Source: Scenedesmus sp. PABB004 (Eukaryota). From it: a stretch of 64,000 bases of DNA. The position numbers and the translations under genes are program-made. The stretch is taken from NCBI GenBank assembly GCA_014905635.1, contig JABVCE010000002.1, forward strand, positions 1,116,001-1,180,000, given 5' to 3'. Each line of letters begins with the position of its first letter. Position 1 is the stretch's first letter. Below are positions 1-64,000 of the stretch, one piece after another. The notes beneath the pieces are model-generated. The model was not told where the DNA came from. It saw only the letters and a list, made by a program, of their open reading frames with translations, and did not search any database.

Positions 1-544
1 CGGCCCCGCAACCGCTGCCACGCAACCGTCGCTGCCACCGGCCGGCCCCGCACGGCCATGCCGATCGCCGCTCACCGTCACGTCCGGCGCCGGCGACTCG
101 ACGGCGGCGGCGGCGGCCATCGCGCGGGACGCGGCGCGGCGCGTGGCGGCGCGGCGCGGCGCGGTGGCAGCGGCGGCGGCGGCGGCGGCGCGTGGGAGGG
201 CGTGTCGGCGCAGCGCGGCGGCGGCCATGGCGTGCGGAGTCTGGAGGAACCGCGAGGCGGGCGAGCCGGGCGAGCTCGGGAGGAGAGCAGCAGAATAGAG
301 CACGCCGAAAAACCACACGACCCCTGCATCAACGCGGTGCGTCGCCCCGCTCAGGAGTCTTACAACGCCCAGGCTCACACCACGCGCGACCGCGCAGGCA
401 GCCTCGCCGCGCCGGCGCCCGGAGCAGCGCTCGGGCCGACCTCCTCGGCGACGCAGCAGCGCGCCCGACGCCCGGTCGCGGCCCGCACGCTCCAAAGAGG
501 CGGCTTGGGAGTTCACCGACCCGCTCGCGCGCCGGCGCAGCGCC

Positions 545-4012
<3,468 letters not shown>

Positions 4013-4976
4013 GCGCGCACGGCCCGAGGCGAGGCGGGGCGAGCAATGAGCGGGGCTGGGTTGAGGGTGATGGTGTGGGTGTGGGGTGGGGGCAGTTTTT
4101 GGTCGTCGTCCTGTCTCCTCTGTGCCTTGCCTCTGCGGGGTCAGAGGTCTAGAGCTCGCGCGGCGCATGCCGGGAGCTTCGCACGGCCCGGCGAACACTA
4201 CTCATGGTCGCGGTGTGGCGCCGGCCGCCGGTGGTGGGCCTGGCGATGCGGCCTACTAACCAGTTCACGTGCGCGTGCAGTGCGCGTGCAGTACCACCAT
4301 CGACACGAGCAGTGCGCGAGCGGTGCGCGTGCTGTGCGCGAGTGCGCGCCTCGGACGGCCACCCTGGCGCGGCAGAGAGAGTTTTGTCGAACCGTGTGCA
4401 TCCACACGTGCCTGCACGCTACTACTTGGCACCGATTTCGTGTTGGTTGGGCGGCGGCGCGCGCGTGGCCGCGTCAGCTGGGCAACTCGTCTGCAGTGTT
4501 TCCGCCGCCGCCACGCCGCCGCGCGCGCGTGCCGGCCGTCGCGCTGCCTGCCGCTTGGTCACAGACCCAGCGCGCCCAGCTGCAACCCTCCACCAGGGAC
4601 GGCCCCACAGCGCGCCCTCCGTAGCAGCAGGCGTCTGCTGCTCCTGCGTTTGCCAAGCCGCAGTCGCTCGCGCCAGCTCGCGGACGACAGACGCCAGGCC
4701 ACGCACGCGCACCTCAAGGTGCGCCCGCGCTCGCATGTGCCGCCTGGGCCGCGCGCGGCAATCGCAACGCGCGCGCGGGCACGACGCCTCCCAGCACCTC
4801 GCACGCGGGCAGCTGCGGCGCCCAGCCTGTGCGCTGCAACGGCGCACGCCGGCCTGCGGCGCCGCGGCGCCGCGCCGCCGCGCCGCCGCTCACGGCGGCG
4901 CTGCCGCTGCTGCGCGCCGCAGGCGCCCGCCCGGTCTTCGCGGCGCGCTGGCGCCGGCGCCTTCGGCGGCGCCGCC

Positions 4977-6472
4977 ATGGCGGGCACGAAGGACATCGAC
5001 TGGGACCAGTGCGCGGCGCGGCGGCGCGCGGCGCGGCGGCGCGCGGCGGGCGCGGCGCGGCGGGCGCGGCGCGGCGGGGCGGCGGGCGCAGCCGCCGCCC
5101 CCTCACGCTCGCTCGCTCTCCGCCCGCGCCCGGGCCTCCGCAGCCTGGACAAGCGCAAGTTCTTCCTCGTCGGCGTGGGCCTGTTCAGCGGCGTGACGTG
5201 CACGCTCTACCCGCTAAGCGTGGTCAAGACGCGGCAGATGGCGGCGCACGGCGCCGTCGGCGCGGGCCTCGGCGGCACGCGCGACGTCGCCGCCCTCATC
5301 TGGCGCGCCGAGGGCATGCGGGGCTTCTACCGGGGGTTTGGCACGGTGCTGTTTGGCACGATCCCGGGGCGCACCATTTACATGAGCAGCCTGGAAATGG
5401 CCAAGGCCGCGACGCACCGCCTCGGTGAGCAGCTGGACATCGCGCCCAGCGCGCTCGCGGGCGTGTCGAGCTTCGTCGGCGGCGCCGCGGGGTCGCTGAG
5501 CACGCAGGCGGTCGTGGTGCCCATCGACGTGGTCAGCCAGCGCCTCATGGTGCAGGGCGGGGCGCTCGGCGGCGCCGCGGCGGCGCGCGGCGGCGGCACG
5601 CCCGCGCAGCCGAGCGGCAGCGGCGGCGGCGGCGGCGCGGCGGGGCCGCGGCAGCAGCCGCTCGCCGCCGCGCCGCCGACGCCGCCCGGGCAGCAGACGC
5701 GGCAGCTGAGCAGCCGCAGCGGCGGCGGCGGCGGCAGCAGCAGCAGCAGCAGCAGCAGCCGGCACCGGCTCGGGCCGCGGCGCCGCGGCGCGGCGGCGCT
5801 GGGCGGCGCAGCGCGGGGGCTCGCGAGCGCCGCGGGCGGCGCGCCGGCGATGAACGGGCTCGCCATGGCGCGGCTCATCGTCCACCAGGAGGGCATCGGA
5901 GGGCTCTACCGCGGGTTCTGGCCCTCCGTGGCGACCTTTGTGCCCAGCAACGGTGCGCCCGCGGCTGCTGCTGCAGGGCCGGCGCGCGCGGCGCTGGCGC
6001 GGCGCGTCGGCGCGCCGGCGCACGCCAACAGTCGCACCGCCGCCGCCGCGGCTGCCGCCGCCGCCGCGCAGCCATCTGGTGGGGCGCGTACGGCTTCTGG
6101 CGGCACGTCGGCGAGCAGCTCGTCACGTCGCTGGGCGCCGGGAGCGGCGGCGCGCAGGGCGGTGCGGGCGCGGCGCCGCTGGTGGGCATCCAGGTGGCAG
6201 CCGGCGTCCTGTCGGGCTGCACCAGCGCGCTGCTGACCAACCCGCTTGACCTGGTCAAGACGCGGCTGCAGGTCGTGGAGCCGGTCGACGGCCGCGTGCC
6301 GCGCTGGGGCGCCGTGCTGCGCGAGCTGCTCGCCGAGGAGGGCCCGCGCGGGCTGCTGCGCGGCGTCGCGCCGCGCATGGCCTCCAGCGCGCTCTGGGGC
6401 ACCGCCATGGTCACGACGTACGAGTTCCTCAAGCGCACCTGCGCGCTGCCCGACGCGCCGCGCGGCGCCTGA
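4977..6472 (+). CDS. Mitochondrial carrier family protein (SLC25A44-like)
   Basis: MAGTKDIDWD..LDKRKFF start and three carrier signatures: YPLSVVKTRQM, VPIDVVSQRLM and NPLDLVKTRLQ. Also GFYRGFG and GLYRGFW. Confidence 0.92.
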
Positions 6473-6781
6473 GCGGCGGCGGCGGCGGCGGCGGCGGCGA
6501 GAGTCGTTCTGAGCGCTGGGCGCTGGGAGAAGAAGAATGGGGGACGTGAGGGTCGTGCTGACAGGAAACGGAGAGGCGGCCGTTTGCAGCTGCGTGACGT
6601 CAAACGCTCGGTGACCGCCGGTGGGCGCGCCCTGCGTGCCTGGCAGTGCGCTCCCTGGCGGCAGCAGACCACACAGCGTGGGAGCAGAACACACCGCGCC
6701 GCAGCTCGCCGTCGTCCGCGGCTGCAGCAGCGCGGCGCCGCTGCCGCTGCCGCGACCGCCGCGGCCGCTGCGACCGCCGCC

Positions 6782-8000
6782 ATGCACAGTCGCGCCCACT
6801 GCCGCTGCGTCGGAAGCAGGGGAGCAAGACTGCGTAGCTCGCGGCGCCGGCTGTCGCCGCTCGCCGCCGCGGGCGAGCAGCAGGCGCGGCAGCAACAGGC
6901 CCACGGCGCCGGGGGCGCGCCGGCGACGCGCCGGCGCCTGCTGGCCGCCGCCGGCCTGCTGGCGGCGCCGGCAGCGGGCCTGGCGCTGGTCGCGCCGCGG
7001 CGCGCGGCGGGCGCGCCGCGGCGCTCGCTGCAGGCGGACGCGCGGCTGGCGCCGCTGCAGTCGTTCTGGGCGCGGCTGGTCGCGGAGCTGCAGGAGCAGC
7101 TCTCGCCGGACTTCTCGCCCGCGCTGGTCGCGTACGGCCCTGCCGAGCTGCTGCCCAGCGGCGCGCCGGGCGACCCGGCGCTGGAGTACCGCAAACGGCG
7201 AGTTGCGTGCGGCGCGTTCACGCCCGGCTTTCAACAGCCCTACGCGCTCTGCCCGCTGGTGCCCGGCGGCGCGCCCGCGAGCGACGCGGCGCGGGCGTGC
7301 TGCCGGCACTTTGCCTACGCCGTCCCTCGGTCGCGCTTCGCGCTCGCCGCGCTCGACCGGCAGAGCAGCGTCGTCGTGTCGCCGCGCCTCGCGCTCGCGG
7401 CGCCCGCGACGTGGCAGGGCGTCCTGGTGCACGAGTGCGGGCACTGCATCGATTTCCACGTGTTTGCGGAGTGAGTCGGCCCGCGCGCGGCGCGCCCGAG
7501 CTGGGCCTGCCGCCGCGGCGGCCCCAGCAGCAGCCGCCTCGCGTGAGCCGACCGCGGCACCGCCGCCGCCGCTGCGCGTGCTGCGCCGCAGGCGCTACAG
7601 GCTGCCGCCGGGGCCGGCGCCGCGCTCGGCCGCCGCCGCCGCGGCGCTCGCTGCCATCGACGCGGAGGAGAGCGATGCAGAGCTGCGCGCCGACAGGATG
7701 GCCAATGCGCTGCTCGCGGACCTGCTGGGTGCGCGGGGCGGAGCCGGGGCTGCCAGCGGCACCACGTGCCTGCGTGCACGCAGGCTGAGGCTGAGGCTGA
7801 CCCCGACCCCGGCGCTGGCCGCTGCCGCCGCGCGTGGCGCAGGTCGGAAGCTCTGCTACTCGACGGCGACCAGCGTGCAGGCACTCGTGCCGCCAGACGC
7901 GGCGTGCGCGTCCGAGGCGGAGGCCGAGGCGCTGCGGCTGGGCGGCGGGGCGCCCCCGGAGTTTGTGCGGCATTTCCCCCACGCGCCGGTGTCGGCGTGA
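6782..8000 (+). CDS. Putative zinc metallopeptidase-like protein (HExxH), possibly plastid/thylakoid-targeted
   Basis: VLVHECGHCIDFH followed after an intron by ELRADRMANALL. The N-terminus resembles a transit peptide with a TRRRLLAAAGLL twin-arginine-like segment. Confidence 0.6.
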
Positions 8001-8295
8001 CGCCGCGTTGCGCGGGCCGCCTCGTTGAACAGCCAACAACCATGGGGCCGCAGCGCGCAGGCACCGGCTGCTGCAGGAGTCCGGGACCGCGCGCCGCTCG
8101 CACGCATCAACGCAGACGTGACCAGCCGGTCACAAGCAGCGAGCCCCCGCGTGCGCAGGCGCACAGCGCGCGGGGCGGCGGCCGCTGCGGCCGCCCCGGC
8201 CCCGGGCGGCGATGTACAGAGGAGGCCCGGCGTGCCGCGCGGCGCGTTCGCGGCGCCACGCGAGGCCGCCAGCGGCCGGTGGCCCGTCCGCCGGG

Positions 8296-10069
8296 TCAGC
8301 CGACCCGCTCATAGAAGAGGATGTAGCCGTGGTCCATGTGGTTGCTGTACTCCTGCGCAGCGCGGCGCGGCACAGCACGGTGCGGCGCGGCAGTTTGGCT
8401 CGGCCAGCGGCCTGGCCGCCGCGTGCGTGCGCGCCCCGCGCGCGCGCGCGCGCGCGCGCCGCGCCGCGCCTGCGTGCTGCCAAAGGTCGCGGCGACGGTG
8501 GACTCATTGATGATCTCCACCGCGTCGTCGTCGAAGAAGAGCCACGTGCCCTTGCTCTTGATCAGGCTCACGTAGTGCCCTGCGCGGCGCGGCGCGGCGC
8601 GGCGCGGTGGGCCCTGCCGCGGCGCCCGCCCCCGCGCGCGCGGGGCGGCGGCACGCTGCGCGTGGCGCGCGGCGCGTGGCGGCGCGCGCGCACCGTGGTG
8701 CGGGCCGCTGCCGACGTGGACGACGACCGCGAAGAGGCTGTACAGCGCGTCCTGCCCGACCGCGTCGTCGGTCGTGTTGGGCAGCTTGAGCTCAAAGGGA
8801 AACACCACGCGGTACATGAGCTTGCGCATCCTGCGAGCGCGGGCGGGGCCGGGCACCGCGTCGGTGGCGGCGGCGGCGGCAGCGCCGCCGCCGCTGCGCG
8901 CGCGGCCGAGCAGGCGCGGCGCGCGGGCGGCGGCGGCGGGGGCGCGGGTGGGGGCGGCGGGCGCGGCGCGCCTGTGCAGCGTCTCGATGTACTTGAAGCG
9001 CTTGAGGTGCAGGATGAGGCACGGCGGCGCGGCGGAGACCTTGATGCGCTTCTGCGCCTCCTGGTGGCTGCCGCAGCACTCGCACTCAAACTTGTTGGTG
9101 CGCGCGAGCATCTCAGTTTTGCTGCGCGCGCCGGCGCGCGCGCGGCGGCGGGGCGTCGGCGCGGCGCGGCGAGCCCGGCGCCGCGCCCGGCGCCGCCGCG
9201 GCGCGGCGCGGCGCCGCACCTGAACTGCTTGAGGCAGCTCGTGATGGACGTGTTGTGGTCGATCTCGAGGCTGAGGTCCATGAACACCTCCTCGCGCCGC
9301 GTGACCGTCTCGCACTGCAGGCAGCGCGTCTCGCTCACGAGCCGGCCCTGGAAGATGTCGTGCACCCACGTCGGCCGCGGGCCCGCGCCGCCCGCGGCCG
9401 CCGCCTGAGCGCGCGGCGCCGTAAACGGGCTGCCCACGCCGCCGCCGCCGCTGCTGCGCTCCTGCGCCGCCGCGGCGGCCTTGTCCTGCGCCTCGAGCAG
9501 CTCCGCCATCTCGTTGAGCAGGTAGTTGAGGAACTCATGCGCGTCCTGCAAAAGCGCGGCGGCGGTGAGCGCGCGGCAGAGGCGGGCGCGGCGCGGCGCG
9601 CGGGTGCGGCAGCGGGCGCGCCTGGTGGAGGTGGCTGCGGAAGAGCTCGTTGTCGCGCTTGAGGCGCTGCACGAACTTCTTGGGCGGTATCACGCCCGTC
9701 TTCTTCTTGCTGTTCTGGATCTGCGCGAACGGCGCGCGGGCCGCGGGCCGCGCCGACGTCGGCGCCGCGCGGCCGGGCCGCGCGCGCGGCTGCGTGCCGC
9801 CGCGTGCGCGGCGCCGCGCCGCCGCGGCCGGTGGCTGCGGGCACCTGCAGGAAGAGCTCCACCAGGCAGTTGAGCAGGTTCTCCTCCGCGTCCTTGGGCA
9901 GCGCGGCGCCATACTGCAGCACGCGCTCCCGGAACGGCCGGCAGCTGTAGAGCGCCTGCAGCACGCTGTTGGCGTAGCAGGTGTTGCCAAAGTTCTCCAG
10001 GCCGTAGTAGCGCTCGTCGTCGGGGCACTCCGCGAGCGCCTTCTCTAGCTTGCTGCTGCTGTTGCCCAT
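8296..10069 (-). CDS. UBP3: Ubiquitin-specific protease, UBP3/UBP4 (USP12/46-like)
   Basis: [12 protein letters not shown] start, Cys box [38 protein letters not shown], His box [23 protein letters not shown] and GYILFYER. Confidence 0.95.
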
Positions 10070-10659
10070 CACGCCGGGAGGGGGCCCCTCCCCGGCCGCC
10101 CGGGAGCGGCGGCGGGCGCCCGCCGCGCGCTCTGTATCACTGAATGCGCGTTCTTTCACCACGCGGGCGCGCGCGGGCCGGCTGCCGCCGCTCGGCGCGT
10201 GGGGAGGCAGCAGCGGCCTCCGGCGCTGCTGTCGCGCCGCGGTCGCCGGCACGCTCAGGCTCAGGCGGGCTGGCGGGGCGGGGCAGGAGCGAGGGATCGT
10301 GGCGCGTGGGGTTGTGTGTGCGCCGGCGCAGGGCGCGCGCTAGGTCGTAGCGGCAGTCGGTCGGTCGGGCGGCTCAAGCGCGGGGTTGGCTGAAAACCCT
10401 GTGAGCGCGCAGCTTACCGCAGGCCCGGGCCCGCCGGCTCACACACGCAGGCTCAGTCACTATCTAAAGCCGCCCGCCCCCGTGCGGCATGCATTGTGTG
10501 GGCATGCACGCGCGGCGGCGGCAGTCACGTCGCGCACGCCCGGGCGTGCGCGAGCCCCCGGTCGGCGCGCCTCCTTGGATCAAATCAGTGAGCCAGTCGC
10601 GGGCACCCGGCCACTGGGATGAGAGCAAGGCAAGCCCGCAAGTGCGTGGGTGGCGTTCG

Positions 10660-10660
<1 letters not shown>

Positions 10661-10692
<32 letters not shown>
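10661..10692. repeat. (TG)n microsatellite
   Basis: Direct reading of about 16 TG units. Confidence 0.95.
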
Positions 10693-10693
<1 letters not shown>

Positions 10694-12062
10694 CCCCGGC
10701 CGAGCGGGCGGGGGCCCCGGGGCGGCCGCCCGCAGCATGGTATGCACGCTGTGCGCCGGCCCGCGCGCGCGGCAAGTTCACCTGCGCCGCCGCCGCGGGG
10801 CCGCATGCTGCGGGCGCGCCGCCAGCCACAGGTGTCAAGGTGCGCGGCGCCCTGGGGCGTCCGCGCCGTGGCCGACAGCTCTACACAGGGCGCCGCTGGG
10901 CTGCTGCCGCTCGAGCAGAGCAGCCGGCAGGCCGGCGGCCACACGGCAGGCTGGCTGGTGCGCCGCGCCGCCGTGCCGCCGCGTGCGCGCGTCAACAGCG
11001 ACAGAATGGAATGCAGAGCGCCGCACGCGCCGCAGCAGAACAGAACAGTTGCGTGCAAGTGCTGCCCCTACACAAACGGTCAACGCGGCCGCCGGGCCGG
11101 CAATGCAGACGGGCTCCCGGCGGCGGGCAACTCTGGCCGACCCTGGGTTTTGCCTCCCTGCCTGCCCCTGCCCCGACCGCCGCGCCGCCGAGGCGAGTCT
11201 AACCAAGCAATGCCCCACGCGCGCGCCGCAGCCTAGCGCTGGCGGCAGAGACGTCTGCGGCTACCAACAATGACACACCGCCTGGCGAGCTACCCCCCCC
11301 CCCCCGTGCGCAAGGGCGCCCTCTCCTCCTCCCTCCTCCCAGCAACGCCTGGACGATCGTTTGTTCCGAGCCGCTCACCAGCTGCTGAGCAGCTGCCGCC
11401 CACGTGGCCGCCTGGCAGGCGCGCCCCAGGCCCGTCTCCCAGTCCGCGCCGCCGCGGCGGCGCGCCGCCCTGCCGGGCAGCAGCTGCTGCTCGGCGGGCG
11501 CGCGCCGCCGCGCGCGCGCGCCTGCCTTGCCCCGCGCGTCGCGCGGCGACTCTGGTCTGCTGCGGACAGCTCGGCGCGTGCTTTGCAGCACAGCAGATAG
11601 AAACTCTTCGCGGGGTGCTACTAGAGGTGTACGCGGCGCACGGCCGCCACTGCTGCGCGCGGCAGGCGGCCGCCAGGACTCGGCGGCCCCCGCCGCCGGC
11701 GCGGCCCGGTGTGGCCGGGGCCTGCAGCGCATGCTCCTGTCTGTCCACGAGCCACACACGCCCCCGCCCCCGCGCGCACGACACGCATGCCGAGGGCGCC
11801 GCCGGATCGGCTGCCTGAGGCCTCGCCACTCAGCAGTGTCGGAACCAGCAGTGTAGGAAGCAGCAGGGCGGGGCGGCCGGCCGACCCGCGACGCGGGTCG
11901 GCGGCCAGCCCAGCCGGCGCCTGCAACGCAACGCACTGCACGCAACTCGAACCCACGCAGGGTCACGAGCGGCGGCGGCGCCACCGACGCTGCGCCCCGC
12001 CCGCCCGCGCGCGCCGGCTGGCGCGCGCGCGCGGGCGGGGCGGTGCGCGGCGCGGGCGCGCC

Positions 12063-14176
12063 TTAGCCGCGGTTGCGCAGGTCGCGGTTGTGGCTGGTGA
12101 TCATGTTGGTCACGGTGTTGTCCCGGTAGCTGCCCTGGTCGCTGCTGCTGAAGTAGTGGATGCCCTGCACGTCGTAGCTGATAATGTTCCACAGGAAGAT
12201 CGCGCTGATCTGCGCGGCGGCGCCGCGCGCGGGCGGGCGGGCCAGGCGGGCGCGCGCGTCGGCGCGCGCGCACGGGCGCAGGGGCGCGGGGCGCGCGGGC
12301 GCCGCCGCCGCGCGCGCGCATTGCCCAGGCCTCGCGCCCCGCGCGCCGCGCACCGGGTAGTTGACGCCGCCGCGCTGCGCGTACTCTGTGGTAAGCTGGT
12401 AGTACTGCTGCATGAACTGGCGGTTGTCGGAGATGCGCCAGGGGTCCATGCTCGCCTGGTACACGCCCTCGACGCCCCAGTAGGGGCTCGCCGCGACGTT
12501 GAAGCTGCTCTGCGCGGGCGTCTTGTAGTCGCCCGTCTGGCCGCCGCCCAGGCCTGGCGGGCGGGCGCGCGGCGCGCGGGGCGCGGGGCGTGGGCGGGCG
12601 GGCGGGCTCGCGTGAGCCCGCAGCCGGCGCGGGCTCCAGCGCTGCCCACCTGCTCCGCGCGCGCGTGTGCGCCGCCGCGCCGCGCCCCGCCGTGCCCGGC
12701 TGGGCTCGGCCCGGCCTGGCTGACTGGCTCACCGTACTCAGAGAAGATGAGCTCCTTGTTGAGGCCCTTGAGGCTCATGCCGTACAGGCCCAGCTCCTGG
12801 TCGACCTTGCGCAGGCTCGTCTCCAGGTCGGCGAGGTTGGGGTAGCGCGGCAGGCCGGCGTAGGCCGACACGCCGATAAAGTCGACCGCGCGGAAGAGGC
12901 GCTGCACCTCGCCGACGTTGATCGCGTTCTGGACCTTCCACCAGTTGTTCTTCAGGTCCTGCGCGGACGCCGGCGGGGCGGGGCGCGCGCGCGCGCGCGG
13001 GGCGGGTGGGCTCCGGCTGCCGCCGCCGCCGCCGCTCCGGCCGCCGCCGCCGCCAAGCTCATCAGCTGCCAAACTCTCAGCTGCGCGGCCCCGGTGCGGG
13101 GCGCGTGCGCTCACGTTGTAGTAGTTGGTCGAGTAGATGAGCTCGGCGGGGCAGCCGCAGATCTTCTCCCAGTTGACGTTCACGCCGACCTTGACCTTGT
13201 TCCGGGGCGTGCCGTTCTGGGAGACGATGCTCTTCACGCTCCCAATCATGCTGCGCCACGCGGCGGGGTGGTAGAACAGCGTCGCCCCCATCTCCGCCTG
13301 CGCCCGGGGACGGCGGCGGCGGCGTGAGCGGGCGGCGCGGGCGGGCGGGCGTCGCTGCTCGCTGCGGGGCGCGCGCTGCGCGTGCTGCGCGCGTGCTGCC
13401 GCGCGCCTGCATGGCAAAGTAGACGTCGCGCTTGCGGTAGTTCGCGTCCTTGATCGCCTGCGCGGTCGGCTTGGCGACGGCGTCCCAGAAGCTCATCGCG
13501 CCGTACTTGGTGTTGGGGTTGAAGATGATGACGTTGCGCCACGTGCCCTTGTCAATGCCGTCATCGAGGTGGATGTGCGTCACAATGTAGAGGTTGAAGT
13601 CGACCGCGCGCTTCATGCAGTACTGCGCGGCGGAGAGGGGAGGAGGGGCGGGCCCACAGCCGTGAGCGCGGGCGGGCGGACGGCGGCGGCGGCGGCGGCG
13701 GCGGCGCGCGCGGGCCGGGGAGGGCGCGCGCGCGCGGCGCTCACGGTGAGGCCCTTGGCGAAGCGGTACGCGGCGTTCCAGTCGTAGGGCTTGAAGCTCT
13801 TGTCCCACTGGCTCTCCTTGTAGCCGAGCGCGTCGACGCGCGAGTCGCCGTTGTAGTCGGCGTAGTAGCCGGTCACGAAAAAGTTGACGGCGCGGCCCTT
13901 GAACTCGAGCGCGCGCTTGACCATCTGCACGCACGGCGAGCTCTCGCCGCCCTCCACGTCCGACATGAACAGCAGCACCACCGACGAGTCGATGGGGATC
14001 GGGCGGTACCCGCCGCGCTGCTGCAGCTTACGCGCGTGCGAGACGCGCGCCTCCATGTCGGCGGCCGTGATGCCGGCGCCGTCGGCGGCGGCGCCGAGCG
14101 GCACCGACGCCGCCGCGGCGCAGGCCAGGGCGGAGAGCAGGAGCAGGGCCGCCGCGAGCGCGCGGGGGAGGGCCAT
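12063..14176 (-). CDS. Secreted protein, probable clan-A-like (beta/alpha)8 glycoside hydrolase
   Basis: Signal peptide MALPRALAAALLLLSALACAAA and an aromatic-rich globular body. Motifs HIHLDDG..WRN, FAMQAEMG, VDFIGVSAY, LIFSEYG and IFLWN resemble GH-A TIM-barrel strand ends. Confidence 0.65.
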
Positions 14177-15777
14177 GGCTGCTGTGGAGGGCGTGATGGA
14201 CGGCGGTCGGGTGGCACTCCCCGACGCGCTGGCGCGCTGGCGAGCCTGCCGCTGCGCCTGCAGGTGGGTCTCTCCGCCTGCGTGCACGGGCGGCGGCGGG
14301 GGCGGGCGGGGGTGAGGCACGCCGGGCGTGCTCCGGTGTCACCGGGCGGGAGCAGCATTCTTTGCGCCGCGCGCTGGCCCGCTGCCAGGCTCCGCCCGCC
14401 AGGCCCAGGGCGGCGCGCATCCAGCGTCGCCCCTCCCGCCGCGCCGACCGCCCGGCCGCGGGCGGGCGGCGCGGCGGGGCAGGTGCGCGCGCGCTGCGCC
14501 CGCCACCGACCGGCGCGGCGCGGCGTGCGGGGCACGCGCGCGGCCCAGGTCGCGCCCCGGCGGCCAGGAAGCGCTCCCAGCGCCGCAGCGGGGGAGCCAC
14601 ACCCGACGCTGGCCGCCCCGAGCCTCCGCGCTGACCCAGCCTGGCGCGCAGGTGCGCGCAGCTGCCGGCGCCCTGCGCCGTTCCCGGCGCGCAGGGTTGC
14701 CGGGCGCCAAACTCACCGACAGGGGGCGGGAGCGGGGCGGGGCCTGGTGACGGCGGGCAGGCGCTGCTGCTGGTGTGTGCCGAGCGTGGCAGCAACGGGC
14801 GTTGCTGAGTGGCTGCTGGCGGGTGCAGGGGGTCGAGGTGCGGGCGAGCGCGCAGCGCCCGCCGCAGTCCAAAGCCGGGGTTCTGGCATTGAGGCGCGGT
14901 CGTTGGTAACGCAAAACGCCGCGCTGGGCCGCCCATTCGACGCGGGAGGGTGCACGCAGGCCCCCTGCGCGTCGTGTGCGCCCGGCCGACCCGTGGCGCG
15001 CCGGCGGCAGCCCGCCGCCGGCCGCACCATCACCGTCGCCGGCGGCGGCGCCGGTGCGCGACCAGGCCATCGCGGCGGGCAGAGCGCCAAAGGGCGAGCA
15101 CGCCGCAGGTGCCTGGCTGGCGGTCCTGGGGGGCGCCGGGGACGCGCGCGTTGGCTGGCGGCGCCAGGCGTGCGGCGCGCCGCCGCGCTCCGGCGCGCGC
15201 CGGCTGGCAAGGCCGGCAAGGCGGCTGCGCGCACCGTTGACGTCGAGCGCCTGCAGAAAGACGGAGGGGCTGGGGTCACCCTCTGGCTGAGCCGCTGCAC
15301 GCACGCGGCGCGGCCGCGCGCTGCTGCGCCGCGCACACCGCGCCCGCCGGCGCGGCGCGGCGCGGCGCGGCGCGGCGCGGCGCGCGCCACCGCTGCTGAT
15401 CGCTCCAGAGGCGGACTGCCTGGGCGATGCGGGCCCGGCGGGCGGTCGTGTGGGGGCGCAGGGGGCCAAGGGCGGCGCAGCAGCGGCGACCGGCGGCGGG
15501 GGAGGCGGTGCGACGCTGGCGCCACGCCGTTCGGCCGGCCCTGCGTGGTCTCCTCGGAGCGGGCGGAGCGCCGAACGGAGCCGGGGCGGTGCGGGGCGGC
15601 GCGGCAGGTTGGGCCGGACAGTCACAATTCCTGCCCAGACTGCCCGCCCGCCCCGCCGCTCGTGCCAGTCCCCGACATGCAAGCGTTCGCTTGAGAGACG
15701 CAAACCAGCCCGCCAACCACACCCACAGCCGCGCCATGCCCCCCCGGAGCGCCTAGCGGCTGGGGCATCGCGCCGCC

Positions 15778-18700
15778 ATGGGCGCGCCCGCCTGGGGCCT
15801 TCTGGCGGCGCTTCTGATCGCGGGCGCGGCCGGCGCACGGGCCGCGACGGAGCTGCGCACCGCGACGGTGCACGCGGAGGAATGGGGGCCCTGGTGCGCG
15901 CCACGGGCCCGCCGCGCCGACCCGCGCCGCGCCCGCGCCGGAGGGGACGCCGATGCAGCGCGGGCGGGCGCCGCGGGGCGCCGCGGGGCGCGCCTGAGCC
16001 TCCCCGGCCGCCCGAACGCAGGCTGGCGGGCTCCGCCGCCCACCGCTCGCTCCTGGGCGTCACCGACTGCGCGGACGAGCGCTGGGGCCCGCTCTGCGGC
16101 CGCGTGCAGCTGCTGCTGCAGTTGGGCGAGGGTGAGGCGCCCAGCCTGGCCGCCCTTCGGCGCCCGCCCCGCCCCGCCGGCGCCAACGCACGCCGCGCCC
16201 GCCCGCAGGGTCGAGCCGGACGCAGCTGGACGACCTGCGCCGCCTCCTGCACGCGGACGGCGCGCTGGTGTCGGGCTACCTGCCCCGCGACACATGGCTC
16301 GTCGTCGGCGCCCCGGACCGCCTGCGCGCCCACGCCTACGCGCAGCACGCGCTGGTGAGCCGCGCCCGGGGCCGCCGGGCGAGGCGGGGAACGGGGCGCC
16401 GAGCGCACGCGCGGCCGCTGCGGCGCGGGCGGCGCGTGACGCGGCGGGCAGCGGCCGGCAGCGGCGGCGGTGACGCCGCGCCGTATCGCGCGCGGGCAGC
16501 GGCGGGTGGCGCCGCGCCGGCCCCGCCAGCGTCGCGCCGTGCCGCCCACCGCTGAGCAGCGCGCGCCTCGCACGGAGCGCCCGACTGCCCGACTGACGCC
16601 TGCCCGCCGCGCGCCCGCCGCGCCCGCCGCCCGCCGCGCCCGGCAGCTGCCCTACTCGCCGGAGTTTAAGATCGCGCCGGAGTGGCAGCCGGTGCTGGAG
16701 CTGGTGCACCGCGAGCAGCAGGCGCGGGCGTTCAGCTCTGCGGGCGACGCGGCGGCGCACCACGCGCAGCTGCACCGCCGCGTGGTGGACCACACGCTCG
16801 TGCAGCAGCTGCAGCTGCTCCCTGCCGCGGCGCGGCTGCTCGCGGCCAGCCCGCACGAGGCGGAGCTGGCGGCGGCGTCCAAGCTGCTGATCGGGGTGAC
16901 CTTCCCGGACCTGCCGCGCGAGGAGCTCGACGCGCTCGGGCTGGACGCGCGCGTGCTGCACCCCGCCGCCGCCGCCGCCGCCGACTGGGCGGCGCCGCTG
17001 GCGACGCTCGCGGGCGACGACGGCCGCAGCGAGCGCCACCTGGAGCTGTGCCGGCCGGAGCTCATCGCGCGCAGCGCGTGGGAGCTGGACGTCGCGGTGT
17101 GCCCGCAGGTGCGGCGCTCGCGGGGCGGCGCGCCCGCCGCGCGTCAGCCGCGGGCCGGGCGGGAGGAGGCTCACGCGTGCCCGCCGCGCGCCGCAGGACC
17201 TGTCGGACGCGCTGTACTGGCTGTCCAACCAGGCGGCGGTGCACTGGCTCGCGCCGCGGCCGCGCCTGTTCCTGCAGAACATGGTGGCCAGCATGATCGT
17301 GCAGGACAACGGCGCCGCGGCGGGCCAGGACTACAAGGCCGCCAACTCGCACCTCTTCTGGGAGGCCGGCCTGGACGGGCGGGGGCAGATCATCGGCATC
17401 GGCGACAGCGGCATCGACATGCAGTCCTGCTTCTTCGCCGACGCCGCGGTGCCGTTTGTCCCGCCCGCCCAGGGCAGCGAGTGGCGCTCGTCGACGCACC
17501 GCAAGGTCGTGCTGTACTGGGGCCTCGCGGACAGCACGTTCCAGGACCTCGTCGGCCACGGCACGCACACGAGCGGCTCCCTCGCGGGCATCGACCCGGC
17601 CGACCCGACCAGCAAGGCCACGGGCGCGGCCAGGAGCGCGCGGATCGCGTTTGCCGACCTGTCGACGACGGACAAGGGCGACGTCAACGCGCCGCAGGAC
17701 CTGGAGGCCGACTACTTCCCCAAGCTCGCGGGCGCGGGCGCGTCGATCTTCAGCGACTCCTGGGGCAGCTCGTCGCCGGTGTACGACTTCCAGAGCTCGC
17801 GCGCCGACGCGTGGCTGTTCAAGAACCAGGACACGCTCAGCCACTTTGCGGCGGGCAACTACGGCGAGAACGACAACCTCGACACCACGATCACGTCGCC
17901 CGCGACCGCCAAGAACGTGGTCACCGTCGGCGCGACCAAGTCGCTCACGCCCAACTACATCAGCCAGACCATCGCGCCCGTGTTCCTCATGAGCCTCGAG
18001 GTCAAGCGCGCGTCCAAGCCCTCGCAGTTCATGAACATCCGCCTCGTCAAGGCCGGTGCGTGGCGGGCGCGGAGCAGGAGGCGGTCGGCGGGGCGGCGGC
18101 GGCGGCGGCGGCGCGGCAGAGGCGGGGCGGCGGCCAGCAGCGCCAGCCCGCCGCGGGCCGGCCGCCGCGCGCGCGCCTCGCGCCTCGCGCCTCACGCCGC
18201 GCGCCTCACGCCGCGCCCGCCCCCGCGCGCGCCGCCGCAGACTTTGGCGGCGACGGCTCGGCGCTCAAGGGCAAGCCGGTGCGCGTCGTGCGCGCGATGC
18301 CGCCGACCGCGTGCGGGTCGCTCACGGGTGACGCCGCGACGTACAAGGACGCGATCGTGCTGGCGAAGCGCGGGTCGTGCTTCTTCAGCGAGAAAATGGC
18401 CGCCGGCAGCGCCGCGGGCGCGGCAGCGGTCGTGATCATCAACGACCGCCCGGGCGGGTACTTCAAGATGGACGCGCAGGAGGGCGAGGGCGCCGAGGCG
18501 TCCAAGATCACGCTGCTCGCGCTGCCGCAGCGCATGGGCCTCGAGCTCTGGGCGCTCTTCGACAACGCCGACGCGATCACCGCCGACGTGTCGCGGCACT
18601 CGGAGACGTGGCAGGCGTACGAGGACATCGCCGCGTTCTCGAGCTTCGGCCCCGCCGCCGACGGGCGCATCAAGCCCGACGTCGTCGCGCCCGGCGAGCT

Positions 18701-21016
18701 CGTGTCGGCGTCGAGCACCGACGCCGACCCCGGCGGCGGCGCCGCGCCGAGCTGCGCGATCGGGCGCAAGAGCGGCACGAGCATGGCGACGCCCATGGTC
18801 GCGGGGCACGCGGCCATCGTGCGCCAGTACTTCATGGACGGCTTCTATCCCAGCGGCGCCGCCAAGCCCGCCGACGCGCACGTCCCGAGCGGGCCGCTGC
18901 TCAAGGCTGTCATGATGGGCGGCGCGTGCGACATGAAGGGCAACACCGAGCAGTACCTGCCCCTCGAGGACTCGCCCTCCATGCGCCAGGGCTTCGGCCG
19001 GCTCTGCCTCTGCAGCAGCCTGCGCCTCACGGGGCTGTGCAACACCAACATCCAGGTGCGGCCCGCGGCGGCGGGGGCTCTCCTCGCGCGCGGCGCCCGC
19101 CGCCCTGCGCGCCGCGCCGCGCCGCGCCCTGCCCGCCGCGCCGCGCCGCCCTGCCCGCCGCGCCGCGCCGCGCCGCGCCGACACGCCCGCGCCCGCGCGC
19201 GCGCCCGCCGCCGCAGGTGGTCGACCGCGCCGTGATCTCGGCCAAAGAGTCGCACCGCTACTGCCTGCGCACGACGGGCGGCGACGTGCGCGTCATGCTG
19301 GTCTGGTACGACGCGCCCGCCGTGGTCAGCGCCGACACGACGCTCGTGAACGACCTCGACCTCACCGTCGTGTCGGCGGGCATGGGCGGGCAGTCGTTCC
19401 ACGGCAACATGGGCCAGGAACGCGACGCGGTCAACACCGCGGAGCGGGTGTGGCTCAAGAACGTGCCCCCTGGCGGCCTCGACATCACCGTGACCGCGGC
19501 CAGCCTCGGCTTCACCGGCGCGTCGACCCAAAACTACTCGCTCGTCGTCCAGGGCGCGTTCACGGACGTGCTCGGCTCGCCGGCCAACCCCGACAAGGCC
19601 GGCCAGGCGCGCGCGCCCGGGGGCTGCCCCGCCGCGTCGATGCAGTCCGTCAGCGACGCGCTGCCCGCCGGCGGCGCGCTCGCCGCGGGCGCGAGCCCCG
19701 TGGCGGCCAACGCGAGCGTCGTGAAGCTGGAGGCGGCGACCAAGCCGCCGGCCGACAGCCCCGCGATCGCCGACCTCAGCGCCGCCGACGCGGCCGCGGC
19801 GCCCCCGGCGGACAGCCCGCCGCCGGCCGCCGAGGCCGCGCCGGCGGCGGCCAGCCCGCCGCCCGCCGCTGCGAGCCCGCCGCCCGCCGCGGCGAGCCCG
19901 GCGCCCGCCGCGGGCTCGGCCGGCAACGAGGCGCTCGTGGCGACGCTGATCGCGGCAATGACCGCGGCGTCGCCGGCGCCCGGCGGCGCGCCGGCCGGGC
20001 GGCGCCTGACCTGGGTGCCCGCGCCGCCGCCGGCGCTGACCGTGCGCGTGCCGGCGTTTGTGTGCCAGTGGCTCACGGCGTCGGGCATGGGCGCGGCGGC
20101 GGGCGGCGGCGGCGGCGCCGACGGCGGCGGCGGCAGCATGACCATCCCGCTGGGCGCGCTGCTCTGCGTGGGCGCGGCCGCCGCGGCGGCGGTCGCGCTC
20201 GCGGCGAGCGCGTCGCTGCGGCAGTACCGCCTGGGGCGCAGCTCCAGCCTGACGTCGGCCATCACCCGCGACCTGGCGTGCAGCCAGCGCAAGGCGGCCG
20301 CCGAGCGCAAGGCCAGCCTGCGCGGCGCGCTGAGCCAGGACAGCACGCTCAGCGCGCGCCTGCTCGACGGCGGGGGCAGCTCCGGCGGCGCCAGCCGCTG
20401 CGCGAGCTTTGTCGCCAAGCCGCTCACCGGCAGCAGCAGCTCGAGCGGCAGCGAGCCGGGCAGCCCCGCCGCGCCGGCGGCGGCGCCGCACGCGGCGCTG
20501 GTGCTGCCGCCGGCCAGCAGCTGCCCCATGCCCAGCACCCGCTTCGGCAGCTTCTCCGGCGCCGCTGGCGCCGCGGCCGCGCTCGCGGCCGCGCAGCGCC
20601 ACCTGCCGGGCCGGGCGAGCCCGATCGGCAGCTTCAGCCAGCTCAGCGCGGGCGACGCCGGCCAGTTTGGCGTGGCGGCGGAGCCGCACGGCGACGACCG
20701 GCTGGAGCAGCTGCGGCGCGGCACGCGCAGCTTCAACTGCCCGCTCAGCCCCATTGCGAGCGGCTCGAGCGCGGGCGGCTCCTTCGCCTCGCCCTGGGCG
20801 CAGCAGCAGCTGCGCGCGGGCCTGCTGGCGGAGCTGCCCGAGCTGCCCGGCATGGGCTGGCAGGAGCGGCAGGCGCGGCGGCAGCCGCCCGCGGAGCGGG
20901 CGGCGGCGCCGAGCGCCGGCACGCCCAGCAAGCAGCAGCCGCAGGCGGAGCAGCAGCCCGAGGGGCGGCCAGCCGGCGAGCCTAGCGGCGACGCAGACCA
21001 GCCGCGCGACCAGTGA
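15778..21016 (+). CDS. Subtilisin-like serine protease (S8, KP-43/Tag-like) with PA domain and C-terminal transmembrane segment
   Basis: Signal peptide. Catalytic motifs IGIGDSGID, GHGTHTSG, FAAGNYG and SGTSMATP. PA domain IVLAKRGSCFFSEK..AAAVVIIND, plus DGRIKPDVVAPG, VNDLDL and a hydrophobic segment near 20150-20215. Confidence 0.92.
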
Positions 21017-21882
21017 GGCGCGCGCTGGCGACGGCCAGCAGCTGAACAAGCTGCCGGCCTGCTGTCGCACCGCAGCCGGCGCAGCCCTGTGCTCCCCTCC
21101 CGGCTCCGTGCAGGGCTCGCCCCCCAGCGCCGGGCTCGGGTGACGCGCGGGCGCGCAGCGGGCCCCGAGCGCGCGGCTGGGCACGTGCACGCCCCCGGCG
21201 GCGCTGCCAGCCGCCCTAGCGAGCGAGCGTCTGGCCTGCGGCGCCGGCCACGAGCGGCGGGCGCCTCGCCCACGGCCGCCGCGCGCCGCGTGCGCCGCGC
21301 GGCAGGGCTGGGCCGCTCGCCAGGGCCCCCGGCCATCCCTTCCTTTCTCTGCCACCGGCGCCGCGCGCCCCCCCACCACGCATCCCGTGATTGATTGTCC
21401 TGGGCCCTCGGCGGCGGCTGGGAGCGCCGCCCCGCGGCTTGCCTCTCCCGCATGCGGCGGAGGCACACCCCCACCAGCACGTTGTTTGCGCCGCACAAAC
21501 GCCGCGACGCGCAGGGGCTGTGGGCGTGTTTTTGCCCCTCCTCGGCGCGGCGGGTCTGTGCAGAGACAAACGAGCCCGTGCAGGGCGGGAAACACTTGGA
21601 AAGCTCTGTGCAGGCACTGTGGTCGACCACATGCACAAGCACTGCGCAGTGTTGACGCACTGCACGAGCAGCAGGGCGCCGCCGGGGGCGCCGCTCTCGC
21701 TCCTGTTGCCTGTTGCCGCGGCGCCGGCCGGCCGCCGCGCGGGCCCCTCAACACGAACGCGGCGCCGCGGGCTGCTTCCCAATGCATGCGCCGGCCCGCC
21801 GGACCTCAGCAGGCACTTGCAGGTTGTTTGTCGATTTGTTGGCGGCGGCGGGGCGCCACGTGGGCAGCGGGCGGGCGGGGTG

Positions 21883-21918
21883 CCCGGACTGCGCGACCTC
21901 CCCGGACTGCGCGACCTC
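21883..21918. repeat. Perfect 18-bp tandem duplication (CCCGGACTGCGCGACCTC x2) upstream of the START gene
   Basis: Direct reading. Confidence 0.9.
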
Positions 21919-22252
21919 CCCTTGGTTTCATTAGCGCCTGGTAACCAGTTTGGCAGGAGACCAAGAGCGGAGGCAGGCAGCCTGCGCGCACGGAAAGCCG
22001 CCGGCGCTGCCGGCGGTGGCAGCTCAGCCGCCGGCGTCGCCGTCGAGGTTTAGAGGCGCTCCGCCGCCCAAAGCTCGAGGCGCTCCGCCGCCCCCTCCAC
22101 GCGACAGGGATCGCCCCGCCACGTGGGAGGGCAGCAGCTGCGCCGTCGCGTCCGCCGCGTCGTCGCCGCCCCGCGCGTCGCCGGCGCAGCGCTGCCGCTA
22201 GCGCCGCCAGGGCCAGCTCCGGGCGCAGCGGCATCGCCCGAGGGCCGCGGCC

Positions 22253-25225
22253 ATGCAAGCCAGCGGCGCCGGGGGCGGCGCGTACGGCGCGCCGCCGGGC
22301 GACGCCTGCGTTGCCGCGCCCCCCGCCGACGCGGGCTGGCGGCAGCTCCTGCTGCTTGTGCTGCTCGTCGCACCGGTCTGGCTCTCCGGCGTGCTCTTCG
22401 GCTTGCTTGTACGAGCACGCACCGCGCGCCACGCAGCGCTCGACGCTGGCAGCGACGCCGACGGCAGCGGCGCCTCCTCCTCGCTCGACGGCGCGGCCAC
22501 GCCGCGCGCCTGGCAGCTGAGCGACGGCGCGCTCGCGGCGAGCAGCCCGTGGGGCTCGGACGACGGCCTTGCCGGGGGCGGGGGCGAGGCGAGGGCGGGG
22601 TCCAGCGGGCGCGCGTGGCGGCCCGAGCTCGGGTGGCGCTGGGCGGCGCCGGCGGCGGCAGCCGGCGGCCAGGCCGGGCGCGCGGCGCGCCCGGCCGCGC
22701 CGGCGTCGGCAGCGCCTCCTACGGGGCCGGACGGCTGGGCGGCGGCGGCGCTGCTGCCGAGCTGGCTGCAGCACGACCGCCGCACGGCGCCCGCCAGCGA
22801 CGGGCCCCCACCGGCAGCGGCGCCGCCGGCGCACGCGGCCGCCGGCCCTCTGCGCCGGGCCGGCAGCGGCGCCGGGCATGCGTGGTACGTCGGACCTGAC
22901 GACCTGGCGCGATTCACCGCCGACCTGGCCGCCGTCGACGGCCGCCTGCTCAGCGGCGACCTGTCGGCGGAGGGCTGGACGCTGATCATGTGCGGCCAGG
23001 GGAGCGGGAGGGGGGGTCTCTCTTGCGCGCGCCGCGAGCGCGACGCGCGCGCCTGACGCCTGCGCTGACGTGCACGGTCCGCGGCCGCGGCGCAGGGACA
23101 AGGAGGTGCCGGGCGTCGTGCGCTACGCCAGCTTCTGGCGCCCCGCGCCCGGCGGCACCACAGACTACCTCAGCCTCACCCTGCTGCCCGGCACGACGGC
23201 GCAGGCGCGGCGCGCGGCAGCTGCCACGCGCGGGGCAGCCGCCGCGCACGGCCCCACGCATACTCAAACGCCCACGCGCTGACGCGCTGACGCACCGCCG
23301 CCCCGCCGCCCCGCCGCCCCGCCGCCCCGCCGCCCCGCCGCCCCGCCGCCCCGCCGCCCCGCCGCCCCGCCGCCCCGCCGCCCTGCCGCGCCGCCGCGCC
23401 CGCAGGAGGTGCACGAGTTCAACCTCGACGACGCCGCGCGCACGCGCTGGGACCCGATGCTGCGCGCCACCTGGCTGCTCGCCGCGCGCGACGCCGCCAG
23501 CGCGGACGAGCAGCTCGTCGCGTGGCTGCGCAGGTGTGCCGCGCCGCGCCGCGGCGCGCCGCCACCCCGCGCGCGCGCGCGCCCTCGCGCCGGGCCTGCT
23601 CCCCCGCGGCGCTGCCCGCGCGCGCGCGCTGCAGCCGGCCAGCTGGCCGGGCGGTCGGCCGCAGCTGACCAGCCGGGACGCCCACGCTGTGACCCTCCCC
23701 CCTCGCGCGCATGCTGCGGCGGCACCGCGTCAGCTTTCCTTACGGTTTCCTCCGGGAGCGGCTCTATTCAGGCATCGCGCGCCGCACCTTCCGGGGGCGC
23801 CCCGGGGAGCTGTTTGGCGTGACCAAGGTGGTGCACACGCCCGCCACCGCCGCGTGGGCAGCCGACAACCACCCGGGTGTGCCACGCGGCGCGCGCGCGC
23901 GCGCGGGCCGTGCGGGGCGGGCCGGCAGCGCAGGGAGTGTCAACAGCGCGCGCGTGCCGCCGCCGCCACCCGCCCTCGCCGCCCGCAGACGTGGTGCAGG
24001 TGCGGGGGCCGCCGGCGCGCGGGGCTGCGCCGCCGGTGGGGCCGCTGAGCTGCTCGCGCCGCGCAGGTGCTGAACTACAGCTCGGCGTGGCGCTGCCGCA
24101 CGGTCACGTCGCCGTGGGGCGGCGGCGCGGCGCCGGGCGCGCTGCCGGCGTGCGAGCTGGTGCTGCTGCACCACGACGAGCTCCGCATCAAAGAGTCGCT
24201 GGCCCGGCTGGCCATCAGGATGGGCATGTGGCGCTTTGTGCAGGTGCGCGCGCGCCGGGCGCGGCGGCGCGCCCCGCCACCGCATGGCGGGGCGACGACG
24301 GCCGCGCGCGCGCGCGGCCGCAGGGCATGGTAGAGGCGACCGGCCCCTGGCTGGCGGCGCGGCGGGAGCGCGGCGTGGACCCCTTTGCTGAGGACCCCGG
24401 CGCGGCGTGCCGGCAGCCGGCGCCGCCGGCGGTCGCGGCGCCTCACGGCGGGGCGGCGGCGCCGAGCGCAGCCGCCGCGGCAGCGGCAGCGGGGCTGCGC
24501 GCCCTGCCCGTCGTGCCCACCGCGCCCGACCTGCTGTCGCTGGCGGGCAGCGGCGGCCTGGCGGACGACGCGCCCGCGTCCTGGCGAGGGCGGCGCAGCG
24601 CCGACGAGCCGGGCGCGGCGGCGGTGCCGGGCCCGCCGGCGGCCGGGCCGAGCCACCGGCGCGGCCACAGCCTGGACTGGGACCCGCTGCCCGGCAGCGA
24701 CGCAGTGGCGCCTGCGCGCGAGGGCGCCAGGGCCAGCACCGCCGCACCGCCTGCCGGCGCCAGCGCGGGGCAGGGCCGGGGGTGGGGCCTGCCGCTGCCG
24801 CCCGCGCTGCGCCGCCTGGTGAGTGGCGTGGGCGCAGGCCTGGCGCGCGCGCGCGACGCGGCCGCCGGCCTGGCGCGCGGCAGCGGCGCGCGCGGCGCGG
24901 CGCCGGTGCTCGGGCGCGCCGGGGCGCCCGGCTCGCCGGCGCCCGCGCCAGGCCCAGCCTCGCCCGGCCCTTCGGGCAGCCCGCCGCTGCTCGGCAGCGA
25001 CACCGCGCCCCAGCGTGACCAGCGGTGGCTGCCGCCGGCCGCGGGGCCGGCCGCGCCGCGGCCGCGCAAGGCCGCGGCGCCGCGCCGGCGGGGGCCGCCG
25101 CGGCGGCGCGCGGGCTGCTCGGGCGCGGCGGCGCGGTCGTGGCTGCGGGCGCGGTGCTGGGCGCGCTGCTGCTGGGCCTGCGCCGGGCGGGGGCGCTCGG
25201 GCTGCGGCGCCGCCGGCGGCAGTGA
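22253..25225 (+). CDS. START/SRPBCC lipid-binding domain protein with N-terminal transmembrane segment
   Basis: LLLLVLLVAPVWLSGVLFGLL, then W.LIM.DKE.PGVVRY, EFNLDDAARTRWDPM, FPYGFLRERLY, YSSAWRCR and LARLAIRMGMWRFVQ, matching the plant START-protein pattern. The 3' end is uncertain because a frame change is needed near 25100. Confidence 0.75.
23296..23380. repeat. Intronic 8-bp minisatellite (CCGCCGCC-type unit, about 10 copies)
   Basis: Direct reading. Confidence 0.85.
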
Positions 25226-25702
25226 GCGGCGCTCGGCCGGAGCTCGCTCGGCGCGCACCGCAGTTCAGCGCGAGGCCGCGGTCGGCGGCGAGCCAGCCCC
25301 GCGGGGCGGGGGTCGCGTTGTGAAACCCAGCTGCGACCGCCCGGGTGGCCCCTGCCGCCTGCACGCTGCTGTGATGGTCGGCAGTGCTGGTCACCGCCGC
25401 CGCCGGCGATGCGCCGCCGGGGGTTGGACTGGCGCGCGCTCGTGCCCACCGGTGGACGCAGCGCGGACGGCTGCGCTCGGGGGCGGTGCTGCGGCGGCAC
25501 GCGAAGCAGGCGGGAAGCTTGCGGCCGTGCCCGTTCTCGTGTCACAACTTGCGAACGGTCGCAGCAGGCCCACCGCGGCGCGCGCGGTGCGACGTTCATC
25601 GTCCGATCCTGATCCCTAGCAACACGCACACACCCGCGCGCAGCGACATGCGCGCCTCGTAAAGCAGCGCGGCGCGTGCCGCCTAGGCGCCGGGGAGCAG
25701 CC

Positions 25703-28700
25703 ATGAGCAAGGGGAAGCGCAAGTCGAGCCCCGCGGCGCTGCTGGTGATCCGGCAGAAGCTGCGGGATGGCACGCTGTGCGCGGAGGACCGCGCCACCAT
25801 CGCCCTCATCGCCCGCCTGGACCTCATCGCGCTCATCCAGGGCGAGCTGGGCGTGGAACTTACGGGGAGCCAGCGCAACAGCGTTGCGGCCATGACAACG
25901 TGGCTCCTGGGCCCGGAGGAGGGCGCGACGAGGTGCGCCATGCGGGCAGCAGCGCGGAAGGCCACCCGATGGTCGGCGCGCGCGGCCCCGCGCGGGCCGA
26001 CCGGAAGGCCCATCGGCCGGGGCTGCCTCTGAGACACTCGCAGCACGCCACGAACGCCCCACGGCGCCGCCTGTATAAACGTGGCTCGCCAATCGCCCGC
26101 GCTCACGCCCCGCCGCCCGCCCCGGCCCGCCACGCGCAGGCAGCCGCGCGTCCGGCGGCGGGGGCAGCTCTGCAAGCGCCGCGGCGCGGCGATCGCGGCG
26201 CACGGCCGGCCGCGACCGGGCAGCGACGCGGCGCAGCCGGCCTCGACGTCGCCCTGGGGCACGCAGCCGTCCTCCCAGTCGCTCTGGGCGGCGCTCAACG
26301 CCGTGACCGCCACCGAGAGCGGCGGCACGGCGCCGGGCGGCGGCGGCGGCGGCGCCGGCGGCGGCGTTGGGTTGACAGCAGCGGCGGTGCGGGTGAGCGC
26401 GCCGCGCGCCTGCGTGGGGCGGGGGCCCGCCTGCCGCCCCGCGCCGCCCTGCCCGCGCGGCCCTGCCCGCTGCCGCCGCCGCGCGGCCTGGCGCGGCCTG
26501 CTGACGCCGCCACCGCCGCCGCGCCTTCGCCGCGCGCGCGCGCGCCGCGCGCAGGCGCACGGCGACCGCCCCGCCGCCGGCGGCGCCGGCGCGCCGACCG
26601 CGGGCGCGGCGGCCGACCCGCAGTGCGAGTCGAGCTGCGAGGACGGCGGCGGCGCCGCCGGGGCGGCCGGGTCGGGCGGCAGCGGCGCCGAGATGGCGCC
26701 GGCGCCGGCGCGCGACGAGCCCGCGCCGTGGCTGCGCGAGCTGCACCGCCAGCTCGCCGCGGCCGCGACGACGGTGATGATGGACGACGCCGACGACGGC
26801 GGCGACGACGCCGGCACGGCGCAGAGCGCGCTCACGGCCGGCCCCGCGGGCGCGGCCGCCGGCGGCGGCGCGCCGGGGCCCGACACCGGCGACGACGCGC
26901 TCGAGAGCCAGCTGCTGCACCAGCTGCTGCACGACATGCAGCTCAGCCCCGCGCCGCAGCCGGAGCCGGAGCTCAAGCCCGCGCCCGCGATGGCGCCGCC
27001 GGCGCTGGTGCAGGTCAAGGCGGAGCCGCTGCAGCAGGCGGCGCAGCCGGCGCTGCTGCCGCCGCAGCTCGTCAGCCTCGCGCCGCAGCAGGTGCCGTGG
27101 CGGCAGCAGGGCACCGCGCTGGCGCTGCCGCAGCTCGTGCAGACGCACGGCGGCGGCGGGCTGGGGCTGGTGGCGTCCTGCCCGCTGCCGGCGGGCGACA
27201 GCTGGACGGGGCACATCCCCGAGCCGAGCGCGAACGCGCTGAGCAGCGAGGCCCTGGTGTGGCCCGAGTGCGGCGGCAGCATCACGCTCAAGAAGCGCGA
27301 CCGCCACGCGCTCTTCAACGCCGTCCCTGGTGCGCGCCGCCGGCCGCAGCGCAGGCAGCCGCTGCGCTGCCGCTGCGCTGACGCAGCGCCGCGCCGCGCC
27401 CGCCGACGGCCCGCCCGCCCGCCCGCCCGCCGCCGCCCGCGCTCGCGCGCTCGCAGAGCCGGTGGAGGCGCCGCTCGCGGTGGAGGTGTCGGGCCCGTCG
27501 GCCGACGTGTTCATCAAGCGCCGCTCGATGCAGCTGCCCGGCAGCGCCGAGGTCGCGGCGGTCGGCAGCTTCACCGCCGGCGCGGCGGCCGCGATGGCGA
27601 GCTTCACGTCGAGCGCGGCCGCCGCGGCGGGCAGCTTCAGCAGCTACGCGCACAGCGCGCCCAGCTACAGCGTGCCCAGCTACAGCGTGCCGAGCCACTC
27701 GGCGCGGCTCGCGTCGTTCCGCCTGCAGGGCAGCGTCGGCAACCTCAGCGAGGACTCCTTCCGCAGCCTGCGCGCGGCGCACGCGGCGCAGCAGGCCGCG
27801 GCGCAGCAGGCCGCCGCGGCCGCGGCCGCGGCCGCCGCGGAGGAGGCGGAGCGGCGCAGCGGGCTGCGGCGCGGCATGAAGGGCCTGGCCAAGAAGTTCA
27901 AGGCCCTGCTGCACCGCACGCCGCCCGTGGCCGCGCCGCCGGCCGGGCGGCAGCTCTCGCAGCCGGCGGCGCCCGCCGCGGCGGCGCCCGCGCGCGGCCC
28001 GGCGCGGCGCACGCGCAGCGCGTACGCGTCCGTGGCGGACTACGCGCCGGCGGAGCTGGCCGAGCTCGACGCCGCCGAGGGGCTGCCCGGCGTGCTGGCG
28101 GGCCCGCAGCCGAGCAACGCGAGCAGCCTCAACGCGAGCACGAGCATCACCGCGCGGCGCGCGAGCCTCGGCGTCGCGTCGACGAGCGGCTACGGCACCT
28201 CGTGGACCGCCGGCCCCAGCAGCCACGCGCTGCACAGCAGCTTCGGCAGCAGCCGGGCGGGCGCGAGCGGCAGCGGCGCCGGCCTGGCGGGCGGCAACGA
28301 GCACTTTGGTGAGAAGCTGAAGCTGCTGCGCGCGATGTACAACTCGCAGTACGCCGCGGCCGGGCCGGACGCGGCGGGCCTGCAGGGCGGCGGCGCGCCG
28401 GGCAGCGCGCCGGGCATGGAGCCGCTGCCCATCCTGGCCGAGGAGGGCGAGGCGCCCGCCGCCGGCGGCGGCTCGGGCTCGCCGCCGCGGCGCGGCGGCA
28501 GCCCCGGTTCGTTCATGGCGAAGCTGAGCAAGGTGTTTGACCTCGGCGGGGGTCGCAGCGCGGCGGAGGAGGCCGCCGCGGCGGTGCTCGCCGGCGCGGG
28601 CGGGGTGTCGCTCACGGAGCGCAGCAACAGCAGCTTCAGCATGTTCCTCGCGCGCGTCGCCAGCACGTGGCGCCAGGACAGCGGCCTGCCGGCGCAGCCG

Positions 28701-30209
28701 GCGCCCGCCGAGCCGGCGGCGCCCGGCGGCATGACCTTCCATGAGGACAGCTACCCCGCCGAGGTGCTCAACAGCGCGGCGAGCTTCAGGGCCGTCGTGC
28801 CGAGCGCCGGCAGCTTCCGGCCCGCGGCGCAGCAGCGCGTCGCGGCGAGCGCGGGCGACGGCGCGCCGGCGGCGCCGGACGTGAGCATGCGCGACGGCGT
28901 CGTCCCGGCGCAGGACGTGAGCATGCGCGGCGTGGCGGCGGAGCTCGAGCGCGCACGCGCGGCGCCCGACGCCGGCATGCGCACGCCCGACGCCACGCCG
29001 GGCTCGTCCGAGCCGGAGCTGGAGCCCCACGCGATCGAGGTGAGCTGCACCAGCTTCAGTCGCCTCTTCGGCAGCGGCCGCAGCTTCAGCCAGCAGCACG
29101 TCGCGCCGCAGCTGCAGCGCAGCAGCATGGACGCCGACGGCGCCGCCGTGGTGGAGCCGAGCGGCTGCAGCCTGACGCGGCTGTTCAGCAGCAGCGGCCG
29201 CAGCTTCAGCCAGCAGCACCAGCAGCAGCAGCAGCACGCAGGGCCGCAGCCGCTGCAGCGCAGCAGCATGGACGCCGACGGCGCCGCCGTGGTGGAGCCG
29301 AGCGGCTGCAGCCTGACGCGGCTGTTCAGCAGCAGCGGCCGCAGCTTCAGCCAGCAGCACCAGCAGCAGCAGCAGCACGCAGGGCCGCAGCCGCTGCAGC
29401 GCAGCAGCATGGACGCCGACGGCGCCGCCGTGGTGGAGCCGAGCGGCTGCAGCCTGACGCGGCTGTTCAGCAGCAGCGGCCGCAGCTTCAGCCAGCAGCA
29501 CCAGCAGCACCAGGCAGGGCCGCAGTCGCTGCAGCGCAGTAGCATGGACGCCGACGGCGCCGCCGCGGTGGAGCGCAGCGGCTGCAGCCTGACGCGGCTG
29601 TTCAGCAGCAGCGGCCGCAGCTTCAGCCAGCAGCACGCGGCGGCGCCGGACAGCGCGCAGGCGATGGCCGTCGAGGCGAGCGGGTGCAGCCTGACGCGCA
29701 TCTTCAGTGGCGGCCGCAGCTTCACGACCAACTCGGTGACGCCGCCGAGCACGGGCGGCGACAGCAACCCCGACGCTGGGGCGGCCGCGGCGCACGCGCA
29801 CGCGGTGGAGGGCAGCGGCCGCAGCTTCAGCCGGCTGCTGGGCCCCTGCGGTGGCGCCGACATCCTCGGCGCGGCGGGCCACTTTGTGGAGGGCAGCGGC
29901 CGCAGCTTCAGCCGCATGTTCTCAACCTGCAGCTGCGCGCCCGAGCCCAGCGTCGCCGCCGGCGTCGCGGGGCAGCCCGCAGCGCCCCCGGCTGAGCCGC
30001 AGCCGGCGGCAGCCGCGGCCGGGGTGCCGCAGCCGGGGTGGCTGTCCGATGCTGCAGCCGCGGCGGGGCTGGACGTGCAGGCGCAGCTCACGCACCTGCA
30101 CCTCACCCCGCCGACGCTGGACGCCGTGCCGGACGAGGAGCCGGAGCTGCCAGGCCCGGCCCAGCCGGCGCCGCCCGCCGCCGCACACGCGGGCTGTGCG
30201 CTGCCTTGA
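25703..30209 (+). CDS. Hypothetical low-complexity Ala/Ser-rich protein with internal tandem repeats
   Basis: Long exons (about 26555-27329 and 27456-30209) with coding-like codon bias and canonical splice sites. No recognisable domain. Confidence 0.6.
29040..29725 (+). repeat. Coding tandem repeat, 141-bp (47-aa) unit
   Basis: The ATG of the SSMDADG motif recurs at 29127, 29268, 29409 and 29544 (spacing 141, 141, 135). Degenerate copies flank the array. Confidence 0.95.
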
Positions 30210-31488
30210 GCTGTGCGCTGCCGGCTGCGTGCGCGGCTGGGCAGCCTCGGGCGCGTGCGTCGGCGGGGCCGTTGGCCCCGCATGCCTGTCTGCGCGCCGT
30301 GCGTTGCGCGCCCCCATACTCTTCGAGTGGGCACTGCCTCACCTTCCACCGCCGCCGAGCTCGGCGGTGCAGGACGCGTCGCATTCACTTCCAAACCCGG
30401 TCGGTGGGTTCGCGCACCGCCAAGAACAACGGACACACTGACGTCCGAGGCGGCGCCCAGCTGGGTCTTTTTCTTTTTTCCGGTCATATCGCGTGTGCGG
30501 GTGTGGGGGCGGGTGCCGCGTTGGGGCCGGCGAGCGAGGTGTCGCCGGACGCTCAGGGGGAGCTTGGTGCGCGGCAGCGTGCGTGGGCTGGGGCGCGCAG
30601 CCTGCACAGGGGCTCCTTCAGCCGCGCGTCGTCGCGCGGCGGGCGCTCGTCTGGCTGGCGCACGTTTGGTGGGACTGGGGCGCACACCTCTCTTTCAGCA
30701 CTGTGTGACACGAATAGAAAAAAACGCGGGTGCAACGCCATCGCACCTCACCTCACCTCACGCATCTCGAGGCTCCCAAACCAAACCCCTGCACACACGT
30801 CGGCCTCTGCGGCTTGTCTCAAGGTGGTCCGTTGGTGGAGCTTCCAATCCACGAGCGGCGCGCTTGCGCTCACAACCCAACCCTGCGCCAGCTGGCTGGC
30901 GTCCCCTTCCTGGTTGGCCCCCCACCGTCCTCTATATATCCATCCAGCGCCCTGCGGCGCGCCTGCTGCGTGCGGCGGTCGCGATTTGGCCCTTGACGAG
31001 GCGCGCGCCTCGCGCGGTGTGCATGCGCCTTGGCATTTGCGTACGCGCGACTGCATGCCTGTTGCTGGCCGAGCTCTGCGCCGCGCGGTCGGTCGTGAGG
31101 GAGGACGTGCCCTGCGCTCGTGAATTGCCAGGCCCTGCTGCGCATCAGGTGCGTGCGGCTGCTGGGATTCTGACATGGTGCGGCTGCACTCTCCCGACCG
31201 GGATCACGGGTTTGACCAATGGCAAGCGCCTGATCGCGGCCTAGCTGCATGCACGCCTGCGTGCTCACGCACGGCGCCACATCCGTCTGCGGCGCGGCGC
31301 TTGCTCCTCCCCTTTGCCTCGCGCGAGGCTGCGCGTGACCGCGCGCTCAAGCAACTGGCGTGTCGCCCGCCGGGCCAAAGTTGCAACGCTCCCGACATCC
31401 GCGCAGCCGCCCGCCCCAGCGTTTCGCCGACGCGCCCGCCGCCCGACACGGCGTGCCGTCACAGCCGCCGCCGCGCCCCCCGCAGCAC

Positions 31489-32374
31489 TCATTTCGCGGT
31501 CACCTTCTCCTTGCCGCCGCCGCCGCCGCCTGCGTACTTCTGCGGGCGCGGCAGCAGGGCGTGTCAGCCGCCGCTGGGCGCCGCTGGGCGCGCCGCCGCC
31601 GCCGGGCGCCGCCGCTGCCGGCGCGTGCCGCATCGTCGCACCTTCTTGCCCGTCGTGAACGGCAGGTAGCGGTACTTGATCATGTGCTTGATTTGGCGCT
31701 TCATCGTCACGCCAAAGAGCAGCAGCCAGTACAGCAGCAGGATGGGCCAGAAGACGGGCACGTCAAACATGGAGAAAAAGGTTAGCAGCATGCCGATCCA
31801 CAGCGACTTGATGGACGACCACCTGCGCGCCGCGGCGGCCGGCCGGCGGCGCGGCGGGGCGTGCGCTGCTCGCCCTGCCGCGCGCCCGCGCGCGCTGCGC
31901 TCGCTCGCTCGCGCTGCGCCCCGCGCGCGCTGCGCCCCGCGCGAGCTGCGCCCCCACGCGCTGCGCCCCCACGCGCTGCGCTCGCGCATGCTGCCCCCCC
32001 CCCCCCCCCCCGGGCGTGGCCCCGGCCGTGGCGGCGGCGCACCAGAACTTGAACTCTGGCAGCCGCCGCACAAAGGGCTTGAACTCCTGGTCCGACTTGG
32101 TCGGCAGCTCCGGGCCCTCCTCGAGCTCGGGGTCGACCTGCGGCGTGATGAAGCCGAGCAGCAGGTTGAGGTTGTAGATGCCCAGGCCGTACGTGACGAT
32201 GTAGAAGCCCTTTAGCAGCGACACGCGCAGCACGTAGAGCAGCAGCGACGCGGCCCACGCGCCCCAGCGCGGCGCGATGAGCGGCGCGACGCGGTCGAGC
32301 AGGACCTGCGTCTGCTGGTTGACCTTGAACGCCAGCGCCGCCAGCGGGCTGCCCTCCTCCTCCGGCGCGTCCAT
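31489..32374 (-). CDS. RER1: Protein RER1 (ER retrieval receptor)
   Basis: [52 protein letters not shown] and [16 protein letters not shown]. Confidence 0.96.
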
Positions 32375-33028
32375 GCCGCTGCGCCCGCCGCCGGGCGGCC
32401 CTGCGCGGCCCGCGCGCGCGCGCGGTGAGCAGCGGCGGCGCGCGGCTGCCCGCCCGCCGCGCCCGCCCGGCCTACGGGGCCCTGGCCACGCGGCTGCTAG
32501 CCCGGCCGGTCAAGGCCAGGGCGGCCGGATCCGTCGCGGCCGGCGCAGCCCGGAGCAGGGGGAGAGGGCGAGCAGGAGCTGCCCATCAGGCGCCACCCCA
32601 CGCCTCACCGCGGGCGAGGCGCGCGCACGCCCGCCTCCGGCGTCGGGGGCCGATGCGCTCTGTCTGAGCGGCGCCTGCTGGGGAGAAGCGGCTGCGAGAG
32701 GCGGAGTCCTGTCGGTTGGCGCGAGCGCTGTCCGCGTTGGGGTGATGCCGCGTGCCGAGGCTAAGGAGATTGACGGTTGGGGCGGGCTGTGGGCGGACGG
32801 GCGCCGCGGCGGCGGCGCCGCCGAAGCAGCGGCGCGGCGCGCGTCCCAGCGGAGGTGCAGCGGCCGGCGGCGCAGCGCGCGCCGCGCCGGGGCCGATCCC
32901 CGGCGCCCTGCTGGCGTCGTCGCCTGCTCGCACAGGCCTGACCACGTCCGCGGCACCGCGCGGGGAGCGGTCAACCGTGTTGCCGTCGTTCACACAGCGT
33001 TTGCCGCGCCGCGCTGTGCGCCGCCGCC

Positions 33029-33448
33029 ATGCAGGGCGCCGCGCTGCTGTCGTGCCTGGCCGGCGCCGCGGCGCGGGGTGCGCCGCGCACGGGCGGCCAG
33101 GCCAGGCGTGCGCAGCTGGTGTGCCGCCGAAGCGGCTCACGCGGCTCGCGCGCGCGACGCAGTGTGGGAGGCCATCGACGCTTCGGTGGCGTGGGTGTGC
33201 GGCCTCGACCAGCCCAAGTACGCGTGGGCCATCGAGCGCCACCACCAGCACGAGGCGGAGGTGCGGCGGGAGGCCGCGGCGGCGCGGCGGGAGGCCGCGG
33301 CCCGCGGCCGCGAGCTCGCGGCGCCGCGGCTGCACGCGCCGGCCAGCCGACCGGTCGCCGCCGCGGCCCGCAGCTCGAGCAGCTGCGGCGGCAGGACGTG
33401 GAGGGCGCCGCCGGCGGCGACGACGACGACGGCAGAGCGCGGCTGTGA
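33029..33448 (+). CDS. Small FAM177-like protein (start and exon structure uncertain)
   Basis: Core VAWVCGLDQPKYAWAIERH resembles the FAM177 motif (F.GI..PKYQYAI.EY), followed by a charged helical tail. Confidence 0.4.
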   Translation: MQGAALLSCLAGAAARGAPRTGGQARRAQLVCRRSGSRGSRARRSVGGHRRFGGVGVRPRPAQVRVGHRAPPPARGGGAAGGRGGAAGGRGPRPRARGAAAARAGQPTGRRRGPQLEQLRRQDVEGAAGGDDDDGRARL

Positions 33449-33618
33449 GCCGGCCGCCTGCCGCGGCAGCCGAGCCCCGGCGCGCGGGCTCGCACGGCGG
33501 GGCGCAGGGCCGTGCGGGCGCCCCCCAGCGTCGGGGCGCGCGGCGCAGGGCCGGCCGCGGGCTCGGCCGGCGGTGGTTGTGCGGGGTGCCCGCTGCAGCG
33601 CTGCAGTGCGCCGGCGGC

Positions 33619-34357
33619 TCAGAGGTCCTTCTCAGCGACCTTGAGGTTGTTGCGCGCGAGCGCGGCGTAGCAGCGCCGGCAGATGGCGGCGAGGTGCCAC
33701 GGGTTCCAGGGAGACATGGACTTGAAGTCCTCCTGCAAGCGGCGGCGGCCACGGCGGCGGCGGCGGCGGCGGTGGTCGCGGCGGTCGCGGCCGAGATTGA
33801 TTGCGCGGGCGCGCGCCGCGGCCGCGCTGCGCGCTTGCGGCGCGGTGCCGCGAGGCGCTGCGCGCGCCTGGAAAGAAATGAACATGAGCAGCGGGATGAC
33901 CACGGCCATGCAGCCCGCCTGTGCGCGGCGCGGGGCCGGCGGCGCGTGCGGCGCCCGGGCGCGCTGCGCCGTGCCGCGCCGCGCGTGCTGCTGCCGCCCC
34001 ACCGCCGCACCGTGATGGGTGGGAAGGCCACCACCAGGTAGGGGCGCTGCGCCAGGTGCGCCTGCGCGGACGGCGGCCGCGGCTCGCACGGGCCGTCTCG
34101 CGGCGCGGGCGGCCGCCTCGTGCACGCGGCCCGGCCGCGCGGCGCGCCTGGATGTAGTGCAGGAACGCGTACAGGCCGCCCAGGATGCCCACGCTGCGGG
34201 CGGGCGCGGAGGCGCTGAGGCGCGGGGCCCGCGCCGAGCAGCGGCAGCGCTGCACGCGCCGCCGTCGGCAGCAGCGCGCGCACATCAGCGTCGCTGCCTG
34301 CGCCGCCGGCACCGTCAGCCTGCTGCCCCGCCGCGCCAGCAGGGCGTCGCCCGGCAT
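33619..34357 (-). CDS. Small (about 110 aa) hypothetical membrane protein, 5 exons
   Basis: The spliced reading MPGDALLARRGSRLTVPAAQAATLIVGILGGLYAFLHYIQAHLAQRPYLVVAFPPITAGCMAVVIPLLMFISFQEDFKSMSPWNPWH...AEKDL keeps frame across GT/GC-AG introns. Confidence 0.6.
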
Positions 34358-34772
34358 GGCTCGCGGCTGCGGCGCCGGCGCCGGCAGCGGGGCGCCGGCA
34401 GCGTTGCGGCGCTGCACCAGGGGCGCGGAGCTCCTGTTGGCCGGTGCGCCTTCACCAATCGGATGGCAGGAACGTGCGCGGAGCAACTGTGAGGCCGGCA
34501 GGGGCTGCGAGAGCGAGAGAGGGTGGCACACTCCAGCGTCACTGCCGCTGCGCCGCCAACCCTCGCGCGCTCTGGTTCAAGGGCTCCTCCCGGCGCCCCG
34601 CACGGCATCCCTGCCTGACCGCGCTCTACGCGCCCGCGACTTGGCCGGCCAGCCCGCGCGGCTGCCGCTGCGCCGGCGGAGCTGCTGCCGCCGCCGCTGC
34701 GCCGCTGCAGCGCTGCCGCGCCACCACCGCCGCCGCTGCGCCGCTGCAGCTGCAACAGCTGCTGCCGCCGCG

Positions 34773-36190
34773 ATGGACCCAGACCTGGAGCAGTTTGTGC
34801 GCATCCCGCCGCAGCCGCTGGAGGCGCTGGCCGAGGTGGAGCTGGAGGAGGGCTGCCAGTGCCTCGCGCTGTCGTCCGACGGCGCGCTGCTGGCGGCGGG
34901 CACGTGCGAGCCGAGCGTGGCGCTGCTCGACGCGCGACGCGGCCTCAGCACGCTGCGCACGCTGGCGGGCCACGCGGGCGGCACCAACTCGCTCGCGTTT
35001 GCGGCGCGCGGGCGGCTCGTGTCGGCGGGGGAGGACGGCGCGGCTGCCGTCTGGTGCTCGGCCAGCGGCGCCTGCCTCGCGCGGCTCGAGTGCGAGGGCG
35101 AGCGCGCCGACCGCACGCCCGACGGCCACAGCGTCGGGCACGTCGCGGTCAGCGCCGACGGCGCGCTCGCCGCGTGCGCGGCGGGGCGCACGCTGCACTG
35201 CTTCGAGGTCGGCGGCGACGAGTTTGAGCCGGGGCGCCGCGTCTGGCCGCCCGTGGACGGCGGCGTGATCGAGGCGGTGCGCTGGGCGGGCGACAGGCTG
35301 CTGGTCGCCCACTACGGCGGCGTGAAGATCTTCACGGCCCGCCCGGGCGAGCCTGGCGTCGCGTTGGAGTATGGCGCCAACGTGCTGTCCGTGGCGGCGA
35401 CGCCCGGGCTGGACTACGTCGTCGGGGGCGCGTTTGACGCGTGCGTGCACATTTGGCGGTTCTCGCCGTCGCAGGCGCTCGACAGCGACCGCACCGAGCT
35501 CGTGGAGTACAGCTGCGGCGGCTACGCGAGCCGCGTCAACGCCGTCGACTTCAACGCTGCCGGCTCGGCGCTCGCGTCGGTGAGCTGCCGCGAGGCTGCG
35601 CCGCAGCCGTCGTGCGCCGCGCCCAGCAGCGCCGCCCCGCGCGTCGGCCCGCACCACGAGCGTCAGCAGCACCAGCTCGCGCTGCCGCCGCCGCCGGCCA
35701 GCTCGGCGGGCCGCAGGTGACGGTCTGGGACTTTTCGTCGCCCGAGGGCCCCGCCGACACCACGCCGCTCGTCGCGCTCGGGCACACCAAGAGCGCGAGC
35801 TGCCAGGCGTGGCAGCCGGTGGCGGGGTCGACGCTGCTGCTGACCGGCGGCCGCGACGGGCGCGTGCTCGTGTTTGACTGCGCCCAGTTTGCCGACGACG
35901 ACGACGAGGGCCCAAAGATCACCGCGCCGATCGCGGTGGCGCCGGAGCCCGCGCCGGACGAGGTCACCGCGGTCGCCTGGGGCGCCGCGGAGCCGGCGGT
36001 GGTCTTTGCCGCGCACGCGTCGGGTGCGCGCGCGGCGGCGGCGGCGGCCGCCCGTCGCGAGCGCCGCGCGCTGACCGCGCGCCTCGCGCGTCGCGCGCTG
36101 ACCGCCCGTTGCGCGCGCCGCCGCCGCACAGGCATCGTGCGGCGATGGGCCGTGCCGCCGCGGCAGGCGCGACCGCGCGCGAGCGAGTGA
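34773..36190 (+). CDS. WD40 repeat protein
   Basis: LAGHAGGTNSLAF..LVSAGEDGAAAVW, GGAFDACVHIW, VTVWDF and LGHTKSASCQAW..LLTGGRDGRVLVFD. Confidence 0.9.
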
Positions 36191-36736
36191 GCGAGCGAGC
36201 CGGTCACTGGCGCAGCGGCGCAGGGTTCGCTGGCAAGGCATCGGCGCGGCCGCGCCGGCGCCGGCACACACGTCCTGCGAGCACCCCGTGCAGTTAACGA
36301 TCGCCCCAGCCGTCCGCCGGCAGCCCAGCCCTCACGCCGCGAGCGCACGGGCGTGCGAAAGGCTGGGACTTGCTGCTGCTCCCTCCGCAGCGCTCGCGGC
36401 CGGGCGTGCCTGCCAGCCACCGCGCCGTGCACACCCGGAGGGGACGCCGCAGCCCAGCCGCGCCATGGAGCGGTGGCGCGCCTAGCGGGCGGGCTGCGCC
36501 ATCCCGGTGCGCGCCAAGCGGGCTGACCGCGCGCGCCGGGGCCCAGCAGCCGGCTCGGCAGCGGGAAGACGCTCACCACCATCTACGCTGCGCCCAGCCG
36601 GGGCGCCAGCGATTCAGCGGCCCCGGCGGGCCAGCGGCGCCGTTCGCGCTGCGCCGCCGTGCAGTCCGCGGCCCGCCGCCGCCGCCGCCCATCGCCGCGG
36701 TGGCGCCACCCATCGCCTGTGCCTCCCGCCGCAGCG

Positions 36737-37004
36737 ATGTCATCATCGGGCGGCGCTGCGGCGGCGCCGGCGCGGCCCGCGCTGCCGGGCAGCTGCCCCG
36801 GGCCGGCGTTGCAGGTCGAGAAGCGCGGCAGCATCTACAAGGCGGCCGCGGTGCAGGTGCTGCGCCAGGAGCGGCGGCTGATGAACGCCGGCGAGATCAT
36901 GAAGTGCGCGGCTGATGCTGGCGCGCGCGCAGCGCCACCAGGGCCGGCCGCCGCAGTCGCGCCACCACCGCGCCCCCTGGAGCTCACACCACCGCCGCCG
37001 CCCT

Positions 37005-37035
<31 letters not shown>

Positions 37036-37755
37036 GCTCGCCTCGCCGCGCAGGCTCGCGATGGCGCGGGGCCTCATGACGGCGGGCGGCCGCACGCCCG
37101 AGCACACCATGTCGTCGGCGCTGCTCGTCGACCTGCGCCGGCGCGCCGGCGCGTCCTTGTTTGTCAAGTGTGTCCTCGCGCGCTGCGGGTGGCTGCGGGT
37201 GGCTGGCGCCGGCTGCTGCCAGCGGCAGCAGGCGCCGGCGGCGGCGCGCGCGCGCGTTTACTTGCGCCGCCGCGGCGGGCGACCGCTGCGCCGCCCGGCC
37301 GCCGCCCCAGGCCACAGGAGGGCCTGTTTGGCCTGCGGGAGTGGGAGGAGGACGCGGCCGGCGGCGAGCAGACGGCGGCTGAGCCGCTTCTCCCCAGTCG
37401 CAGCGGCGGCAGCAGCAAGCCCGGCGGGGATGCCGGCACGGTGGGCGGGCGGGCGCTTGGCGGGGTCGACCAGGCCCCAGCCCCAGCTGCCCACGCAACG
37501 CTGTCCGCTGGCTGCCCGCAGGAGCCTCCCCAGTCTGACGGCGACTCCCAGGCCGGGCGTGCCAGCGACCAGGCGGCGGGCAGCAAGGTCGGGCGCAACC
37601 GGCAGGCGCCCGCGGCGCAGCAGCCGGAGGAGCTGCAGCTCCCACACGTCTCGCAGGCGCAGGCGCCCTGGGCGCAGGCGCAGCAGCAACAGCAGCCGCC
37701 GCAGCAGCCGGCGCAGGCGCAGGCGCAGGCACAGGCGGAGGCACAGGCACAGACT

Positions 37756-37811
<56 letters not shown>

Positions 37812-39810
37812 CTGGCAGCGGGAGCAGCAGCGCGACGAGCAGCAGGGGGGCCACCGGGAGCAGGTTGAGCAGCACCAGCGGTGCCACGCCCGCGTGAGCC
37901 CAGCAGGCAGCTCCCGCGAGGCGCATGCAGCAGCGCGCGCGCCGGTCACGTCGCCGCGCAGCAGCCCTGCAGGCAGCGGTGGCGGCGGCGGGTGCAGCGG
38001 CGGCAGCGGGCAGTCTTCTGGGCTGGCCTCGCCCCGCGACGGGCTGCTGTCGCTGCACGAGCTCTGCAGTCCGACGCCCTTTGCGCCGCGCAGCTTCATT
38101 GACGGCGCCACCATCGCTGGCGGCGGCAGGCGCAGGCAGCAGCTCTCGGTGGCCATTCCAGGGCAGGAGGTGGGCTGGCGCCGCTCCGGCACGCCGGGCG
38201 CTTGCGGCCGCCGCCGCGTCGCCAGCCACGTGCCGCGCCCTGCCCCTGCTCGCAGGCCATCAACATCGGCGGCGGCAGCGGTCCGCAGCAGCCGCCTGTG
38301 CAGTCGCCGCCGGGCAGCCTCATGGCCTCCCTCATGGCCGAGGCGGCGCCGGCGGGCACTTCGGTGGCCAACACCCCGTGGTGAGCGCCGTTGCTGCTGC
38401 TGCGGCGCGCAGGCCACCGTCTGCGGGTGAAGCGCCGCCGCACGCGCGCGCCTCGTCTTGTCACGCCCCCCCCCCTCTCGCCGCAGGGCCGCCAACCACC
38501 TGGTGGGCCTGCTGAGCCCTGGCGCCAACACGCTGCTGGAGGTGAACCCGCTCGCCACACCGCGCGTGGCGGGGCTGCGCGCGCCGCCGCCAGGTGTGGG
38601 CGAGGCAGCAGATGCGCTGGCACACACAGCCGCGCAGTGCGGCGCACCTGGCGCTGCCGGCGCGCCAGCGCCGCCTGCCGAGCCTCCAGCTGCGTTCGCT
38701 GCCGGCAGCAGCAGCGCTGCCGCTGCGGGCGCGCCTGCAGCGGCCGCGGCGCTGGCCGCCGGCGCCGCTGGCAGCGACCTTCGCCAGCAGCAGCTGGGGC
38801 GCATCGCCGCCGCGGTGGCCGGCCAGCTGGCCGGGACCAAGCGCTCCTTTGCGGCTGCTGCATTTGACGACGGGCGGTGCGCACAGATGTGCAACGCTGC
38901 CCAGGGTGCGCGGAGGGCGCCACCGCATTGGGGAGGAGCCCGCCGCTGCTGCTGCCCGACGGGGCCCTGCCAGGGCCCGCGTCTGAGCTGCCCTGGCCCG
39001 CCGCCCGCCCACCTGCCGCAGCCGCCGCCTTCGCCACCATGGGCAGCCCGGGCGCGCGCGGCGCCGCCGACCACGCCACGCTCGCGCAGTGGCAGCAGAC
39101 CATCGAGGCGGCGGAGCAGCAGTGGGGCGCGTCGCACCCGGCGGTCGGGCGCGCGTGGCTGGAGCTCGCGCGCGCGTGGCAGGCAGCGGACAAGGACAGC
39201 GAGCACGCCAAGCACGCGACCAAGAAGGCCTTTGACCTCTGCCAGATCCTGCTCGCGCAGACCACCATGGCGCGCCTGCGCGGCGCCGCCGCTGGCGCGG
39301 CGCGGCGCTCGCGCGCGCGCGTTGGAGCTCGCAACCCCCGCCGCCGACGCGTGCCGCCGCCGCTGCCGCCGCCGCCGCCGCGTGCGCGCGCAGGAGTCGC
39401 AGGCGGCCGAGTCGTTCCAGTACCTGCTGGACAAGTTCAACCGCAAGGCCACCGCCGCCAAGCACATGCGCACGTGCGAGGCCGCCGCGAGCGCCGCGGC
39501 CGCGGCGGCGGCGCTGCCCGCCGAGAGCGCGGCGGCGGCCGCGGCGGCCGCGCCGGCGCCGCTCGCAGCCGTGGCACTGGGCGGCGAGCCCGCGGCGCAG
39601 GCGTTTGCGGTGCCGCTGCTACCGTTCAGCCTGCCGGGCCAGGGCGGCCTGCAGATGCTGCCGGGCGCCCTGGCGCCTGGCCTGCTGCAGGCCCACCCCG
39701 GCAGCGTGGGCGCGGGCAGCGCAGCGGCGGCGGCTGCCGCTGCGGCGGCGGCTGCCGCTGTGGCGGCTGCGGAGGCGGCGGCGGCCGAGGACGCCCGGCC
39801 AGGCGCGTGA
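36737..39810 (+). CDS. HARE-HTH (HB1/ASXL N-terminal winged-helix) domain protein with polyQ and a TPR-like helix pair
   Basis: YKAAAVQVLRQERRLMNAGEIMKLAMARGLM..GRTPEHTMSSAL...FVK..EGLFGLREW matches the HARE-HTH pattern. The C-terminus contains WGASHPAVGRAWLELARAWQ. Confidence 0.75.
37756..37809 (+). repeat. (CAG)n polyglutamine tract
   Basis: About 18 consecutive CAG codons. Confidence 0.95.
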
Positions 39811-40080
39811 GGCGGTTACGTCGTCGCGAGTGCAGCACGCAGTGTGAGACGGACCCGATGCAGGAGCTCCTCCTGTCTGACGCGACAGTGCAGGGCGCGC
39901 AGCGTGTACAGGCCTGTGCGCGTTATGTGTGTGTTATGTGTGTGTGTGTGTGTGTGTGCCCGGCCCGCCGCCCGCGCTCAGCCGGCCAGCAAGTGGGGGT
40001 GCGGGCGGTGGCGCCGCTGCGCGCCGCCCAATAGAGGCGGCCCCGGCGCCGCGCCCGCGTGCAGCATGCTGGGCCGGCAG

Positions 40081-40085
40081 TGTAA
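40081..40085 (+). terminator. TGTAA chlorophyte polyadenylation signal (HARE-HTH gene)
   Basis: TGTAA lies about 270 nt after the stop at 39810. Confidence 0.6.
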
Positions 40086-40416
40086 CAGGCGGCCTCCCAA
40101 GCGCTGCACGAGCAACCTAGTCATAGGCGGAGCCGTGATCGATCGCGGCGTGCGCTGCCAGCCCGCTCGTCAACAGGGCCCGCCCCGACAGCCGGGGCGG
40201 CCACCAACCAGCCACTCAGACTCGCGCCCCCGCCACCGCGCGCCTCACGCAGTGCGGCCCCCAACCCTCGGCGGCACGTCGTCCACCCCGCCCCCGCGTT
40301 CAGTGTGCCCCCACATCATCATCCCCCCACCCCCACACGCAAAACTGCAGTGCGCACCGCATTTCTCCCTCCCTCCCTCCCTGCCCCCCCCCCGTCGCCG
40401 CTGGGCCAGCCGCGCC

Positions 40417-42504
40417 TCACTTGGCGGCGGCGGCGACGTCAGCGGCGTCGACGGCCATGTGGGGCAGCAGCTCGGACAGCCGCGCCGCGGCCGCCGCGAC
40501 GGCGGGGTGCCCCGAAAAGCCGAGCCGGTTCCAGGCCTTGACCGCGGTCTGCAGCTGCTCGGGGCTGAACGCCGCCAGCTTGGCCGGCAGGTACGTCTCA
40601 ACCACCGCTGGTCACAGCGAACCAGGCGGGCGCGCGCAGGGCGTCGGCAGCGGCGCGCCGTCAGCGGCGCGGCGGCAGCGGTGCAGCGGCGGTGGCGGCG
40701 GCGGCGGCGCGCTGCGGGCCCGGGCGGCGGCGGCGCAGTGGTGCGGGCCCACGGTCGCTGCGCGGCGCGCACCGCTCATGAAGGCGTCGCAGAGGTGGCC
40801 CTGCTCGCCGCAGGCCCACAGAATCATCGACACCTCCTGGGGAGACATGCCGGGCAGCGCGCCCGCCGCGGCGCGCGTGATGGCGCCGTAGAGCGCGGCG
40901 TCGTCGTAGCCGACGCTCGCCAGCCCGTACGCGAGCTTGGCCAGCCCCGCCGCGTCAAAGTCCTGGCAGCGCGCGCGGGCGCGGGCGCCGGCGGCGCGCG
41001 TGGGCGGCGGTGGCGGCGGTGCGGGCGGCGGCGCAGGGGGCGCGGTGGCGCGCTCGGCGCAGCCACCGCCAGCCCTGCGCAGCCCCCCTCACACACTCAC
41101 ATGCGCACACACGCACACACGGCCCACCTGAATGTTGTCCGCCGCGTACTCCGCGACGAGGCCGTGCAGGCGCGGGTCGGCCCAGCCCATCTGCGCGGAG
41201 CACACGAGCACCTCGGCGAGCGCCTTGCTGTTGCAGTTGGCCTGCAGCTTGACCGCGCAGTCGTGCATCATGTCGATGAGCGTCTCGTCCTGGTAGCCGA
41301 AGCGGGCAAACGCCCACAGCATCTGGCATGGCGCGGCACCGCGACGCAACGCGGGGCGGGCCGTGGGGCGCGGCGGGGCGTGGAGCGCGGCGACTGCGTG
41401 GGGCGCGGCGACTGCGACTCGCGCCGCCGCCCAGGCCGCCGCGAGGCCACCCGGCGGCGCTGCACCCGCGCGCGCCCCACCTTGGCCATGCCGCTCGCGT
41501 CAAAGTCCTGGAGGTTGGACTTCAGGTAGGGCAGCAGGTGGCTGAGCAGGTCGTAGTCGTAGTACTGTGCCTCGCCAAACGCCCACGCCGTGTCGGCCAG
41601 GACTGCGCGGCGCGGCGCGGCGTTTGGCGGCAGCGCGGGGCCCGGGCGCCGCCCGCGGGCGCAAGGCGTGCGCACCGGCGGCGTCAAACTGGTCGAGCTT
41701 GTCGATCACCGCGTCCGCCATGATGCTCTTGAATTGAGTGTTGAAGTAGCCAAGCTGCGCAAACGCGACGCACAGGTGGCGGATCTGCTCGGGGCTGAGC
41801 TCGCCCGCGCGCGCCATCGCGCGCTCGGCCAGCTGCGAAGGCGGCGTGGCGGCGGGCGCGGCGCGGCGGCGTCGTGGGCGGGGCATGCGCGGGCGGGGGC
41901 GCAGGCTGGCGCGCCCCGCCGCGGGCGCCCGCGGCGCCTGTGCACCTGCGCGAGCTCGCCCGTGTCGGTGCTCTTGTCGGCCGCGCACGTCTGCACCTGG
42001 GCCACCACGTCGCTCAGGTCGAGCTCCGCCGGCGCCGACGCGGCCGCGGCCGACGCGGCGAAGCCGCGGCTCAGCGGCGCGGGGCGCGGCAGCGGAGCGC
42101 GCACGGGGCGCGCGCCGGCGGCGGTGCCGCGGGCGGCGCCGGCGGTCGCCCGCTGCGTGGCGGCCGTGGCCAGGCGCCGAGTGGCGCCGGACGCCGGGCC
42201 TGGCGGGCGGGCAGGGCGGAGGGGGCGGGTCTCGTGAGCGTGTCGGGAGGGTTTGTCGCCGGCGCGCCCCCACTGGCCCGGCCGGCCGCGCAACACGCGA
42301 TCGGCGCTGTTGCACGACCGCTCGAGGGGCGGGCACGGTGCTGCGGCGCGCCGGGGTGGCGCACGCAGCCGGCCGCTGCGAGCGCGCAGCGCGCTCCGCA
42401 CCAGGGCGCGTGCCCAGCGCGCAGACGAGCGCGCGCAGTTCAGCGAGCGGCAGCGCCTCAAGCCTGACGCCGGCCAGGGCGCCCACGAGGGCCGGGCCCA
42501 TCAT
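40417..42504 (-). CDS. Organelle-targeted helical-repeat protein (OPR/HPR-like, putative RNA binding)
   Basis: Arg/Ala-rich presequence and repeats of about 36-38 aa: LSPEQIRHLCVAFAQLGY, FDAAVLADTAWAFGEAQY, FDASGMAKMLWAFARFGY, MSPQEVSMILWACGEQG and FSPEQLQTAVKAWNRLGF. Confidence 0.75.
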
Positions 42505-42820
42505 CTCGAGCCAGTCTCGGCGCGGGGGGCTCGCTGCGTGCTGTGGCGTGGGGACGGGAGACTGCGGCGTGAGTGTGCGGGGGATCTGCGCCTCGGCGCG
42601 GGGCGGCTCCGCGGGAGTGCTGCTCGGGCTCGGGCAAGCTAGTTTTTTGCGCGCCGTGCGCCCTACACCCCGCTCGGCGAGCTCGTAGCTCACGGCTCAG
42701 CCCCAGGACCCGTCCAGAACGCGCGCCACGCCGAGGAGCACGCCCCCGCATCCCTCGGCGCCGCAGCGCGCCGCCCGGGGTGCCCCATCAGCAGGCGACG
42801 CTCCCGCGCCGCCCGCAGCC

Positions 42821-45800
42821 ATGGCGGCAGCCGCGCCGGACTGCTGTCAGGTCATAGACGGCGAGGGCAACTTCCAGGAGGCCGCGCTGGAGGCGTTCGT
42901 GGCGGCCAACGGCGTGGTGAACGCGCGCACCAACTACCAGGTCGTGGCGATCATGGGGCCCCAGAGCAGCGGCAAGAGCACGCTCATGAACCACCTGGTG
43001 CGGCGGCGCGCGCCCAGGGCCGGCGGCGGCGCCCTGCGGCGCGGGCGCGGGCGCGTCCGGCGGCGCGCCGCCGCCGCTGCTGCTGTCGCCGCAACCGCCG
43101 CCCGGCCGCCGCAGTTTGGGACGGCGTTCGCGGAGATGGACGCGATGACGGGGCGGCAGCAGACGACCAAGGGCGTGTGGCTCGCGCGCAGCCCGAAGTT
43201 GCCCGACCCCACGACGCTCATCCTGGACCTGGAGGGCAGCGACGGCCGCGAGCGCGGCGAGGACGACACCAACTTTGAGCGCCAGAGCGCGCTCTTCGCG
43301 CTCGCGGTCGCCGACGTGCTGCTCATCAACGTGTGGTGCCACGACATCGGCCGCGAGCAGGGCAGCGGCAAGCCGCTCATGAAGACGATCTTCCAGGTCG
43401 GCGGCGCGGGCGATGGAGATGGAGCCGCGCGGCGCACGGGCTGCGCGGCGGGGGCGCCCGCGCGCCGCCGCGGGCAGCGCCGCGCGGCGGCGGCCGACGC
43501 GCGCCGCGCGCCCCGCGCCGCCCGCCGCGCGCGCGCAGGTCAACCTGAAGCTCTTTGCGCCCGAGCCCAACCGCAAGCGCACGGTGCTGCTGTTTGTGAT
43601 CCGCGACAAGTCCAAGACGCCGCTGGCGAAGCTCGCGGAGATCCTGGGCGAGGACGTGCACAAGATGTGGGACAGCATCAGCAAGCCGCCGCAGTACGCC
43701 GACTCGCGCATCGACGACTTCTTCGAGGTGCGGCCGCGGCGCCAGCAGCGCCGGCGGCGCCGGCACCGCGCGCAGCGGCGGTGCCAGCTGGCACGGCGGC
43801 GGGCAGGCGGGCGCGACACGGGCGCGCGACACGGCTGCGCGGCGCGGCAGGTGCAATACACGGCGCTGCCGCACTACGAGGACAAGTACGAGGACTTCAT
43901 CGCCGACAGCGTGGTGCTGCGCCGCCGCTTCACGCCCGACGGTGCGCAGCGCCGCGCGGCCGCGCGGCAGGGCCCGGCGGCTGAGGCCGGCGGCCCGCGG
44001 CGGCGGCGGGGGCGGGGCAGCAGCGGGCGGGCGGCCGCCGACGGCGCGCGCCCGCCGCGCAGGCGACGACTCGCTCGTGCGCGCCGAGGAGAAGCTGCCC
44101 GCGGACGCGCTCGTGCTGAGCACGCGCAACATCTGGAGCATCATCCGCAGCCAGAAGGACCTCAACCTGCCCGCGCACAAGGTGCGGGCGCCTGGGGCAG
44201 CGGCAGCGGGGCGCCGGGAGGGGCGGCGGCGCTCGGCGGCAGCCTCGTCAACCGCGCGCCGCCCGCGCCGCGCCGCGCCGCCAGGTGATGGTTGCGAGCA
44301 TTCGGTGCAACGAGATCAAGCAGGACCAGCTGCGCGCGTTTGCCGGCGACCAGGCGTGGCAGGGCGTGGAGGCCGGCGCGGGCGCCGGCCTCATCCGCGA
44401 CTTTGGCGCGACCGTGGCGGGCCTGCTCGACAGCTGCATCAACGGGTGCGGCCAGCCGCGCGCCGCCGCGCAGCGCCAGGCAGCCAGCCGCGGCGCAGCG
44501 CAGCCTGGGCAGCGCCGCGCGCGCCGCGCCGACCACGCCGCGCCGCGCTGCCGCACCGCCGCACGCCGCCGCGGCAGGTACGAGGTGGAGGCGATGTACT
44601 TTGACGCCAGCGTGCGCGGCGAGCACGGCGCGGACCTGCGCGACAAGCTCGTCGCCGCGGTCGCGCCCGCGTTCGGCGCGCAGCTGCGCCTGCTCGCGGC
44701 GGCGCAGCTGGCGGGCTTTGACAAGGACTTCAAGCTCGCGCTGCTCTCCAAGGCCGACGGCGACGAGCAGTCGCGCGGCTTCAGCGCCGCGGCGGCCGCA
44801 TGCACGGCCGAGGCGCTGGCGGGCTTCGACGCGCGCGTCGGCGAGCTGCTGGTGCCCGGCACCGGCCTCACGGGTGCGCGGCGCGCCGGCCGCGCGGCAG
44901 CCTGCCGGCAGCGCCAGAGGCACGCCCCGGCCGCAGCGCACACCGCGCTCGTCACGCGCCGCCCACCCACCCTGCCCGCTGCTGTGCGCAGCCGACGAGG
45001 CGCGCGCGAGCCTGGCGGCGTCCATCGCGGAGCACGTGGACAAGGCCAAGCACGCGGCGCTCAAGGAGGCGCTGGCGGCGCGCGAGCTCACGCTCACGCG
45101 CCTCGTGGCGGTGCCGGCGGTGGAGCTGCTGGCCAGCTTCCCGCCCAACCTCTGGCAGCAGCTGCACGCCGTGCGCAAGCAGGTGCGCGCCGACGGGGCA
45201 AGGGCCGCGGGCCCGCGCGCGGCGCAGGCGCGCCGCCGGCGGCGCGGCCGCGCTGCAGCCCCGCCCGTCCGCCCGCGCGGCGCCGCCGCCGTCAGGCCAT
45301 CGCGACGACGAGCACGGAGCTCGCGGCGGCGCTGTCGGGCATGGCGCTGACCGCCGAGGAGCGCGGCGCGCTGGACGCCAAGCTCGCCGCCGCGGCGGAG
45401 AAGAAGACGGCCGACCTGCTGCAGGTCCGCGGCCGCGGCGGCGGCACGGCGCGGCCGGCGGGCCGGGGCGGCCACGGCACGCTGCGTGCGCGCGGCCGCT
45501 CAGCGCCGCCGCGGCCGCCGCCGCGCAGGAGGCGGCGCTGACGCGCGTGACCAAGATGCGCGACGTCTTCAACCACGCGTTCAGCCTGGACGAGCACGGC
45601 ACGCCGCGCACGTGGCGGCCCAAGGACAACATCCCCGCGCTCGCGCGCGCGGCGCGGCGCGAGGCGGCGCGCGTGCTCGCGCTGCTGGTGCGCGCGGCCG
45701 CCGCCGCGCCGCGCCGACGCGCCGCGCCCGCGGCGCGCGGCCCGCCGCCGCCGCTGACGTTGCGCCGCCCGCCACGCGGCGCAGGCGGTCGTGCGGGGGC

Positions 45801-46922
45801 CCGACTACGCCGGCGGCGACGGCGTGGAGGGCGCGGTGATGGCCATGGTCCGGAAGGACATCGACGACGGCCAGGCAGCGCCCGGCAGCAGCAGCAGCAG
45901 CAGCAGCAGCGCCAGCGCCGCGGGCGCAAGCCGCAGCGACGGCGGCGCCGGCGGCGCCGGGTTTGAGCTCGCCACTGCGACGCAGTGGCCGGGCGTGGCG
46001 GCGCGCGACGTGCTCATCGCGCCGCACGAGGCGCGCCTCGCGTGGCGCGAGTTCATGTCGGCCAGCGCGCTGTCGGTGCAGCAGGTGCGCGCGCGCCGCC
46101 GCGCCCCCCGGCTGCACGGCCGCCGCCGCCGCGGCTGCTGACCCGCGCCGCCGCCGCGCCGCGCCCCACCGCGCGGGCCGCAGGCGCAGGTGACGCAGCA
46201 GGCCAACCTGATGGCGGGCAAGCGCGGCGCGCCGATCTGGGCGCTCGCGGCGATCGCCTTCCTCGGTGCGCGCCGCGCGGCGCGGCACTGCCTCCTGCGC
46301 GCCGCGCCCGCCGCGCCCGCCGCGCCCGCCGCGCCCGCCGCGCTCACCGTGCCGCTGCGCCGCCGCTGCTGCGGCCAGGCTGGAACGAGTTCATGGTGGT
46401 GCTGTGGAACCCGTTGTACCTCGTGCTGGGCGGGCTGCTCTTCCTGCTGGGCTACCAGGTGTACGGCGAGCTCGACGTCGACGCGGAGCTGCAGCGCGGC
46501 CCCCTGCTCGGCCTGGTCGCGATCTGGAACAAGCTCGGCGGCGTCGCGGGCAAGGTGCAGCACGCGGCGGGCGCGCGTGGGCGCCGGCGCGGGCGGCGGC
46601 GCGCGTTCGTGGGCCGCGCGTCGACGTGCGCGCCGGCGGCCGCCCGCAGGTGCTGGCGCAGAACGTGGAGCTGCTGCAGCACCTGGGCAGCGTCGCCTCG
46701 GACATGCTGCAGGGCCAGCAGGGCGGCGACGCGCCCGCGCCCGCGTTTGCGGGCGCCGGCGCCGGCGGCGAGGTGCAGCGCAGCGCGCGCGCGGCGCACG
46801 GCAGCGCGGCGGGGCTCAAGCAGCGCGGCGGCGACGGCGTGCAGATGGCGCAGCTGCGCCGGGGGGAGGGCAACGGCGTGCTGGGCGGCGCCGCCGCGGG
46901 CGGCGGGCCAAAGGACGACTGA
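42821..46922 (+). CDS. RHD3: ROOT HAIR DEFECTIVE 3 / SEY1 ER-fusion GTPase
   Basis: [66 protein letters not shown] and the C-terminal hairpin [15 protein letters not shown]. Confidence 0.96.
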
Positions 46923-47247
46923 CGCGCTGCTGCGCCGCAGCGGTTTTTGCTCCTGAGTTGTCGGACTGCACAGCGGCCAGGCCCGTGCAACGCACCGTTC
47001 CGCAGGCCCACCGTCGATCGCCGCCGCGCCGGCGGAGAGCAGTTGCGGCGCCGCGCCCCCTGCACCTGCCCGCGCAGCCACGCCGGCGCTGCCTCGCGCC
47101 GTTCGCGTGGAGCACTGTCCAGCCGGGACCGCTCGTCAGGCCTCCCCACGCACTAGCTCAGCTCCGCGCATCACCAGCAGCAGGAGCAGCGGCGGCGGCG
47201 CGTCGCGCTGCGGGCGGTCGCCTCAGCGCCCCCGCCGCAGCAGCGCC

Positions 47248-49162
47248 ATGTACGGCTGGGGTGGCGTCAGCGCGACGACGCAGGGCTACGCCGCAGCCAG
47301 CGCGGCAGCGGCGCAGGTGCGGGCGCGCCGTGGCGCGCGGCGCCGCTGCTTCGCGCTCCCTCGGCGAGGGGGCCGCCGCCAACGCCCCCCATCCTGGCGC
47401 TGTCGCCAGGATGAGGACGTGCTCAGCATCGACATCACCAGCAACCGCGGCCTCGCGCCGAGCACGGCCGAGTTCTTTAACAGCTCGCTGCTGAGCGACG
47501 TCGACCTCTGCGCCGACGACGGCACCGTGTTCAAGTGCCACCGGCTCATCCTCATCCCCTGGTCCGCGCCGCTGCGCCGCATGCTGACCGGCGGTGAGCG
47601 CGCGGCAGGCGCGGCCGCGCGCCCGCGGCGGCGAGCGCCGCTCGCGCGCGAGCGACGGCGCGCGCCCGCGGCGGCGAGCGCCGCTCGCGCGCGAGCGACG
47701 GCGGCCGGCGCCCGCCGTTGCCGGCGCCGCCGCGCAGACATGCGGGAGGCGCGCGAGCGTAGCATCACGCTCCATGGGGTCGACGCCGAGGTGCTGGGCG
47801 CGTTCCTGCAGTTTTGCTACAGCTGTAGCTGCAGCGTGCCGACCGACCGCCTCGTCGCGCTGACCGCGCTCGCCGACCAGTATGACGTCACGCTCCTGCA
47901 GGTCCGCCCGCGGCCGCGCGGCCGCCGGCTGGCGCATGCTCTCTCCCCCCCCCCCCCCCCCTCTCCCCTTCTCTGCCTCCCTCTCTCCCTCTCTCTCTCT
48001 CTCTCTGCCTGTCTCACGCACACGCCGCCGCCGCCGGCGCAGAACCTGTGCCTCGCCGCGATCCGCAGCCACGCGCCCAACCACCGCTGCTGCGCAGTCT
48101 TCCACCGGTGCGCAAAGGAGGCGCAGCTCGCGGACATCCAGCAGCTCGCGTGGGAGCACCTCGCCTCCAACCTGGGCAGCCTCGTGCGGCAGCACGCGGT
48201 GTTTGTCGAGCTGGAGCTCGAGGACGTGCTGCGCCTCTGCGGCGGCGAGGAGCAGCAGCAGCAGGCGACCGACGGCGCCGCAGCTGACGGCGGCGCCGGC
48301 GGCGACGCGGCGGCGGCGGGCGCGCAGGCGGGAGCCAGCGGCAGGGCGGCGGAGCAGCAGCGGCAGCAGCAGGGCGCGGCGCCGCGCGGCGCCTCGCTGG
48401 GTGCCTCGCTGGGCGGCGGGCAGCCGCGCGCGCGCAGCGCCGGCGGAGGCGGGCCGCCGCGGCCCGAGTACCTTTTGTTTGTTGCGCTCATGGCCTGGCT
48501 GGACCACCGCCCCGAGCGCGCCGCGCACCGGGAGCTCGTGCTCGGCTGCGTTGACTTTGGCCGCATGACCAACTACGAGCTCTCGCAGGCGCGGCGCGGG
48601 GGGCGGCGCGGCGCGGCGCTGCGGAGCCGGGCGCCGCGGCGGGGCCGGGCGCGCGGCGGCGGGGGCGGCGCTGACGCGCGCGCGCGCGTGCGGTTCGGCC
48701 GCGCCGCCCGCAGATGCGCCACGACCGCCACGTGTGCCGCGACGAGGCGCTCAAGGAGCTGCTGCTGGACGCGTACGCGGCGCGCTGCCTTGCGACGGCC
48801 AGCCAGCCCGTCTTCCACATGCAGCCGCTCGGGCCGCCGCCCGGCGGCGCCGGGGCGTCGGCGCGGCGGTGGCGGCGGCGGCGGCGCCGCAGCCCCATGG
48901 CGGGCGCGTGCAGGCGGTGCTGCCGCACGAGCCGCCCGGCGACGGCGGCGCGCCCGTCGCGGTCGCGCGGGAGATGCTGGGGCTGGCGCTGCCAGGCGAC
49001 GAGCGCGGCGGGGGCGGCGAGCGCGGCGCGGCGGCGCAGCCGCCGCTCGGCGACTGGTTCCGTGGGCGGCGCGGCCTCATCGAGGCGAGGCCCGCGCAGG
49101 CGGTGAACTACCAGCACGCGTGGGCGCTGGAGCGCGCCGACCGCGGCGACGCCGCGCCGTGA
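47248..49162 (+). CDS. BTB/POZ-BACK domain protein
   Basis: SDVDLCADDGTVFKCHRLIL, MREARERSITLHGVDAEVLGAFLQFCY, LADQYDV, and the BACK-like EYLLFVALMAWLDH..VDFGRM. Confidence 0.85.
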
Positions 49163-49219
49163 GGCGCAGCAGGGACCTGTGGGACGGCGCTCACGTTGCC
49201 CCGCGCGGTTGCAAAGCGA

Positions 49220-49224
49220 TGTAA
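49220..49224 (+). terminator. TGTAA polyadenylation signal (BTB gene)
   Basis: TGTAA lies about 58 nt after the stop. Confidence 0.55.
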
Positions 49225-49373
49225 CGCGGCCCTCGGCGGCACGCTCCGGGCCCGCCAATCGGCGGGCCGGCCGAATCCCGTCCTCCCCCTCGCGCGCGCG
49301 CGCGCGGCTGGGGCCGCGCGCCGCCATCCTGCGAGGCGAGCCGCCCGCCTGCGCGGCGCGCCGCCCGCGGGGC

Positions 49374-52195
49374 TCAGCGGTAGCGCCGGTACTGGGGGTT
49401 GTACATGTGCGCGCGCGCGCGGTCGTAGAGGCTGTGCGGCTTGGGCAGGTCGGTCGCGAAGCCACCCTCGTACGCCTTTTGCGCGACCGCGCGCGCGACG
49501 TGCGCCGAGACCTCGCGGATTTTGTGCAGCGGCGGCAGCGTGCCGCCCGCCGCGCGGTCCTCGTGCGTGACCATGCGCGCGACCGCCTCGGCCGCGGCGA
49601 TGAGCTGCTCGTCGCGCAGCTTGGTGCAGCGGCTGATGAGCGCGCCCAGCGCTGCGGCGGCGGCGGGCGGCGGGGGCGGGGTCGGCGGGGTCGGCGGGCG
49701 GCGGGGTCGGCGGGCGCGGGTCAGCGGGCGGCGCGTCGGGCGTCGCCCCCGCGCCGGACGCGGCGGCGGCTCACCGACGCCGGGGAAGATGTAGGTGCTC
49801 GTGATGTGGCTCGGCGCGAGCGCCGCGCCGTCGACCTCGGCGCCCGCCGCGCCGCACACGCCGGTCGCGACGACCGCGCGGCCGCCGCTGCCGGCGTACG
49901 CGTCGTGCGGGCTGCACTCGGGGTGCGTCGTGGTGAGGGGGAAGACGAGCGGGTGGTGCGCGTTCTCGGCCATCGCGCCGAGCACGTGGCCGTCAAACGC
50001 AAACGGCGGCGGCCCGCCCGCCTGGTGGCAGCCGATGAGGACGGTCGGGCGCAGCGTCTGCACCGCGCTCAGCAGGTCGGGGCAGTCGGCGGGGCCCGCG
50101 TGGCAGTAGGGCAGCTTGAAGTCCTCCAGCGTGCTGCTGTCGCCCCTGCGCTCGGCGCGCGGGCAGGCGCGCGGGCGTGGGCGTGGGCGTGGGCGTGGGC
50201 GTGGGCGGGGGCACGAGCTCACGGGCGCGGGCGCGGGCGCGGGGCGGGCGCGTGCGTGTGCGTGCGCGCGCCTGCTGCGCGTGACGAGGCCCTTGGCGTC
50301 GACGAGCCAGATGTTCTGCCGCGCCTCCAGCACCGTCGTGCCCGTCTGGTGCGCGACCGCGGCCGCGAGCAGCTCCGCGATGCACGCCGCCGCCGCGCCC
50401 TCGCCCGAGAGCAGCACCGTGTGGTCGGCCAGGCTGCCGCCGGTCTTGGGCAGGCTGCCCAGGATCGCGGCGAGCACCGCCGTGCCGAGGCCCTGCGCCG
50501 CGGAACACGGTCTGTGAGCCCGCCCGCCGCCCGGCGCCCGGCGGCGGCGGCGCCCCGGCGCGCCCCCTCGCGGCGCCCCGGCGGGGCCCCGGCCCGCGGC
50601 GCGTTTGCTGCGCGCCTGCAGCTCGTCGCTGAAGCAGGGGAAGTCTGTGCGGTACATGTTGAGCAGCTTGGCGGCGTTGTCGTAGGCCATGTCGCTGAAG
50701 TGGATGAGCGTCGTGTTGCCGTAGCGCCGCCGCACGGCGCTGAGGAACTCGTCCAGCAGCTGGTAGTACGCGTCGCCCCGCACGCGCCTGGCACACAGAG
50801 AGGGGAGGGGGACGCGGACGCGGACGCGGCGGCGGTGAGGTTCGGGCGCGGCGCAGGCGCGCGGCGGCGGCTCGCGGGTGCGCGGCGGCAGGGCTTGCGG
50901 GCGGCGGCGGCGGCGCGCACTGGTGGCGCACGCCGACGTAGAGCGGGCTGCGCAGCAGGTCCTCGTTGTCGGTGCCGACGTCAAACACAACAGGCATGCA
51001 CATCGCCGGCTCGACGCCGCCGCACGCGGTGTGCATGGCCAGCTTGCTGATCGGCACGCCGATGGCCTGTGCCCAGCGGCGCAGTCGACGGGCGGTCGGC
51101 GGCGGTCAGGGGGCGGCGGCAACCGCTGGCGCCGCCGCCTGCCTCGCGCACCTGCACGCCCAGGTCGCCGAGCGGGCCCACGCGCTCGCCGTCGGTGACG
51201 GTGATGACGCGCACGTTGCGCTCGGGCCAGTTCTTCAGGATCCTGCGCGCGCCGCGCCGCCCGGGCCGCGCCGCGCTGCTGAGCCGCGCGTGCCGTGGCC
51301 GACGCCGCGGCCCGCCGCCGGCGCCGCGGCCGCCGCCGCGCTGCTCCGGCGCGCGCCTGAACACGCGTCCGCGGTCCTCGAGCGTGACGAAGAGCCCGCG
51401 CGGGAGGGACTTGAACATGAGCCCGTACTTGTGGCACGCGTCGCGCACGGTGGGGACGGACACAAACGGCAGCAGCTCCTCAAAGTGCTCCATCAGCACG
51501 CTGACAGGCGCGGCGGGGGGCGAGGCGTGGAGGCGAGCTTGGGGCGGCGGCGGCGCGAGCGCGGCGGCTGGCCGGCCGCGGCCACAGCCACCCCTGCAGC
51601 GTGTCAGCCGCGCTGCACGCTACGCACACGCGCGCGCACGCACCGGTAGAAGAGCCGCTCGTTGCGGCCCTGCAGGCTGGCGAGGTAGGTGTACTTGTCG
51701 AGCGGGTCTGCCTTGCCCCGGATGTTGAGGATCGCGCGCTCGAGCTGCACCTCCTGGCTCAGCACCGCCGGCGGCAGCAGGCCACGCAGGTAGAGCCGGT
51801 CGCGCTCGGCCTCGCTGAAGGCGAGGCCCTTGTTGTACTTGGGGTGGCGCATGAGGTCCACGCCGCTGATGACCTGCCGCACCCACGGCGTCGTGGGGCG
51901 GCCCATCTTGTCGTCCTCAAACGCCTCGCCCCCACCGCCTGCGGCCGCCGCGGCGGCGCGCGGGTGCCTGGGCAGGCGGCGCGCGGGCGGGCGGGCCGGC
52001 GCGCGGGCGGCGGCGCCGGGCGGCGGCGGCGGCGGCAGCAGCGGCGCCGCTGCCGGGCCCGCGCCGCGCCGCCGGCGCACCGCCCGATGCGATACAGCGC
52101 GCCAGTTGCGGCAGGTTCGCGCCCAGGCTCGCCAGCACGCGCGCTAGGCTGCCAGGGGCGGCGCCCTGCGCCAGGAGCAGGCCGGGGCCTGCCAT
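49374..52195 (-). CDS. Malic enzyme family protein with degenerate active site
   Basis: PKYNKGLAFSEAERDRLYLRGLLPP, RNERLFY, VTDGERVGPLGDLG, DVGTDNEDLL..PLYVG, IWLVDAKGL, YIFPGVALG and MYNPQYRRYR. Several catalytic residues are substituted. Confidence 0.92.
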
Positions 52196-52816
52196 GCTGG
52201 CAGTGCTGGTGCGGCTCCCCGCTGGTTCAGGCGCCCGCGCGCATGCCGGAGTGACTCCCAAACTGATGCGACGCCGCCCGCGACGGGGCCGGGCTCGACG
52301 AGCGGCGCGCAGGGCGGGCGCGCGGTGGTGGTGCTCGACACGGCGCCGTTCGATCGCAGGCGTGCGCAGTCAGGTGGGCAGGCGTGGCCTCTGACCGCCG
52401 CGACCCCGTGGCCGGCGAGCAGGCGCGCCAGCAACCCGCGGGGTCTGGCTTCGAGCCCTGCCGCCCGCCTCCATGCCGCGTGGCCCAGCGCCCCGGTCCT
52501 CCAGCCATAGACCGCCGCCCCCATCCGCAGCGCCCGCACGGCCCGCCCGCCCGCGCGCCAGCCGCCGCCGCTGCCGCCGAGCGCGCAGGCACCGCCGCGG
52601 CGCCAGCGCCCGCAGCGCGTCGTCCGGCCGCGCCCCGGTTCCCCCACGCCACAGCGGTCGCGCCACGCCTGGCAGCGCGGGCGGCGCTGCAGCCGCATGG
52701 CTGCCGCGGCCTAGCCGACCGCGGCCGCTGCTCGCCGCTCGCCGGCGGCCGGGCGGGGGGCCTCCCCTCGCGCGGCGCGCGAGGCGCGGCCCTCCCTCGC
52801 CGGCGCCGCTGGCAGC

Positions 52817-53392
52817 ATGGCGCCCAGCGACGCGGAGCCCTCCAGCACGCGCGCCTCGGGGAAGGGCTTCGAGTTCAAGTTTTACACGCAGGACGACGAG
52901 GAGTTCCAGGCGCGCCTGCGCAACCCTCAGCGCCAGCCCCTGCGGTGAGACGGCCGCGCCGCGGGCCCCGCGCCCGGCGCTGGCGGCGGCGGCAGCGGCG
53001 GCGGCGCGCGCGCGCCGACCGCCGCCGCGCTGGCCCGCGCGCGCAGCTGCGACGACCGCCTCGAGGACTTTTGCCGCACGCTGCTCAAGGCCGACCACTG
53101 GCAGAGCACGGAGGACCTGCGGCGCTCGTGGCGGCTCATGTGGGCCTGCTTCAAGTCTGACGAGGGGTGCGCAGAGAGGGGGGCGCGGGACTGCCCGTGC
53201 GCCCGCCGCCGCGCAGCAGGACTCGCGGCTCAGAGCGGGCCGCGCCGCCGCAGGCGCGAGCCGCGCGACCCCTACGTCACGCTGCCGCCGGACGACCCGC
53301 TCTACCGGGACTGGGCCAAGCTGGACGCGGATGCGGAGCAGCAGCAGCAACGGCAAGAGGGCAGCAGAAAAGCGTGGTGGCGGCGGCGGTGA
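52817..53392 (+). CDS. Small hypothetical protein (about 125 aa, 3 exons)
   Basis: Spliced reading MAPSDAEP..FEFKFYTQDDEEFQARLRNP / CDDRLEDFCRTLLKADHW..WACFKSDEG / REPRDPYVTLPPDDPLYRDW..WWRRR. Confidence 0.6.
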
Positions 53393-53769
53393 CGCCGGCG
53401 CCCCCGGGCGCGCCGCGGCCTTTTTTTCCGGAAAGGGAGGGAGGGAGGCGGGCAGCTCTCTGGCGCCCTCATCAGGGGCTGCGGGCCCTCATCAAGGGGC
53501 GGGCGTCGTGGCGGCGCACCGGCGAGGTACGCGTGAGGCCGGCGCAGTGTCACGAGCCCCCCACGTCGCCCCCGGGCTCGTCCCAGATCCCAGGAGCTCG
53601 CTGCGCCTGTCGCGCAGCCGTGCCGTGCCGCCCACGCGCGCTCCAGGTCGGCCGCGCAGTGCAGTGCCAGCTCCCGCGCGCAGCCGCGCAGCCTCGTAGC
53701 GCGGCGCCGCGAGTCGTGACGGCCGCTGCGGCTCAAGGCGTGCCAGCAGGCCGGCACTGCGTCGGCGCG

Positions 53770-56313
53770 ATGGCGGGAGCGCGCGGACACTCCGGACAAC
53801 CGCGCGCGCGCGTGCTGCTGCCGGCAGGTGAGGCGTGGCCGAGCGTCGCGAGTAGCTCGTGGCAGCTCAGCAAGCTCGCAGCACAGCTGCGGGCGCGCCG
53901 CCGCTGCCCGGGGGCAGCGCGCCGCCGGCTGGCTGTACGCGGCGGCCAGCCTGCCGCGGCCTGGCCCGCGGCGCGCCCGATCTGCCGCCCCCGCTCCGCT
54001 CCGCAGTTCTGCTGGCGCTGCTGGCTGTTACACACCCGGCCGTGGGCGAGGCGGCGGGCGCGGCCGCGCGCAACGGCAGCGCGAGCGCGGCAGCGGCCGC
54101 GGCCGCCGCGGCCGCTGCCGCCGCAGCCGCGGCGCCGGCGCCGGCCGGCGCGCCCCCGGAGCTGCGCGCGACCATCATGCCCATCACGCCCATGCTGATG
54201 CCGAGCTGCCCGAGCGGCCTGGCGGGCGGCGTGCTGGACAGCGCCAACCCGATGACCTTCCCCGGGCGCAGCTGGCCGATGCTGAGCGTCGAGCAGCAGG
54301 CGCTGCACCCCATCAACCTGGTGTTCATGAACCTCGCGGGCGTGCCCTCCACGGAGCGGCAGGGCCAGATCACGCCCTGCCTGGGCACGTGGGGCGTGAA
54401 GAAGGGCAGCGTGAAGCGCATCAAGAAGGACTACCGCGTCGGCGGCTTTGCATCGATGAGCACCGAGGTGCTCGTCATGCGCACCAGCCGCGACGTGTTC
54501 GTGGTCTTCAGGCGCGGCGGCGGGCGCGCATGTGGCGCGCGCAGCGCGGCGCGGCGCGGCGCAGGCGGCGCGCGCGCCCCGCACCAGGCCGCGCCGAGCG
54601 CGGCGGCGCCGCCGCGACGCGCAGGGCGACCGACGACGACTGGGTGGCCGACTTCAACTGCATGTACACCGAGGCGCTGAACAGCAAGTTCAACGCGCCC
54701 GCCGGCAGCGCCCCGCTGCACCTCCACAAGGGCTTCTGGGCGGCGTACAAGGCGGTCGACTCGGCGCTGCAGTCGGAGATCAAGAAGGCCTGGTTCATGG
54801 CCAAGGTGCGCCCCGCAGCTGCCAGCCCCGGCGCGGCGGCACCGCCCGGACACGGCGCGGCAGCAGCGCTCTGTCGCAGCCCCGCGGCCGGCCGCGGCTG
54901 ACCGAGCCGCCGTCGCGCGCGGCGCTGCGCGCGTCGCCGCCGCCGGCGCAGGCGAGCAACCCGTTTGCCACCCCGACCGTGTGGTTTGTCGGGCACAGCC
55001 TGGGCGGCGCGCTGGCAAGCATCGCGGCGCTGAAGCTCACGCAGGATCCGCTCTTCCTCGGCCGCGTCGGCGGCGTGGTCAGCTACGGCAGCCCGCGCGT
55101 CGGCAACGCGGCCTGGGCGGAGCTGTACGACAGCAAGCTCAAGCCCATCACGCTGCGCTGGGCCAACTTCAGGGACTTTGTGTCAGCGCTGCCGCGCCAG
55201 GACCAGGCGCGCGCCGCTAAGAACCTGCGCGGGGCTGCCGCCGCTGGACGCCGCGCGCGCGCGCGCGTGCGTGCGCGCTCGAGGGACGGAGGCGCCGCCG
55301 CCGCCGCCGCCCCGCTCAGCCGCCGCGCGCCGCGTGCCGCCGCGACCGCCGCCGCCGCCGCGCAGCAAATGTGCGTCAACACCAACCTGCAGCTCTCGTA
55401 CAGCTTCCGCCACGTCGGGCGCGCGGTGCAGATGTGCCCCACGGCGGACGGGCTCGAGCGCTTTGTGTTTCACCCCAACGGCACCGAGGGCTCCTGCAGC
55501 GCCAACGAGACGCTCAGCATCGCCACGCACCTGCTGGGGCACTACTTTGACGGCTGGCGCCGCGCGTACGCGTACCGCTTCGGCTTCCCCGCGGGCCTCA
55601 TGCTCTCGACCAGCCTGCACGTGCGGTCGGTGATGTGCAAGGCCTGCGCGACGGCGGTCAAGCCCTACCCGCTGCCCACCAACAAGGCGGCGCGCAACGA
55701 CGGCGTCGTGACGTGCGTCAACACCCAGTCCTGCTCCGACCGGCTGCGCTTCGGGCTCGTCAGCTGGAGCGGCATCGTGCCGACCAGCCTCTACCGCGAC
55801 GATGCGACCTGCGACGCCGCGACGTACACGTGCCAGGTCCCCATCCCCGGCGTCGCGGCGGTCACCAACGTCGTGCGGCAGGCCAACATCACGTTTGAGG
55901 ACATGAAGGCCCTCGCCGCGACGGTCGTGCCGAGCACGTGGGCCGACGCGGGCGGCGCGATCAAGGACCTCGCCGCGACCGTGACCGACGCGGTCGTCCC
56001 CGACGCGCTCGTCGACGCGGGCAGCACGCTGCGCGACATCATCAACAGCGGCTCCCTCGGCGTCAACCTCACCGCACTGCCGCAGGCGCTGCAGAACTTC
56101 ATCCCCGGCCTGCAGAAGGAGGTGCCCGCGTACGCGCCCGGCACGGCCGCCGCCGTCGCTGCGGTCGCGCCGGCGAGCGTCGCCGCGGCCGCGCCCGTGC
56201 CGCCGCCGGCGGGCGCGGGCAAGCCGGCGGGCGCGGGCAAGAAGGCCAAGCCGGCCGCCGCGGGCGGCGGTGCCGGCGCGGGCGCGGCGCCCGCGCCGAG
56301 CCCCGCGAGCTGA
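53770..56313 (+). CDS. Class 3 lipase (secreted alpha/beta hydrolase)
   Basis: Signal-like N-terminus, VFVVFR, LHKGFW, nucleophile elbow [32 protein letters not shown] and THLLGHYF. Confidence 0.9.
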
Positions 56314-56663
56314 GCTGCTGGCTGGGTGTGTGCCGAGGGACCGTGTGCAGAGTCTATTGATGGCGCGCCGCCGTGCGAGCCAGGCAGCGCGCGCGATGGT
56401 GTTGTTGTTGACCGGGCTCCCTCATCTACAGCCGCCTGCCGCCTGCCTGCAAAAGGGCTATGCTGGTCGCGTGTTGGACCCCACTGCGGCATTTCATGTG
56501 TGCTTGCTTTGGTCGATGAAACACAATCCACGAGGCGCCCCGGGTTCAGCTGAGCGCGCGGGCGCTCCACTCCTCGCGCGCGTGCGCCACGCGCTTACAC
56601 ACCCGCTGCCCGCGCCCGCTCCACCCAACCCACCTCACGCCCCCAGCCACCCAGCCGCAAGCA

Positions 56664-57969
56664 ATGCAGCTCTCCGCGCAGCGCAGCGCGGCCGCGCAGC
56701 GGCCGGCGGCCGCCTCGCGTGCCGCGGCGGCGCTGCCGCGCTGCAGCCTGCGCGCCGCGCCCTTCACCGCGCCTCGCCAGCAGTCGGGCCTCGCGTCGTC
56801 CTGCAGCAGCGCGCTCGCGCCCGCGCGCCGCGGCCTGCAGGTGCGGGCGGCAGCAGCAACGAGTGGCGCGCGGGCGTGCTCCGCGCCCCGCGGGCGGCGC
56901 GCCCAGCGGGCCAGCCAATTGCGCGGCCGAGTCCCCGCGCTGACCAGGGCAGCGCGGCACGAGCAGGCGGCCGCCGCGCCGGGGGCGGCGAGCAGCGGCG
57001 GCCGGGGCCGCGGCACCAGCGGCGCCCGCCCGGCCGGGCGGGCCGGGCGGGGCCCGGCGGCGGGCAGCCCGCACGCCGCCGCCGCCGCCCACCGCCCTCC
57101 GCCGCCGCGCCGCCGCAGGCGCCCGCGGCGCGCGCGGGCCGCGCCGGCGTGCGGTCGCTGGCGGTGCGGTCGGAGATCAGCTACGTGATGGTCAAGCCCG
57201 ACGGCGTGCAGCGCGGCCTCGTGGGCGACATCATCTCCCGCTTCGAGCGCAAGGGCTTCAAGCTCGTCGGCCTGAAGCTCTACCAGACGCCCAAGGAGGT
57301 CGCGGAGGAGCACTACAAGGAGCTCAGCGCAAAGCCCTTCTACCCCAAGCTCGTCGAGTACATCGTGTCCGGCCCCGTCGTCGCGATGGTGCGGCGGAGC
57401 AGCCGCGCGCGCGCGCGCGTGCCGGGCAGCGGCGGCGGCGGCGCCGGCGGCGCGGCGGCGGCGGCACGGCTCACGCGCCGCGGCGCGCGCGCGCGCGCGC
57501 AGGTGTGGGAGGGCGCGGGCGTCGTCGCGTCGGCGCGCAAGCTCATCGGCGCGACCAACCCGCTCGCCGCCGAGCCCGGCACCATCCGCGGCGACTTTGC
57601 GATCGAGGTGGGCGCCGGCGCGGCGGGGCGGGGCGCCGGCGCGGCGGGGCGCCAGCCGGCTGGGGCGGGCGGCGGGCCCCGCGGCTGGTCGGGCGCAGCC
57701 CAGCAGCGCGCGCGCTCAGCCCGCCGCGCCGCCTGCCGCCGCCGCAGGTCGGGCGCAACATCGTGCACGGCAGCGACAGCGTCGAGAACGGCGAGCGCGA
57801 GACGGGTGCGCTGGCTGCCGGCGGCCCGCGGCGCGCGCCGAGCGCTCGGCTCCTGCCAGCGCGCGGCCCACGCCCACGCGCCCGCTGCCCGCCCCTGCCC
57901 GCAGCGCTGTGGTTCCCCGAGGGCACCGCGAGCTGGGACCAGACCATGACGCCCTGGCTGAAGGAGTGA
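56664..57969 (+). CDS. NDPK2: Nucleoside diphosphate kinase, plastid-targeted (NDPK2-like)
   Basis: Transit peptide, [32 protein letters not shown] and [10 protein letters not shown]. Confidence 0.95.
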
Positions 57970-57977
57970 GGCTCGGC

Positions 57978-58143
57978 GGCGCACCGGCGAGTCGTGACGC
58001 TGCGCCTGGAGCAGGGCAGCTGAGCGGGCGGCGCGCCGGGGCGGTCTGCAATACCTGAGCCCGCGACCACTCGCGCCCACGCTGTCCCCGCGACGCACAG
58101 CCCGGCGTACTTCCCGACGCGCCAGGCGCCCAGCCCCACGCAG
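57978..58143 (+). repeat. Direct repeat copy A: displaced copy of the HISN8 3' end and 3' UTR
   Basis: Aligns to 63008-63174 with 5 substitutions and 1 indel. Confidence 0.95.
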
Positions 58144-58862
58144 GATTGCGTCGGCCTGCGAGGCAGCGGCGCGCGCCGCCACCCGCCGCCTGCAACCGTC
58201 TGCCGGACCCCGCGCGCGCCCGAGCCGGCTCCGGCAGCGCTGGCGCGACGTGCGGGGCCGCTCGCGCGTCGTCGTCGATTCAGAGTACCGCCCCCCCGGG
58301 CGGGCGAGCACGCGCGTCGGGGCTGCTCGGCGGTTCAGGGCGGCACGCCGCGACCGTCTGCACAATCCGGTGCGCGGCGCTTGGGCACCAGATCGTGCAC
58401 GGTCGGAGGCACGCAGCGGTCACCCGCGCCCGGCGAGAGCCTCCCGCGATGCACAGCCGGTCGATCGGGCGACTGGGGCGCGCGCGCTGCTGGCAGCCCA
58501 GCCGGCGCGCGCCGCGATGGGCAGCCTGTGAGGTGCGTGTGTGGTGCGTGCGTCGCGGCCGCTCGGATCGCGCACTCCGCCGCCGGGCGCGTTCCGGAAG
58601 ATTCATGCCGCCGCCCCGCCCCGCCCCGCGCCGCGCCGCGCCGCCCCGCCGTCAGGCGCCGCGCCGCCCCGCCGTCAGGCGCCACGGCCTCGGTTGAGGG
58701 CGCGCTGGGCGCCATGGAGCCGGAGCCGGAGCCGCCGCCGCCGCCGATCGGCGCGCCGGCAGCAGCACCGGCGGCGGCACGAGCGGCGCGCGCAGCGGCG
58801 GCGGCCCCCCGGGCCCCCCGCCCGCGCGCGGCATCGACCCCGCCGAGTGCGCGGCGCAGCCC

Positions 58863-60521
58863 GTGGAGGGCGCCGACTGGGAGGCGCTGTGCCGCCACGC
58901 GCAGGCCCGCGGCGAGGCCGCCCGCGCGGCGGCGATGGCGGCGGTGCTCTCGGCGCCCGCCGCCAGCGTCGGCACGTCCGCCAGCAGCGCCGCGGCCAGC
59001 AGCGATGAGGAGGAGGGCGGACCGGCGGCGAAGCGCGCGCGCGGCGCCGACGCGGCGCAGCGCCGCAGCCGCGGCCGCGGCCGTGCGCGCTCGCGCGGCA
59101 GCGCCAAGGCCGCGACGCGCGGCGGCCGCACGCCCTCGCGCGGCGGCGGCCGCGCGCGCTCGCGCGGCGGCGCGGCGGCGGCGCCGCGCGGCCGCCGCAA
59201 GCGCTCGCGCGGCGCCGACGAGGCGTCGGGGCGTGCCTCGCCCGCGCGCGGCGCAGCGGCGGCCGAGGCGGGTGACAAGGCAGGGCGGCAGCAGCAGGCG
59301 CTGCCGCGCCACTTCGCCAAGCGCGCCAAGACACGGACCGAGCAGGCCAAAAAGGCAGCGGCCGGCTCTGGCATGCGTGAGTGTGCCCGCCGCGCGGCGC
59401 GCTGCCGGGCCGCCGGGCCGCTCTCTCGGCACCCTGCGCCACCGCCGCCCCGCGCCCTGCCCGCGCCCCCCTCACCTGTCCTCGCTCGCCTGCCCGCCCG
59501 CCTCAGGCGTGCGCGTCTGCGCGCTGCGCGGCGCCGTGCGCAAGCCAGAGGTGGTCCCCAACCTCGAGGCGCGGCCGCGGCCGTGCACGCGGGCGTGCGC
59601 GTCGTCGGAATCGACCCGGGCCGGGCCCGCATGGTTTGTGCCGCGACTTGGCGGCAGGGCCCGGGCTGCACGCGCGTCGGGCACCGCCGCATCGCGCAGC
59701 GGCGCTGCCCCAACGCGCCGCGCCACCTCGGCGACCACGGCCGCCGCTACGAGGCGGAGCGCATCATTAGAATAAAGACCGCCGCGCACCGCGACGCGCG
59801 CGGGATTGAGCGGCACCGGCTTTGGCAGGAGGGGCGGCCGGGGCGGTACGACCGCCGCCCGCCCGGCGGCGGCGACTGCGTGCGTGCCTGCCTGAACCGC
59901 GTGCCTGCATACTCGGGCACGAGCGTCGCCGCCGCCGCCGCGTGGCGCAACGGCCGGGTGCATCATGTGCTCAACAATGCATTCGCATATAGCTTGCTTG
60001 CGTGCCGTGCAGAGTGTGCGTGGCGGCTGCGGAAGCACGGGCTGAAGCAGCGCGCGCTGCATGCAGCCATTCAGTTGACCGCATACGGCCGGGTCTTTGT
60101 GCGCGGGCGCGTCCGGCCGCACGCGCGCCTGCCCGCCGACCTGCCCGCGGTGGTGCTGGGCATCGGGGACGCCAGCCTGGGCATGGGGGGCTGCATCTCG
60201 GGGCCGGGGCCGCCGCGGCAGGCGCTGCTGGACACCTACTACGCGCGCCGGCGCGTCGCCGCGGTGCTCATGGACGAGCACCGTACCAGCATCACCTGCT
60301 CGGTCTGCGGGGCGCGCATGGAGAAGCTGCGGGGCATTTACGGTCTGGTGCAGTGCCCCGGGTGCACGGTCGTCGCGCCGCGCGACGACAACGCGGCGCG
60401 CAACATCTGCGCGCTGACCCTGCACGAGTTGCTGCGCGGCGGCCGCGGCACGGCGGGCGGCGCGCGCCTCGCCGGCGCGTTCCGGCAGGCGGCCGCCGCC
60501 GCGGTGCTCCCCCCGGCGTGA
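58863..60521 (+). CDS. Fanzor (eukaryotic TnpB-like RNA-guided RuvC endonuclease), likely an internally deleted copy
   Basis: RuvC-I VRVVGIDPG (D at 59613), VVLGIGDA, DEHRTSITCSVCG (E at 60276), zinc finger C..C/CPGC and RuvC-III RDDNAARNI (D at 60384). Confidence 0.88.
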   Translation: MEGADWEALCRHAQARGEAARAAAMAAVLSAPAASVGTSASSAAASSDEEEGGPAAKRARGADAAQRRSRGRGRARSRGSAKAATRGGRTPSRGGGRARSRGGAAAAPRGRRKRSRGADEASGRASPARGAAAAEAGDKAGRQQQALPRHFAKRAKTRTEQAKKAAAGSGMRECARRAARCRAAGPLSRHPAPPPPRALPAPPSPVLARLPARLRRARLRAARRRAQARGGPQPRGAAAAVHAGVRVVGIDPGRARMVCAATWRQGPGCTRVGHRRIAQRRCPNAPRHLGDHGRRYEAERIIRIKTAAHRDARGIERHRLWQEGRPGRYDRRPPGGGDCVRACLNRVPAYSGTSVAAAAAWRNGRVHHVLNNAFAYSLLACRAECAWRLRKHGLKQRALHAAIQLTAYGRVFVRGRVRPHARLPADLPAVVLGIGDASLGMGGCISGPGPPRQALLDTYYARRRVAAVLMDEHRTSITCSVCGARMEKLRGIYGLVQCPGCTVVAPRDDNAARNICALTLHELLRGGRGTAGGARLAGAFRQAAAAAVLPPA

Positions 60522-60730
60522 GCGGTGTGTGCCTGCGCTGCGCTCTCCGTCCTGGGCAGGACGTTAAAAGGCCTCTTGCTGTTGTGTGTTGCCAGGTTAG
60601 GTCAGGCGTGTGCGCGTGCGTTTCTCGCATGGTCACCCGTTCCGGGTGGGGGGACCCCCTCGCGGGGGCACCGACCTGCGGGCCGGTCCCAAACCGTCAT
60701 GCCTCGCGCCGCAGTGGCCTGTTTCAGGCG
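60522..60730 (+). ncRNA. Candidate Fanzor omegaRNA scaffold (boundaries approximate)
   Basis: Directly downstream of the Fanzor stop, with several clean stems: 60548-60563, 60634-60648, 60651-60656/60685-60690, 60627-60633/60696-60702 and 60717-60729. Confidence 0.5.
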
Positions 60731-61052
60731 GCCGGCGATCAGAGGATGCCCATGGTCGGTGTTGGCGGCGGCGGCGCGCGCGCGCGGCGGCGGCGCGCGG
60801 CGCCGCGCACGCGCGCCGCGCGCCCGCGGCGTCGGGGCGCCCCCCGGGGCGCCCCGGCAGCCCCCATCCCCCCAGCCGCCGGTGTTGAGACCACCGGCCG
60901 GCGCTCCCACGGCGGTTGCGAGCCGGCGGGGAGCACGCCCTCTGGCGTGCCGCAGGTCACCGCCTCCCATCGGCCCAGTCCTCCGCCGCCCTAGAGCCGT
61001 CCCACCCGCGCCCCCGGCCACGGCCAGCAGCGCGCAGCCCGCGCCGACCGAG

Positions 61053-63053
61053 ATGCGCACCGCTGCCCTGGGCCGCGCGAGCAGCAGCCGCGTCGCGCGC
61101 GCGAGGAGCGGTGCCGGGGTGGTGCCGCCGTTTGGCCAGTTCGGCCGCGCCATGCTGCCGACGCCGCACCGCGGGCGCAGCGGGCGCCTGCGCGCGAGCG
61201 GCGTCGCGAGCGCGGAGCGGCTGCTGAAGACCGTGTCCAGCGAGGCGCTGAGCGATGAGGAGGTCAAGAAGCTGCTGCAGCGGCCGCGCATCGACTTCAC
61301 CTCCATCCTGAGCACGGTGCGTGGTGCAGCAGCACGCCGCCGGCTGCCGCGCCAAATGCGGCGCCCCGCCCCGCCGCCAGCCCGCAGCGCGGCGCACGAC
61401 GGCAGCATGACGCCGTGCCGGGGCCATGCGGCCGCTGAGGGCAGCAAATACGCGGCCCGCGCCCGCGCGGGCGCCGCGGCCGGCGCCGCTGCTGCGCCCG
61501 ACCCGGCGCTGCCGCCGCGGCTGCCGCGCAGGTGGGGCCCATCGTGGAGCAGGTGCGTGCCGAGGGCGACGCCGCGGTGCGCGCGCTCACGGAGCGCTTC
61601 GACAAGGTCAAGCTCGACGACGTCTGCGTGGCGACCGAGGTGCGTGCCGGCGCCGGCGCGGGCGCAGCGCGAGCGCGGCAGGCCGCCCTCACGACGCCGC
61701 CGCCTCGCCGCCGGCGCAGGACCTGCCGTGGCCGGTGCTGCCGGAGGAGGTGTCGCGCGCGTTTGACGTCGCGTACGCCAACATCCGGGCCTTCCACGAG
61801 GCGCAGCGCGGCGCCGACCTCAGCGTCGCGACGATGCCGGGCGTGACGTGCCGCCGCGTGACGCGGCCGATCAACGCGGTCGGGCTCTACGTCCCCGGCG
61901 GCACCGCGGTGCTGCCGAGCAGCGCGCTCATGCTCGCCGTGCCGGCGCAGATCGCGGGCTGCGGCACCGTCGTGCTCGCGACGCCGCCGCGCCCCGACGG
62001 CAGCATCACGCCCGAGGTGCTCTACTGCGCCAAGAAGGCGGGCGTGACGCACATCCTCAAGGCCGGCGGCGCGCAGGCGGTCGCGGCGATGGCGTGGGGC
62101 ACGGGCAGCGTGCCCAAGGTCGCCAAGATCTTTGGCCCCGGCAACCAGTACGTGACCGCCGCCAAGATGGCGCTGACCAACAGCGAGGCCATGATCGCCA
62201 TCGACATGCCCGCGGGGCCCAGCGAGGTGCTGGTCATCGCCGGTGAGCCGCCGCGGGCGCGGGGCGCGGGGCGCGGCGGCGCTTGCAGCGGCGCGCGCGG
62301 CGCACCCCGGCCGCCGCCGGCGCCGGCGCCCGCCGCCCGCCGCCCGCATCTGCCCACACCCGGCCGCTCGTGCGCGCCGCAGACGAGGGCGCCAACCCCG
62401 CGCACGTCGCGGCCGACCTGCTGTCCCAGGCGGAGCACGGCCCCGACAGCCAGGTCGTGCTGCTCGCGCTGCCCGGCGTGGACCTCGACGCGGTGCAGGC
62501 GGCGGTGCAGAAGCAGTGCGACGAGCTGCCGCGCAACGAGACCGCGCGCAAGGCGCTGTCGCACAGCTGCGTCGTGCAGGTGCGCGACCGCGAGGAGGCG
62601 TGCCGCATCAGCAACGCGTACGCGCCGGAGCACCTCATCGTCAACGTGGACGACCCCGAGCCCTGGCTGCCCCTGCTCGACAACGCGGGCAGCATCTTCA
62701 TGGGCCGGTGCGCGGCGGCCGGCGGCGCGCGCGCCCGCGCGCCGGCCGGCCGGTGGGCCCCTCGGGAGCCGCCCGCGCTCAGCGCGCGCCGCCGCCGGCA
62801 CCGCCGCCGCAGGTGGACGCCGGAGAGCGTGGGCGACTACGCGAGCGGCACCAACCACGTGCTGCCGACGTACGGCTACGCGCGCATGTACAGCGGCGTG
62901 AGCCTCGACAGCTTCACCAAGAAGATGACGGTGCAGAGCCTCACCTGGGAGGGCCTGCAGGTGCTGGGCCCCCACGTGGCCAAGATGGCGGAGGTGGAGG
63001 GCCTCGAGGCGCACCGGCGAGCCGTGACGCTGCGCCTGGAGCAGGGCAGCTGA
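61053..63053 (+). CDS. HISN8: Histidinol dehydrogenase, plastid-targeted
   Basis: [69 protein letters not shown] and [16 protein letters not shown]. Confidence 0.97.
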
Positions 63054-63174
63054 GCGGGCGGCGCGCCGGGGCGGTCTGCAATACCTGAGCCCGCGACCAC
63101 TCGCGCCCACGCTGTCCCCCGCGACGCACAGCCTGGCGTACTTACCGACGCGCCAGGCACCCAGCCCCGCGCAG
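63008..63174 (+). repeat. Direct repeat copy B (native HISN8 3' end and UTR)
   Basis: Near-identical to 57978-58143. Confidence 0.95.
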
Positions 63175-63233
63175 CAGCGGCAGGGGCGCACGCGGGAAGC
63201 AGCAGCGCCGCTCGCAGCCGCACGCGCCGCTGC

Positions 63234-64000
63234 ATGCCGCCCCTCGCCCGTGCGCGCACCCCAGAACTGATCAATAGCACCTTCGCGAGTTCGCGCGCGC
63301 GCCAGCGTCCGCCAGCGCGCTCGCAGCGGCCCGCGCCGGCGGCAGCAGCGGCAGCAGCACTCGCCGCGTGGCGGCCGGCAGTGTCGTCCCGCGGAAGCAG
63401 CAGCGGCAGCAGCAGCAGGAGCAGCGGCGGCAGCAGCCGCAGCCCGCAGCTGCCGGCGAGGCAGGCGGCGGGCGGCAGCGGCCGACGCCGCGTGCGGGCG
63501 ATGGTGGCGGCGGCGTCGGCGGCGGGCGCGCCCGGCCTGGGCGCGCCGCTGCCGCACGTCGGGGACGCCGAGTCGGGCTGCATCTACCTTGACTACAACG
63601 CCACGACCCCTATCTACCCGGAGGTCGCGGCGGCGATGCGCCCGTTCAGCTACGAGCTCTTTGGCAACCCCTCGAGCGGGCACGCGCACGGGCGGCGCAC
63701 GCGCGCCGCGGTCGACGCCGCGCGGCGCGCGGTCGCGGGCCTGATCGGCGCGCCGTCGCCGGGCGAGGTTGTGTTCACGTCCGGCGGCACGGAGGCGGAC
63801 AACTGGGCGATCTGGGGCGCCGTGATGGCGCGCCGCGCCGCGGTCGCGCCGGCGCTGCCCCACGTGGTCACGAGCGCAATCGAGCACCCCGCCGTGACCG
63901 CGTGCCTCGCCGCGCTCGCCGACGCGGGGCTGTGCACGCACGCGCGCGTGCCCGTGTCGTCGGAGGGGCTCGTGTCGCCCGCCGACGTCGTGGCCGCGCT
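63234..64000 (+). CDS. Cysteine desulfurase / selenocysteine lyase family PLP enzyme (5' part, truncated by the window end)
   Basis: IYLDYNATTP, FGNPSSGH, VVFTSGGTEADN and VVTSAIEHPAV, in frame with an ATG at 63234 through a transit-peptide-like region. Confidence 0.9.
   Translation, partial: MPPLARARTPELINSTFASSRARQRPPARSQRPAPAAAAAAALAAWRPAVSSRGSSSGSSSRSSGGSSRSPQLPARQAAGGSGRRRVRAMVAAASAAGAPGLGAPLPHVGDAESGCIYLDYNATTPIYPEVAAAMRPFSYELFGNPSSGHAHGRRTRAAVDAARRAVAGLIGAPSPGEVVFTSGGTEADNWAIWGAVMARRAAVAPALPHVVTSAIEHPAVTACLAALADAGLCTHARVPVSSEGLVSPADVVAA

Follow-up and report, generated by a model that had tools for sequence, protein, structure and literature searches.

Fanzor1 proteins are eukaryotic members of the TnpB family, omegaRNA-guided RuvC nucleases that are carried by transposons. 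Their defining feature is an inert residue (Gly or Pro) where canonical RuvC-II has its Glu, together with an alternative, conserved Glu about 45 residues further downstream (Jiang 2023); Bao and Jurka give the distance between the Fanzor1-conserved G and E as 36 residues. For the C-terminal half of the Fanzor/TnpB superfamily, the motif D-X(125,275)-[TS]-[TS]-X-X-[C4 zinc finger]-X(5,50)-RD has been described (Bao and Jurka 2013). In SpuFz1, the Fanzor1 of Spizellomyces punctatus (PDB 8GKH, 9CEU-9CEZ), about 367 residues comprising a disordered region, the WED domain and an enlarged REC domain precede RuvC-I. Its WED and REC domains contact the TAM, the guide and the heteroduplex, D383, E541 and D606 are named as Mg2+ ligands, and the element has 30-nt inverted repeats of its own and a defined omegaRNA; S. 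punctatus is described as having 42 loci, 19 with full-length genes and the others with partial ones (Saito 2023). Green algae are represented by the Chlamydomonas reinhardtii families CRe-1/2/3 (Helitron2-borne; CrFNuc, 'Fanzor1c'), described as intron-containing, with a guide RNA that maps to the 3'UTR and with copies that are often 5'-truncated or internally deleted while the 3' end stays intact.

We analysed an ORF that lies, in a window of 64 kb (the whole stretch of DNA studied, 64,000 nucleotides), within the 3.1-kb spacer between the genes for NDPK and HISN8 (Table 1). Both neighbours had been named in an earlier, sequence-only reading of the window and both were recovered with Pfam on the + strand: NDK (PF00334, 1.2e-26) at 57173-57391 and histidinol dehydrogenase (PF00815, 3.7e-69 and 5.7e-66) at 61696-63050. 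In-frame ATGs of the ORF are found at 58935, 59373 and 59631, and its reading frame stays open upstream as far as 58701. The window contains no Ns and has a GC content of 77.7%, with 33 stop-free stretches of at least 500 codons in its six frames; hence, the length of the ORF carries little evidential weight. According to shuffles, its N-terminal 245 codons would stay open by chance with P ~0.21 (1026/5000) and its RuvC half, which contains neither a stop nor a frameshift, with P ~0.014.

Table 1. Features of the ORF and of its surroundings (window coordinates)
Feature	Position	Strand	Remarks
Duplicated HISN8 3' end (last 46 nt of CDS plus 3'UTR)	57978..58143	+	96.4% identical to 63008-63174; begins 9 nt past the NDPK stop
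ORF	58863..60521	+	552 codons, GTG start under table 11
N-terminal low-complexity part, 245 codons	58863..59597	+	Ala 29%, Arg 19%, Gly 12%, Pro 8%; K/R-rich and RG-rich runs
Imperfect tandem repeat	59070..59207	+	4 overlapping copies, 69-nt unit, offset 21-24 nt; encodes RGRGRARSRG-type stretch
Candidate intron (putative)	59377..59506	+	GTGAGT, pyrimidine-rich tract, CAG; 130 nt
RuvC-TNB (nuclease lobe) homology region	59598..60434	+	ORF residues about 246-545
GIDPG, RuvC-I, D251	59613..59615	+	Profile column aligned to SpuFz1 D383
GIGD, residues 433-436	60159..60170	+	Strand bearing the RuvC-II Glu in canonical TnpB
DEHRTS, relocated Glu E472	60276..60278	+	Column aligned to SpuFz1 E541
CCCC zinc ribbon, C479/C482 (CSVC) and C498/C501 (CPGC)	60297..60365	+	Inside the PF07282 match
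RDDNAARNI, RuvC-III, R507/D508	60381..60407	+	R507/D508 at 60381-60386, D508 at 60384-60386; D508 column aligned to SpuFz1 D606
Non-coding tail 3' of the stop	60522..60776	+	Lower GC, T-rich; accompanies the RuvC half in metagenome variants, with 1-nt indels there

The C-terminal ~300 residues of the ORF are a rearranged RuvC of Fanzor1 type with a CCCC zinc ribbon. All motifs from which the sequence-only reading had argued, GIDPG (D59613), GIGD, DEHRTS, CSVC..CPGC and RDDNAARNI, are present, with D251 at exactly the position it had named. Pfam PF07282 (OrfB_Zn_ribbon / Cas12f1-like TNB) matches residues 461-515 (37.9 bits versus a cutoff of 26.3, E 1.9e-9). A HMMER search against 1.84 billion representatives returned 27 matches at E<=1e-3, the best of which (1.1e-16) is a protein of 627 aa whose residues 274-559 align with query 16-276. 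The profile built from these matches finds SpuFz1 (8gkh) as its best match in the PDB (1.8e-23), ahead of ApmFz2 (1.5e-16), GtFz1 (1.3e-13) and PpFz1 (4.7e-13). The earlier reading had been staked on a RuvC/TnpB match in the C-terminal 300 aa, and PF07282 and the SpuFz1 profile match both supply one.

In the profile alignment the D251, E472 and D508 columns fall on D383, E541 and D606 of SpuFz1, the residues named as Mg2+ ligands (Saito 2023). All three catalytic positions are occupied, and by alignment to these ligands they are assigned to a putative metal site. G435 is invariant in 11/11 aligned sequences and E472, 37 residues after it, in 27/27; the two align to the G and E541 of SpuFz1 and together reproduce the Gly/Glu rearrangement by which Fanzor1 is defined. 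The Bao and Jurka motif is likewise found in full: D251, 223 residues, T475 S476 I T, C479-x2-C482-x15-C498-x2-C501, 5 residues, R507 D508. The likeness to SpuFz1 thus covers the RuvC rearrangement (a Gly on the RuvC-II strand, the DE.[KR]TS Glu and RD) as well as the CCCC ribbon, and the assignment to Fanzor1 type made from the motifs stands. Prokaryotic TnpB (ISDra2, PDB 8H1J) and Cas12f have the RuvC-TNB fold and PF07282 in common with the window protein, but canonical TnpB holds its Glu on the RuvC-II strand, where the window protein has GIGD. With the NCBIfam TnpB models, the scores stay far under the cutoffs (NF038281, 20.3 versus 425; NF040570, 18.9 versus 100), and these scores, with GIGD in place of the Glu strand motif, speak against a prokaryotic IS200/IS605 TnpB. 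The gene context, unlike that of prokaryotic TnpB, is eukaryotic, between intron-bearing genes.

The predicted fold points the same way. An AF2 model of residues 230-552 (pLDDT 73.4, pTM 0.73) retrieved AsCas12f (8.9e-7) and SpuFz1 (8gkh_P; 1.7e-6, TMq 0.48) with Foldseek. The best structural match in VIA was SpuFz1 (Z 13.1, rmsd 6.3 over 234 residues, model 7-316 on SpuFz1 368-633, 18% identity in the structural alignment), next to AsCas12f (Z 12.2-12.8) and ISDra2 TnpB (8h1j; Z 11.8, model on TnpB 182-378). The comparison with a solved Fanzor that the sequence-only reading had proposed therefore yields a modelled NUC lobe like that of Fanzor1; since the scores lie within about 1 Z unit of each other, Fanzor1 cannot be told from Cas12f/TnpB by fold alone. 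SpuFz1 1-367 and TnpB 1-181 have no counterpart in the model of residues 230-552.

Relatives of this lobe are few and distant. The nearest proteins are unnamed, metagenomic and at most 36% identical, and the ten relatives found in a cluster look-up are all unnamed or 'hypothetical' and metagenome-derived. A word-based protein search with residues 230-552 gave 0 of 8000 candidates at E<=1e-3; the same search with relative P0001 returned P0001 itself only. A metagenome locus scan found 17 loci, none a close paralogue: all are distant, with 33-53% identity confined to the zinc-ribbon stretch. Viral contigs contributed 1 distant locus. The suggestion of an uncharacterised family is apt as far as the nearest proteins are concerned but not for the green algae as such, from which Fanzor1 genes, including truncated copies, have already been published. 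The genome of the window, which is green-alga-like, has a far higher GC content than the relatives' proteins imply for their own genomes.

The SpuFz1 residues ahead of RuvC-I are not matched in the window protein. Homology, Pfam and predicted fold all failed to find WED or REC N-terminal of RuvC-I, in a family whose N-termini are poorly conserved. The alignment with four long relatives begins at VRVVGIDPG, whereas these relatives have ~270 ordinary N-terminal residues with a shared F.HH..TDG-type motif that has no counterpart here. Matches of all 27 relatives in tblastn are confined to 59607-60434, and an HMM of the four N-termini had no match within 57000-60000 in any of the six frames (best E 0.38). 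We assume that the N-termini of the long relatives correspond to WED/REC; phmmer of relatives P0004 and P0008 against the PDB gave nothing informative on this part. Residues 1-245 of the window protein match no Pfam family, and over most of them a full-length model, computed on input without an informative alignment, has a mean pLDDT of ~30 and no beta strands. N-terminal halves of Fanzors are described as highly variable and as often starting with a disordered region, so the absence of N-terminal similarity is weak on its own.

Base composition adds to this picture. Codon-position GC of the RuvC-TNB region is 0.73/0.58/0.89, a coding-like pattern, with a GC3 lower than that of adjoining host exons (0.97-1.0). 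The stretch 58700-59590 is repetitive and 84-88% GC, and it is largely because stops are rare at such values that the low-complexity sequence upstream of the lobe is open in frame. Over 58750-59230 the GC3 of the ORF frame (0.93-1.0) resembles that of host exons, and some of this N-terminal sequence may be genuine coding DNA, such as that for a disordered NLS-bearing region. The third-position signal then vanishes across 59350-59590. The candidate intron in this interval resembles the three NDPK introns (~99-139 nt, GTG[C/G]G...CAG), but with its 130 nt spliced out, the RuvC part would no longer be in frame with what precedes it. In-frame 3' splice options at 59544, 59550 and 59568 end in AAG or GAG and look weak, whereas the good CAG 3' sites, 59506 and 59548, shift the frame.

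Taken together, we consider it likely that the locus is a degenerate, 5'-truncated or internally deleted Fanzor1-type copy, a transposon remnant rather than a working nuclease. Most probably a Fanzor1-bearing element landed in the NDPK-HISN8 spacer; the copy would have been 5'-truncated on arrival or would have lost its middle later by internal deletion, with a possible breakpoint near 59572-59588. The nuclease lobe is retained whole, from RuvC-I/II/III with the relocated Glu and the CCCC ribbon to a conserved tail at the C-terminus, and ~250 nt of 3' flank are retained with it, whereas WED/REC are absent. A protein that lacks these domains would have no grip on the TAM duplex or the guide-target heteroduplex and, alone, should not act as an RNA-guided endonuclease, from which we infer that RNA-guided function has been lost. 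The description of the locus as a Fanzor RNA-guided nuclease thus holds for the nuclease lobe but not for a complete Fanzor, as nothing WED/REC-like precedes GIDPG. The Chlamydomonas copies, as described, resemble the retained 3' half and flank seen here. Several observations point away from a remnant: the RuvC half is open and has lost none of its catalytic or zinc residues, its changes are synonymous more often than expected (see below), part of the N-terminal stretch has a host-like GC3, and neither transposon ends nor a target-site duplication nor a second copy were found in the window.

The DNA around the ORF was searched for the remaining parts of such an element. The copy of the HISN8 3' end marks a rearrangement on the left side of the spacer. 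A simple insertion into this duplicate was rejected: the DNA from 63175 should then resume after the Fanzor sequence, where only low-complexity matches occur. Terminal repeats in 57800-61600 (21 direct families and 120 inverted pairs, GC-rich, of low complexity and with a 71-81% match) include none that convincingly frames the ORF, and neither transposon ends nor a target-site duplication were found around it. Tblastn and profile searches detected no second copy within the window. In these respects the locus differs from SpuFz1, with its own inverted repeats and omegaRNA, and from the Chlamydomonas families, since the window showed neither Helitron hairpins nor target-site duplications nor further copies. 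The tail after the stop is, purely by analogy, a candidate 3'UTR or guide-RNA region, but the RNA fold of 60480-60790 is not distinguishable from shuffles (z -1.43, 7/100 shuffles as good), and Rfam gave 0 matches at E<=1 over 57900-61200. The window, Rfam and the repeat search thus did not show the omegaRNA and the transposon ends that would go with the Fanzor of the sequence-only reading, nor the further copies for which it proposed to look.

These results bear on the reading that the gene is a complete, active Fanzor1 endonuclease with an N-terminus too divergent or disordered to be recognised and its guide RNA in the 3' flank. The intact D/E/D triad and CCCC ribbon in an open RuvC half, the excess of synonymous changes and the 3' flank that accompanies the gene in variants would fit it, as would the 245 residues ahead of RuvC-I, compared with ~181 in ISDra2 TnpB, and the reported variability of Fanzor N-termini. 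However, these residues are 68% Ala/Arg/Gly/Pro with tandem repeats, show neither a family nor strands at a pLDDT of ~30, and the N-terminal motif of the relatives is missing from all frames, while in SpuFz1 it is WED and REC that make the TAM and heteroduplex contacts. The flank, moreover, shows neither an RNA fold better than shuffles nor an Rfam match, and even full-length Chlamydomonas CrFNuc-1 is reported without detectable cleavage. We therefore regard a complete active enzyme as unlikely.

Related sequences occur in metagenomes. A sequencing-run search found 10 metagenome runs, with no RNA run among them, that share 0.05-0.17 of the words. Contigs 93-97% identical to the window and covering parts of 59387-60776 were found in 4/4 metagenome runs compared (freshwater). 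Two runs contain a form in which 102 nt around RDDNAARNI are replaced by 9 nt; one 693-nt contig has an additional net loss of 71 nt, and another contig ceases to match at 59571 with 63 nt still remaining. Small insertions listed inside the ORF are three, of 6, 9 and 9 nt. Among codons changed relative to the variants, 11/20 are synonymous (~27% expected), and of the 24 changes listed, 13 fall on third positions (p 0.028). The synonymous excess and the lengths of the insertions indicate some recent constraint on the RuvC half. In one run the contig depth of the variant exceeds that of the flanks, no more than a hint of multiple copies.

Such constraint would also be expected of an exapted RuvC-only host gene, in which an Arg/Gly-rich, NLS-like disordered region is fused to the Fanzor nuclease lobe and selected for a function other than homing. 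The in-frame indels, the host-like GC3 over 58750-59230 in the same frame, the single copy in the 64-kb window and the fixed position between two same-strand housekeeping genes are in line with this. Yet variants without the RuvC-III motif and a frame-breaking form are typical of decaying repeats, the GC3 of the RuvC half stays below that of neighbouring host exons, and the coding signal is interrupted at 59350-59590, where the best-looking intron would break the frame. Such an exaptation appears improbable to us. We give somewhat less credence still to a compact Fanzor derivative under selection, with the Arg/Gly-rich NLS-like region in place of WED/REC; in a GC-rich green alga such a protein would serve as a nuclease exapted by the host or would act in trans as a partner of full-length copies. 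The excess of synonymous change, indels that stay in frame and a GC3 that is host-like over part of the N-terminal region are compatible with it. Finally, that the gene is complete in the organism and only the window is not, its WED/REC exons having been collapsed or mis-assembled in 58700-59590 or joined by splicing we do not see, is very unlikely: extreme GC and tandem repeats do lie exactly where the missing half is expected, one metagenome contig departs from the window at 59571 and green-algal Fanzor genes are described as containing introns, but the window has no Ns, six frames of 57000-60000 hold no trace of the relatives' N-termini, and the spacer up to the NDPK stop could hide exons nowhere but in the stretch already searched.

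Overall, a degenerate Fanzor1-type copy remains our preferred reading, and we infer both its transposon origin and its truncation. Fanzors matter for genome editing and for how transposons persist. With this locus they gain an algal Fanzor1 lineage that is very divergent and whose genome has an extremely high GC content. Having no recognition lobe, the copy does not qualify as a candidate editor; it is of use as a probe with which to look for full-length paralogues in its genome. A caution comes with it: where DNA is this GC-rich, even an ORF that is long and has its catalytic triad intact can be half a gene. Truncated Fanzor1 copies are a pattern described in Chlamydomonas, and the present locus is a further example.

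An open reading frame lies at the position proposed in the sequence-only reading, with all the motifs which that reading had named inside it, and Pfam bears out nucleoside diphosphate kinase (NDPK) and histidinol dehydrogenase (HISN8) as its neighbours, both on the same strand as the ORF. The GC content of the window is 77.7% (73–87% locally), and its six-frame translation contains 33 runs of 500 codons or more without a stop; therefore, the length of an ORF carries no weight as evidence here. Runs of 200 codons or more number 205 across the six frames, and long ones also run antisense to real genes, e.g. 62022–63941 on the minus strand, opposite HISN8. Chance openness is ∼1 in 5 for the first 245 codons (1026 of 5000 shuffles) and ∼1.4% for the RuvC half, the C-terminal nuclease lobe with its zinc ribbon (∼residues 246–545). 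ORF calls in this GC-rich genome require homology or codon-phase support.

Positions of genes, ORF motifs, the candidate intron and contigs from four metagenome runs (X1, X3, X7, X9)
Feature	Position	Strand	Detail
ORF	58863–60521	+	552 codons
NDPK	57173–57391	+	PF00334, E 1.2e-26; stop codon 57967–57969
HISN8	61696–63050	+	PF00815, E 3.7e-69 and 5.7e-66
GIDPG	59613	+	D251
GIGD	60159–60170	+	Motif in ORF
DEHRTS	60276	+	E472
CSVC and CPGC	60297–60365	+	Cysteine motifs: C479, C482, C498, C501
RDDNAARNI	60384	+	D508
Candidate intron	59377–59506	+	130 nt; GTGAGT, pyrimidine-rich tract, CAG at 59504–59506
X1 contigs	59589–59790, 59831–60415, 60510–60776		Metagenome match
X3 contigs	59876–60091, 60484–60667		Metagenome match
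X7 contigs	59387–59571, 59640–59795, 59797–59969, 59945–60737		Last: one 693-nt contig, three pieces
X9 contigs	59599–59749, 59735–59876, 60000–60258		Metagenome match

A match of the C-terminal part to RuvC/TnpB profiles, the lack of which had been named as refuting the Fanzor assignment, was found. PF07282 (Cas12f1-like TNB) scores above its cutoff (37.9 versus 26.3 bits), and a family profile of the window protein and 26 HMMER relatives places the solved structure of Spizellomyces punctatus Fanzor1 (SpuFz1) first in the PDB (E 1.8e-23). Mimivirus Fanzor2 (1.5e-16), Guillardia Fanzor1 (1.3e-13) and Parasitella Fanzor1 (4.7e-13) follow, and TnpB, Cas12f and TranC proteins rank below the Fanzors. 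Over the PF07282 stretch, the TnpB and Cas12f models of NCBIfam give weak matches, far under their cutoffs, and the top phmmer match in the PDB is the mimivirus TnpB-like protein L79 (E 0.005). HMMER with residues 230–552 retrieved only 27 proteins (E ≤ 1e-3) from 1.84 billion cluster representatives; P0001 (627 aa) leads with E 1.1e-16 and 36% identity (query 16–276 on P0001 274–559), and all 10 relatives checked are metagenomic proteins without a name. Nearest in ESM Atlas features are eukaryotic and giant-virus PF07282 clusters (0.94–0.96).

In the profile alignment, D251, E472 and D508 occupy the columns of SpuFz1 D383, E541 and D606, respectively (numbers converted from those of the MBP fusion, N385 serving as control), which Saito et al. 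(2023) describe as ligands of two Mg2+ ions. By this alignment, the three are putative metal-site residues. G435, on the strand that carries the Glu in canonical TnpB, is shared by all 11 aligned sequences, and E472, 37 residues later, by 27 of 27. This arrangement is that of the rearranged catalytic site reported for Fanzors and TnpB2 (Jiang et al. 2023), and it agrees with the additional conserved G and E reported in Fanzor1 (Bao and Jurka 2013). The ORF also satisfies the Bao and Jurka motif D-X(125,275)-[TS][TS]-X-X-C4-X(5,50)-RD, with spacers of 223 and 5 residues. An AlphaFold2 model of residues 230–552, built with a 27-row alignment (pLDDT 73.4, pTM 0.73), matches AsCas12f (8.9e-7), SpuFz1 (1.7e-6, TMq 0.48), ApmFz2 (mimivirus Fanzor2), GtFz1 (Guillardia Fanzor1) and ISDra2 TnpB in Foldseek. 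SpuFz1 heads the VIA-align matches (Z 13.1; 234 residues at rmsd 6.3; model 7–316 on chain 368–633), with Cas12f (Z 12.2–12.8) and TnpB (Z 11.8, TnpB residues 182–378) both within ∼1 unit of it.

Judged by motif, Pfam match, rearranged Glu and predicted fold, the ORF belongs to the Fanzor1 sequence family, and to this extent the proposal of a Fanzor with an intact RuvC triad stands; however, WED and REC were not found N-terminal of RuvC-I. In the SpuFz1 complex, as published, REC and WED read the TAM duplex, and WED, REC and RuvC form the heteroduplex channel. SpuFz1 1–367 and TnpB 1–181 are unmatched in the structural alignments to the model. Homology with the relatives runs from VRVVGIDPG through the C-terminal tail, and tblastn matches of the 27 relatives to the window are confined to 59607–60434. 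Four long relatives (P0001, P0002, P0004 and P0012) have up to ∼270 ordinary residues ahead of VRVVGIDPG and an F.HH..TDG-type motif common to their N-termini. An HMM of these N-termini has no match in six frames of 57000–60000 (best E 0.38), and the [ST]DG motif is absent from the plus-strand frames of the same interval. No second fragment of the nuclease half was found in the 64 kb by profile (next best E 0.097) or plain tblastn. Residues 1–245 are composed largely of Ala (29%), Arg (19%), Gly (12%) and Pro (8%), hold an imperfect repeat with a 21–24-nt offset and contain no Pfam family; in the full-length model they show pLDDT ∼30, a few isolated helices and zero strands, which is weak evidence, as no homologues inform the region. 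With the triad aligned and the recognition domains missing, an active, complete enzyme is improbable.

Sampled words of the locus are present at 5–17% in 10 metagenome runs, mostly freshwater, and the listed runs include none of RNA. Variants were compared in four of the metagenome runs, from four different studies. All four hold contigs 93–97% alike over parts of 59387–60776, and pieces of the upstream spacer (58270–58602) and flanking genes are mostly closer to the window (0–2 differences). The listed RuvC-half contigs begin at 59589–59640. Substitution counts cover 40 listed changes, with 112 further ones outside the counts; 25 of the 40 fall in the ORF, at 24 positions. Third codon positions account for 13 of these 24 (binomial test, P-value 0.028), and 11 of the 20 codons changed by listed substitutions are synonymous, versus ∼27% expected of random single changes. 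Three small insertions are listed within the ORF (6, 9 and 9 nt); past the stop, in 60522–60776, six indels are listed, five of them single-nucleotide and one a 3-nt insertion. Contigs from X3 and X7 have 9 nt in place of 60382–60483 (102 nt; net –93 nt), with RDDNAARNI gone, and the 693-nt X7 contig also has 29 nt in place of 60045–60144 (100 nt; net –71 nt), with the frame broken, so some relatives of the window copy appear to be catalytically dead or broken. Another X7 contig matches up to 59571 with 63 nt of contig remaining, and a deletion breakpoint is possible at 59571–59589, immediately upstream of GIDPG. Depth in X3 is 29–31 for Fanzor contigs versus 3–5 for flanking pieces, a hint of multiple copies, depth not being copy number. 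Judging from the contigs, the variants may be either paralogues or forms of this one locus from related strains; either fits. The metagenome data point to a small family whose copies are diverging and decaying structurally, with a nuclease half that was constrained in the recent past. An exapted RuvC-only protein seems about as unlikely as the active enzyme.

In the ORF frame, GC3 is 0.93–1.0 over ∼58750–59230 and then 0.85–0.90 to ∼59400, drops to 0.65–0.80 over 59350–59590, where another phase is highest, and is back at 0.88–1.0 from 59590 to the stop. GC1/2/3 of the RuvC half is 0.73/0.58/0.89, and neighbouring exons have GC3 of 0.97–1.0. The candidate intron is similar to the three NDPK introns (∼99–139 nt, GTG[C/G]G...CAG), and its in-frame acceptor alternatives, AAG or GAG, are poor. 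Its removal would put the upstream part out of frame with GIDPG, so unspliced sequence may be the only place where the ORF is one long unit. Least probable of the accounts is a gap in the assembly or in the gene model.

Element-like divergence sets in between 58603 and 59386, reaches at least 60776 and ends before 61053, where the HISN8 reading frame has its first in-frame ATG, the inferred start codon. Terminal inverted repeats or hairpins that convincingly frame the element were not found. The flank 60522–60776 is T-rich and of lower GC; at the CrFNuc locus of Chlamydomonas, small RNAs are reported to map to the 3′UTR, and by analogy a guide RNA would be expected here. The predicted RNA fold of this flank is not better than shuffles (z –1.43), Rfam gives no match for it, and its divergence among variants is not lower than that of the ORF. 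A 167-nt direct repeat (96.4% identity) occurs at 57978–58143 and 63008–63174. Its downstream copy comprises the HISN8 3′UTR preceded by the final 46 coding nt, and its upstream copy begins 9 nt past the NDPK stop codon, so a duplicate of the end of HISN8 forms the 3′ flank of NDPK. The two copies cease to match abruptly at 58143/63174, and sequence beyond 63174 was not found again after the Fanzor; filler or repair DNA is a possible origin of the repeat, as is a flank transduced in connection with the insertion. Upstream of the ORF, the spacer also contains an exact 23-nt tandem duplication, GCGCCGCGCCGCCCCGCCGTCAG (58633–58685; two copies and a partial third), with an 87% copy at 61358–61380. 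The first NDPK intron (57368–57463) matches 45220–45318 on the opposite strand (77% over 101 nt, E 3.7e-11), probably as a GC-rich simple repeat.

Green-algal Fanzor1 entries in Table 1 of Bao and Jurka include Volvox, Chlamydomonas and Chlorella. An intron-bearing Fanzor1c is reported in six Helitron2 copies of Chlamydomonas, and the most abundant repeat of Auxenochlorella is reported to be a Fanzor-encoding element. Copies of CRe-1/2/3 are described as often 5′-truncated and internally deleted with the 3′ end intact (Bao and Jurka), and the 42 loci given for S. punctatus count both full-length and partial genes (Saito et al.). The window copy fits this pattern of partial copies. Overall, on sequence and model, the ORF appears to resemble a Fanzor1 nuclease lobe but, lacking WED and REC, not a functional RNA-guided nuclease, and we consider the most likely reading, and a probable one, to be a transposon remnant, a Fanzor1 copy with a truncation or an internal deletion. 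The locus is chiefly useful as a starting point in the search for full-length paralogues from a divergent lineage of algal Fanzor1.
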